This document shows, one piece after another, positions 1-64,000 of a stretch of 64,000 bases of DNA (its first letter is position 1; every line of letters starts with the position of its first letter). Origin of the DNA: Lophium mytilinum (taxonomy: Eukaryota). The stretch is taken from contig MU004183.1 in the NCBI GenBank assembly GCA_010093605.1, positions 1,736,001 to 1,800,000 of the forward strand, read 5' to 3'. The notes beneath the pieces are model-generated. The model did no database searches and was not told the DNA's origin. It saw nothing but the letters and a program-made list of their open reading frames with translations. The position numbers and the translations under genes were made by a program.

Positions 1-162
1 AGTATGATAGACAATCTGTTCAACCTCTAACCCCAGCCAAATCTTGTAAAATATGACTTTACATCTACAACACACCCAGCTCGCCCTCCAAACCCCCGAT
101 ACAAAGATGTTTCTACAACGAAGATAAATCCACCCCTCTTCACCCTTTTCCATCTATAGCCC

Positions 163-1544
163 TCACGCCTTCTGATACCACTTTACCGAATTAATCAAGA
201 AGTAAGCGTCGGTGAATGCCGTTGGGTTGTCCCTCACATACGCCTCACACGTCCCCACCTTCGTGCTAGCATAACACCCCGTCCAATCCTCTCCTCCCCA
301 CGCCCCGTCCCCATAATTGCTCCCACAAAGATCAATATTAAACACCGTCGTCATCGACGCAAACGCAGTGCTCATATCACAGCTCGCCGGCTGCCAATCG
401 AGAATCGCCGCACTCCACGTGCTTGGGTCCGGGTTTCCAGAGGTAATATCACTGGGGATGCTGTCCCTCGGGAACTGCCAGATGCGAATCCCGTCGCTCT
501 CGACTTGTAAAGCCCACACGCCGCCCTTGTGGGAGTTGAAGGAGTCGCCAAAGGTGCCAGTGGGCCCGGTGATGTGGCAGCCGCCGTCGTCGAGGTTGCA
601 GTCGAAGTTGGGCGAGGTGCCGAGTTCGGCGGCGTTGCGCACAGCCATGGTGCAGGCTGGGCCGGTGTACATGCTGATGTCGTCGTGGTCTTGGAGGGCG
701 ACGCCCTCGACGATGTCGATTTCCGTGTAGGGGAGGTTGCCGTCGTTGTTGATGACCCAGCTGCCGGAAGGTTAACAAGACTTCTGACTAGTACTATTTT
801 GCTGGTTTTTTGTGGATCAAGGATGAAGGAAGGGGGAGATAGGGGAGGAGATAGGACGTACAAGGCTGGCCAGATCCCACAAGCCCCTCCAGGCATGTGT
901 TCGAAATCCCCGATTAGCAACCCATTGTTAAACGCGGTTTTGCTCTCTAGTCGCACACTGTCTCTCCCGCTGCTGGCGTCTTTCGAGGAAGTGTCCACGC
1001 CCAAATAAACTTGGTTGTTTTGGTACTTCGCTAGTCCGTCGCTTTTTGCAGTGGTCTCATCGACGTACTTGACGAAGCCTGAAGTAGGGTCGGTGTCGGT
1101 AAAGAATTTGAAGTTGTCGAAGAAATTCGTGGCGTCCCAGGAGGCGGCGATAGCGTAGCCTAAGGCGGACTCGGAGGAGATGGATTTGGAGGGGGTCGGC
1201 GCGGCAGCTGCGGCAGATGGCGAGGATGAAGAGGTGAATATGGACGATGAAGAGGTGTAGACGGATGGCGAGGGGGCGGATGGAGATGGGGCAGATACAG
1301 GTAGCACCGAGGTATATACAATGGGCGTGGATGTGGACGAAAGCGGTGCAGGGACAAATCCAGTTGGTGCAGAGTCGAACCCAGAGGATGCAGAACCAGT
1401 CGCATGCAGCGTAGATGTATTGGGAGTAGAGTAGCTAGGATGAACCCAATGGGGATGGGAGTGGTGGTGCTTGCGGGCCTGCGCAGGTACGAACGAGCCC
1501 AAAAGGAGGCCAGCAGTGGACGTAACAGTAATGATTGAACGCAT
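163..1544 (-). CDS. Secreted GH16 endo-1,3(4)-beta-glucanase (fungal Lam16A-like) with N-terminal Ser/Pro-rich region; 2 exons (1544-862, 760-163)
   Basis: Signal peptide and S/P/T-rich linker, then NFFDNFKFFTDTDPTSGFVKYVD...GRDSVRLES...HMPGGACGIWPAFW. Intron 761-861 (GTACGT..CAG) joins this to the catalytic EIDIVEG motif and a C-terminal AFTDAYFLINSVKWYQ. Confidence 0.92.
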
Positions 1545-2787
1545 GTTGGCAAAAAGAATGTAATGTCTCGTAGAGACTATAGTGTAGAAAAGAAGGTGGG
1601 TAGAAAATAAGATCCTACGAGGAGGTGAGGGTAAGGAAAGGAGAGTTACACAGAAGAAATAGGTCTGAGTATATACGTATGAGTATGCACGACTACCTAG
1701 ATCTACTTACGCAACGCCAGGGTCTCATTTGGGCCAACACAGTAAGCATGGCGTCTCGCCAATTGTCAATTGACCAATCTGTTCCTTCGTGGGGTTCTCT
1801 AAAGACCTTGGCAGCTGAGGCGATGGACCACCAACGTAGCATCTCCCCATTGCGCCGGAAGGATTCGACAGTAGTAAGGTGCAGGGAGGCGCCTATATCA
1901 CCCTGAGGTACGGAGGTACATCTTGAAGAGATTATGCACAGACAGCTGCGGACACGCCCAGGCCTTCTCTGGGAAACCCCAACAACCTCGTAGCCGCCGG
2001 GTCGGCAATTCGCTCGTTACGGGTTGCGGGAGGAAGATTCGGTTAGACTGCATGGATATGAGACAAGCCCATCGTTTAGAAACTCGGCACGTATCCATGA
2101 CTCGAGTTAGAGTTCCGGGTAAGAGTGCTTAGAGTGTGGTCGGTGCTTTTCTTTTATGCCCCTAACGCCTCGCTTGTTTCGTTGTAATTAGGTCTCCCAC
2201 TTGTTTCAAGCAGTGCTCGTTCGTTTCAAGAAGCATTGAGCAAAGTGGCTATGGTTCGATGCAACGACGGCTGAGATCCCTGAGGCTTAGTTCTGGCCAT
2301 CAAAACCCCACCTCACATGGTAAGATGATCTGAAGGATTTCTCGTTGTCTTTGACAGACCAGCGGTATTGTCCAAGATGCAGACCAAAAGCTTAGGTCTG
2401 TTACTAGATGCGCTGCAGCTGGATAGCTTTGCAGTCTTCAATGCAGTCCTCCGCACACTGCCAAAGACTGCCATAAGACTCCACCTGCCTCTTTAGGCAC
2501 ACAATTGACGTCCAATATTCGGAACTAAGTCCGCTCTAGGAGGCTACTATAAAGCCCTAGCAACTCCAGATAAGAAGTCTACTTCTGTAACCGTCAAGCC
2601 ACATCCTCTTTCAACGTAAGGTTGTGGAACGATGAAACCAATCGAGGCAACGTGAGAGGTACTTCCAAAAAGCGCAACTTCACTGCATAAAGCACGGGAA
2701 TATTTGAAGTTATAGGACCACCGTAGGATGAAGTACTAGAAGGAATGTGATACGTCGTGTTCAGACGTAGTCCGATACAATACGTCA

Positions 2788-5342
2788 TCAGCGTGTCTCC
2801 CATGTCAGCTCAAAGCCTCGAACTGATGACCCAAACTGCACCCTCTCGTTCTCTGGTTCAGGTTCGGGCAGTGGCTCGACTTCGCACATCTCTGCAAGCG
2901 GGAGCGAAGCCAGAGACTCGGTGTCTGATTCGATCTCGTTATTCGCCACATCGGTTTTTGGCATTAAGGTCAAAACCTCCATTTTCTTAAACATGGCAGC
3001 TGTTGGCTGCACAGTAGATGGGCGTTTTGGAAAAGGTGGTGCCTCTTCTTCCTCCATATCCATCATAGTAATTCGTCGGTTTCTAGGTCCATATTCGTCA
3101 TCTGAGGAATTAGACGTTGCACCGAGAGGGTCTGCCTTCATCTTCGATTCGGTGGGTACCACCGTCCTCGAGCTGGAGGACTGCGCTAACGAAGGGCGTG
3201 AAGCGGCCTCTTGACTCGTCGATTTCCACGGAGGATGATCCTTTGGCTTCTCATTCTGCTTCTTGTCCTGCATCTTCGATTCCTCTTCCCTGCGCTCGAC
3301 TAACTTCAAAGCCTTGACTTGCTCCTCAATTTGCGTCGCATCAACGTCTTCAAACCCTATTTTCCCCAAGATCGAACCAATCAGAAACCGGTATTTGTTA
3401 TGCCCAGTGATTAGTTCATTGATGTCTACATTCTGAACACCATGCACTCCTTTAACAGGCTGGAGTCCCGCAACTCCGAGCTGGATTTTGCTGGTTCGAT
3501 AGAGAAAACCTAGGATATAATCCTCTTTGCTGTAGACATTTACAACTCTTGCTGACACCACTGCACGGATCCTCCGCCAATCACTGCTGCTGGACGGAAC
3601 AGGAGAACCCAAAAAAGCCACCGACTCGATTAAACCGAAAGCATTTTGCTCTGCCAGCTCTAGCAGACAAGAGAAGATGACGCGAGCACCCAAGGAATAT
3701 CCTATTAGAGTGACTGGCCGTTCTCCCTGAACTTTGCTGATGAGGGCGTGGGCCAGGACCTTCCCAGCTTTGTCGCTCCTCGAAACAGCCACTGAGAAAG
3801 GGTTGTCCAGCACACTGGCCATTTTCAACAAGCCAAGCGGCCACAGCCCTGCATACAGGGCGCCGAGTAGAGTGCGACGAACTATTTCGATTTTAGCGCC
3901 TTCCCAGGCATAACTCTTGAAGACTTCGGTCAGTGATGTTCCAAGTCGAAGAAGTGCATCAAGCTCCCAACGGAGAGCGAATGGTTCGATTCCGGAGCAC
4001 TGTAAGACGTCCCAAGGTTTGGTAACATCTGATTCGGAGTTGAGCCAGCCACTGACGCCGATGGCTACGCGCAGTCTGTGCTGTTCTTGCTGCCTAGAGT
4101 CGCGAAGAGACATCTCCTCTGTACGATACTGACTGGCAGGCGTGTATGAAGCTGGGGCATTGTATCAGTTGATAATTTCGAAGATAGCGCAGACAGATGA
4201 GCAAGTCAAGACTGTAGAATTCACATACCTCGAATCGGGATGAATCGAAAATCTTGAACCTCTTTAGCGTACTGATCCATAATCTTCCCAGTCATCTTCC
4301 CACCATACGCCCCAAACAAACTCCCAACGAGAACGGTACTGCCCGCTAAAGCGCCGAGGTAGCCCGATATGACAGTAGCCCCTAGACCAAGCCCACCCAT
4401 CACAGTGCCAACACCAGCCGCCAGTAGAGGTGCAGCTAGGCCTCCAGTGACACCGATCAGGACAGCTCCGCCGACGGTCGCGAGACCGACCTTCCATCTA
4501 CGTGCCACAGCGTCATCGGATGCTTTCTTCTTTGTAGACTTATCTGCATCCATATGCGAAGCAGCGGTGGCAAGAAGGCCTTGCGCTACAGATTTCTCAT
4601 GGTCGGCGAGAACTGCTACAGGCAGACGAAGACTACTGGAGATATGAAGCAGAAGGACGCGAGAATGGGCAGGATAGTGCTCGAGACTAAGCAACAACAG
4701 AAGTAGACAATGAAGTATAAAAACACGCTTTGACTCTTCAAGCTTAGCCAGTATGGTTGGTATGGCAGTATACCCGTGCGTTCCGATCGCAGGCGCATTG
4801 TCAACAGCCTCATCGGTGCTCTCTCCCTCAGCCCAATTCAAGTAGTCTATGTCGCGCTTCGCTTTCTCCGCCGCCTCGGTCTCTGCCCTGCGTTTAGCCT
4901 TCGCCCGCCGAACTACTTCCCCACGTACACCAAGCACATCGCAGATTCGCTGCATGACTCCGGCGCGCCACTTATCGAAGAATGTTAGGGCAGCGCGTCG
5001 TAGACCTTGCATTTGCGCGGACGAGACTTCGCGTTCCCTCTGTGTCCTTGCGTGCTCCTCTGCCACCGCCGTGCCATCCTCAGGGCCATCAAAGCTTATA
5101 AGGTCTTGTCCTGTGCCAGCGTTGGGGCTTGGAATGGGGCTGGAGCCTGTGGCAGTCGGGATTGAGGCATCAAAGGTGGAAGCGAGGTCATTCCGCATGG
5201 AGTCTATGCAGAGGAGTACGAGGAGAGCGAGTTCGGTGCGGAGGCCTGGCGTGTCTAGGATGGAGGTGAGGGAAGCTTCCTCCTCTTTCTTCTTCAGTGA
5301 TGGGGCATCGTTGGAAGCCCAGTTTCCGATTTTTCCGAACAT
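2788..5342 (-). CDS. DUF726 / TMCO4 / Mil1-like membrane alpha/beta-hydrolase; intron 4152-4228
   Basis: RRWKVGLATVGGAVLIGVTGGLAAPLLAAG hydrophobic block, PVTLIGYSLGARVI GxSxG motif and VNVYSKEDYILGFLYR. Two ORFs are joined by a GTATGT..CAG intron. Confidence 0.9.
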
Positions 5343-6055
5343 TGTTGACAGGGTCAGCTTTCAGTAGTCTTGGGCAAGACGTGATCTCAGTTTGAAGGTT
5401 GAGAATGTGGGAAAGGTGACCCCAGAGTATTTCGAAACACCAGAGTCATGCTGGAAGGACGCTGCGCCGCAATCCTTCGGCAGGCGCCAGCACGCTCAGC
5501 GGGAAAGAGCGCTCAGTGAAACTTGAGATCTATCATAGCTTGAAGGAGCTGAACACAGAGCCCTGCAGCGCATATCATGGGCTGTAGCTGTGGATGCTCC
5601 CAAATGTTTATGAGAGGTGGTTCTATCGACGTGGCCCGTGCGTTCTCCGCTATGTCCGCTTCCTTCTAAGCCTCAAGCTCGTACGTCGCAATACCCCAAA
5701 GCATCAAGTAGAGCAATCAATAGCATTAGAGAGTGGACATGGCCTCAATGTAAGACATACCTACATCAAAGAAGCCACATCTTGAGCTCATAAAAGTAAC
5801 TTCACGATTCCAATATTCTTTAAATTCAATCTACTCTCAACATCAAGAACTTCAAAACCTGCATTGAATCATAAACTACCATACGTCCCTTATGCCAATC
5901 TCACCACACAAAGTGCCTAAACAACTTAGCACCAAGCCCTCATCACGAAACAACCTCATCGAATGGCAGCCCTCCCAAGCCTCGATATAACGCAGCTTCC
6001 GGAGCCACACCCTCCGTGTGTCATCAATATCAAACTACCCGCATCGAGAAGATTG

Positions 6056-6069
6056 CGGGTGCCGGCCCG
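6056..6069 (+). promoter_or_regulatory. Putative CGG-N8-CCG Zn2Cys6 (ClrB/CLR-2-type) site upstream of the LPMO gene
   Basis: CGGgtgccggcCCG about 450 bp upstream of the AA9 ATG; TATAAA at 6412-6417. The motif is short and could be chance. Confidence 0.35.
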
Positions 6070-6517
6070 ACGGGCACGTAAGTCCATGCGTCTTCTCACT
6101 CTTTAGTGTTTCGATGAGGCGCGCCAATCATCGTCGATCGTTTGAGCGAGATCCTTGTGGGTTGACGGGAAGTTAAGCTTATTCTGTATGCAGCGGGTGG
6201 CGTCGATAGTGCGAGATGGAGATGTGAAAGGCATGGGGGAGTAGATGAAGGGGGGATGCGGAGGTGCCAAGGTGGACGAGCAGGTGACCATTACGTTGGA
6301 CTTGCTCTTGAATGGGCAGTGGTTGTGTCTGGTGATTTAAGTAGAGTAAGTAAATATTGCTTTACTCTCCGTGGTAGCATTGATATTGCGGTATGGGGAA
6401 AGATGGGGGAGTATAAAGAGTCGTGCAGTCCATATCCGTTCTCTGTCCCTTCCTCTCTCCTGCTCACATCATATCATATTGTAGCTCACATTCTCGAACC
6501 ATCCGCCAACCTACATC

Positions 6518-7489
6518 ATGAAGCTCACCATCACCGCCCTCCTCTCTCTCCCTCTTCTCGCTACCGCTCACACGATCGCCCAGCGCGTCTCAGTCAACGG
6601 CAATGACTTCGGTCAGCTCGTTGGCATCCGATCCCCCGACTCTGACAACCCGATCCAGGACGTCAATTCTGGGAATATGGCATGCAATACCGGCTTCCAC
6701 TCGCCCGTATCATCAAAGGTCATCGATGTGCCTGTTGGTGCGAAGGTCGGCGTCATGTGGGGACACGTCATTGGGGGTGCCCAATCGGCAGGAGACCCGG
6801 ACAACCCCATTGCGAAGAGCCACAAGGGGCCTGTTATTTTCTACATGTGAGTTGGAAGAGGAAGACGTTTGGGGGGATGAGGCTGATGTTTGATAGGGCG
6901 AAGGTCGATAATGCGGCTTCGTCGGGGACGAGTGGGTTGAAGTGGTTCAAGGTGTCCCAAGACGGCCTTGATAGTAGTGGGCAGTGGGGTGTGGATCGGA
7001 TGATTAGTAACAGCGGGTGGACGTACTTTACCATGCCGAGTTGTTTAGCGTCTGGAAACTACTTGCTGAGGGCTGAGATAATTGGTGAGTCTCCTGCTGG
7101 AAGGGCTTTGGTGATTGAAAGTGGGCTGACTGGTGGCTAGCTCTTCATTCTGCCTCAACTCAGGGGCAGGCGCAGTTTTACGTAAGTTAGGCCCCGATGT
7201 CGGTAGATGTTGAAGGGACGCATGCTGACTGTTGGCTTTTTTTAGATGGAATGCGCCCAAATCAACGTAACGGGTGGTGGGTCCGCGAATCCCTCCACTG
7301 TTAGCTTTCCGGGTACATATAGCGCAACTGACCCGTAAGTGTTCTAATGCATAGAGTGGTTTTCCTTTTGAAGTCAGAAGACTAAGCCGTTGCAGGGGTA
7401 TTCTGATCAACATATACGACAACAGCGGCAATCCAACTGGTGGTGGCAAGCCCTATACGGTTCCAGGCCCTGCAGCCTTCACTTGCTAA
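6518..7489 (+). CDS. AA9 lytic polysaccharide monooxygenase (C4-oxidising type, no CBM); exons 6518-6846, 6897-7084, 7141-7181, 7246-7334, 7396-7489
   Basis: Signal peptide cleavage leaves N-terminal His ([11 protein letters not shown]); second His in [23 protein letters not shown] motif. The HVIGGAQ..DPDNPIA insert is typical of C4-oxidisers. All four introns are GT-AG and keep the frame. Confidence 0.96.
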
Positions 7490-9561
7490 GAATAGCTTCG
7501 TTCCGGTAGTTTGGTAGGAAAAAGGAGCCACGTGGACTAACATGAATCAAAAAGTGCCTTATCTTTGATGCCTCCTTGCCCCTAGGTCACAACCTACGTT
7601 GGGCCAGCAGTGAACGTGAATGGCAGTGAGAAACAGTTATTCCCAGCCATGACCCATCAAATCCATCTAGTCTTGTTGCCACACGAGCCCATGGGCGGTG
7701 AATGCTACGCTAAGTGAATTGCATAGCAGATTGGACAGAGCTTATCGTGTGTGCCGTTTCTACTTTTCCTTGTGCTCCCGCATTCTCTGAGAGAGCACGC
7801 GACGACGCGGAGCCCCGGTAGCCAGGTTGCTCATGCGTAGCAGCTTGGCCCCAGGTTTATGCTGACTACGAAGACGAGGGAGTCGCACTGATCTGCTTGC
7901 TTTTGGTCGTGTATACACGGTATTTCTCGGCCACGTTGCCGAGGCTTGAAAATCATCTGCAAGACTAGAAAATAGAAGACGAATAATATGAGATAAGTGA
8001 CCCGATATAGTGGTAATGACCTTGATTGGGTCGTTAGCTAGTCGTTACGTTGTCCATATGATTCCAATGCGGGTTGGAAGAGTGCTGGACCGTCTGATAG
8101 GCCCTGCTTCTAGCTGTAAAGCGCAAGCTGGGCGAAAACTCCAACATGCAAGAAGCCAATAGAAGTCACAACCGGAAGCCACCGGATGAGGCTGGGCTTG
8201 CTAATGTTAAAATCTAGGAAGGTCGTGATCATAGAGCGTTTCGATTCATTAGTGTCGGAACGAGTCAAGCTGATATCAAAGTCGCGCACCCTGTGGTGTG
8301 ATTCGTTAATGCAGGAAGCTACCTCATATTGTCGCAACTGAGGTCAGAATGGTAGAGGATAATGCAAACGAATGCGAATGTAGGGTGTCGGTGTAGGAGC
8401 AGTGAATGTACCCTGGCGGTGCATGATCGGCGCTAGGGGTTTCGGACGCCGCTTAGGACTGGGATGCCCTGAACCCATGCTCGGCCGAAGCTGAAAAGCA
8501 TGGGCAATGCGTGAAACTAACCCGACGCCAGTGGTGACGGCGGACTGGATGGCGGGAGCACGACAGAAATCCGGGATTCCGTCTCCATGGCCGCAGTGGT
8601 CCCACAACGTAGGCGCTTTTTCGACATCAACCACCACGAATAATGAGCAAGCATACTGCATATGTACAAGTAGAGTGATGTTGAGAACAGGATGCGGGAG
8701 CGGGGCGGGAACGCTGATAGCCCTGGAGGCGTGTTGAAGGTTGCATATCCCGTCAGCACGGAGTGGGGACGCTAACTTTACGTAGGTCGAGGCGCTTGAG
8801 TGCCGTCATATCGAGATGAAAGCCCGCTTCCTACTGCTGCATTACCGGGGCTGCATCCAGGGCATCATTTTAGCTGCAGTCTGTGGTGTTTGTTCTTGAG
8901 TCCTGGATCAGGAGAGGAATCAAATAGGGGTCGTCAACGAGAGACTTATCGACCACGTTCCTTCAACCTTGACCCGGACCGCTGTGCCACCTAAGCGTCC
9001 CGCCTGTTCTGCTCTCCGCAGCGACCATCTCGGACCTAAGCTTTCTTCGCAGCCTCCCCGTGCTCTTTTGCACCCACAAATGGACCCTGTGGTGCGGCTG
9101 ACCGCAGTAGTGGGAGAGAGGAAGGAGCTGAGGCGCCCGATAACAAATTAAATGCACGATGAGGCCAGTGGGCCTGCGCCAATATTCCCATGGCCATGGG
9201 CTCTAGTGGCTATCTGCCGCCTTTAGGCGCTTGGGACCCATCCGGGAGTTCGGCACACCCTTTGGCACTGACTGCTCCACCACCCCCAGGGATCTCCACC
9301 AAGTGCGGCAACCACCCAGATCCCCACATACAAATGAACCCCAACCCCCATCCTGGGCCTAGGAGCCATAGTTCGCCCCAATCTGCAAGCATTACGCCAG
9401 CTTCTCTCCGTCTACTACTTCCCCGCCGCTCCTTCCTCTCATGCTGGCTTGTCTCTTTGCTACCTTCGTTCGAGATACGTCACCAGCTTTCAGGCCGGAA
9501 CCCTAACAAACAACGCCTCCTAGACAGACAATAATACCAACTGTCCTGCCAGCCAATCAAT

Positions 9562-11575
9562 ATGTCTGGAGCCCCGTTCGGCTCTCCTGCTCGGCGCAGC
9601 GAGATCATCGAACTGGCCGCTCAGGAAGGTCATGACGCCGATGTACCTTCCAACGTGGGTTTCATCGAGGAACATGAGAAAGCACACCACAAAAAGCATT
9701 CGCCGGAGACCGCAAAGTCCACGGACGGTGACCTGGAAAAGGATCTGGAAAAGAACGGCGACGCTGCATCGCTATCGAGTGAAGACGACGCGGCAGAAGA
9801 GGGTGCCGAGGAACCAGACCCGAACGTGGTATTCTGGGACGGCCCAGATGATCCCGAGAACCCATTGAACTGGTAGGGACTTACATTGCAACCGATTTAC
9901 ATTTTGTTTACATTACAACAGGTCGTTCTTCAAGAAGTGGGGAACTGTGGGAATTGTGTCCGCCCTCACCTTCCTTACTCCACTGGCATCTTCTGCCTTT
10001 GCACCGGGTGTTCCTGAAGTTATGGCGGAATTCCATTCGACAAGTCAGCTACTGGAAAGTTTCATGGTATCCGTTTACGTTCTTGGATTTGCCTTTGGAC
10101 CACTGAGTAAGTTCTGTGGTTGACTGATCTTGGCCAATACTGATTCCTTAGTCTTTGCTCCCTTATCCGAAATGTACGGTCGATTGCCGATATACCATAT
10201 CTGCAATGTTCTGTTCATCATTTTTACGGTTGCCGCGGCGGTTAGTACCAACATGAGCATGTTCGTGGTCTTTCGATTCTTTATGGGGTGTAAGTGAACT
10301 GCAAATCCCAGGCTGTGGCGGTTGTGCTGATTCCAGGTCAGCTGCTGGAGGGGCTCCTCTTGCTCTTGGAGGGGGAACAATTGCAGATCTGATTAGTAGA
10401 GAACAGCGAGGCACCGCTATGGCTCTTTGGCTATTGGGTCCAAGTAGGTGTTCGCCCCTAGCCTTGAGGTCGTGATCACTGACTGACCAAACTAGCCATG
10501 GGCCCATGCATAGGCCCAATCATTGGAGGATTCCTCACGCAGGCGAAGGGTTGGCGCTGGAATTTCTGGCTCATAGCAATTTTGGTGAAAATGATTGAAA
10601 CCTCTTAGGTGGCACCCGCTGATACTGTTGCAGACCGGAGGATTCGCTTGTATATCTTTCGTTCTGATGAGAGAGACATCCGCTCCCGTTATTCTTGCCC
10701 GGAAAGCGAAACGACTCCGCAAAGAGACCGGGAATCCGAACCTTCGATCGAAACTGGAGAGTAAACTCTCTGGCAAAGAACTTTTCTGGCTGTCTATCAT
10801 ACGGCCAACGAAGATGCTGACCCGCTCGTGGATTTGCTTTTTGATATCGCTATACGTGGCAATAACCTACGCGTACCTGTATATCCTCTTCACTACGTTC
10901 ACCAGCGTCTTTGAAAAGCAGTATGGCTTCAGCGGGTCTGTTGTGGGCCTATCATTCCTTGGTCTCGGTATCGGGTCAGTGACCGGCCAATTCGTCTTCA
11001 CCTGGGCTGGCAACAAGACGGCGACCAAGCATATCCAGAGAGGTGACTTCAAAGCTGAGCATCGCTTGGAAATCATGTTGCCGGGCGGGTTCTTCATTCC
11101 GATTGGATTGTTTTGGTACGGATGGTCTGTTCAGGCTGGGGTCCACTGGATTGTGCCAATCCTTGGAACCTCTTTTGTAGGATTTGGATTGCTCTTGACT
11201 TTTGTAAGCTCTTTATCATTCGACCTTCTTAGGCAAGAGTGCATTCCACTAACAAAACCTCTCAGATGCCTGCCAACACCTATCTTGTCGAAGTTTTTAC
11301 GGTGCATGCAGCGAGTGCAATGGCGGCTAACACCGTAATGAGGTCCGTTGCTGCCTCACTACTCCCACTGTCTAGTCAGCAAATGTACAAAGTCATGGTT
11401 AGCGACATTCCTACTCTCCCCCTTTATAAACACTGGCATGCGTACTAATGCCTTGAAGGGATACGGATGGGGAAACTCCCTGCTCGGGTTTATCTCTTTG
11501 GCCCTCGTGCCTATCCCTTTCGTCTTCCTGAAGTATGGCGAAAGGATACGCAAAAGCTCAAAGGTTATCACTTGA
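9562..11575 (+). CDS. MFS DHA1-family multidrug/polyamine transporter, multi-exon
   Basis: [41 protein letters not shown] and [14 protein letters not shown] motifs across about 7 introns. Confidence 0.93.
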
Positions 11576-12682
11576 TAGGCCTGGGATCGTATGGCTTTCG
11601 AAATTTGAAAAGGAAAGAGACCCAAGTCGGATTCAACCTCCGACTGCAAGCACTGCTGTTCGCCTCACGGTGTGCTTTCTAAGTCCACCTTCGGCTCGTT
11701 CTGGCTGCGGTTTCTATCGACGAATTGGCTGAGAAATACACGGATCGATAGATTCGCTCGCCGCACCGCAGGGCATTCAGGATCGGGCTCTGGCGATGGC
11801 ATGAGGGAGCGGTTACGACAAAGGGACTGCAAAGATAATGTTTTCACGTACCTCCACACAAGCTCGCTCCGAATATCTGCTCAGCTACCGGAAGGACGAC
11901 ATCAGAGTAGCCGAACGGCTGCGTGGACGTAAAAGAGAACATAGATGTAGTAGGACACAAGATTTGTTGCAACGTTTTGACATCGCTTGTGGTGATTTGA
12001 TGTACCAATACAGATATGGAGCAACGAATGGCAGGTCTGATTCGGTGCTCTTTGCCGTAACCTGAGGCCGCTCGGACAGATGTCAGCCCTAGTTAAGGAA
12101 GGGTTTGAATATGCTCCAGACGGCCAAAAGTTCTTCGAAGCACTGCAAGCTGTATCGAAAAGGCGTAAGACAGCTTTCGTCCTAACAAGGTACTAAGGTT
12201 CTGCGAACTGTAGCGTACGAGCCAGGGCGACAGGAGGAATGCTAAACTGCCCAAAGACAAAAGTAACAACTTCAGAAGACAATCTCTTATACTCACCGCT
12301 TTGACTGTCTTCAAATATCAGATTACCAAGATAGACGTGACTTGCCGAGCCTCCCATCCATCAGCAAATGCTGACAACCAACAACAAAAGACACCCCTCG
12401 TCTATAACACCCTCGCCCTGTACGACTCGTCCTCTTCTCAAAGAAACAACAGTACCTCGGCCTTACCTATCACATCCACGCCCCGTGCCCCACTTACCCT
12501 ATCAAGGAATCAGCTATAGCTTCCCGCAACCCCACTATTTCCCTAGCCTTATTTACGATTAAATCCCTTCTTCCGACGACGTCCGCCATCTTGATTCCTC
12601 AACACCATGCCCGCACACCCATATTTCTAACACCCCAACCCCCAATTGCACCCCCGTAACCTGTGACGAGAAAATCCACATA

Positions 12683-13971
12683 ATGGCGACCACGCTCCCC
12701 CCAACCTCGAAATCCCTAACCTTCCTCGCGCCCGCCTCCCCGCCCCACGTCATCTCAACCCCCCTCGCACCCCCGGCAGCCAGCGAACTCGTCGTGAAAG
12801 TGCACGCCGCAGCGATCAACCCGGTAGACATCCAGCTCTACAACTCCGGGCTGCTCGGGTGGCTGGCGGGGAAGAAAGAGAAGGGCATCGGGCGAGACTA
12901 CTCCGGGACCGTCGTCGCAGTCGGCGCGAGCGTCAAGGGGTGGAAAGAGGGGGACGAGGTGTTTGGGTTGATTACTAGGCCAGTGAGTAATAGCCCTCTC
13001 GAGTCATGATGAATAGGGCAATTTGGTAGTTTTTGGGAGAGCGAGATATTGACGTCTTTTTCGTGTATTCTAGACAGGCGAAGGCACGATCAGCGAATAC
13101 GTCCACCCGGTCGTGGGCAAAGACCCCCTCGCGAAGAAGCCGACATGCTGGACACACGAGCTGGCGGCCGCGGTGCCATTGGTCGTGCTCACCGCGTTCT
13201 CGTGTCTGGACTGGTTGCCGGCGGATAAGAAGAAGAACGGGTTCGGGAGGGTGGTTGTGGCGGGCGCGTCTGGGGGCGTGGGGATGTGGTGTGTGCAATG
13301 TGAGTTTCCCATTAGACTGGATCTCAACGTAAAGGAAACGGGCTCTAACAGTAGACACCCAGTGGCCAAGAAGCTCTACAACTGTCACGTAACGGGCATC
13401 TGTTCTGCCAAAAACGCAGACTTCGTGCGCGAGATGGGCGCGGATGAGGTACATACACCCGTCCCCAATCCAACACCTGTTACGCACTGCTAACCACAAC
13501 ACATTCGGGTAGGTCGTCGACTACACCTCTGAATTCGTCGGCCAAGCGCTCCTCGAAGGCCTCCCCGCTGGCCGCCAATACGACCTCTACATCGACTGCG
13601 TTGGCGGCACCGAGATCTTCGAAGACCTCTACACCCTGCTGCACCCCAACGCCGCCTACGTAACAATCGTGGGCGACAAGACGAGGCGGACGGCCATGGG
13701 CGGCCCGCTCACGTACTTAACCAACCCAGCGCAGGTGCTGCGGTTTATCAAAGGGCTGATCTGGGGGCCGCGGTACGCAAATATCTTGCTGTACGCGAAG
13801 AGCGAGCTGTTGGAGCAGGTGGCGGGCTTGGCGGAGAGGGGGGAGGCGGAGGTGGTGGTGCAAGAGGTTGTGAAGGGGGTTTTGGAGGACGGGAGTGATG
13901 CGTGGAAGAAGATATATGATTTCATGGAGGGTGGGAGGGTTAGAGGGAAGATTGTGGCTGCGATTGAGTGA
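12683..13971 (+). CDS. MDR-family NADPH quinone oxidoreductase (Yim1/RTN4IP1-like), multi-exon
   Basis: VVKVHAAAINPVD, GRDYSGTVV, VVVAGASGGVG nucleotide-binding motif, C-terminal GRVRGKIV. Confidence 0.9.
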
Positions 13972-14287
13972 TGAGTGGTGTATCGCTATCCTTGATAGTC
14001 AGCTGTAAATACTTGTGGGCATGTTCTGTCGCTGTTTTAGGAAGCAGGTACGTCGTCGCATTTACAATAAAATGAAAATGAACACTTAAAACACAGATGC
14101 GGGCTTCTGGACAGTGGTTAGGTAGCATCTAGGAAGAGAAAGGTGAACTCTTATATTGGTATCGAGAGCCTATCAGCGCGTGCCTCGGGGAAATGACGTT
14201 AGAGGCATAGCATATAGCTAGTTGTAAATGCTTTCCTTCACGCCTCATACCTATCTTCCAAATATCCATTCCAATAATCGTAAGCGA

Positions 14288-16694
14288 TCATTGATATGCA
14301 TTCCCTAAATCATGCTCCTTGAGATAATCACCACCTTTCTCGTGGAATTCCTCACGCGTGACAAACGATTGCTTCGCGTTCGCACTGCTAGCCCACTTAG
14401 CCGCTCCTCTCCAAGCATCCAGCACAGGCTCCTTGGCCTTGCGGACCGTGAAAGGAGCCTCATGAGGCAAGACGGCGAGTAATTCAGTCCGCAAGCGCTC
14501 CTCGAAGCCCTTGAATAGCGTGTTGCCGCCTGTCAAGAAGACATCCTTCAAAACATCTTTCCGCTGTGACTCCGCCAAGCGCTCATTTAGGATGCCCGTG
14601 GCAATCTCCACTAGTCCGACTTGCTCAAGTCCTGCAATTGATGGCTGGAAGACGATTTCTGGAACCCTGATCCTCTCCACATTGAGATGAATTTGGTGCA
14701 TCTCACGCTGGCTTTCAGGATCATAGGGCGCGGGGCCGTGGGCGAAGGCATGAGCCATGCTTTTGGTCCAGTCCTGTTGGGCCTCCCGGGTGCTGTCCTC
14801 GGTGAAGTTTGGATCGTGTTTTATAAGCTGGGCTTCAATGGCTTTGAGATTGGCGGTTAAGTCCTCTTCCTCCTCGTCATCGCTGCCTTCACCCGTCGCG
14901 ATTTGGCGATAGACACCCCAATCGTTGTCGTCAGCGCCGAACGTGTCTTCATCACCGCCTCTCCGACGTTTCTTTGCGGGCGTATCCGAGGCTAGGTTTG
15001 CGATAGACTTCATTCGCATTTGGTTCGCGAGTGATTTTCGGTTTCCTAGGTCGGACTTAATACGTTCCCGGTCTTTGATCTTTTGGATGATGGCCTAGAC
15101 ATAAATGTTAGATGGCGGCCTGCAGTGACAAGTAACATGTAACTCACCTGACGGGCGACCCTTCGCTCCTCGATCCATCCTTCAGGATCAGTCTCTCGGC
15201 GTTCATCATCCAGCCTTTCTTCTTCTGCAATCCTAGCTTTCTCGCGCTCCTTCTCGGCCTTGGCTCGAGCTCGGGCTTCGTGGTTTGCTTTCATTAGTTT
15301 CTGCTGCCGCTTCTGTTTTATCCCGTCATCGTCAAGCTGGTCGTCCGGGGTATCCACCAAAGGAAACGTAGGCTCCTCCTGTACTTCTTCCTCCAGATCT
15401 CCAAGATCTTTGTTCCTGGTTTTCCGGATGGATTTCTCCATTTCACGAACCTTTTTGTCGAGCTGCGACTCATCGTCGAAGTCGTCCGACTCGAGCAGCC
15501 GCTTCCCCTCCTTTTTCGTCGTCGCTTGAACACGCTCGAGTAGGTCCTTGTAGTAGACCAATTCTTCCTCCTTCTTTATCAGCTTCTCCAGCCTCATTTT
15601 GGCTGCTTGCTCTTGAAGCCTTCTTCCACTCTCTTTCCGCTTCTCTGCTGCCCTGGCTAATTCCGCTTCTGTTTTTTGAACTACGACTTGCTCCGTGAAT
15701 GGGAATTGAATAACGTGGTCGCGGTCTTCAAGGCCGGTCCAGTCCAGGTAGTGGCTGATCTCCTCCTCGTAATCCTGAGAAACATAGCAGTGTTCGCGGA
15801 CGATGTCCACAGCTTGCGGGTCGCTTATTTTCCCCGGGAAGCTTGGATATTTGAGCTTCAAGAGCTTTAAGAGGTACTCAGCACTCTGGAATCGGCCCCA
15901 GTTCAATCGTGTCGCTTGCGATAAGAGGGCCTTTGATTGTACGACTGGTATGAGATGTGTCGAGGAGTAGGATGAGGAGACAACTAGGCCATTTTTACCA
16001 CCATTGTAGTTGTAGGAAAATAAGGAATCGATGCCGTAAGCGACCGAGGGAGCAGCGTAGCATTCGAACAGGATCTCAGACATCGCTAGCCATAGAAGTC
16101 AGCATTCGTTCTTCGCAGAATTCGGGAGCTGGTGTGCATACTCTTCCGTGAATATCCCAAGTTTGCGACAGGCTCAGTCATTACTACCGGTCTGTCGATG
16201 CCACCGCTATTGCCCTCCACCCCAAGCTTGACAAACACATAGTCTAGCACGCTTTCAACAACATCCCAGTTGTTGATTATGTTGCTTCCCGGCTCATAAA
16301 TGTTCTTCGACTGGCCACGCGCGGTCCCATCGGAGTAGACATCAGATCCGACGAAAGTGAAATTGCGCTGGAGCTTCCTGTCCTTGTATCGCGCGGCGAG
16401 AGGTGGGAGGGATAATCGAGGCTTGTCGTCAAAGGACCAGCCCGCACGTACAGTAGATGAGCCTAGTCAAGTATACATGAGCAATTGCTACAGCGTAGAC
16501 GCGAGGCAGGTGACGGGAGTTTTACCATTGTCGATCACGATGGCTGTGCTCGAGGAGCTCCGGCGAAAGCCATCGTGGTCTATCGGGCGGAATCCTTCAA
16601 AAGGCGGGTCTGCGACGGTCCATATTTTGGAGGGCAGCTTTGGGGAGTTGCGCCCTGAGGGAGCAGGGTGGTCGTTAATCGCGGATGGGGCCAT
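14288..16694 (-). CDS. ARP5: Actin-related protein 5, INO80 complex; multi-exon
   Basis: AIVIDNG, MSEILFECY..PSVAYGIDSLFSY, the Arp5-specific helical insertion (EKRKESGRRLQEQAAKMRLEKL), LNVERIRVPEIVFQP and KEHDLGN. Confidence 0.96.
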
Positions 16695-16858
16695 GGTGTA
16701 TTTTGAGGGGAGAATTGGCCAGCGTGTCAAGTCATGGGTGTTGAGTGGGGTGATGTGAGTGTTCAGAGCGATATTCAAGGTGAAGAGGTTGCATTATATT
16801 CGTATTGTGAAGAGGTATTGTGATGCGGCGACCACCTCCAGACCTCCGCGAAACCTAA

Positions 16859-16868
16859 GTCACGTGAC
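16859..16868. promoter_or_regulatory. GTCACGTGAC palindrome (bHLH Cbf1/USF-type E-box) in the ARP5-IES6 divergent promoter
   Basis: Perfect 10-bp palindrome 165 bp upstream of the ARP5 ATG. Confidence 0.45.
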
Positions 16869-17721
16869 CATATCTCTTCACTGCTAACGCCATGATCCCG
16901 TCCCCCATAACTTAGTACATGCATGAAGCAAAGCAAGCCCCTATAGAAATCGCACTCGATCCTCTGGCAGGGTCATGCTGGCTCCTTGAGGCTGTCGGTG
17001 GCTGGATATCAAATTAGCTAGAGTCCGCATTTGGACAAGTTTCAATATCAGACCTTCGAGATGGAATAAAACATTCGACTGGTAGTTCTTGAACATCTGG
17101 GCTACTAACTCCACATCCATGTTCTGAATGTTAATTTCCTAGAAGTATTGTCTAGTCTGAAGCGCAACGCCTGACGATCTGGATATTCACAAACCTGCAG
17201 GTTCTTGTTTAATTGCATGATGGCCTCATTGAGCTTCTCCTAGAGAACCGTGAGCAACTATCATAATAGCCTTAGAAAGATGCACTCACCACGTTTGTTA
17301 TGATTCTGGAGAGCAAGAGGCTTTGTTGGTGCTCGTGAGGACTTTCCTTCGCAATATCTCAGCACACTGCAACAATTTGGCAACCATAGAAACTCACCAT
17401 GGTCGACAATGAGACCTGGCAGACTAGGGCGTACTGAAGGTATTCGTAGGTTGGTTGGAGTTACCAACGTCTTGTGTCTTGTGCCAAACAACGCGACCTC
17501 GGGAACCCCACGCGAGGCCGCGCCAAGCCTTTGAGGCTCAAAACGGCAACTCCACTTCTGGCTGAGCTTCACTCTCAATTCTGGCAACGACACCTCACTC
17601 CATCTCGAAAACTCCCATCCACTCCAACATCATATCACGCACTTCGCAATCAAAGGTACAAGCCACTAAGGAATTACCCATCATCACATCCCCTCGCGCT
17701 CAATACTCGCTCTCAAACATC

Positions 17722-18297
17722 ATGGCACCTCTCACGCAAGCTTCGGACGAGCACACGCATCAAGCTCTCCTAGACCAGCTCGATATCTACGCAATTCGAA
17801 AGCCGTTTCGAAATCCCAGCTGGAGGCCGGCCCAGCGCCGAAACAAGAACGTGAAGCAAATCATCGCCGATGCGTCCCGCAAAGAGAACTCAGTCATGGC
17901 CACACAAAACAACAGCGGCGCATCTACCCCCATGCTCCCCTACTCAACTGTGGCTACAGGCGGAGCTGGCACGCCCATCGGAGGTCCTCACCAAAGCTCC
18001 AATATCGCACAAGCCGCTCAGAGCCTCTCTACCCTAGTCTTGGAGAAGAACTTGAAGGCATCTGGGCTGACAAACGGGCCTGCAGCAACCTATACAAACA
18101 TCGAGGCGGCGCCTTCTCTGCACCCGGCTGCTCACAAGAAGTACTGCGATATCACTGGGCTGCCAACGACTTACACCGACCCCAAGACTCGCCTCCGATA
18201 CGCCAACAAGGAAATGTTTGGAGTTGTCCGAAGTCTGGGCCCAGGTCTAGCGGAGGGGTATCTGGCAGCAAGGGGCGCTCACACGGTGTTGAAGTGA
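17722..18297 (+). CDS. IES6: INO80 complex subunit Ies6 (INO80C, YL1_C domain)
   Basis: KPFRNPSWRPAQRRNKNVKQII and TYTNIEAAPSLHP..KKYCDITGLP..YTDPKTRLRY..YLAARGAHTVLK. Confidence 0.95.
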   Translation: MAPLTQASDEHTHQALLDQLDIYAIRKPFRNPSWRPAQRRNKNVKQIIADASRKENSVMATQNNSGASTPMLPYSTVATGGAGTPIGGPHQSSNIAQAAQSLSTLVLEKNLKASGLTNGPAATYTNIEAAPSLHPAAHKKYCDITGLPTTYTDPKTRLRYANKEMFGVVRSLGPGLAEGYLAARGAHTVLK

Positions 18298-19412
18298 TGT
18301 ATCTCCAGCTTCTGGTACTGTGTTGTCTACATCAGAATGGCGGGTTGATATTCGCATGAGGAGCCGAAGTACAAAAGGATCAAGATATGCTCCAGCGCAA
18401 GCAAGGAAAACGCCAGGACTGGTGCGAAGGGTGGTAGGGCGACTATCCATAGGAAAACAGCGGCTTCCTTTAAGAGAGCGGCTGTAAGGAATGCCCAGAG
18501 GAGGAAGAGGAGCCAGAGCCAGATCCAGGAAACGAAACGCCAGCTCCTAGAATTCAAGCGCCAGGGCCTGGAAATCAAACGCTAGTCTCTAGAAAAAGTC
18601 ATGCCGATGACTTCTTTGATTGCGGGGAATGCTCCAAGAAGTGTGAGCAGCCGCAGAAATTTGAACGACGTGACAGAAATAGACAGCGGGTAGGGGTTCG
18701 ATTGCCAAGAGAAAGGTACCATTGGTGATGGTAACCTTTATCTACAAGGACTAAACCCTCTTTGTTGTTCATTAGTATTCTCATCATCGGTGACCAAGGC
18801 ACCTTAGAAAGCCCCACAATTGTTGACTCTTTGAAACAGCGTTATGTGATGTCCCAGGCGTATGAGATAAGATACGTGAAGGAGGTCAACAAGCATTAGC
18901 GACTTTGCTAGCATGTGAATGGTGATGGTGACGATGCGCGATACCGGAGCCCAAGATGCTCAAGGACGACTGGATTCCGAGCCCCTATATGCTACCCAAA
19001 TTTGAGTATCTTTGGCGAGAATAGGGACAGGAAATAGTAACCAGTCGCCTTGCGGCCCGCAACCGTGAATGTAAAGTGCGCGCCGGCAAGAATTAGCGAA
19101 AGCTGAACTCTTGGCAGTTGCATGTTTTCGTCCTTTCGTGTGGCCTGCCTTCTCACTCCACGCCGTCTCCGCCTTTTACTCCACGTGTGTCCGCCGCTCT
19201 CCTCGTGCAGCCGTTGCCTTGTGTGCTGTACTGGCCTAATCCACCCCAACAGTACACGTCATTCCAAACGCACCCCAAGCCAAGCCGACTCTCACCGCTG
19301 GCACTGCACTGCCCTTTGGCCCGCAAAGCTGAATTGACTTGGACAACAAAGCCCTCAATCGCTCCCACGCCGACACTGCTCCCCACTCTGTGACTTTTAG
19401 TAGTACACAGAT

Positions 19413-21724
19413 ATGTCTGTTCCAACGCAGCTAGCCTGTACGTTCTGCCGCTCTCGAGGCGTCGGCTGATGCTAACCATTCTGCCTAGACCGCACCTCAA
19501 AGGGCATCGGAATCCTCAACGCCGCCCCAGTATACGAACAACTGGCCGGATTTGCTCGGTATGCTCTGCTACATTCCACGTCCATAGTATTGACACTGAC
19601 GTCTTGCGCTCCAGCCCGGAAGGCAACCTTCGATGCTGCTGTTACAGCCCAGACAGCCGGTATTTTGCATGGGCATCACCCGAACAGTAAGCGCAATCCA
19701 CTGGACGCCCTATGCCAGAAGTAAGACTAATACGTGCCTTTAGGGTTTCGGTCATTGACTGCTCTGTCGGCTACGTCGTTGCGACACTTCCGACCCCAAA
19801 TGTCTTCGAGCTTGGCTTCTCGCCATTGGGAACCTACATTATAACATGGCAGCGGCCTGGGAAAGACGACGACGGCAATGCCCTTAAGAATCTAAAGGTC
19901 TGGAAGACGCTTGTTGGAGAGGATGAAGAGCCGACAATGGTGGGCAAGTTCGTGCAGAAATCACAAACTGGCTGGAACCTACAATACACGTCCGACGAGA
20001 AGTTTTGCGCTCGCTCGGTGACGAACGAGGTGCAGTTCTACGAGTCCGGAGACCTAGGGACGGTCTGGAACAAGCTCATTGTCGAGGGAGTCACGAATTT
20101 TGGGGTCTCGCCTGGCAAGAACCATTCAGTTGCTGTTTTTGTTCCGGAGCGAAAAGTAAGTTGTAGAGGTCCTTCTGCCATGCCATCTACTAATAGTACT
20201 TTCAGGGCCTTCCCGCCGCCGTCAAGCTTTTCCAAGTTCCCCAATTTAACTCTCCGGTATCACAAAAGACTTTCTTCAAAGGAGACAAGGTTCAATTCAA
20301 ATGGAATGACTTAGGCACGAGCGTCATTGTTCTTGCTCAAACAGAAGTCGACAAGACGAACAAGAGCTACTATGGCGAAACGAACATGTATGTTCTTAGC
20401 GCCAGTGGCGGATTTGATTCCAGAATTCAACTCGGTACGTATCAAAGTCAGAATCGTCATGTGAGCTAGACTAACCTCCAGTAGACAAGGAGGGCCCGAT
20501 CCATGATGTATCATGGTCGCCAAACTCGAAAGAGTTCGGTGTCGTCTACGGGTACATGCCCGCCAAGACCACCATATTCAACGCGCGTGGTGTTGCGACC
20601 CACAGCTTCAATCTTGCTCCGCGCAACACGATCCTATTTTCCCCTCACGGTCGATTTGTACTTGTTGCTGGATTTGGAAACTTAGCAGGACAGATGGACA
20701 TCTACGATCTTGAAAAAGATTATACAAAAGTATGCACGATCGAAGCAAGCAACGCTAGCGTCTGCGAATGGAGTCCAGATGGCAAACACATCCTCACCGC
20801 TACCACGAGTCCTCGTCTCCGTGTTGACAATGGAATCCGTATCTGGCATGTTGGAGGCGGCCTCATGTACAACGAGGAAATGACCGAGCTGTACCACGTT
20901 ACCTGGCGCCCGCAGTCGACGCTTACACATCCACTGGAGAACCCGCTCCATCCGGTCCCTACGCCGCACGCCTCTGCTCTGGCTTACCTCGGCACGGTGA
21001 AGACCCCATCTAAGCCCGCCGGAGCATACCGTCCGCCTGGTGCTCGCGGAACCAGCACACCGTTGCACTTCAAGCGCGAAGACGAAGGTGGTGCGGCGTA
21101 CAGCAACAACGGTATCTCGTCGACTTCTGGAGTCAGCTCCAATGGTTTCGGCAAGCCCCGTCGTCGTGAAGTTCCTGGCGCAGAGACAGTTGAGACAACA
21201 CTTCCTCCCGGTGCAGCGCCTGGCGGAGGCGTCAGTCTCACCGGGACTGGAGAAGGCGAGGAGGCACTCTCGAAAGCGGCACTCAAGAACAAAAAGAAGC
21301 GCGAGGCTAAGAAAGCGAAAGAGGCGGCTGAACGAGCAGCAGGTCTAGCAGCAGGTGCAGACGGCGAAGCCTTCACCGGCCCGGTTAACCCAGGCCGGCC
21401 TGAGCAAAGAGGTGGACCGCGCCACGAACGCAGCAGGAGCAAGAATGGTGGGTTTGGTAGCCAAGGTGGCGGAAGGAGCCCGAGCCAGCAGCGTGGTTAT
21501 CAGGGCCATAGCCCACATCGTCGCAACAACTCCGGCTACGACGAGAATCAAAACCAGAACCAGAATCAGTATCAGAACCAGAATCAGTACCAGAACCAGA
21601 ACCAATATCAGAACCAGCACTACAACAACCGGTTCCAGCAGCAGGGCCAGCAAGGGCAACAGCAGCATCACTCTCGTGCTGGATCTGGGTACCAGGGCGC
21701 ACCAAGACAGCCTCAACAGCAACA

Positions 21725-21761
<37 letters not shown>

Positions 21762-22049
21762 GCTCCTCAGGCTGCTGCGGCGCCGCCTCCCCGAACTCCG
21801 CCGATTCAGATCCAAACGCAAGCCCAGCCCGCACCGGCTGTCGTGCCGGATCTTGCCGTCACGTCGCCTGGTGGTGGTGGCAGTCCGCAGGATAAGAAGG
21901 TGCGCTCGTTGCTGAAGAAGATTCGCGCGATTGATGACTTGAAGATGCGGCAGGCGGGTGGAGAGAAGCTGGAAGATACGCAGGTCAAGAAGATTGGGAC
22001 CGAGGAGTCGATCAGGAAGGAGTTGAGGGGGTTGGGATTTACGGAATGA
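19413..22049 (+). CDS. eIF2A: Eukaryotic translation initiation factor 2A (WD40), multi-exon
   Basis: TEVDKTNKSYYGE, GYMPAKT, GFGNLAGQMD, TATTSPRLRVDNG, GAYRPPGARG and C-terminal KKVRSLLKKIRAIDDLK. Confidence 0.96.
21546..21761 (+). repeat. Coding NQ/YQ hexanucleotide repeats and CAA/CAG poly-Gln tract inside eIF2A
   Basis: (AACCAG/AATCAG/TAYCAG)n at 21546-21617 and a CAR run at about 21714-21761. Confidence 0.9.
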
Positions 22050-22620
22050 TAGTGTGGTGAAGCGGTCGCTGCTTGATCTGTACTCTGTGATCTATCATAG
22101 ATGCGTCGCTGCGGCGCGGGTAGATGGGAATGAGGTTGCTCACGCCTGCTGGCTGGGTGAGTGTAGATAGAGACACTGAACGGAAACTATTTGAAAAAAA
22201 AGATAAAAGTCGGCCTTCCCCCACAGAATGAGTACGAGATGGTGATGGGGTTTGGTAAGTCACGTATTTGACACTGACTACGTGGTAGGAGTATTGCTTA
22301 GACATACGTAATTGGACACATCCTTACTTTCCACGTCCTCATTTCGCTGTGTAGAAATAGGTAACACGTAGTACCGCGTGCTGTCTATCTCGTTGTCATG
22401 CCCATACACTTTACCGCATTGAAAGAGATATCAAGCATTGTGCTGTCTTTCTTCTGCATCAAACTTCTCTACTATACTCGATAACGATCTGCAAAACTCA
22501 AACACTGGAACCTACACCAAAACTCTCCAAAGCCTCGGTTCTGAAAGTAAAATCCAAAAGCCTATATCTCAGCTACCGCTAATTCCTGAAGCACGTTCAA
22601 GTCTGCAACGGTAACCAAAA

Positions 22621-22746
22621 ATGGCGCCTCCGTTCTCGGGTTGGCAGTGCTGCAAATGCGGCAGTAAGTGGAGCTACGATGCGAGTTGTTGGCCATGCTG
22701 TCCTACCTGTCGTCATGTTGATTGCGATTCTTGCAAGGGCCTTTGA
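22621..22746 (+). CDS. 41-aa Cys-rich microprotein (putative zinc-ribbon or metallothionein-like)
   Basis: MAPPFSGWQCCKCGSKWSYDASCWPCCPTCRHVDCDSCKGL; 9 Cys in a W-x-CC-x-C ... C-x2-C-x-H-x2-C-x2-C pattern; strong start context CCAAAAATGG. Below the ORF-track length cutoff. Confidence 0.7.
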   Translation: MAPPFSGWQCCKCGSKWSYDASCWPCCPTCRHVDCDSCKGL

Positions 22747-23069
22747 GGGCCATGGCGTGAAAAGATGAGGCCTAGGGTTGAAGTATGGATTTGGTTGGCT
22801 CCATTCTCTTACTTCGCGTCATGAACATGTTTCCCGATAATTAGTCTATAAAATTCTTGAAATATCTTATGTTAACATCGTATGCACTTGTTTGTCTACC
22901 CGCAAGTTCTCTATTAGGGGTTTTTTAAGTTGCGTCCAAAGCGATCACGTTAAAATACATTTTCGCTTCATACTCCCCAGACGTTTACGTCCAGCGTATG
23001 ACTCTTGACTAATGCACAACAGTCTTAGCCTAAAGGGCTGTATGGGACTACACTTGAGGCAACAGATCA

Positions 23070-24968
23070 CTACCAGACTGCATCAGAGTCGAGGTCGTCC
23101 GAGCTATCAGTTTCACTGCCCGCGTCTGACTCCTGTTTTGCCAAGCCAGATGATTCAGCGTCCATTCCAGCGTCCTCGAAGTCCCCTTCTTGCGGTTCAA
23201 CCTCTCCAGAGCTCAGTTCTTGAGCATCCTCACCTTCTACGTTGCGCTCATCCAAGACCACTAGCTCATCCAATCCCACCTCTTCCGCATTCGACTCTTC
23301 CAGCCCCTCCCCCTCCGACCCCGGTCCCGAATTCGACTCCACCTCAAGCCTATATTCCGGGTACAGCGCTTGTGGCGTCAGCTCCTCCCACGGCAACTCG
23401 TACGAATCCAGGTCGTCTGACAAGAGCTCCGTTTGCTCTGGACCTAAACCTGCGTCCGCAGCACGCGCCTCTCCCAGCCGAGCTAGATGCTCCCTCAATG
23501 CAAACCTCAATCTCGCCGTCTGCTGAATCATCTCACGCCGCGATTTCTCAATGTACTTGCGATACCGCAGCCCCATGCCTCCGCGGGTAAGCAACTCGCC
23601 CCGAACTGCCCTGAACTGAACACCTCTGTCTCTGCACACGCGCTCCACTGCCTCGTGCGGTGGGTCTGCAGGATTATCATACTGTGCGATGTGCTCGGAC
23701 GTGGTTTCTAAGATAATGCGATTGAGGCGCGGGAAGGCTGTGCTTCTCACGACCTGCTGCAATTGCTCTCCTAGGAATTTGTTCCTTGATAGGCCTTCGT
23801 CTCCGCAGATGGTTAAGAACTCGATGTTTGGAGGTAACTGGTATCGTAAGGGCGGGACGGCTGTGCGGTCGAAGTAATAACCGTCAACCAAGGCTTCAGC
23901 CTGGATGCAAAGACTCTTCAGGCGCGTGAACTCCCGTAAAGTTGCAATCTGGCCGTTCAAAGGAGGGTGTAGTACTGGTGGGCTGTACCCGACACAGTGT
24001 CGATACAAGTCGAAATGCTCGATGGAATGGCGGTGCGGTCTCAGGCTCTCCCATAAAGCGAAGTTGGAGAGATTTCTAGGTCGCTGCCTCCAGTTATTGT
24101 GGTCAACAAGATAGAGCGAAAGGCTCGTTAGATCCTTGAGGGAAGCGAGAAGGGCTGCGGCGTCGACTGCTGCAAGCTTCGACTCCTCGTGGAGGACGAG
24201 GGTCAAGTCGGTGATACCAGACGTCTGAGGAATGTTTCCATAGCGAAGCGACGCTCCGAGTGGATCGAGGTCGAATAGCGATACTTTCTTGAGACTCGGT
24301 AGCTGGAACACCGGCCACAAATGGCGAAGTGTAAGCTGGTAACTTTCACGAGCGTCCCAGTTCTTGCGGTAGTTCCAAGCGCTGCTGAGGTATATCTCGC
24401 ACAACTGTTGCAGGAGTGGATTTCCATTGCGAGATTCGTCTAGTTGGCTCTGCAGCGCCTTTTCAAGCACTGCGGCGAGGAAAATGTCCGTTTCTGGCAC
24501 ATGAGCGTACAACGTCGTCAACTTTGGCAGGCATGCCAATAGTAGCGCCATCAATGGCCTGGGATCGCTCTTCCGTAGGGCTTCCATGACATCCTGCTCT
24601 AGGTGCTCGATTCCAGCTCTGCGGATTGCGTCCCGGACCAGTTCGACGTCAAAACCGTGCTCGGGGAAACAGAAACGACTGGGTCCATGAACGAGTCCAA
24701 ATGTCCAGTTTCGAATGTGTAGTGTACGCACTTGGTTTGCGATTCGCTCGCTGCATATTATTGTGCGGAAGAACTTCCACAGCGAGGAGATCGAGGAGCG
24801 AGTACCGTCGTGCAACCATCTTGAATAGATTCGAGGCTCTAGAGCGTCGTGCCATCCGTGGTCGATGAGGGAGAGTTTGCAGAGCGATTTGACGTCGCTT
24901 CTGCCTTCGATTGCATAGCTTATGACCTTGTGAAACAGTTCCTTTGGTAGATGGCTAGGATCCGACAT
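23070..24968 (-). CDS. F-box-like / leucine-rich repeat protein with acidic tail, intronless
   Basis: N-terminal HLPKELFHKVISY..SLCKLSLIDHGWH F-box-like motif and repeated LxxLxxLxL units (LPKLTTLY, LPSLKKVSL, FTRLKSLCI). First ATG at 24968. Confidence 0.8.
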   Translation of the reverse strand: MSDPSHLPKELFHKVISYAIEGRSDVKSLCKLSLIDHGWHDALEPRIYSRWLHDGTRSSISSLWKFFRTIICSERIANQVRTLHIRNWTFGLVHGPSRFCFPEHGFDVELVRDAIRRAGIEHLEQDVMEALRKSDPRPLMALLLACLPKLTTLYAHVPETDIFLAAVLEKALQSQLDESRNGNPLLQQLCEIYLSSAWNYRKNWDARESYQLTLRHLWPVFQLPSLKKVSLFDLDPLGASLRYGNIPQTSGITDLTLVLHEESKLAAVDAAALLASLKDLTSLSLYLVDHNNWRQRPRNLSNFALWESLRPHRHSIEHFDLYRHCVGYSPPVLHPPLNGQIATLREFTRLKSLCIQAEALVDGYYFDRTAVPPLRYQLPPNIEFLTICGDEGLSRNKFLGEQLQQVVRSTAFPRLNRIILETTSEHIAQYDNPADPPHEAVERVCRDRGVQFRAVRGELLTRGGMGLRYRKYIEKSRREMIQQTARLRFALREHLARLGEARAADAGLGPEQTELLSDDLDSYELPWEELTPQALYPEYRLEVESNSGPGSEGEGLEESNAEEVGLDELVVLDERNVEGEDAQELSSGEVEPQEGDFEDAGMDAESSGLAKQESDAGSETDSSDDLDSDAVW

Positions 24969-25909
24969 TATGCATTGTAGTGTAAAGCAACACAACAGCT
25001 AGAGAATTATGAGGAGAAGGATGTCACTTTAAAGAGGCGGTTATAGTGTGCAGGGGAAGCAAGGAGTTCCATTGGTGTGACGCCGGCGTATCGTTGCCTA
25101 GTGCTGTACCACAACTCTTAAGCGAAGATCTTATGTTATTATATGTCGAATGGGAGACCCCATGCACCCCCCTGGAATTCTTGATTGCATGCATTTGGGG
25201 ATATCTATATGCTCGAAGCCAGAACCTCGGACGGAATGCGAGGTGAGAATAGGAGATTACTAGGCTAAGGCAAGCGGGAAGCAATGATCAGGTAAGAGAC
25301 CATCGCCCACGTTTGTGGATACCGTATATACTCACCAGAGGCCCTGAAGCAGTGGTAGGCTAATTTACCATACAGACGGAGGTTCAGCGTTGGTTTATGC
25401 GTCTTTAGCCCCGCGACCAGATCCAGATCTAGTGAAAGGGTCCACCCTCCCGCTGATAGCGCCGATCTTAGCGGCGATCGCCTGCAGCACAATCCTCAGA
25501 TAGGAAAGTTTAGTGTGTGACGCAATTAAGTTCCCAATATTTACACAGTAGGAAAATCGCAAGGGAAGGGAAGGGTGAGGTTTCAAGTGCCAGACATATG
25601 AAAGCTATATATAGGAAAGCTAGTCAAGCTAAGGCAGTGGTTTAGTAGGTGGACAGGCAGGGAATGTAGTAGTTCCGGGAATATCCGGATGAAGCGGGAA
25701 ATCAAAGGCGGGTTGAGAAGATACATATTTGACTCTCAAGTCTACTGGTGTTCATGGATCAAATGCTACGTAAAAGTCCTATATCTTAATGACTCCGAAC
25801 ATCGGTGGGAACTGATATAATAATTGATCTCTGCTCATCGAAACCTTACGATCATCAACTATCATATCCATCGATCTCTGTATAAACGAACATCGATATA
25901 GCATTCAAG

Positions 25910-26419
25910 ATGTCCAAAGACAGCATCACAATCAGCCCCGTCCGTACCAGCGCCGACCTCGCCGCCACAATCCAGCTCTTCAATGACTACGTCGCCTGGC
26001 TCGACATCGATCTCGCCTTCCAAGACTTCGCCGCCGAAATAGCGAATATGCCGGGAAAATACGCCGGGCCCACAGGCGAACTTCTCCTCGCACGAGATAC
26101 CGCCGGCGTCGCGGTAGGCTGTGTCGCGATACGACCTTTAAGTGCTGGGTGCTGCGAAGTGAAGAGGCTATGGGTTGCGCCGGAGGGCAGGGGACTTGGT
26201 GTTGGACGAGCGCTTGTGGTGGCTGTGATAGAGGCAGCGAGGGACAGGGGTTATGGCGAGATGAGGCTGGACACGCTGCCGAAGATGGGTGCGGCGATTG
26301 GGTTGTATGAGAGTTTGGGGTTTGAGAGGTGTGAGAGATACTATGAGACGCCAATTGAGGGGACGGTGTTTCTGAGGATGGCGTTGGGGAAAAGGGGAGA
26401 TGATGGTAAAGATGGTTGA
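25910..26419 (+). CDS. GNAT N-acetyltransferase, intronless
   Basis: CEVKRLWVAPEGRGLGVGRAL acetyl-CoA motif A, and RLDTLPKMGAAIGLYESLGF. Confidence 0.93.
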   Translation: MSKDSITISPVRTSADLAATIQLFNDYVAWLDIDLAFQDFAAEIANMPGKYAGPTGELLLARDTAGVAVGCVAIRPLSAGCCEVKRLWVAPEGRGLGVGRALVVAVIEAARDRGYGEMRLDTLPKMGAAIGLYESLGFERCERYYETPIEGTVFLRMALGKRGDDGKDG

Positions 26420-26719
26420 GGGGAGCATTTGAAGTTCAGAGGGACTGTTTACTCATGGTTCATTTCTGCTTCACGTGTGATCAGGAGGAGCGCATAATGG
26501 TTCCAGGTTTTGAAGGTACGATGAAGCTCATCCGCATGTGCTTAGATTTTATATGTTGCTAGTAATGCATGCCTTCTCTTGAAGGAGACGTTCCTCAGGT
26601 TTGGAAGGGCTTGAAGCAGTCCGATGATTCCTCAATGCCAAGTCATGTGACCCCTACCCTGATCGTATGCATATTTCATATAGATGTTGCCGTAACGCCG
26701 TAAGACACATAAGAAGCCG

Positions 26720-27531
26720 TTAGGCAGGCAGGAAATGACTGTAATGACCCGGGACTCTCGCGCGACACTTATCACAGTCGTCGCGGTAGCCCATAGAGAA
26801 CTTCCTTTTGTCCGTAAATGCACCGCTCCTCGCTCGTCCAGTCTTGGTGGTCTGGCTTGGCGATCGCACCGCATCTTCCATGTCCATTTCTTCTGCGCCG
26901 CCGACGCTCAGACGGGAAAGCTGACTTTCGGTCGCTTCGTCCTCGCTGATTGGCGACGGCATGCATCGATCTCGTTCGTGCGGCTTTCTGCCCAGGACCG
27001 GAAGTCCTGATAGATCTTCCAGGTCCATCGAACTGACGTCGCTCGCGGAGCGGGTTGGTAAGCGGGAATAGAAAGCGCCGTGTATGGGCGTGGGAATGCG
27101 GCCTCCTGAATTTGACTCCTGAAACAGTTGGGCGTTCAAGCGTGGGGGGCGCAAGAAGGGAGCTGTAGGAGAGTCTGGAGGCTGCGAGCAGATGATGTCG
27201 AGGTCATCGTCGTCCATATCTACATCGTCCTGGTTCACAGAGGCAGGAGAGGCGTCACTGGAGTGCTCCGAGTGAGCAGGTGTCATGGCGTCGGGGAAGC
27301 CATAGTACCTCGGCGGGGTCTCTGAGAGTCGCAGGGGCAGCTGGTGCAGCTGGCTTGGTGCGGGCTGCTGTTCGGGTGGGTAAAAGGAGCGGCTGCGGGA
27401 TCTCTATCGGTCTGGATGAGCAGCTGGAGGTGCAACGGCTGAGCAGCAGTACGAACCTTTAGGGACCTGTCATCAGCTGAGTCGGAATCGTCGTCTCGGC
27501 GACGTTTGACATTAGCCGGGAGAGTCAGCAT
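26720..27531 (-). CDS. Conserved fungal hypothetical protein with C-terminal C-x2-C/H-x2-H motif; one 5' intron
   Basis: GRIPTPIHGAF, MPSPISEDE and FSMGYRDDCDKCRARVPGHYSHF. First exon MLTLPANVKRRRDD with a GTTCGT donor at 27456; the acceptor is not resolved. Confidence 0.75.
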
Positions 27532-28031
27532 GGTGGTGCGGTGAGGGCGGGAGTGGTGGAGGGCAGCGTGATCAACACGCGAGAGCAACATGAAGAAGTG
27601 AAGAAGAAAGCAGAGGGACAGCAGCAGCAGAAGGCATGGCGGAGCGCGGTGAAAGGAGAAGCTACGGGTGTCGTCGTGTTTCAGTTGGGCGCGAAGGCCT
27701 TCGGGGCTGTCCAGGGGCCGTTTCGAGCAGCCTCCAAGGTCATGAAGCACGCTTGCAGGCCACGGCGTAGGCGGTGAGGGTCTATGCCCACTAACCCCGC
27801 GCCCTATAGTGTGAAAAATAAAGCACGGCGAAAAACAGTCATGGTGAACACGGCTGAAGTTCACTCGCCGACCACAATTCTCTCCATACATAAAGTCGAC
27901 CACACCTACTTTCCTCTCTCCTTGTTCACCAGCTGCTCCTGAATCTCGCCCTTCATCTGTTGACAATCCATAACTTTTATTACAGCAATTGGCATCGTGG
28001 AACATCTTGCCACTTCAGAGTCCCAGTACTG

Positions 28032-28037
28032 TGACTC
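28032..28037 (+). promoter_or_regulatory. TGACTC Gcn4/CpcA response element
   Basis: TGACTC about 30 nt upstream of the DAHP synthase ATG. These genes are known cross-pathway-control targets, but this site may lie in the 5' UTR. Confidence 0.4.
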
Positions 28038-28067
28038 CACCTCTCTCCAACCTCTACATTCACCACA

Positions 28068-29279
<1,212 letters not shown>

Positions 29280-29617
29280 ACGTCAATTTCTTTCAAAGTT
29301 CCACACCATCAGACCTCCCACATACCATGCATATTCGCTTCATACCGGGAAACCAAAAGTTCCACTGGGTTAGGGATTGAAGAAAAAAGAAAAGACCGGT
29401 GTTTAGGATATCCGGCGTAATCTGTTCAAACACATACCACATCTTCGCTCCTGCATATTACTTCAATTGCTTGAAACTCCATTCATCTATTCCGTGCCGT
29501 GCCGTTACGCCTGCCCCAACTCTCGAGAGAAGCCCAACGCTCGCTTATGACAATCCGTATAATACACTCCCCCGGCTCTGCCAGCCTCCCCTCCCTCCAT
29601 TTCCACTTCTCTCATTA

Positions 29618-30373
29618 TTACACCGGCAGCTCCGAATTCCTCGTCCCCGCCCCAACCCGCTCCAGCGCCATGCTGATATACGGCCCAATCACTGGTATGT
29701 TCCCCGCAAACCCTGAAGAATCACCAACATTAGCAACCCTTTATTCAGCCTCCCTCTCACCCCCTCTCCCCGACTCTGTCTTTCACGTGTCCACGTACCA
29801 GCTATCGTAGCAAAGAAGTCCCCAAACAGCACAAAGATCCCATAAAGCTCGACCAGAAACCCGATGAACGGCCACCGGAACAGGATCAGCAGAATACCGG
29901 CGGCGAAGGCGGCGGTGCCTTTTAGCTTCTGGCGGCGCGCGAAGAAGAGGGCGGTTTTTTGGAAGCCGATTATGCAGGTGAGACCGATCAGGAAGAGGAT
30001 CTGGGGGTATGAGCGCCGGTGGGGGAGGGAGGAGAGGGGGGGAGTACGTTGCCCATTGCTAGCCTGGGGGGACGAGGGGGTCAGTGTTTGTATAGAATAA
30101 AGGGTTTGGGGGATGGGAATAGGGAGTAGAGGGGTTTATGGGACCTACATCGCGCGATCAAAAAACATCATGACGCCGCCTAATAGGAAGAAGCCCCCTG
30201 AGTCTCGCGTTTAGAGGTTTTGTTTTGTGTGAAGAGGCACTGCGTGTCGTACCTACCGCCAGAGCAGAATGCGACTCCGATTTCTGCGCGCAAGAGGTTA
30301 GCATGGAGGGATGAGGTTTGGTCGGGGGATTGGTCGGCGTACTCTGCGAGTCTGATAGCCACATGGTAGGCAT
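29618..30373 (-). CDS. GOT1: Golgi transport protein Got1; several small exons including a 16-nt exon (30048-30063)
   Basis: [44 protein letters not shown]...LFGDFFATIAGFAGNIPVIGPY reconstructed across GT-AG introns. Confidence 0.93.
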
Positions 30374-31228
30374 TTTGGCGGGTTGTTTGGCGGTGGGAAT
30401 CGGGGAAGGAGAGGTGAGATGTTGAGGTTTTGTTGAGAAGACGCGATGGTGTTCTTTGAATGGCTGCTGAGGCGCGGAATTCTGGCCGAGGTTTTGCCGG
30501 CGCAAGCTAAAAAGATCGGATGAGAAGCTTTTTCTGTTCTTCATCAATCAAGCTCGAAGAGCATCAGCCTTGCTTTTAGCTGTTCAGACGTATGCTTTTC
30601 GAGCGGGGTCAGCTGCTTATATAGGCTGTTAGGCTTGTGTGTCTTACCATCTGGTCTTCGACAATCTGGTCCTCAGAGTCCCGGGAAGCTGCATGACGGC
30701 TGCCTACATACAACGAACACCTGTTCAATGGATCGAGGCTTCAGTGGTAGAGTATGAATCAGAATCCAGAGGCCACGTCTCGACATATGTAAGGTACCAA
30801 GGATAGTACGAATAGGTAGCAGTCTGGAGATCGGTCGGACATTTCTTTTCTCATCCCATCTCAATTCAATCAAGGTACCAAGAAACATAAATCCCGCCTT
30901 GACGACAGTAGCTGTCTTTGCTACTGTAACTACGATCTCCTCCCCATGTGATCCTGGTATCCCGTCTCGGCGAAGAACAGAAAACCTCAGACCGCCATAA
31001 GCCGGAGCGTCCTCTTGAGCCCTGCTTTGAAAGAAGCTTGGTGGGTGGAGGGAGCTTGATTTGGAGAGTCGAACATATCCACCCTTCCCCTTCTAAACTA
31101 GTTCTAGATGACCTGTCATGAAGTTATGGCTATGAAAGCATAAGTAGGTGGCTTCTCTGCAAAAGAGGCCAACGGAAGCGAAAACAAACTTCAAGGGCTC
31201 GAGAAAAGAAAGATATTTTGGCACTCGC

Positions 31229-31402
31229 GAGATTTGAACTCAAGTCAGCAAGAATAAAAACAAAAAGGCAAAAGATACATCCACCCCGGTGGTGGTTAAG
31301 GCAAGGAGGCCCCGGTGAGATAGCCCTTCTTAGTTGGCTTCATTAGAGCACATCGCATGCCACTGTAACTTGAGGAAGCCACGAATTTTTTAAAATATAT
31401 AC
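31229..31402. ncRNA. Candidate Pol III-type small structured RNA or TFIIIC site
   Basis: B-box GAGTTCAAATCTC on the - strand (31229-31241); two hairpins (including TGGCTTC 31335-31341 / GAAGCCA 31375-31381); oligo-T runs flanking on both strands; TATATA at about 31396-31401. No complete cloverleaf. Confidence 0.3.
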
Positions 31403-32939
31403 ACAAGCAAACGCTCAGCCCCACTTAAACTTTATTCTCTAGGTACCAACGTCACCACCGGCGCAGCGCAGTCAATCGCAGCCAGTCAGACGGCTCTCAC
31501 GTGCCCCTTCAACAACGCTACCTATAATTCTAGAATGGCAAAACAGATCGGCCGCGCAGACGCCGCTGCACCTTATGCTGTACCTTTACAAGATGACTAG
31601 ACGGCCTACACCTGTATGCTGCTTGGTTGCTATCAAATACGTTCGAAAATAATAGAAATCAATAGACCGATCTACAGTTGACCCCTAAGAGTTGCGCTCA
31701 CACCAAACGCGCCCTGGCACTTAGAATTTATCATGCCATTGCACATTGGCCCTCCCACACCACCATGTCGGCATTAGCGTCGAAGCTCTGCTCGATGTTT
31801 TCTAAGGTATGGCTCGCTATCCCTTTGCGCTGCCACGAAGTTTATGCATCCGGTTGATCGCGGTCTTGATCGTCTATAGTGTTGGTGCCGCTAGGGAGCG
31901 TGAAGGATGTTCCGGCTGCCTCTGCGTTTTTCTGTACATTACAACCGTGAGGAAGTCCAGAGTAGTCGAGGCCTCGATGAAGCAGTCAAGTGCGCTTTGC
32001 CCTCCGACAGGGTAAGTCGGTCATGCTTGCTCCTCCATTCGCCCAGGTGTTGCCTTAAGTCTCCCGTCTACTTTGGACCTCTCATGTGTGTACTTTGCGT
32101 GTAGGTGAGCCAATGCGCTTTCTCGTGAATTAGATTATTTCTCAATGCTCTTATTTGGTAGCCGCGTACGATTTCTAGTGATGTTGTATCTTAGCTGATG
32201 CCTGTCAGTACCCGGAGCAAAGAAACGGGTGTGCTCGCTCCCTTATTCTACATCGTATCATTTAAGACCGCACACAGATCCCGACTGTAACTGGAGCAGT
32301 ACTTGTAGTGGCTGTGTCCAACTACTCATTCTCAGGATCTTGGTCGTGTTCTAGGCCGGTCGAAAGATCTACATGATTGCTTTTCTCAGCCGTCGAATAG
32401 TAGCAGCTCCTCCTCCACCTTGCTCCAGTAGACGAAAATAGCGGAATAGACTCTTCCGCTCATATCAACAGCCATGGCGAGGCAACAGCGAGTTCGCCAA
32501 AAGTTCTTTTCCGGCTATAAGATCAGGTCACTCACACCAGCCGCAATGGTGCTGCTTCGTGAATGTCGTAAATGTCATACAAATAAAGGTTTTAGGTCTT
32601 TCTACCATTCTACTTACGGAGAACAAAAGTGTAGGCAGAATTCGGCTTGGGACTGCGCAAGCGTGGCTGCACGATTGTAATTTTAGTTGCCTACGCGCTT
32701 TTCCTGCCTCGCCCGCATGAGGCCGAGGCAGTGCTGTCATTTAATGCAACCTATAGAAACCTCCTCATCTGCTATTGGGCAAGATGTCTCTCGCCCGCAT
32801 AAGGCTGAGGCAGTGCTGCCATTCATCGACATCTGCGAAATCTCCTTTTTTCACAAGGAGATCTTCGATTGCAGCTCTATTTTCTCCATTCAAACGAAGA
32901 TCGGACTTTCAAGATCACTTTCGTCATAATAAACAAGAA

Positions 32940-35069
32940 ATGCGCTCTCATGCAAAAGCACCCGGGCCCTTTGTAAGATGGCGACTGAAGCATCAAGGCG
33001 ACTGGAGACAAAGCGTCAAATTCGCGTTCATTTTCACAGCCGCTATTCTTTCATTAAACCTCTTATTCATCATTGTCGTTGCTGCAAAGGCAACCCATGA
33101 GAGCACTACCTCCGTAGTCATTTACGACGGCATCTGCAAAAAAGCAGGACGATACAGCAGCACTTTTCATTTCGTCATCAATGCAGCCAGCAGTATTGTT
33201 CTTGCTAGTAGTAGTTATTGCCTAGTAAGAGACTCTTTCCTTGTTAGTGCATTCATACTCAGTCTAATTCATTCACAGCAATGTCTCTCAGCCCCGACGC
33301 GTGACGATGTTGACCGGGCTCACGCAGACAAAACTTGGATGGATATCGGAATACTCAGCTTTCGGAATGTTCGTCGGATTTCCACAACGCGACGCGGACT
33401 CTGGATACTGCTCGTCCTTTCGTCGCTTCCCTTGCATCTCTTGTTGGTATCTCCTGCTCACTTCTCTATATTAACTAACGACGAAATCGAGGTTCAATTC
33501 AGTAGTCTTTACAACTATCTCTTCGAGCGAGTACGACATATACTCGGCTCCAACGGGGCATGAGGAAGCACTCAATCGTATCTCAGCCTGGCCAAACTAT
33601 CAAAATGGCTCTCTGGTCCGTCTTGATAACGCAGCCTGCATCACTGCTTACTCAAGAGGATATCACGTGGGCTGGGGAGACGTAATCGTATTCTCGAACA
33701 TCCCCGAGCCGGTATACAACGTGTCGATAAGTCTCGCTGATTACGATTGGATGTGCGCGTCGGCTGTCGATCTTTCTGTGTCCTGCTTTTCTTACCTCTC
33801 TAATATCACCGCATCGAACTGGACATATCCAGCTGCCAACTACCGAGTTACAAGCTGCCTGGCAGAAGTCAAAGAGGAACACTGCAGGCTGAAAGCTAGC
33901 TTGACGCTCTTAATCGCAGTCGCGGTGGCCAACATCGCTAAGCTTGTGGTCATATATGCCTTACTGCTGGCGGAGGAACGACCGCTACTAACACTTGGCG
34001 ATTCGATAGCTTCTTTCATTAGCACACCTGATGCATACACATCTGGAAGATTCAGAAGCGTGGAGCTGCGTTCCGGTGGTGTCATAGGACGGGTCGCTGT
34101 GTATGATGGCAAGCTCCAAAAACGCGGCAGCGTGCCGCTTCTCAACTCCAAGCCGCTACAACTCCAAGGCAGCGAACTCCAACGTGCTCGATTTCGGGGT
34201 GGACGACTATTCGTGTGTGGAGCCATGTTAGAATATTCTCCCTTTTAGTGTTGGACGTTTAGAGCCATCTGCTAACCTTGGACAGTACTATCTTACTGTT
34301 AGCACTACTCCTGGCGGTGTATTTCCCGAGTATGCAGAAACAATACGGCGGTCTCCTAAGCTTCCAAGAAATGAAACAACTCGGCTTCGGGCCTTCGGAT
34401 CCCGCCTCACAGCTGCAATGGGGCGACCACGGGTTCGCCGGCAACGTGCTCATCGCCAACGCCGGCCAACTGCTGTTCTCCATGCTCTACTTCAGCTACA
34501 ACGGAATGCTAACCTCTGTCTCCGTTGCCCGCGAATGGAACAACTTCGGTCTCCGCCCCAAAGGCCTCCGCGTCTCCGAGAAGCCACGACAGGCGCAGCG
34601 AAGCACGTATTTCCTGTCGCTGCCCTACCGCTTTGCCGCGCCCCTTTTGCTCATCTCCGCCACAATGCACTGGCTGCTTTCCCAAAGCATCTTTTTCATC
34701 AATGTAGACGGCTATTCGCGCATGGGTGTCCACGATCCGGCGTTGGACATCACAACAGTGGGGTTGTCGCCAAACGCGCTTCTTGCCGTCATGGTTGGGC
34801 TGGTCGCGATGCTTGTCTTCATGGGCGTCGTGAATGCTTTGAGGCTGAGAGCGAAAGTGCCGTATGTTGGCAGTTGCAGTGTGCTGATTGCTGTGGCTTG
34901 TCATCCGTCAATGGACGAGAAAGACGAGATGGTCACGAGACCGCTTTGCTTAGAAGCACTGCAGGAACACGCGGAGGACGATGGGAACGGGAGTTATAGG
35001 TTTACGCCCGGGAGCGCAGACGGAGGACAGAAAGGCTTGTTGCGAGAAGGTGAGGAGCTGGGGGCGTGA
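32940..35069 (+). CDS. DUF6536-family multi-pass membrane protein; about 3 introns, start uncertain
   Basis: HFVINAASSIVLASSSYCLQCLSAPTRDDVDRAH..WMDIG..SFRN..W.LL.LSSLPLHLLFNS, LLTLGDSIASF, QRSTYFLSLPYRF..HWLLSQSIF and GSCSVLIAVACH. Confidence 0.85.
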
Positions 35070-35180
35070 CGTTGAACGCCCTCTGCACTCTCGGGAGGTC
35101 GAATGTAGCCTGGAGGAAGTACTATCGTGTACCCAGGGCTTTAAAGCTAGGGCATAGATATCCTACAAGGGAACGGAATC

Positions 35181-35958
35181 ATTGCAGTATGGCCCAGAGC
35201 GCGGGCTCAATGCATACAACGACTTTCTCGGGCGCTGGGCCGTATTAGGGATAACTATACGGCTCGACATAGATAAAAGACCCTTAGCGACGTATATAAT
35301 CTTCCTGTTATAGCCCAGAGCGCGAGCCCAGTTTCTACCTCGCGCTCAGAGCTATAACAGGAGTAGTCGGCAGACATCACCAGGGGACGATGGTAGGAGT
35401 TGCTTGCAGGAATTTTTCGTTAGAGGTCCTGGCGGGAGATCTACTTTCCCCGATATGGCCCAAACCGCGAGTTGAAACGTCGGGGAGGGTTTCCTCGCTG
35501 TTCGGTCCGTAGTAGGGATAGCCAAGCTCCTCGACGTGGGTCTTGTGCAAGGCTTTGAAGCTCAAAATCAGGTATTATAACGTCTGCCAAGAGGTCTATC
35601 TTTCTCATTTGAGCCCCATCCGCGAGCAGTATACCGAGCTCGCACTCTGGGCTACATCTGGAATACTAGACCTGCTCAATTTAGGAAATAAGAGAGGATT
35701 TGAAGGCAGGAAGCTAGCGTAACATACCTCACGGGCCATCTACTCTTCCTGTCAGGCCTGTCTGGGCCCAGAGCGCGAGCTCATGTAGACCTCGCCGTCT
35801 GGGTCATATTAGGACAAAAAGTACACGCAGTATGGGGTATAGAACAATAATCTATAGGAGGATGTCCAAGACGTAAGTTTCGAATTGAGGTTTACTGTTC
35901 CGCATCCGGCCCAAAGCGCGAACTCATGCATCCCTCGCGGTCTGGGCCATAATAGGAA
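35181..35958. repeat. Array of six palindromic (25-bp arm) hairpin units with regular spacers
   Basis: Consensus TTCCYRNTATGGCCCAGAGCGCGAG-loop-CTCGCGNTCTGGGCCATANTAGGAA at 35181-35251, 35302-35363, 35447-35518, 35602-35663, 35746/55-35815 and 35898-35958. Confidence 0.9.
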
Positions 35959-37368
35959 TAGCTTATATTCTCGGTATGGGGAATGTGCGGAGCTAGGATG
36001 CGATACGTATTTCTGATAGGATGTTGACGTGCTTGTAGCCGATCGAATATTGCATTCGCAAGGGATCTAGGAGGATGACTAGTGTTAAAAACACTACCGA
36101 GCGGAGGCTTGCCTTGGAAATCACGATTTAAAATGAGGGCTCGAATGGAATCATGTGATTACCCCGGCCTCCGGTCGTGATGAGGCAGCCTCGTTGGTTT
36201 ACCTTTTTTTCTCATACGCTGTGTTGGGAGTGAGACCACGTTTCTCTCTTGACGCAGCTGCTCTTTACACCCCTCTTCAGCCGATAGTTAACTTCGTAGT
36301 TGACCTCTATTGAACACAAGTCTCCTTATGCCGGCTCGCCATTAGGTTATGAGTTAATTGAGCTCCCCCTTCACGTACTGAGGCTACTACATACCGGATC
36401 CCTCCACTGCCCGTGGGCCATCTACAACGAAGGGCGCCCCACGGCTACACGCCATCTCGAACCGCAATCACTCTGACCACTTAACTGTTACAACCCGTTC
36501 TACTTCCAGGCGTAGACGCGACCTGAAGACTACGACGTAGCATAAGGGAACTAGTATCGCCATTCCTCTATGTCGCATCCGCTACGATCCAACGTCACTA
36601 GGAATCGATTTCGCTCCCTTCTCTACGCACGAGGATATCTGCCGCCAATATTGACCAGGCAGGCTAAGATGTTCAGCGTCATGGAAAGGCGAATCGGTTC
36701 ACCTACACGAAAAGCACAAGGGGGGGGACAGACGGATACTCTAAAATGTAGGAAGAGCATAAGGTGGGTCCTGAAGAAGAGCGCAGAGAAACACCTACGT
36801 GGATACAGATGGCTAAATAACCGTCTTAGAGCACAAAGCCCATAGTACTACTTCCTGAAGGCTCTCGGTACGCTCTGGTTCTTTGTGGTTTGAAGACGGG
36901 TTTTATAGTGAGAGAGTTGCAGCACCGTTGACACCCCAGACGGCTAGGACCTCGAGCAACCGGACGCGTGCTCCCCGTGGCGGCACGAAGGCGAGGAAGA
37001 GTAGTTGCAGCAGGTACTCATACAACTCGGGAATGAGCAGGTATCGAATGCGTATATCCTAGTGATCATGAGGTAAGAGCACTTCACAGATAGACGAGAA
37101 GGGACTTTTTGATCATGATTACGACCTAAGCGACGGCCAGCCTCGTAACCCAGACGAAGACCGTGCCGTTTGTTACCGATTGCTCCACGCTTCCTTCTAT
37201 GTGAGAGACCTGAAAATGAGCCTGAAAATGCTGGATGAAATGTTAAAAGGAAAAGGAAAAAAAAAGAACTGAGAAGACCAAGTAAAGCCGTGGCCATTCC
37301 AGTCAGTGCACACTGAGCTTTTTGAAAACGCCTGTTATCAGAGAGGGAAAGAAGACACGGGATCCAGA

Positions 37369-38944
37369 TCATGGGAGAGACAGTGGCGTGATGTTTGCAG
37401 AGGGCGTCCGGCCTTCGATGAGTTCAGCAACGCAGAGACCGGTACCGGGGGCTTGGGAGATGCCTGAAGGGGATGTGTCAGCATGAAACGAGACATGTGG
37501 AGGAATTCGATACACTTACCCCATGCGCCGTGTCCGGCGGCGACGAAGACACCGCCTTCGGCTGCTGGACGAGTGGTCAGACCGCCGCCGAGCTTCTCGT
37601 CTGGAACGCGTGCGATGATGGGTCGACCGCTGGAGGTGACTGGGCGAAAACACTGTGAGGAATGCAATTAGCCAATGCTCTCAATATTTTGACCTGTAGA
37701 CCACGGCCGCGGAAGGACGTACCAGCGAGGCCCTCATCACCTCGATCGCCTCCCCACCCCCCTCCAACCCCAGCATGACCGCTGCGCAGTCTCGCAACTG
37801 CTTGATAGCCGCCTCGTTAAGCACTACATCGGTTGCAATTTCTGGTAGTTTGATTTGAGTACTGTTGAGCCCCGCGATATAGATCTCCCCGCCGACGCGG
37901 CTGAACAGCTCCGGCGAAAATCCAAGAGTGTCGGTGGCAAAAACAGCGTGGCAGTCCTTGTCGGCATCTGTGGCGGCATTGTAGGTGGGATTTCGGAGGA
38001 GTAAACCGTGGCCGGCGAGCGGAGCGATGGGGATGCGAGTTTTGGAGGAGGGGAACAACGTGGAGAAGACTTTCGGGGCCCAGGAGCCGGCCGTTATGAC
38101 GAGCCGGGTGCAGGGGACTTTGACATGTTAGTGGGATTGCGCAAGAGCAGACTGAGCGGCTGAGGGGACACACGGTCAGTTTCAGTGCCGTCGGCGGTGC
38201 AGATGCGCACGCTGGCGAGCTCGCCCTTCACGTCTTTGGAGACCGAGAGGGCGCGAGCGGGCTGGTGCAAATGAACGCCGCGAGAGCGACATTCCTCAAG
38301 GAGGAACTTGGAGAAGCGGAGCGGATCACTGCGAGATGTTAGTTGTCTTCCAACTGGGTAGGTCGCGTGCTCCCGAAAAAAGATAATACAAATTCTAGGA
38401 TTTCGAGGTAGGCTCAAAGGCAGCTTCAACTTACATTTGCGCCGTACTGTTCTCCCGACTGATTACCTCCAAGCTTGTGCCTTCGCTCACAGCTAGCCAT
38501 TCAGGCCCATTTGCATTGCCAGGCGCACGAGCTCCAGAGGCCTGCGCACGACTCGTGCCATTTCGCAGGAAGTCTTCTCCACTCCCGCCGACAACGTCGC
38601 TGTCTGAGCTGAGGGAAGTTCCCGTGCTGAGGCTGTAGCCCCATCTCTTTCTTCCGTTGTACTTTTCGGCGAGCTCCTTGTGCAGCCTGAAAGACAATGC
38701 TCCGAGGGGAGCCACTGACGGCGCAAACCCTACCGCAAATGGTGAGCGGACTGCTCTACAGAAGGGCGAAGTGCTTACAGTCAGCAGCCAAGAAGCCCCC
38801 GGCAAGGCCTGAAGCGCACTGGAAGAGCTCTGGCGAGGACTCGACGAGATGGATGCTTTGCGCCGGGGTACGCGGCGATTGGGAGAGGTAGTAGGCGGTT
38901 GAGCATCCTACGATGCCGGCGCCGATGATCACGGTATTGGACAT
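37369..38944 (-). CDS. FAD-dependent oxidoreductase, DAO family (Tda3-like); multi-exon
   Basis: [20 protein letters not shown]ossmann motif, [23 protein letters not shown] and [16 protein letters not shown]. Confidence 0.92.
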
Positions 38945-39312
38945 GGTGAGTATGAGAGGATGCAGTGGGCACGGCGGGCGAAACGCGGGAGTAGGACGGC
39001 CATGGTGGTTTAAGAGTCGCGGCAACAATGGGCTGAAATAATGGTATGTGTGATGGAGAAGTCGTACGATGGTCAAGGAAATCGGCCCATATTCTACCCC
39101 ACCTCACACCCTGTCAGGCGCGCCAGATGATCGCCGCGGAGGGGTTCCGGCTGACTTTGTGTGCCCTTTGCAGCCTCTCTCAATCTATTTCGGAGCTTTA
39201 TAATTGGGCTGCATTGAGGCCGACGTCTAGATTCACACTACTTGATTGTGTGCTGGTTGGAAACATCTGACTTGCGGTCTCACAACACCACGAAAACCGA
39301 CCCGAAAACGCC

Positions 39313-40382
39313 ATGGCTTCACCGTCGGGCAAGGTCGTGATATTGACGGGCGCGTCGAGAGGTACGGTACCTCCCTGCTGCTATTGGCCATGCTTAAGCC
39401 GTCGTCTCCGATTGATTGGATGGTTTTCGCACTGCTTCAGACTTTCCCCTGGTCTTGCGAACACACTGACAGCTGACGGTAGGTATCGGACTCGCAATCG
39501 CCCACTTCCTCCTCAAACAGAAGTGCAACCTCGTCGTAGTGGCACGGAGCAAGGAACCCCTCGAGGGCCTTCGCAAAGAGTATCCAGATCAAGTTCAAGT
39601 GCTTGCGGGAGACCTCTCCGACTTCTCCTTGGGCAAACAGGCCGTCGAGCTTGCGACTTCGACATGGAGTGAAGTAGACGCCCTGATCCTCAACCATGGC
39701 GTCCTCGACCCCGTCAAGAGAGTTAGCGACACCGACGCTGAAGAGTGGAGATCGACCTTTGATGTCAACGTCTTCTCGATTGTGGCACTGGTACGTAGGA
39801 ACACGTTTCATATTACTTTTCTAGTTTTGCTAAGACGTGCAGGTGAAAGCCGCTCTCCCAGCGTTACGAGCTACTCATGGTCGCATCATAATCACGTCCT
39901 CCGGCGCAGCAGTTAATACATACTCTACCTGGGGTGCTTACGGTATGACGCATCGTCTTCCTGCCCTGTCTTCACCGCGTCATGTGACAAAGTTTCCATC
40001 AATGCTGACTATATGCATGATAGGTGCTTCGAAGGCTGTCCTCAATCACTTAGCCAGCACCTTAGCCACCGAGGAGCCCAAAGTGACGACTCTCTCTGTC
40101 CGCCCTGGAACTGTGGACACGGAAATGCAACGGGAGATACGAGAACTCCATCACAGAGAGATGGACAAGAAAGACGCAGACAAGTTCGCGAGCCTCAAGT
40201 CCGATGGTAGTCTCTTGAAGCCCGAGCAGCCTGGTCATGTCATTGCTCGGCTGGCTCTGGACGCGCCGATTGAATTGAGCGGGAAGTTCCTCAAGTAAGT
40301 CGTACTATATTCTACCCAAGGCTCATGCTGACCTCACGCAAGCTGGAACGCCGACGACTTGGCCAAGTTCCAAGAGACTTGA
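39313..40382 (+). CDS. Short-chain dehydrogenase/reductase (YIR035C/sepiapterin-reductase-like); multi-exon
   Basis: ILTGASRGIG, LILNHGVLDP, SSGAA..YSTWGAYGASKA (YxxxK) and RPGTVDTEMQ. Confidence 0.93.
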
Positions 40383-40479
40383 TCAACAGGTCTATGCCAA
40401 TGGAGCGATGCCCTATGCAACTGAGTCAGCCAAGGTCATAGCATGATAGTTGTATAAAGCGAGAGAAACAAATAAAAAG

Positions 40480-40573
40480 CATATCAGGTGAAAGATGAAA
40501 AGTCTCGAATCATTGTAACACCATGAGGCCGAAGCCTTCAGTCTTAGCATGGAATGATTGTGTCATCATAGCG
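40480..40573 (-). ncRNA. snR53: Box C/D snoRNA, snR53-like (18S Am796 equivalent), with a second guide
   Basis: C box ATGATGA (40569-40563); D' CTGA preceded by ATCATTCCATGCTAAGA, complementary to 18S UUAGCAUGGAAU with the +5 position on the A; D box CTGA (40487-40484) preceded by CTTTTCATCTTTC, complementary to 25S GAAAGAUGAAAAG. Confidence 0.85.
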
Positions 40574-40715
40574 AGGGGGGGTACGAGGGAGCATGAGAGA
40601 CGCTTACCGAAACGGGACGGTCAGTATATGAGGCAACGGTCGCAAATAACATCTGCACTTTGAGAGAGTCAGCATCGTGTTCCAAAAGCAATCGCTCGAG
40701 AGAGTGCAGAGAAAC

Positions 40716-40794
40716 AAACGTATCAGATAATCGAACTTAGTTGATTCGTCATTAGATTCCGAATTTGATAGTACAAGGTTTGCTCATCATGTTG
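40716..40794 (-). ncRNA. Box C/D snoRNA (target tentative)
   Basis: C ATGATGA (40790-40784), C' ATGACGA, D CTGA (40726-40723); intronic; D guide ACTAAGTTCGATTA. Confidence 0.75.
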
Positions 40795-41159
40795 TGTATG
40801 TGTGGAGGAAGAAGAGCGAATAAGACGTACCTTGTGGCTTCAGGCACAACCATGCGGGTTAGCAAACAAAAACTACTTGGTGGGGCAGCATCATAAGCTC
40901 TAACGGACATTGCGTCGTCGACCAGCAGGTATCGACTGCTACTCCGAGATACGACAGGTCGCGCTGTGCAGGGGTGTTCTTCCTGTGGTTCGGCGAGAGC
41001 GCTTGTAGTATCCTGGCCCTTTAAGCAAGGCGCGTACGATTTTGATCGAATAGATTGCTCAGGTTCTGCGGCTGTGGGTGGAGGACGACGAGGAAATTTC
41101 TGTTCGCAGTCAGTTTCTGCGCACAACCAATAATGTGGAAAATTTGCGATTGTGATAGG

Positions 41160-41253
41160 TATCTCAGAAGATTCCGTTTGGCTTAGGATGGTCGATCATC
41201 AGAGGAGTAAACTCCATAGTATGATAGGGGCGACACGAATGCTCATCATCGAG
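41160..41253 (-). ncRNA. Box C/D snoRNA (target unresolved)
   Basis: C ATGATGA (41249-41243), internal hairpin GGAGTTTACTCC, C' TGATGA, D CTGA (41167-41164); intronic; contains TCGCCCCTAT, complementary to 25S AUAGGGGCGA. Confidence 0.75.
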
Positions 41254-41656
41254 GTAGGTACGAAGAAATTTCGGGTGGAGCTTACCTTCAGACTCGAGCT
41301 CGTCATCGCGGCCATTAGCGCACGAAGACGAGCACCGCATCACTACATCAAGCTGCCCAAGAAGTAGATGTAGCGTCGGTGATGCGGACGCGTGTAGTCG
41401 AAAAAGAGTGTTGTGTGTTGGAGAAGAAAATCAGAGATGAGGTCGAGGGTATTATTTCAGGCGCGGGTGGCCCGAGCGCCCCGAACTAGGCACGCTTAAA
41501 GAACTGGCAGGAACCTCAGCTTCACATATAAGAGCTCCCACGTCGCCCGCTATTTCTCGAGATGCGCGCCCCACCCACCACCATTTACACCTCTGCCCGT
41601 CGCGCATCTCGCTCCACCAACGTGCCTTGAACACAACCACTACACCTTTTCCAAAT

Positions 41657-42257
41657 ATGTCTGACCGGGAGTTTGGGGGTAAGCCTCGGAGAATTTCCAT
41701 TCCTTTCAACAGTCAAAGGAACTAACTCGCGTTTGCGCAGGGAATGATGAACTCTCACTTCCGAAAGGTATGCGACTGCTCCGGAAAGATGCCCCATACG
41801 CGCGACCATGCTGACGCCACCGATAGCCACGGTCCAGAAGATCATCACCGAGATTCTCCACTCCGATCCGGGCGTGACGTTTGCCAAAGACACGCGCGAC
41901 CTCCTCATCGAATGCTGCGTCGAGTTCATTACTCTCATTTCCTCCGAGGCCAACGAGATAGCGGAGAAAGAGGCGAAGAAGACGATCGCCTGCGAGCATG
42001 TCAAGGCAGCACTCGAGGAGCTGGATTTCGGCAACTACGTGCCCGCCATTCTGGAAGTAGCGGCGGACTACAAGAAGACCCAAGCTGTAGGTGCTTTCCT
42101 TAGCCTAGTGTAGAGGCCCCGCTAACATGCCGTGCAGAGTCGTGAAAAGAAACAGACGAAGATCGAGCAAAGCGGCATGACGGAGGAGGAGTTGATGCAA
42201 CAACAGCTAGAGCTATTCCGCTCTGCGACTGATAAATTCAACTCTGGTCCACAATGA
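41657..42257 (+). CDS. NCB2: Negative cofactor 2 beta subunit (Dr1); 3 introns
   Basis: MSDREFGGNDELSLPKATVQKII..RDLLIECCVEFITLISSEANEI..KKTIACEHV histone fold; C-terminal SGMTEEELMQQQLELF. Confidence 0.96.
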
Positions 42258-42774
42258 TTGGTTTCGGAGGGGCTGTTTGCTTGCACTGGCGTTTCGGGGA
42301 ATGCATTTTACATTTGGCGTAGGGACTGGGTCTTTCGGAGCGGTTGCAAAAACCGGCGTACAATATAGGCATAGCAGTGCCTGCGTGCAAGCGTATGGGC
42401 CGAACGGGCGTTTGGGCTATCTTGGGAGACGATGGTATTAGGACCTGCCTCTAGATTACTTCTTTTGATGCGACAAATGCAAATGGGTACTTTGCTTCGG
42501 CAGCTATACAGGAACCAGCCTCAGCGAAGCTAAATCAATGTTAAGTGAATGCCCCAAGCCTGGAGGCTGGAAATGAGATAGAACGTGAAAGTTACCATTG
42601 AGGGGCTGTCACATGGATGGAGCAGCGGATGACGTTGGCGCCATGACTTTCTTGAGGCGAGCCTCGCGTTGCGCGCCCGCAGCACTACCTACCTACCTTA
42701 CTACAAGGCTTCCTCCACCAACCGCTGTCCATAAAATCCCTCCCCTTCTACGACCCACAGACTTAACGCCCATC

Positions 42775-43479
42775 ATGTCCGGCCTAGAGAAAGCGCTCTT
42801 CAACCTCAAGTTCACCACGAAGCAGTTAAACCGGCAAGCAGCGAAGGCGGGGAAAGATGAGACCGCCGAGAAGGCCAAGCTGGAGAAGGTATGCGCTCTG
42901 CCGGACATGCGCTCTCATGACTCCCACTCACGAGACTCCCCAGGCTATGAAAGCAGGCCACAATGATATCGCCCGTATCTACGCCCAGAACGCTATTCGG
43001 AAGTCAAACGAGAAACTCAACCTCCTCCGGCTCGCTTCCCGTATCGACGCTGTCAGCAGCAGAGTGCAAACCGCAGTTACAATGCGTCAAGTTACTGGCA
43101 GCATGGCGAACGTAGTAAGAGGCATGGATTCGGCTATGAAAGCTATGGACTTGGAGAAGGTGCGCAACAATAGTCCATCACTTCGGGACGCAGCAGGCTG
43201 ACTCCGCATCTGTAGATATCCGCCGTGATGGATAAGTTCGAGACCCAGTTCGAAGACCTCGATGTTGCGACAGGATACTACGAGAATGCGACTTCATCCG
43301 CCACGGCCGTGGGAACTCCGCAGGAAGATGTCGACCGGCTGATGAACCAGGCAGCAGATAAGGCCGGCGTGGAGCTACACCAGGACCTGGAGGCGGCAAC
43401 GCCGGCGAAGACGAAGGTTGGCCCGACGGAGCAGGAGGAAGAGGGCCTGAACGAGAGGCTGAGGGCTCTGAGGAGCTGA
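42775..43479 (+). CDS. DID2: ESCRT-III accessory subunit Did2/Vps46 (CHMP1); 2 introns
   Basis: [53 protein letters not shown] and the MIM motif [10 protein letters not shown]. Confidence 0.96.
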
Positions 43480-43866
43480 TATTGCCTTCTGTACTAGTGT
43501 TGCTGAAGCCACGGAGTTTATGGGCGTTTTTCGGTGTTATGGTGATTCCTTTTGCACAAACGAATGCTACGAGGACCTTGACTTGTAGCCAAACTGCACA
43601 GTAATATTACCATCCTATAACTATCCTATGATGAGCATCGAAAAGAATTAGCCACTTGCCAGTGAATGTGAATGCGGGGTGTGAACGGGGGCTCGTGCGC
43701 TTTCTTTGGATCCGTTCCGTTCTTGGTCGCATTGCTGTACCACGAACAAACACCAACCATCACGCTTCAGTGTCTGCCATGCCCTGGGCACTTATTTTGT
43801 AGTTTTGTTAATAGTCTTATACACTGGAGCACATTTATCATCCTGTCTATCTCCAACATCGAGCCC

Positions 43867-44861
43867 ATGGCAGACCCAGCGCGGAAAGCACCACAGACGC
43901 CCACGGGAATGGACGAAGCCGAGTGTGTAGCCGCCCTCGCATACCTAGAGAAGCTGCAGGACCAGGTAGATCCCCTCCAAGTTTTCCTCTAGAAGCTGTC
44001 GCTGACGATGTACCAGCTTCAGGACCTCCGCCTCACAATGCCTCGCATCCTAGGGCCCCTCCGAACGCCTCACCCATCTCCCGCAGCCCTGTACCAGGAC
44101 TTTAGACACGCATCCATGAGCAGTGTGAACGACCTGAAGAAGTTCCGGATTACATGGCAAAGCCCAGAGACCCAGTCGCTGTTTCAAAAGGCCAAAGAGA
44201 GCCTGAAAGCAAATCCAAAACTTGAAGGGCACAACGATGTCCCCCGATATGGCTGGATAGAGGAAGCTGAGTCTGCTGGCGGACTTGGGTCGAAGAAAGT
44301 AGCAAAGGCCGATGATGGAGCTGGATCAGAGGAGCTTGAGGCCGAATATGCTGGTATTCTGGCGAAGTTCAAAGAGGACCATCCCAATCTTAAGGTCACC
44401 ATTGAGTCGGACAATCAGATCATTACTGTAAGACACACACTCTATCACTCCAGTCTCTATATTGACGGTAAATAGATTGGCTACAAGGTCTCTATGCTCT
44501 ATTTGAAGTTCCGCGTCGTTCGTACCAAGGAAGCAAATGGAAAAGGCAAACTCGACGTCGAAAGTTCTGGTGCTATGGCTCTGTCCCCGGCCATCACTCG
44601 ATGCTTGGCCTCACGGCCCAACCCAAATAGCCTGCGCAACTTGCTGGTGTGTTCTCCTTTCTAGTTTTTCCTCGACCGTGCTGATTTCCCTAGGAAATGA
44701 TTGCCGCGTACACCGATCTTAGAAAGACGCGCTGTGCCAAATGCACGAAGCTTGCCGATTCTTCAGGACTGACTCCCGCTGCTCGGCGAAGGAAATTTGT
44801 GGACAAGGGCGAAGCCGGATCTGAGGTTGTCTGGGAGTCTTTCCACGAAGGCTGTCTTTGA
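43867..44861 (+). CDS. MED27: Mediator subunit 27 (fungal); 3 introns
   Basis: ECVAALAYLEKLQDQLQDLR..P, then SRPNPNSLRNLLEMIAAY..C.KC.KL..PAARR..WESFHEGCL zinc-binding C-terminus. Confidence 0.8.
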
Positions 44862-44865
44862 TGGA

Positions 44866-45579
44866 CTACCCTAGCCCATTATGGTGATGGCCGAAGGGGA
44901 CATTACCCATATCGAAGTCATCGAAGCCATTGAACCCATCGAAGCCATCGAAACCATCGAAGCCGTCGAAGTCCTCATCGGAATCGTCCTCAGAGTCCGG
45001 CTCGTTTTGCCACCATTGAGCGTTCATATCCTTGAACGCGGATGGTCCTAGTCTCGTGTTTGGCTCCATCGGCCACCTTACGTCCATCCAAGCGTTGTCC
45101 TTGGGATAGCAATACTTGCGGGCTCTGAAGTTATACCTTACCCCAGGCTTCCGATGCTTTTGAGTCCACGGCATCCCAGGTAATGCTCCATCTGGCCCGC
45201 GAGGATCTACGTCGTTCCACCTCGCCCATCTTGGTCTTCTCTGTCGATTGTAGAGGTGATCTCCCTTGTCCGCACTGATTGTAACATGGATATCTGGACC
45301 CTTGTTTTGGAGAATGTCTTTCCATCGCCCAGAGGTCGTTCCACGTTTGCCGTCCTTGGGCCATACGAAAGCGTAGTGTGGCTTCACCTTGGGAAGCCGT
45401 CGACCCCCTTGATACCATCCCGACTGTACATCCAGTGGAATCGGAGGGTCTTGGAATATATGTCCATATCGGTCTCGGTACAACTGGCCAGGAATGTGGA
45501 ATGGCTTTCCTCGCGGGACATACTCGGCTGGCCTACGCTCCCACGGGATATCCACAGGAACGAAATTCGGGATGTCCAT
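44866..45579 (-). CDS. Hypothetical protein; probably has an additional 5' exon; C-terminal (FDG)n repeat
   Basis: 237-aa W/R/P-rich ORF with an in-frame CTGAC..TAG acceptor just upstream of it; no domain recognised. Confidence 0.6.
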   Translation of the reverse strand: MDIPNFVPVDIPWERRPAEYVPRGKPFHIPGQLYRDRYGHIFQDPPIPLDVQSGWYQGGRRLPKVKPHYAFVWPKDGKRGTTSGRWKDILQNKGPDIHVTISADKGDHLYNRQRRPRWARWNDVDPRGPDGALPGMPWTQKHRKPGVRYNFRARKYCYPKDNAWMDVRWPMEPNTRLGPSAFKDMNAQWWQNEPDSEDDSDEDFDGFDGFDGFDGFNGFDDFDMGNVPFGHHHNGLG

Positions 45580-46327
45580 CGAGTCGTTTGTTAAAATGCC
45601 GCTGCCGTCAACGTACTACGCATAAGACTCGATGTACATGTCAGAGGCGGGAAGCGACCGTTTGGATTTTTCTGCAGAAGGACACGTTGAATTGACGAAG
45701 AGCTATATACTATGTTCGCCTCACTTTCTCTAACATATTATCTACACGTTTGTACAAACAAGTTGCCTTCGGACCCACCGTGTCTAGTAAAGATTCTCAG
45801 TATCCCAGTACTTGTCCGAATGAGCGTCGACAAACAGTTTTCGAATGTGTTCAAACGGCCGCAATTGCGCGTCGAGTTTTGTGTTCTATGCGTGATCTCG
45901 GTATACATCTTGATAGGATCTAGATTGACTATGGCAATCATTTGGTTCATCCTGTCTTTGCAGTGTTGTCGACTAAGTAGACAGCGCAATATTCAATGGC
46001 ATGTTGAGAGATTCTGTAGCAGGCTCGATGGCAATTTCAAGACACTCGTGATACTACTCGGGGCTCCCCAACTGGAAGAACAGAGAATAAAATATGCAGT
46101 CTCAATTAACAGCGCAGGATTTGTAGAAGTGAATAAAATTCTCGCACTATCAAAATTTTGACTTATGTAAACGGCGATCCCGTTGCCTGGTTCGCTGGCC
46201 GAAGCACGGGTAACCGTGCAGCTCCAGAAAACGGACGCGATTGAAGTTCACCAGCTTGACAACTCACCTCCCACCCTCCTCACCCCACGGCAGCTGCAGC
46301 GCTCTTGGGAGACCCATCGCGCCGGTC

Positions 46328-49300
46328 ATGTTCTCTAATCTAGGTATCACCACAGGAGCACCGCCGTTTGGTAGCAATCCTGCGCCAACCTCTGGGCAAT
46401 CTGGTTCATCTTTGTTTGGCAACACTGGTACCTCATCTGCAGCAACCACCGGAGGCCTCTTCTCCAATCTCGGCGGCGCTCAGCAGGCCAATTCTTCTAC
46501 TGCACCGTCTACTGGAGGCCTGTTTGCACGCGTCCAACCCGCGAATACAGCCGCGCAAACCGCCTCCGCTACTCCTGGATTGTTCTCCAACTTGGGCGGA
46601 GCGACAAGCCAGGCTCCACCTGCGTCAAGCGCCGGGGGGCTTTTCGGTGGACTCAGTGGGCTAGGAGCTTCGACAAATCAACCTCAGCAACCTGCCACAG
46701 GGGCGTCAACTTTTGGGGGTTTTGGTAACCTAGGAGCCTCTACAAACCCGCAGCCAAACAACGCGAGCCAGCAGCAAGCACAAGAGCAGGATCCGTCTTT
46801 GACCGAATCTACGAATCCTACAAGAAAGAATGCGCATTTTGATCAGCTTCTGGAGCGCGGCAAGAAGAGGACCAACCAGGCTAATGGGGCGTCTCAATTT
46901 GGGGGCTTGCCAACTCTGCAGCTTGGGCTGGGAGATATCGCGAGGAAGGTTCGCAATCTTGGGACTGGTGGACCTTCGGCGTCGCAAGCGGCACAGGGCG
47001 ACGACAGTAGGGCGTAGGTTCAAAGTTACGCTCTGAGGCAGGAAGGAATCTAATTATTCATACAGACACTATGTTCTAGCCGCTTCTGGAATCTCTACCG
47101 GACGAACCCTTCGAGACCTCAATCAATTCGGCTCGCAAGTTGGATTAGGTGTCGCCGGAGCTACGTCTGCTCCTCTAGACTCAGATGTCGACAGCTATCT
47201 CTCCAATTTGCAGTCTCAATCTACGCTCGCATTGATCCAAGAAGGATTAGAACAATCGAAGCGCGACTTCGACACTTTCTTAGAGGACAATGTTCAGATG
47301 GAATGGGACGCGCAACGGAAGCGCATATACGAGCATTTCGGGCTCGGGAGACAAAGCGAGAACCTAGCTGCAAGCGCTGCGCCAGGACAATCCACTCGCG
47401 GTGCCTTCGGAAGGTCTTCACGCCGAGGAAACGGACTAGGGGCTTCAACCGCTGCTTCTGGGGGCATGTCATTCGGAGCCACTGGAATGCGGTCGGTCAT
47501 TGGAGCTCCCGCATTTTCTGGTCGTGGTGCGCCTCCTCAAGATTTCACGGAAAAGACCGCAGCTGGTACACAAGCTGGCCCAGAAGACAGAGTCGTCCGA
47601 GATAAACAAGAGAGATTCGCGACGAGCGTCCGAGAGCTCAACCAGGCCAGGCTTGTAAAGAGAGTCTATCCTGTGCTGACTAAATTTGCGGACGTTGAAC
47701 GACCAACGGGAATTGACGTGAGTTGCTGTCCGGCTACTACTGTCCAGACACTAATACTATTCCTACACAGAGCACCCAGAAGCTTGTTGACGCATACAAT
47801 GCGCTCATTGAGATCACCGAGGAGAATGCTAACGTGACGAATGTCACAGATGAGGGCGCTGTCAGAGAGCGATCTTTCACGAGGGCTTACCTTGCAGAGA
47901 ACAGCAATTCAGCAGACAGTTTAGCTATTCGGAAAGCTATTCTGAACGGGTCACGGAAGTACTTGGAGAAGAGGTAAGTGTGCGTGCAAAACTTGATGAT
48001 CAATGCTTACCTATTCCAGCTATCTTGAACAAGTTTCAAACGAAATCGACAAAAACCCTGTGGACGCTAACCCTGGCGGTATTCCTTCGATCGTGGCCAA
48101 GATCCGGGCCTATATCAGATTGAAGTCGTCCCGCAAAGAGCTTGGGGCCGACAGTGATCATCTAGCTCGCATTGGTGACAATGAAGATTGGCCCTGGGTT
48201 ATGGTCTTTCACCTACTGAGAGGAGGTCTACGCCAGGAAGCTGCCGCTTACGTCAACGACCAGAAACACCAACTGTTTTTCAAGGCCAACGACCGCCAGT
48301 TCATTGCCGGAATATCGCAATATGCAGCCAGCCCAGATCGGAAGCTGACAGGCAATACACAGCAGAACCTGAGCCACATATATGCCCAACGCTCACGAAT
48401 AGGCCCCGAACATGCTTCAGACCCGTACCGTATGGCTTGTTACAAGATCGTTGGACGCTGCGAACTCAACCGACGGAGTTTAGACCGTATCAACCAGAAC
48501 ATGGACGACTGGGTTTGGTTGCAGTTCAACCTCGCCCGTGAGAGCAGCCGTATTGAAGAGAGTGCTGGAGAATCTTTCGGACTAGATGAGCTGAGAGCCA
48601 GTATATCGGAGATCGGACAGCGCCACTTCTCGGCTGGATCTGACGGTGCCAATGGTTTCGGCGTTTTCTTCTTCTTGCAGATACTCGCTGGGATGTTTGA
48701 GCAAGCCATCAGCTATCTGTACCAACACAGCTACGTTTCTGCGGTTCATTTCGCGATCGCTTTGGATTTCTACGGGCTATTACGAGTTGCAAGCTTAGCC
48801 AGCGCTGGTACGGAGATTCGTAAGTAACGAGAACAGCCATACTTTGAGCCAAGTACTGACATAATACAGTGACTTTCACGACCCGGAATCTACCCCAGCT
48901 CAATTTCGGTCAGATGGTTGGATACTACACTCGTGACTTCCGGGCTGCTAAAGCTGAAGCGGCAGCCGATTATCTGACCTTGCTCTGTCTCAACGCTGAC
49001 CTCGATGGCGAAGCGGGGAGAGAGCAAGCACGACTCTGCCACGAGGCTCTCCGTGAGCTGGTACTCGAGACGAGGGAGTTTGCCGAGCTGCTTGGTGATA
49101 TCAGGGGAAACGGTTCCAGCATACCAGGAGCCATCGAGCAGCGACTACCCTTGATCAAGATTGAAGACAGGAGATCCTTCATGGCGAAGATCACAGTGCA
49201 AGCGGCTAAGATCGCTGACGATAGCGGAAGGACGACGGATGCAGTGCTACTCTATCACCTTTCCGAGGAGTTCAACAACGTCATTACTATCCTGAACCGC

Positions 49301-49994
49301 GCCGTTTCAGAAGCGCTCTCGGTCGACTTGGGCCAAGAAGCTCTGCGGTTAGAGCCCCTCAGGCCTCGAGCGAACGCGGGTCTCGTAGAAGGCCAGCAGC
49401 AGCCACCACAACCAGGCTCGAGCCTTAGCTTAGCGGCCATAGACGACCCTATCCAGCTAGCCACGAGCATGAACAACATGTACGAGCAGAACGAGGGGTA
49501 CTACAGCAAGATCTCGCGCGAAAATCGACAAACGATCGCAGTGCTGCTAGAGTTGAGCAAGGCGAAGAAGCAGGTCGAGGAGGGCAAATGGGCGCCGGCT
49601 TTGGATGTGAGTGTATTCCAGTTCCATATTGCTAGTCCAAAGCGCTCTCATACTAATGTATATCTAGACTATGATCGAAACGGATCTACTCCCACTACGG
49701 GCCCAGGGCAGACTATCTGAAATCCGCAGCTCGGCCACCAATTTCGGCAACTTTGCGCCCGAGGCGGCCAGGAACGTTGGCCACGTCCTCATGTGGGCCA
49801 TCATCTGCTGCGGCAAGCTTCGCGAGTACCTGCTTGGTGGTGCCTACGAAGACCCCACGAAGAGGAAATTGGCGGACCAGTGTCTCCAGCAAGCTAAGGA
49901 CCTCATGGTCTTTGCTGGGCTAATCAGATACAAGCTACCCCCAAGGGTGTTCGAGGTGCTGGCCAGGGCGGGCCAGGACGTTGGGGTTTATTAG
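46328..49994 (+). CDS. NIC96: Nucleoporin Nic96 with N-terminal FG-like region; 5 introns
   Basis: LPTLQLGLGDIARKVRNLG, FDTFLEDNVQMEWDAQRKRIYEHFGL, DPYRMACYKIVGRCEL, VSAVHFAIALDFYGLL and LMVFAGLIRYKLPPRV. Confidence 0.96.
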
Positions 49995-50913
49995 CGTGTG
50001 CAAGTCTCTACTACGGTTGGGACGGGTGCTTATGGTGGTCATCAGAGTCCTGTTGCTCTTCTCACACTAAAAAATCTGGCCCTTGGAGTGGCATGATGGC
50101 AGGATATCATGATGGTGTTTTGGTTGCATAGCATAGCTAAGCGCAGTATCGTGATTGGATTAGGCCGTTTATGGCAATTCCCAATTCATCGTGTCTTGGT
50201 AAATCAATGCAGCGAGCGAGTTCTCCAAAATCTTCAACATGGCTGACTGTGAGTGAGGCTGATGTCAGGTGCTCCTCGCGTGGATAAGAGCTGGCTAGGT
50301 GGTCCGACACAACTAGCAGCCGCCGGAGCATGCCATGAATCGTCCTCGCTAACCCACTCAATACTACAATACGTAAATGCTCCGGTGCTGAAAGGCTTGC
50401 TCGTTCAACAGAAGATTGAAATTGGTAGGGTGGGGTTCAGTTCGTTCAAGTGTCGTTAATGATATCTCTTATTCCACGGCCTACTCCATACAAAAGCAAA
50501 AGGTAGAAAGGCTTCATTCTCGATGTTTGCTGGTTGGTTCATTTACCTTGGTGACACGTAATTTTCCTCCCTTACTAGTACACTACGTACTCTTGATGCT
50601 CGGCAAGGACTTGCCATCTCGGTCCGAAGCAGCAGACTTTTCCCATCAGCTAAAGTGAACTTCAGCAGCGATGCAAGTGCCGCCCAGGGTAGCATCCATA
50701 TCGCGCTGTCCGACTGGCGACCCGGCCAACCGGCACACCCGGCGCGTTCGCACGCAGCCCTAACAGAGCTTGGCCTAGCTAGTGTTTACCCTTCTGAAGT
50801 TCTCCGAGGGATGGAGTAACGGCATGCAGCCGTGAAGGATTCTTGCGCCGCACTGACAAGACGCTTGGCATGGGCTTCACCGACGTCGGCGAGGCGCTAG
50901 CGTCATTTGGCGG

Positions 50914-51044
50914 ATCTGATAAGTGGAGCGCGCGGAAAATGCAGGGCTAATCAATCGGATTAATAAAGCTGCTGTTTCCCGCGCCAACGAAACGCCACGG
51001 TAGGCGCCTTCCAATCTTTGTCTAATCAGATCGCGATCTGATAA
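50914..51044 (+). promoter_or_regulatory. SreA-type iron-repression boxes ATCTGATAA (50914-50922, 51036-51044)
   Basis: Two exact ATCWGATAA matches plus an inverted near-match (CTAATCAGAT 51022-51031) directly upstream of a siderophore transporter. Confidence 0.8.
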
Positions 51045-51059
51045 ACCCCTCGAGAAACG

Positions 51060-53214
51060 ATGTCGAAGGAGTACGAAGCTGGCGTGGAAGGGGAGGGCCC
51101 TGTAGGCCAGCATCATCCCGATGATGAGGTCCTGCTTACCGGCGCGACAAGCCCGGGCGTGAAGCGCATTGAGGCGATTGCGGCGCATATTACGCTCGTG
51201 GATCGCGTGTGTTTGTTTATTGGCGTGTTCTTGATTGCCTATGTTTACTCGCTGGATGGGACGTTGAGATATGTTTATCAGGTCAGTTTTACCGTACTTC
51301 TTGGTTCCGCCAGGGGTTTTTGCCGAGATCGCTGTACCAAACTCCTTCTACCAAACTTTTTCTACCATTCTACTGGCTTGCTCTTTCCTGGTCTCCTTTC
51401 CATGTCCTAGTTTTGCTTTTCAACGGATTGAGACTTACCATGAATAGCCGACTGCTACAGCCAGCTTTGCCCAGCATTCGCTTCTGGCTACGGTGACGGT
51501 TCTGAGGAGTGTCATTGCTGCTGCTGCTCAGCCTACTGCTGCGAAGATTGCCGATGTGTTCGGCAGAGTTGAGCTGGTGCTGGTTTCGATCGTGTTCTAT
51601 GTTATCGGTATGAATTTCTCCCATCTCCAGAAGCTTCAGTGCTGATGAAATCACGAAGGAACCATCGTCGAGGCAACTTCCACTGGCGTCAAGTCTTTCT
51701 GTGCAGGTGCTGTCCTCTATCAGGTACGGATCCACTGGCTCAACCCCGGAAATGCCGAGTCCCTGAACCATGAACCAAATCTGACGAAACCATTAGGTCG
51801 GATACACTTGTGTTATTCTCTTGGTTGAAGTCATCGTCGCAGATATCACTTCTCTCAAGACTCGCGTGTTCTTCTCTTACATACCCACGACTCCGTTCAT
51901 TGTATGTATTCGATTCATGGAATTCCTCAACGTACAACTAACTTGTACAGATCAACACCTGGGTCAGCGGAAATATAGGATCAGCGACTCTGGCTAACGC
52001 AGGATGGCGATGGGGTATTCGATCTCACTCCCAAGACCTTATTGCCTGTCACTAACGATTTCCAAGGCATTGGCATGTGGGCCATCATATACCCTGTTTC
52101 AGCAATTCCCCTCATCTCCGCCCTCTGGGTCGCTCACCGCCGTGCAAAGCACTCCAACGACCTCGACAGCTACCGGACCCCCTACCAAATGCTCGGCTTC
52201 AAGCGCCTCTGCGTTTCCCTCTTCTGGCAACTCGACGTCGTCGGCATAATCCTTCTCATCGCCGTCCTCGCCCTCATACTCGTCCCTCTAACCATCGCCG
52301 GCGGCTACTCCACCAAATGGCAAACCGCCCATGTCATCGCACCCCTCGTAATCGGCATCCTCTGCATCCCCGCCTTCGTCTGCTGGGAGCGCTGGTCCCC
52401 CCACCCCCTCGTCCCCTTCCGCCTCCTCAAAGACCGCGCAGTGTGGGGCGCCCTCGGCATCGCCGTCATGCTCAACACGGCCTGGTACCTGCAAGGCGAC
52501 TACCTCTACACGGTAACCATCGTCTCCTTCGGCGAGAGCATCAAATCCGCGACCCGCATCACCTCCCTCTACAGCTTCGTGTCCGTCATCACGGGCGTCA
52601 TCCTCGGCCTCGTCGTCGTCAAAGTGCGCCGCCTCAAACCCTTCATCCTCTCCGGCACCGTCCTCTTCCTCGTCGCCTTCGGCATCCTCATTTACTTCCG
52701 CGGCGGCTCCGCCGGCTCCTCCCACTCCGGCCTCATCGGCGCCCAGGTCCTGCTCGGCATCGCCGGCGGCCTGTTCCCCTACCCGGCCCAAGCCTCTATC
52801 CAGGCCGCCACACGCCATGAGCACGTCGCCGTCATCACGGGGCTGTATCTCGCCTGCTACAGCATCGGGTCCGCGTTTGGGAATACCATCTCCGGCGCTA
52901 TCTGGACCCAGGTCTTGCCGCACCAGCTCAAGACGCACCTCGGCGGGAACGACACGCTTGCGGAGGGCGCGTACGGCTCCCCGTTTATGTTTGTGGTTAA
53001 CTATACCATGGCGACGCCGGAGCGCCAGGCGGTGGTTGGCGCGTATCGGTATACGCAGCGCTTGCTGTGTATCACGGGGATTTGTCTGTGTGTGCCGCTG
53101 ATTGCGTTTGCGTGCTGTATTCGCGATCCGATACTCGGGGATGAGCAGAGTTTGCCGGATGCGGAGACGAAGAGTGTGGAGGGGTCGGAGGGAGGGAAGG
53201 AGGAGAAGAAGTAG
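51060..53214 (+). CDS. Siderophore-iron transporter (SIT/ARN family MFS, Sit1-like); multi-exon
   Basis: [72 protein letters not shown] and [15 protein letters not shown]. Confidence 0.94.
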
Positions 53215-53295
53215 AAGGTTGAGGGAAGAAAGAGGAGAGGGGGGGCAGAGGAAGTAGAGCTCCCGTGATATGTTCCAGGTTTCCACACTTTTTAC

Positions 53296-55970
53296 AGATC
53301 TTGATAAAGCGTTGAAGTACTTCAAGCAGCGGTAGAAAGGTGTATATAAGTATACCTATATTTGAAATCTTTAAAAGCATGCTGAAGTCTTGTGAGCGGT
53401 GTTGAACGACTGAGCGGTGTTGCGCGACTGTGCATAGATGTAGTGGAGGATGCTTAAGGATCCATGTGCTCAACCAACGTAAAGCCACCAATTGACAGTC
53501 CAGCAGCCGCAGTACCCACCCTTCGCGATCCAAGACTGAAGAAATAAGCAGAGTATGCCGAATACGGAGGGCAAGGGGGTGGAGGATGCCTCAAGATCCA
53601 CATTCTCAGATCGCGTCTTTCCCATCATCTAGCTCAGCTACAAGCCATACGCGTCGGAGTCACTCCATCAAGCCCCAAAATAAAAGGGAGATTGCACCCT
53701 ACCGCTCAAACCGTCCCGTTTCGGTCTAAACCCCTACCTAACCGTGGATGATATTGAACTCACACCTATATTCGAGAGACCCTTCGGGCTAGGCACATGC
53801 AACGAGACCAGGAATCCTATCACCCTTTATATTCTGGATGAATGAGATAGAATACTGCATTGCAAGAGCTATCTGACTGCATATTCGAGGGTCCGTTCTC
53901 GGGCTTCTCCGCGTGCTCAAGGATTCATATATTTTGGGACAATGAAAAGGTGCTGCTCCGTATTCAGCCGAGATGAATCTATAGTCCAATCCGCTGCTTC
54001 TTTAGGGGATAATGCAGATTTTGCCCGGTGCAGAGGGCGAGGGGGTGAAAAGAGAAGGAGTAGAAGGTGGAGGAGCAATAAGTGGATAGATAGTATCTAA
54101 TATTGTTTCAGTAGAGGGGGAAGAGGGAGCAAAGGTCTTACATTACGGTTAAGGCTTCTGCATATTGATTACCGCGCTAGGCCACCGGATGCATCCAGGT
54201 GCTGTAGAGTACTATTCCATCTCAAGTACTGCACCTCCGTATGCTTGTGGATTCATCCTGGCCCGCAGAGTACTATTCCATCTCGGGTACTGCTCCTCCG
54301 TATCCTGCCCGAGATATCCCAATCCCACAAGCATACCCAATTCCACCCCATTTAGAATCATGATAGTCGCAGTATTCGCCTTTACCGCTTTCCACGCCAA
54401 GGTCCGCTGTTAGTAGCCCGCAGATCCTTGGAGGGCAAAGAGGTTGGATGCGCCGGAGGTGAGAAGAGAAGAAGGAGTAGCAGATAAGGGAGCAGGGGGT
54501 AGAAGGGTGGATGGATAGGTGGTCTCTAACGCTGTTCTAGTAAAGGGGGTCGAGCAAAAATCCTACAACATGGTTAAGACTTTTCCATTTGATCCAAAAT
54601 TTCGATATCGCGTTGGAGTCCTCTTTACGGTGCTGAATAACTCTACACAAATAGCAGTCTGCCTTGATTTCGTAGAATACATTGGAGTCCTCCAAACACT
54701 ACCAATCGACTGTGCACAGTTTAGCACTCTATCCAGATTTCGTACGCCCTGCCGGACTCCCCTAAACGAGTGTTGAATGAGTGTACACACATAGACTTGT
54801 TCCGTATCACGTACTGTTGACTCCCCCCTCCCCCTCCCCCACCCCCATGGTACTGTTCCGTATCAGGTATCGTTCCCCATCCTGCCCCGGTCACCACTCG
54901 CTGTGTGAAACCATGAAGAAGAAAGTGGTGTTTAACGCTGTTTAAGTAGAAGCTAAGCGCAGAGGGCCTGGGCTGGGTGATGGGGGGGCGGGTGTCGAGT
55001 TATACAACCACCTCAGACCTCTCTAGGGGCGACTGAAAGGGAACAAGGCTCCCATAACACATACAGTGTAAACTCCGTCCAACATCTCCATAATGCGTTG
55101 AAGCACTTTAAACACCGTTAGATAAGGGGATATACACCTATTTTCAGATCTTCCAAGCCATGTCAAAGTTTTTACAAGTGGTGTTGAATGACCGTGCACA
55201 GGTTAGTCCTCTGTCCAGACTTCGTACACCTTGTCGAAGTCCCCTAAACGGTGTCAAATGAATATACGCACATGAACGTATCCCGTATCACATACCGTTC
55301 CCCATCCAGCCCACGAAAGTTGCCAAGTCCACACGCATACCCAATTCATCCCGTAGTCGACCTATGTTAGTAGTCCAGCAGATCCACCACCCCCTCGTCA
55401 CCACTCGCTATGTGAAACCATACAGGAGGAGAAGGTGGTGTATAACGTTGTTGAAGTAGAGGAGGAGCGTGTAGGGGCCTCGGGGGGAGGGGGGTTGAGT
55501 TATATTACCCCCTCAATCCCTTGAAATACTTTAAATAGCATTAAACAAGGGTACACATACCTATACTCAAATCTTCGAAACCATGTTAAAGTCCTTCAAG
55601 CCGTGGCAAACAACCGTACGCACACAGCCGTCGTTTCCGATTTTTTGACACCACACCAAAGTCTTCCAAACGGTGTCACACAGCTGTACACACATGGACG
55701 TATTTCTAGGATCTCTTGAAAAACCCTGAAGTCCTCCAAACGATGTCAAACAACTGCAGACAGGTGTGCATAGAGAAGTTTATGATACTTGTGGATTCAT
55801 CTTGGCTCGTAGAGTACTTTCCGTCCTAAGTACTGCTCCGTATCCAGCCCCAGATATTCCAACCCCACAAGCATACCCAATTCCCACCCATGTAGAACCA
55901 TCATGGTCGCAGCATCCGCCTTTGCCGCTGTACTCGTCAAGGTCTGTTGTCAGTAGTCCAAAGTATCCAC
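53296..55970. repeat. Degenerate non-coding tandem/patchwork duplication (about 400-500 bp unit, about 4-5 copies)
   Basis: Homologous blocks 54240-54425 ~ 55786-55968; 54712-54812 ~ 55194-55295 ~ 55617-55700; 54890-54960 ~ 55397-55468; 53310-53400 ~ 55095-55180 ~ 55520-55605; 54050-54120 ~ 54465-54550. Confidence 0.8.
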
Positions 55971-56034
55971 CACGAAAGCCGTGCCCATCCTCCCTGTCAT
56001 CACGCTTGTGTATGGAACGCTAGACAATGCTCGC

Positions 56035-58723
56035 TTACCTCTTGAACCATTCATGCTTCAGAGCATCAGCAGCACTGATGCGCTTCTCCCATTTCAAGTC
56101 CAGACATTTCTCCAGCAGGTGGGTGAACGCGATGAGCTCCTTCGCATCGGGCTGGGTCTCCAAGCCGTTAGCGGCTGCCTTGACCATGTCCCGGAGAGAC
56201 CGCTTCTCGTACGGTTTGTTGAAGACCAACGTCTTGGAAACACGCTGTATAAAGTGAGACAAATGGACTGAATGGAGGGGACGGGGCGTTACCTTGCCAG
56301 GATTCATCGGGTCCTTTCCAATGCTCACGAACGACTCATCGTCATTGAAGTACCTTCCAGATTTTTCGCCCTTCTTCAGCTGCTTGAGAGGGAACTTGCC
56401 GCGGACCTCCATCATGGCTCGCAGCATCTGATTGTTGCTGTCGCCACGGAAGAGGATTTCTCCAGTCCAGAGCTCGAACAGCGTGCAACCCGCAGCCCAG
56501 ATGTCGATCGCGGAGGTGATGGAACCGCCCAGGATGATTTCCGGGGCCCTGTAGAAACGACTGACCAGGTAGTCACCGAGCTCAAGCGTCTCATGGGGCT
56601 CGCAAGCAGAGCCAAGATCACAAATCTTCAGTCCCTTGTGAGTGTCATTGACCAGAAGATTGTCGGGTTTGAAGTCCGCATGAATCAGTTCCTGCTTGTG
56701 CAGAAAGTCGAGGCCGATGAAGATTTGACGTGCGAAAGCCTTCACAGCCTCCAAAGCCAGACCGCCAGTTCCGCCATATTTCTTGAGAACCTCCCGAACA
56801 TTCATACTGTGTGGAATTAGCAATATAAGTGAAGTGAGAGTGGAGCCACGTACTCAAGGTTCTCGAAGACCAAGCAGAGATGCTTCTTGTGATCGAATTG
56901 ACCAAAGTAACGCACGATGTGTTTCTTGTCGGATGGATCTGCGGCGTTGACTTTCTCCAGGAAGCGGATCTCTTTCTGACCTATGTTCTTCCTTTCAAAG
57001 ATATTAGCTGAGAACTAGATGCGCACCGCCATGTTACTTACATAGTGTCGTTCTTGCGGATGATCTTGATCGCGACCATTCTTCCCTTGGTCTGTAAGTC
57101 CGTCGCTCGAATAACCCCGGAGAACATTCCTTTGCCAAGCTCTTGCTCGACAACGTAGCGGCCAGCCACAAGCTCTCCAACTCGGATGACGTAGTAGTTC
57201 TCTTGGTCGACCCACTTGCTCATCATGTTTTCCCCCAGGAGTTGAGGCTTAGTGGCACCCGAAGAAGCACGGCGAGTTTTGACGGGGGTTTCTGCAGCGA
57301 ACATATCATCGTCGTCACTGTCAGTATCCGCGAACATGTCGACATCGTCCTTTGAGTCATGACCGTCGTCTATCTTTTGAATGGTCTGTTGCTCCGCACG
57401 AAGTCTATCCTTCGCCTGGTCAACGGTTGGGTCGTAATCGGCTGCGGATGGGCCGTCATCTTCGCCGAGTGGGCTATACTCCTCGTCTGCTTTGGGAGGT
57501 CCGCCGTTCGCGTTGACGACGAAAACCGCAGGAGAGTTGGTTGCGTTCGATTCGCCTGGGGTTCCAGCACCTGGGGTTGCAGGAGAGACTGGCAAAACTT
57601 GTTTAGTGAGTTCATGTTCGTAGATATAGACTTGCTTACCAGAGCGATCAGTTCCATCAGCAGGAGTGCCAATTGCCGGAGAATCTGGGCCTGAAGTGCT
57701 ACCAAGTAGAGCCTGCTGAATCAATGGCAGCTCTAGCTTCTTCGCCGCAGTTTTGGCTAGAAGGGCGGCTCGCTTGGCGCGACGCTTGGCGATTTCCGCG
57801 TCTTCATCGACGACGGGCAGGTTGTCGTAGTCAATATCTGGGTCCTCAGGCGGGTCGATGGTTGGCGGGGCACTGATCGCATCACCAGGCAGCTTGGCGT
57901 CTACACCCTTCGCGGGAAGATTCCTTACAGTATATTTGGCAGTCTCCTGTTGCGAGTGGCGAGGGTGGTTTTCAGCAGGTGATCGAAAGTTCTGAATATG
58001 CTGTTGGGTGTCACCCCGGTTGCTCACCGAAAGATCTCTGGAGTTTCGGCGGCTTCCGTCATTCTGCCAGCCATTGTGGCCTTCTTGTCCCATGGACGGC
58101 TCCCGCGAGTTCCGATAGTAGCCTCCGTTCTGTCCGTTGTTGTAGCCGCCTCCGTTCTGTCCGTTGGTGTAGCCGCCTCGGTTGCGATTGCCATTGTTGC
58201 CGTAACTGCCTTGGCCATATCTGTCGTACTGTCCATCACGTCCACGGCGATCCGAGCGACCACGATTGTTCGCGTTTCCAGCTCGGCCTGCGCGATTCTG
58301 GCGGCCATCGTTGTACTTGTCGCGGCCTCCACGGAAGCTGTCGGATTCTCCCTTGTCTATATCGGCGTAGGAAACTTGGTGGCGGCCGTTCATCTGTGGA
58401 GGGCGGCGATCTTCATCGTAATGGACCCTAAAGCGGCGGGAGTCCACACGGTCCTCGTCGCGGTAAGAGTGAGAGTCGCGAGGTCGCTTCTCTCCACGGG
58501 GGGATGTTGGATGTCTGTACGGGGACCTAGATCGTGACCTGGACTGATAACGCTCATACCGTCCATTGTAGGGCTTAGGAGAATGGGAGTTCGATGCGAG
58601 TCTGACGGAAGTATCAACATAGGTGTTGGAGGCAGGTTGAGAGAACACTTTTGCCTTATGTTCAACAGATCTGTCGACGATCCCACCGCCGGAGCCTGAG
58701 GTACGACGATCCATGGCGGACAT
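56035..58723 (-). CDS. PRP4: Pre-mRNA splicing Ser/Thr kinase Prp4 (PRPF4B); multi-exon
   Basis: RS-rich N-terminus; WVDQENYY..GELVAGRY..LGKGMFSGV, VAIKIIRKND, HADFKPDNLL, ICDLGSA and YLVSRFYRAPEIILG. Confidence 0.94.
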
Positions 58724-59548
58724 CTGGCACGAGTGCGGAATTGACGTTAGCGCAAGTCTCGAAGAAAGATGGGAGGCTCCTCAAGAGAAGCCGAACCAGT
58801 AAGTACCGTGTTGCCACTGTTCTCACAGGTCGCTCATGCGTACGTTTTTCGATCAGGAAGTTGAGGACATGAAGGAAGAAAGGGTTGTCGAGAAGGTGGT
58901 GGGGTGGAAGTGACGACAGTCGAGTGAAGTGAGGTGGTGCATGAAGTTGTCGTCGGCGGCCTGGCGCGCCAAGGCCGAGTCACGTGGTGCACGCCACTGT
59001 GTTCCACGTCTGTGTGCTGGTGCCTGAGCGTTCAGGCTGCAGTCCAGCTTCGACGAACTAGCCGTCTCATCAGACACAAAGCAAATCGGTTTCATGACTC
59101 CCAAGGAAATACATCTATTTCTTCTGGCTTCGATGTGTAGTTTGTAGAGGTTTAGATACTCACATTGCTAGTACCACAGTGTCACAGCAATCATCAAAGA
59201 GTAGAATGCATCAGACAACGTTCCAAGAGATTACTGTGCTTGTTAGCTGCAGTATATATTGTCTGGGCAAACTGCTATCCAATGGAACTGCTAGTTCTTG
59301 TTCAAGATACGTAGCCTACCAGTCTTGATCTTGAGACTTCTGCGAATCTTGGGATTTGAACAAATGTATGAACATACGTGTTTGGCGTGAGTAAGCCGGC
59401 TTTGTGAGCGTCATTAAACGTTCATCAACTCGAAGTGGAGGATTGGTATCGACGAACCCCTGTCTAGCTCCATCTAAATACTCCAATCTTCAACCTCACG
59501 AAAAAGATCCCCATCCATCACCTCTGCCTCTCCCTTTCCACAACGACC

Positions 59549-60585
59549 ATGAACGGCGTACCTGCCCGCCGGGCCACTTCCACCCTCCGCTCACTCCCCA
59601 GCAACCTCGCCAAGCGCTCCAATTCCTCAACACGCACGCATCCATTCAGCAGCACCCCCTTCCGCGCCGCCTACACACCCACCCCCCGAACCGCTGCCTC
59701 CTCGCCCACCGCCGCAAAACCGACCACCGCCTCCAATTCCTCCGCCATCCCCACCAGACTCGCTCCTAGACCCTCATCCTCAACCACAACCCCCCGGACA
59801 GCCGCCACCCCACCAACAACCCAGCGCTTCTCCCCCGTCGCCGCCGAACCCCCACCCCCAACCGCGCGCACCTCCGCCCTCGCCTCCGCCTCCAAGAACC
59901 AGCCCTCCCTCACCGACCTCAGCGCGGGGCTCTCAGACGCCCCAAAGTCGCCGACGGACGGCGACCTAACCGAGCCCAAAGCGAACACGGACTGGACAAC
60001 CTCCTACTCGGGACTTGGCGACGCGCGCTTCGAGCAGGGCGCCGTCGACGTGCTGCTCGCGCCCGTCAGCGAAGAGGACGTCGAGGTGAAGCCGGACGGG
60101 ATCCTGTACCTGCCCGAGATCAAGTACCGGCGGATTCTGAACCGCGCGTTTGGGCCTGGCGGGTGGGGGCTCGCGCCGAGGGGGGAGTCGATCGTGACGG
60201 GGAAGTTGGTGACGAGGGAGTATGCGCTTGTGGTGCAGGGGCGGTGAGTTGATCAATTTCTCTGGTAAATTTGAGAGATGGGGATGGAAACGCTAATAGA
60301 CTTCCTGTGTGTAGGCTGGTCTCTATCGCGCGCGGCGAGCAACAGTATTTCGACCCTGAAGGCATTCCGACTGCGACGGAGGGCTGCAAGTCTAATGCGC
60401 TGATGCGCTGCTGTAAAGACGTGGGGATTGCGAGCGAGCTGTGGGATCCGCGGTTTATTCGCAAGTTTTTGGCGAATTATACGAAGGAGGTTTGGGTGGA
60501 GCATCAGGCGACGAAGAAGAAGCGGAAGCTGGTGATTCGGAAGGATGATGTGGTGAAGTACCCGTTCAAGGAGACGAAGATGTAG
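59549..60585 (+). CDS. MGM101: Mitochondrial genome maintenance protein Mgm101; intron 60244-60315
   Basis: Basic S/T-rich presequence; [43 protein letters not shown] and [24 protein letters not shown]. Confidence 0.96.
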
Positions 60586-60917
60586 GATGGGTTTTCCAGA
60601 TGGAGGTGCTGGTGACTAGGGTGGCATTTGACAGGTAGGACGTTCGGAGTCTGCGATTGTATGGCATTCGGGATCTATAGATTGGATGTGGATTGCGGAT
60701 AGCATCCACTTCAGCTGTGTAAAAATCTGTATATTTGTATCATAGCTCTTTGGAGCATACCATTATACTCTGTCTAAATCAAGAAGTTTCACGTACGCCC
60801 GTCCGTTACAAACCCAAGGTGCCGGCGAGGCGACTAATTATCTATATTACCCATTTCATCCATCCATCCAATGCCGAAACACCAAACCCAAATGTCAATT
60901 GTATACTTTCCCTCTTC

Positions 60918-62119
60918 TTAATCCCTGGGATACGGGAGATCATACTCCGACGATGGCCTCCCCCTATCATACCCCGACGATGGCCTCCCCCCATCGTAAC
61001 CAGAAGACCTTGCGCCATCATACCCCGACGACCTGCCCCCCTCACGGCTCGAAGGCTTCTGGGCATGTACATCCCCATACGCCAAATCCTCAGGCTCGAC
61101 CGGCTTCTTCCCCGCCCAATTCCACGGCATCCAACCCCCCGGCTGCCCACTAACCCTCCTATACCCCGCCTCCGGCCTGCCCCCCAGGCCCTCCCTCTCC
61201 ACCTCATCCCTCTCAATCCGATCAAACTCCACCTCACTCCGACTCTTCGCGAGCCCGCGGTACCCCCCGTCCCTCGACTCCCGCTCCTCCGCCAACGACC
61301 CCTGCTCGCGATCAAACGCCTGCAGCAGCACCATCAACCGATTCCGCTGCGTCGCCAGATAACTCGCCCGCTGCTCCTCATCCAGCCCGGGTGGCACCAG
61401 ATTCCCACTCGCGCTCAGCTCCTCCGCCTGCGCCTCACGAGTCGTCCCACCAAACCCAGCCGTCGCTCCACTTAGCGTCTGCGAAATCAAGCCGTAGAAA
61501 TCCGTGTCCGCGCGCGCAGACGGCATGTTAAACCGCCCCATAAGGCTCTGCGCATAGCTCACTCCTCTGCGGGGTTCCGGCTCGGGCGCCTGCGGCGGCA
61601 GGCCCAACACGTTGACTTTCGCCCACTCGATGGCGAGCTTGAGGTAGGTGAAGCCGGCGGACTTTGCGCGCTCGTGCGCCGAGGTGATGAAGTCGTCGAT
61701 GGCGCGCTCGTGGTCGCGCAGGAAAGGGTCGATGTGGGTTTGGTAGAGGAAGCTGGCGCCCTGCGAGCCGGGCAGCACGAGGTAGAGGTGTGCGAACAGG
61801 CGGAACCAGGCGTAGAAAGGCACCCAGTCGAGGATGAAGGCGAAGGTGGATTCGAGGAGGTGGGCGAGGGTGAGGGTCACGAAGTACATGAGCCATGGGG
61901 CGAGTAGCGCGGGGTCGGAGGAGTGTAGCGCTTTGTAGGAGGCGAAGATGGGGAAGAGGATGGTGATGGTCGTGCTAGGGAGGGTTAGTGAGGGCTGCGG
62001 GAGGAGGATTGGGGTGAAGCTGAGGTCGTGGAGCTGTGGAGAGGTGCGAAAATGCACAATGGCGGGGTATGAGGGGTGCGGAGGACGTACTTGAGACCGT
62101 CGGCGATGAAGTCGAACAT
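60918..62119 (-). CDS. TB2/DP1/HVA22 (REEP) family protein with long C-terminal tail; one 5' intron
   Basis: MFDFIADGL|..ILFPIFASYKAL..LLAPWLMYFV..WVPFYAWFRL..YLVLPGSQGASFLYQTHIDPFL; C-terminal G(A/G)R(P)SSGYD repeats. Confidence 0.92.
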
Positions 62120-62754
62120 GACTGCGACCTGTGCTTCGTCGGCTTGGCTTTCGAAGCTGTTGGGATGGGAATAAAGGTGCGGACGAGGACAGGTGGATGA
62201 AGAAGAGTCGGGGTAGGCAGCTATGTGGTACGTAGTGGTCACGATGCTGTCGACAGCTTATTCTTATCGGCCCGCTAGCACGCCCGGCCTTTCTTTGTCC
62301 CCGCATTATAGGGCTGATGCTAATTTGGTAAGAGACCACTCCGAATCACCAAACCGTACTACGAGCATTATATGGTCACGTTTAGATTTGCACTATTTCC
62401 AGGGATTGTGTGCTCCTTGACAAAGCCTTGGACGGTCACACGTGCGAAAGCGAAGAACAGCGACTTGGGACCCATGATTCATTCCAGATATCTAACTCCT
62501 CTCCTCACGGTATCATGAGTTCCGCCTGTCCGTTGTCGTAATCGTACCAAAAACGCTTCAGCTCCATCTGCATGCTCAAAAACCGTATTCACAGCTCCAC
62601 GGATCGGTTGGTCTGGTGTCTTACGCAGGACCGCCCCTTCACAGCACTTATCTTAGCATTGTCCACTTGCGAGAGTGTCGAGAAGAGAAGAGGCCCGACC
62701 AAAGGAAACAGAGGTGGAGGAAGTAGTGACCGAGCATTAGGAGTAAAATTAAGC

Positions 62755-63309
62755 TCACTTCTTGCCTGACTTCTTGATGCCCTGGGTGCCCGTGTTCAGA
62801 GGGCCCTTCTTTCCCTTCAGGCCGCTGGCGAGTTCCTGGCGGGCTTTGGCATCTATGGTGATCGTTCGTGTTAGCTTCAAAGTATATGTAACTAGAAAGG
62901 CCTCTGTAGCAGGGTACGGAGCAATTCGACCACGGGCAGCGCTAAAACGTCGCAGCGACAGCTAGAGAAGACAGGCAAGGTGGTCCCCGTAAGTGAAGCG
63001 TCTACCGAGAAGCCTCTCGCACCCATCTAGTGCTCAGAGTCGAGGTTGGAGTGAGATATGTGATCATCCCACCGCTTCAACATCCGCAGCCTGCCCCGCG
63101 CACACGCAAGAAAGAGAGGGCAAAACGCACCAGCCTGTTGCTTCGCCTTGAAGGCCTTGTCGTCCTCGTCCTCCTCAGCGGCCGGCTTCTTCTTGGGCTT
63201 CTTGTTGTGGATTGGATTCGTACCAGCTGCAAAACAGGCGGCAGTCAGCGGGGCATTCCTTCACCCAGAATCTTCGCGGAATGAACGCACCTCCTTGACC
63301 GGACGGCAT
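62755..63309 (-). CDS. TMA7: Translation machinery-associated protein 7; 3 exons
   Basis: Spliced MPSGQG|..KKPKKKPAAEEDEDDKAFKAKQQA|DAKARQELASGLKGKKGPLNTGTQGIKKSGKK; not represented in the ORF track. Confidence 0.92.
62884..63100 (-). ncRNA. Candidate intronic snoRNA (H/ACA-like) in TMA7 intron 2
   Basis: 278-nt intron; stems GTGGGATG/TATCTCAC and GAGAGGCTTCT/AGAGGCCTTTC; ACA-TAT just upstream of the GCTAAC branch site. No canonical H box found. Confidence 0.45.
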
Positions 63310-63921
63310 GGCTGCAGCGGGATCTCAACTCGGGAACAGCTAAGGCGGGCAGGATAGACGAAGAGAGCGGGCCGGATCGCGAGAGATGTTCGGTGGTGGT
63401 TAAGGAAGAAGCGGAAAGCAGAGAGGACTTCTCCCTGGAGGCGCCTTACCTAGCGCGCTGTCTTTTAATGCGCCTCACCTCCGCCACTCCGCTGCCCCGC
63501 CACACGGCCCAGATTTCCACAGCGCCCTGGTCTTGCTCGTTTGGGCATCACGGCATCAGCCGTAGAGCCAGCCGGGAAGAAAGACGTACGAAGTACGTAC
63601 TTATCACCTCCAATTACTCCACTAATTCGTCCGCCTTGGCAAGACTATATATTGCGATCCAGGGCCTGCGTGCAGAGGCGAGTTGCTGTGTTTCAGGCTC
63701 TTTGTTTCACTGGTGGACGCTCTTTTATATCATGTTTGATACAATTCTTGCATAAATCAAAGGTTGCGTTAGCCTTGCATAACAGCGAAGGTACGCTAGC
63801 TTTTCGAGCCTCTTCTCTCACATTAGACGGACACCAAACCCAAACCTTTTCCCATTCCTGTTTCCCAAGAGCACCAAAAGGTATCAGACCATCATACACC
63901 AACCCAAAAGAAACCGTGGAC

Positions 63922-63969
63922 CCGCATTATCACCGCATAATCACCGCATTATCATCCGCATTATCATCC
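63922..63969. repeat. Short tandem repeat (CCGCATTATCA, 4 copies)
   Basis: ccgcattatca-ccgcataatca-ccgcattatcat-ccgcattatcat. Confidence 0.8.
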
Positions 63970-64000
63970 CGAGTGTATAGGCACCATCCCCACGAGCGAC

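Follow-up and report, generated by a model that had tools for sequence, protein, structure and literature searches.

Six highly diverged tandem copies of a unit with a quasi-palindromic core, located between convergent genes in Lophium mytilinum

Six inverted-repeat units follow one another at positions 35181-35958 of the Lophium mytilinum DNA studied here, a stretch of 64 kb that we call the window and to which all coordinates refer. The question raised by this locus is whether its hairpins have been kept paired by selection while the DNA between them drifted, or whether hairpins and intervening DNA alike are the remains of one larger unit. An earlier note on this DNA, made from the letters alone, described the locus as a repeat-spacer architecture of covarying palindromes. 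Our best reading is a different one, namely an old, non-coding tandem repeat at a single locus and not a system of separate repeats and spacers.

The whole array extends over 35160..36020; in it, six units of a single diverged tandem repeat follow one another head to tail. The arms of unit 1 lie at 35181-35205 and 35227-35251 around a loop of 21 nt, those of unit 2 at 35302-35326 and 35339-35363 (loop 12 nt), those of unit 3 at 35447-35471 and 35494-35518 (22 nt), those of unit 4 at 35602-35626 and 35639-35663 (12 nt), those of unit 5 at 35755-35779 and 35791-35815 (11 nt) and those of unit 6 at 35898-35922 and 35934-35958 (11 nt). Sequence and arm comparison placed all six pairs where the earlier note had drawn them. 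When each left arm was compared with the reverse complement of its right arm, 15, 22, 18, 14, 16 and 17 of the 25 positions matched in units 1 to 6, respectively. Unit 2 is the sole near-perfect stem, as had been claimed (24-nt arms, 92% complementary, 12-nt loop; inverted repeat I3), and the stem of unit 4 is the most degraded. The stems are decaying, with 14-18 complementary positions of 25 in five of the six units.

The spacing of the units is regular. The loops form two classes of 11-12 and 21-22 nt, which differ by about one helical turn. Start-to-start periods of the left arms are 121, 145, 155, 153 and 143, and the observation that these are mostly not multiples of 3 is true for four of the five. 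The spacers measure 50, 83, 83, 91 and 82 nt in array order; the 91 nt consist of 82 nt and a 9-nt duplication at 35748-35765, just before unit 5 (I18 in the repeat listing). These lengths are the same as those reported before, and the short trace AGG(C/A)TTTGAAG that had been seen in the spacers was also recovered there (repeat families D7 and D8).

The six-unit pattern is far beyond chance. A 15-nt core motif with up to 3 mismatches has 13 matches in the window, against 2.84 expected, and none of 100 shuffles reached 13. Ten of these matches are inside the array, where the motif recovers 10 of the 12 arms, and each of the remaining three, located elsewhere, carries 3 mismatches. A covariance model (CM) of the unit, run over the 64 kb with filters off and on both strands, scored units 1 to 6 at 72-85 bits (74.5, 84.7, 76.9, 76.2, 72 and 84.2 bits), while its best match elsewhere reached 8.7 bits (E 7.8).

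The neighbourhood is made up of ordinary housekeeping genes of a Dothideomycete; a DAHP synthase fragment encoded in the window is 100% identical to the protein named from L. mytilinum, the next named relative reaching 91%. The array occupies a gap of 1.9-2.3 kb that is faced by the 3' ends of two convergent genes. Upstream lies a DUF6536-family gene with several exons on the + strand (32775..35069; Pfam PF20163, E 3.3e-41). In an alignment with a homologue, its C-terminal exon reaches to within 4 residues of the homologue's end, which indicates that the stop at 35067-35069 is genuine, and the stop is located 112 nt upstream, as the earlier note stated. A fragment search with the DUF6536 protein returned only homologues of at most 47% identity; full-length proteins were outside its length range, so that it is uninformative on orthologues. 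Mytilinidion resinicola and Lepidopterella palustris were among the species that supplied homologues in the protein searches. Downstream lies a gene for a DAO-family FAD-dependent oxidoreductase on the - strand, with several exons and approximate ends (37341..39103). It was recognized by a PF01266 match in the N-terminal exon (E 1.1e-09; 38.7 bits, the cut-off being 27.9) and by exon-like open frames on the same strand. Its position between two 3' ends that converge means that the array is not a promoter. We considered a promoter or UAS (upstream activating sequence) array of the downstream gene and rejected it, since the DAO gene, located on the - strand, runs towards the array. A coding repeat was rejected as well: each of the six frames contains 9-17 stops, in agreement with the non-coding status that had been proposed.

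Transcription was read from contigs of three public runs, none of which is recorded as RNA, and contigs of this kind reveal nothing about strand, ends or small RNAs. Every contig matches the window at 100% identity, which leaves no variation among strains to compare. In one run, X3, whose status as RNA is our guess, the depths on four pieces were 14.3, 4.9, 9.8 and 946; this unevenness fits RNA, and the depths are unable to rank expression. One X3 contig (depth 14.3) spans 34300-35873 unbroken, which takes it from the coding end of DUF6536 across units 1-5, and the X3 contigs leave 36305-36319 and 36869-36946 uncovered. Of the three functions suggested earlier, only a place in the 3' region of the DUF6536 gene receives a hint, in that this contig joins the coding end to the units. 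From this weak hint the array is probably transcribed only passively, as read-through or as a long 3' tail of the DUF6536 transcript.

Whole units of 121-155 bp could be aligned with MAFFT at a mean column identity of 56%. An nhmmer profile of the unit had exactly six + strand matches, from 35161-35279 to 35879-36014 (E 1.7e-21 to 2.2e-31), and these abut one another from 35161 to 36014. With --max and E up to 100 over the 64 kb, the profile otherwise returned only the mirror-image - strand matches of the six units and noise (E at least 0.76). TRF at a minimum score of 30 produced 0 rows for the array because the copies are too diverged. The copies in the array stand head to tail and show homology along the entire unit, and the array escapes a standard finder.

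The spacers take part in this homology. Compared in register and ungapped, their identity is 0.359, against 0.225-0.31 (about 0.25) at 24 other offsets. Only ungapped in-register values were used for this purpose, since gapped identity is uninformative at this length (shuffled 80-mers already reach 0.57). Spacer S2 (35364..35446, 83 nt), which belongs to the D7 repeat family with its 300-nt spacing, is homologous to S4 (35664-35754): their semi-global alignment has a z of 4.8, and none of 200 shuffles was equally good. In the gapped shuffle tests the pairs S0/S2, S1/S6 and S3/S6 were marginal (z 2.1-2.7), and a control segment outside the array (S7) was null against all seven array spacers, S0-S6. 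Repeat families D3, D6 and D7 are spaced at 299-300 nt, which indicates a duplication step of two units. Since units can be aligned over their full length and the homology of the spacers is in register, the spacers are highly diverged parts of one repeat unit. The array is a tandem repeat of six strongly diverged copies, with a period of 121-155 bp and a 25-bp quasi-palindromic core, and the description as a repeat-spacer architecture has to be given up, the spacers being 36% identical in register against about 25% elsewhere and the units alignable from end to end.

Paralogous palindromes in a tandem array look covarying by eye, because both arms derive from one palindromic ancestor. The proper control for such arrays is to compare arm complementarity within units with that between units: because all arms trace to one ancestral palindrome, maintained pairing would make the two arms of the same unit match best. 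Complementarity was 17.0 of 25 within units and 16.3 of 25 across units, and 133 of 720 permutations were as high. Derived states common to both arms of a unit numbered 7 against 5.0 expected (132 of 720 permutations; 23 of 265 derangements), and the covariation term of RNAalifold was +0.25 kcal/mol. Over the full 25-bp stem, 75.2% of the cells were paired, compared with 74.6% after partner shuffling (223 of 500); there were 5 double-change pairs against 4.2 in the shuffles (208 of 500), and the covariation score was 0.181 against 0.168 (160 of 500). All measures of pairing maintained by selection, as would be expected of a milRNA, were inside the shuffle range. None of the four tests (permutation, derived states, RNAalifold and partner shuffling) exceeded its control, and with only six units all of them have low power, a caveat that lends no support to covariation. 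Sliding the partner by 1-3 columns lowered the pairing to 29-45%, which indicates that the palindrome itself is real. The G.T wobbles are 11 on the + strand and 11 on the - strand, so that neither strand is favoured as RNA.

The two central claims of the earlier note, repeat-spacer architecture and covarying arms, do not hold against these results. The arms do not covary, and retention of pairing through compensatory change while the spacers drifted is unsupported, given that complementarity within units equals that across units and that the wobbles are balanced. The covarying examples cited for that view are present, for instance A/A at column 11, found in units 2 and 4, but they represent one event at most because units 2 and 4 also share spacer ancestry, and cross-unit pairings match likewise. 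A lack of significant covariation had been named in advance as evidence against the proposal, and this is what the fold and alignment check returned. Pairing in the array was inherited from a palindromic ancestor, and selection for pairing is unsupported.

What, then, has produced six diverged copies at one place? To the explanation that we prefer we assign about an even chance: the array would be the relic of a local tandem amplification of one hairpin-bearing unit and would now be decaying, presumably with no function of its own. The founder would have been a single unit of about 145 bp with a 25-bp quasi-palindrome, possibly a small insertion of foldback or MITE-like type. Six copies may have arisen from it in place through slippage during replication or through unequal exchange, probably in more than one round and with a two-unit (about 300 bp) step among them, and the copies would then have diverged, mostly by point substitution and with few indels. 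The hairpins would still fold since both arms resemble the ancestral palindrome, and not through upkeep of pairing. The slow decay of the arms, the stem of unit 2 and the likeness of units 5 and 6 might reflect occasional templated repair between arms or units, or weak constraint. Quasi-palindrome correction, a template-switch repair, is an established mutational mechanism.

Decay has been uneven along the unit. As the earlier note had it, the arms are better preserved than the DNA between them: pairwise identity is 66% for left arms and 69% for right arms, with a range of 52-84% between units, compared with 44% for loops and 40-45% for flanks. The rough Jukes-Cantor distance is about 0.44 for arms and about 1.4 for spacers. 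The length of the spacers is constant at 82-83 nt despite near-saturating substitution, apart from S1 (50 nt) and with the duplication discounted. Over the unit pairs, the similarity of arms does not correlate with that of spacers (r -0.21 and -0.37). In units 5 and 6 the 50-nt hairpin module is 84% identical (42 of 50; D5) and the spacers are at random level in register, a contrast that is suggestive only, as in-register identity is sensitive to indels. Repeat-induced point mutation (RIP) was considered as the cause of the fast, indel-free divergence of the spacers and was rejected: the arm changes comprise 34 transitions and 32 transversions and GC is 0.507 (the RIP dinucleotide indices, 1.05 and 1.06, are equivocal). 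Neutral decay predicts even divergence over the unit, and the uneven decay together with the constant phasing is a residual puzzle for the preferred reading. Constraint on arm sequence and phasing fits the arm conservation, the constant spacer length and the lack of correlation between arms and spacers at least as well as templated repair does.

It is also conceivable, if improbable, that the array is a functional element retained since ancient times, in which twelve sites of about 25 nt with a phasing of 82-83 nt are selected for their sequence and not for pairing. Such an element might bind proteins, as a platform for insulation or termination, or consist of tandem-duplicated hairpin precursors of small RNAs with selected arm sequence, and we consider the two options improbable even when taken together. 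Arms that decay about three times more slowly, drifting loops and indel-poor spacers are the traces that such selection would leave, if the sites were indeed selected. In that case the locus would be a rare phased cis-element, or a rare hairpin-RNA cluster, in filamentous fungi.

The first of these options can be stated more precisely as an array of twelve putative protein-binding sites in alternating orientation, one per arm, selected for sequence and phasing and acting as a roadblock, terminator or insulator platform between the convergent genes, or left over as relic transposase-binding sites. Such sites would explain why the arms keep their sequence without covarying and why loops and spacers drift. 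The near-constant spacer length and the helical-turn difference between the two loop classes are consistent with them, and so is the per-column conservation of left and right arms, which is moderately correlated (r 0.4). The invariant columns (8 per arm), however, coincide between left and right at chance level only (3 against 2.56 expected, P 0.51). Moreover, the arm cores differ by 0-3 or more mismatches, with 10 of the 12 arms within 3 of the core; the array lies between two 3' ends and upstream of no gene; and the motif array is restricted to this locus, being found nowhere else in the 64 kb. We know of no protein that binds the arm motif. On balance, protein-binding sites are an unlikely explanation.

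Equally doubtful in our judgement is membership in a dispersed MITE or foldback family, with the arms as TIRs, although this proposal overlaps with local amplification as a possible origin of the founder. The element would be either a foldback of 60-70 bp or a 133-bp element made of a right arm, the spacer and the next left arm, in which case the apparent loop would be the junction. The unit is indeed small and non-coding and contains imperfect inverted repeats of 25 nt, complementary at 14-22 of 25 positions, and its TIR-like ends are better conserved than its interior. Tandem arrays of whole MITEs and satellites derived from MITEs or foldback elements have been described in corals, Xenopus, bivalves and Drosophila (PMC2872659, PMC9659126). 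Neither the CM with filters off nor nhmmer with --max and E up to 100, however, detected a copy of the unit other than the six on either strand of the 64 kb. A scan for the two-arm core pattern found 4 loci on metagenome contigs and 3 in prokaryote genomes, all of which scored at most 9.5 bits by CM (E at least 0.78) and are chance matches at such scores; these scans need an exact pattern match and the collections are poor in fungal DNA, so they carry little weight. No target-site duplication was obvious by eye beside the arms, where the element boundaries are ambiguous. With no further copy in the 64 kb and pattern scans at chance level, a MITE as founder is unsupported. A seventh unit that had been seen by eye at about 34990-35100, overlapping the DUF6536 coding end, was dropped, as neither nhmmer with --max (E up to 100) nor the CM gave anything there; the z of 2.67 for S0 against S2 is left as a marginal, unexplained hint.

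A transcribed hairpin array is a still more doubtful candidate. It would be a putative polycistronic milRNA precursor, or a structured 3' UTR of the DUF6536 gene that serves as substrate of an RNase III enzyme. On the + strand, every one of the six units has a better fold than its shuffles, with z values of -3.46, -8.52, -1.66, -3.13, -3.37 and -4.71 for units 1 to 6, and their MFE of -22.7 to -36.5 kcal/mol has the hairpin stability of a milRNA precursor of about 60-80 nt. The conservation profile is saddle-shaped, with arms above loop and flanks, as is also typical of paralogous miRNA hairpins, and the X3 contig that reaches from the DUF6536 coding end across units 1-5, in a run whose depths of 4.9 to 946 would fit RNA, is compatible with transcription. 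The - strand, however, folds about equally well (z -0.82, -9.65, -2.89, -3.17, -2.71 and -3.61), so that there is no strand preference, in line with the balanced wobbles. Pairing shows neither an excess of complementarity within units nor a favourable covariation term, and five of the six stems have 7-11 mismatched positions of 25, which would make them poor Dicer substrates. The contigs carry no information on strand, ends or small RNAs. Searching Rfam with cmscan over 33000-38000 at E up to 1 found nothing inside the array, in keeping with the previous statement that no described RNA family is recognizable; the sole match in this interval, sR44, is outside the array and has 19.9 bits against a gathering score of 45.

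A CRISPR-like adaptive repeat-spacer array in a eukaryote, suggested superficially by regularly spaced palindromic repeats with dissimilar DNA between them, is effectively excluded by the homology among the spacers, and the repeats are just 52-84% identical, the host is a fungus and a Pfam scan of 38 ORF translations from the window (9 + 23 + 6) gave no cas-like domain, so the earlier decision not to call the array CRISPR was sound.

As it stands, the locus matters little in itself: it adds another decaying tandem repeat between genes, in a wood-inhabiting fungus that has been little studied. As a fungal case of the hairpin-bearing tandem arrays known from animals, it may be of some interest to researchers of transposons and satellites. 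The 14-nt core string does not occur in the literature text that was searched. In the accessible portions of the literature on fungal MITE tandem arrays, milRNA hairpin clusters, Dothideomycete MITEs and L. mytilinum, no such array is described.

The array shares regularly spaced and partly palindromic repeats with CRISPR arrays, but its repeats are not near-identical, its spacers are homologous to one another and not unrelated, no cas genes are adjacent and the host is a eukaryote. Polycistronic miRNA clusters arise by tandem duplication of a hairpin in animals and plants. Such clusters and fungal milRNA loci, so far as the sources at hand describe them, resemble the array in their regularly spaced hairpins on one strand and in arms that are conserved above loops and flanks; here, in contrast, there is no sign of kept pairing, five of six stems are degraded and strand bias is absent. 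The closest described systems are the CMITE arrays of Acropora corals, in which whole MITEs stand in tandem and for which the authors propose replication slippage over repeated transposition (PMC2872659), and the MITE- or foldback-derived satellites that have been reviewed (PMC9659126). Such arrays also consist of a small unit that is bounded by or contains inverted repeats, arranged in tandem with short DNA between the elements. In both kinds of array the parent family is dispersed and the elements, like the gaps, closely resemble one another, whereas the present units are old and diverged, reside in a fungus and have no known dispersed copy. The MITE-derived tandem arrays described in the portions of the literature searched are all from animals or plants, and no fungal example was found in those portions. 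As a general class, the array can also be set beside the degenerate minisatellite with a quasi-palindromic core, with which it has in common a head-to-tail non-coding unit, confinement to one intergenic locus, divergence by substitution and a palindrome whose matching can be restored in part by templated repair from one arm to the other, as the stem of unit 2 suggests. It differs from such a minisatellite in that its units are far more diverged, to the point that TRF is blank, and in that the divergence is uneven, with arms at 66-69% identity and spacers at 36-45%.

The spacer before unit 5 of the hairpin array measures 91 nt because of a near-duplication of 9 nt, CCTGTCAGG / CCTGTCTGG, at 35748-35765. 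Together the two copies form a short palindrome that overlaps the outer end of the left arm of unit 5 (35755-35779). No extra hairpin unit was detected upstream of unit 1. The segment 35099-35180, which lies between the stop codon of the DUF6536 gene and unit 1, bears a marginal likeness to spacer S2 (35364-35446) between units 2 and 3 (z 2.67; 2/200 shuffles). Within the DUF6536 gene itself, a Pfam scan of the 34278-35069 exon, which encodes the C-terminal half of the protein, returned no family at E values up to 0.01; a separate family, PF28510, is placed by precomputed Pfam annotation on homologues of this half.

The remainder of the intergenic region (36021-37000) is mildly RIP-like (repeat-induced point mutation) in its dinucleotide indices, with a TpA/ApT ratio of 1.16 compared with 0.76 in the whole window, and a (CpA+TpG)/(ApC+GpT) ratio of 0.89 compared with 1.19. 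Its GC content is normal (0.51) despite these indices.

Downstream of the array, a piece from the public sequencing run X3, which is only guessed to be RNA, covers 36947-37300 and continues past it at a depth of 946, whereas adjacent X3 pieces have depths of 5-14. The open frames in this region are not protein-like in appearance. The piece from 36947 may come from the convergent DAO-family oxidoreductase gene, as its 3' end with the UTR, or represent a distinct abundant short transcript.

On the + strand, 37539-37593 weakly matches sR44, a C/D snoRNA family of archaeal type (19.9 bits, E 0.12; gathering score, 45 bits), almost certainly by chance. In a 57-nt contig of another public run, X2, positions 35841-35870 are fused to 27 foreign letters at a depth of 753, whereas genome contigs cover these positions at about 160. 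This join at 35841 is probably a library artefact rather than a genomic junction; the foreign letters resemble part of a loxP-type linker of the kind employed for Cre-lox mate-pair libraries.
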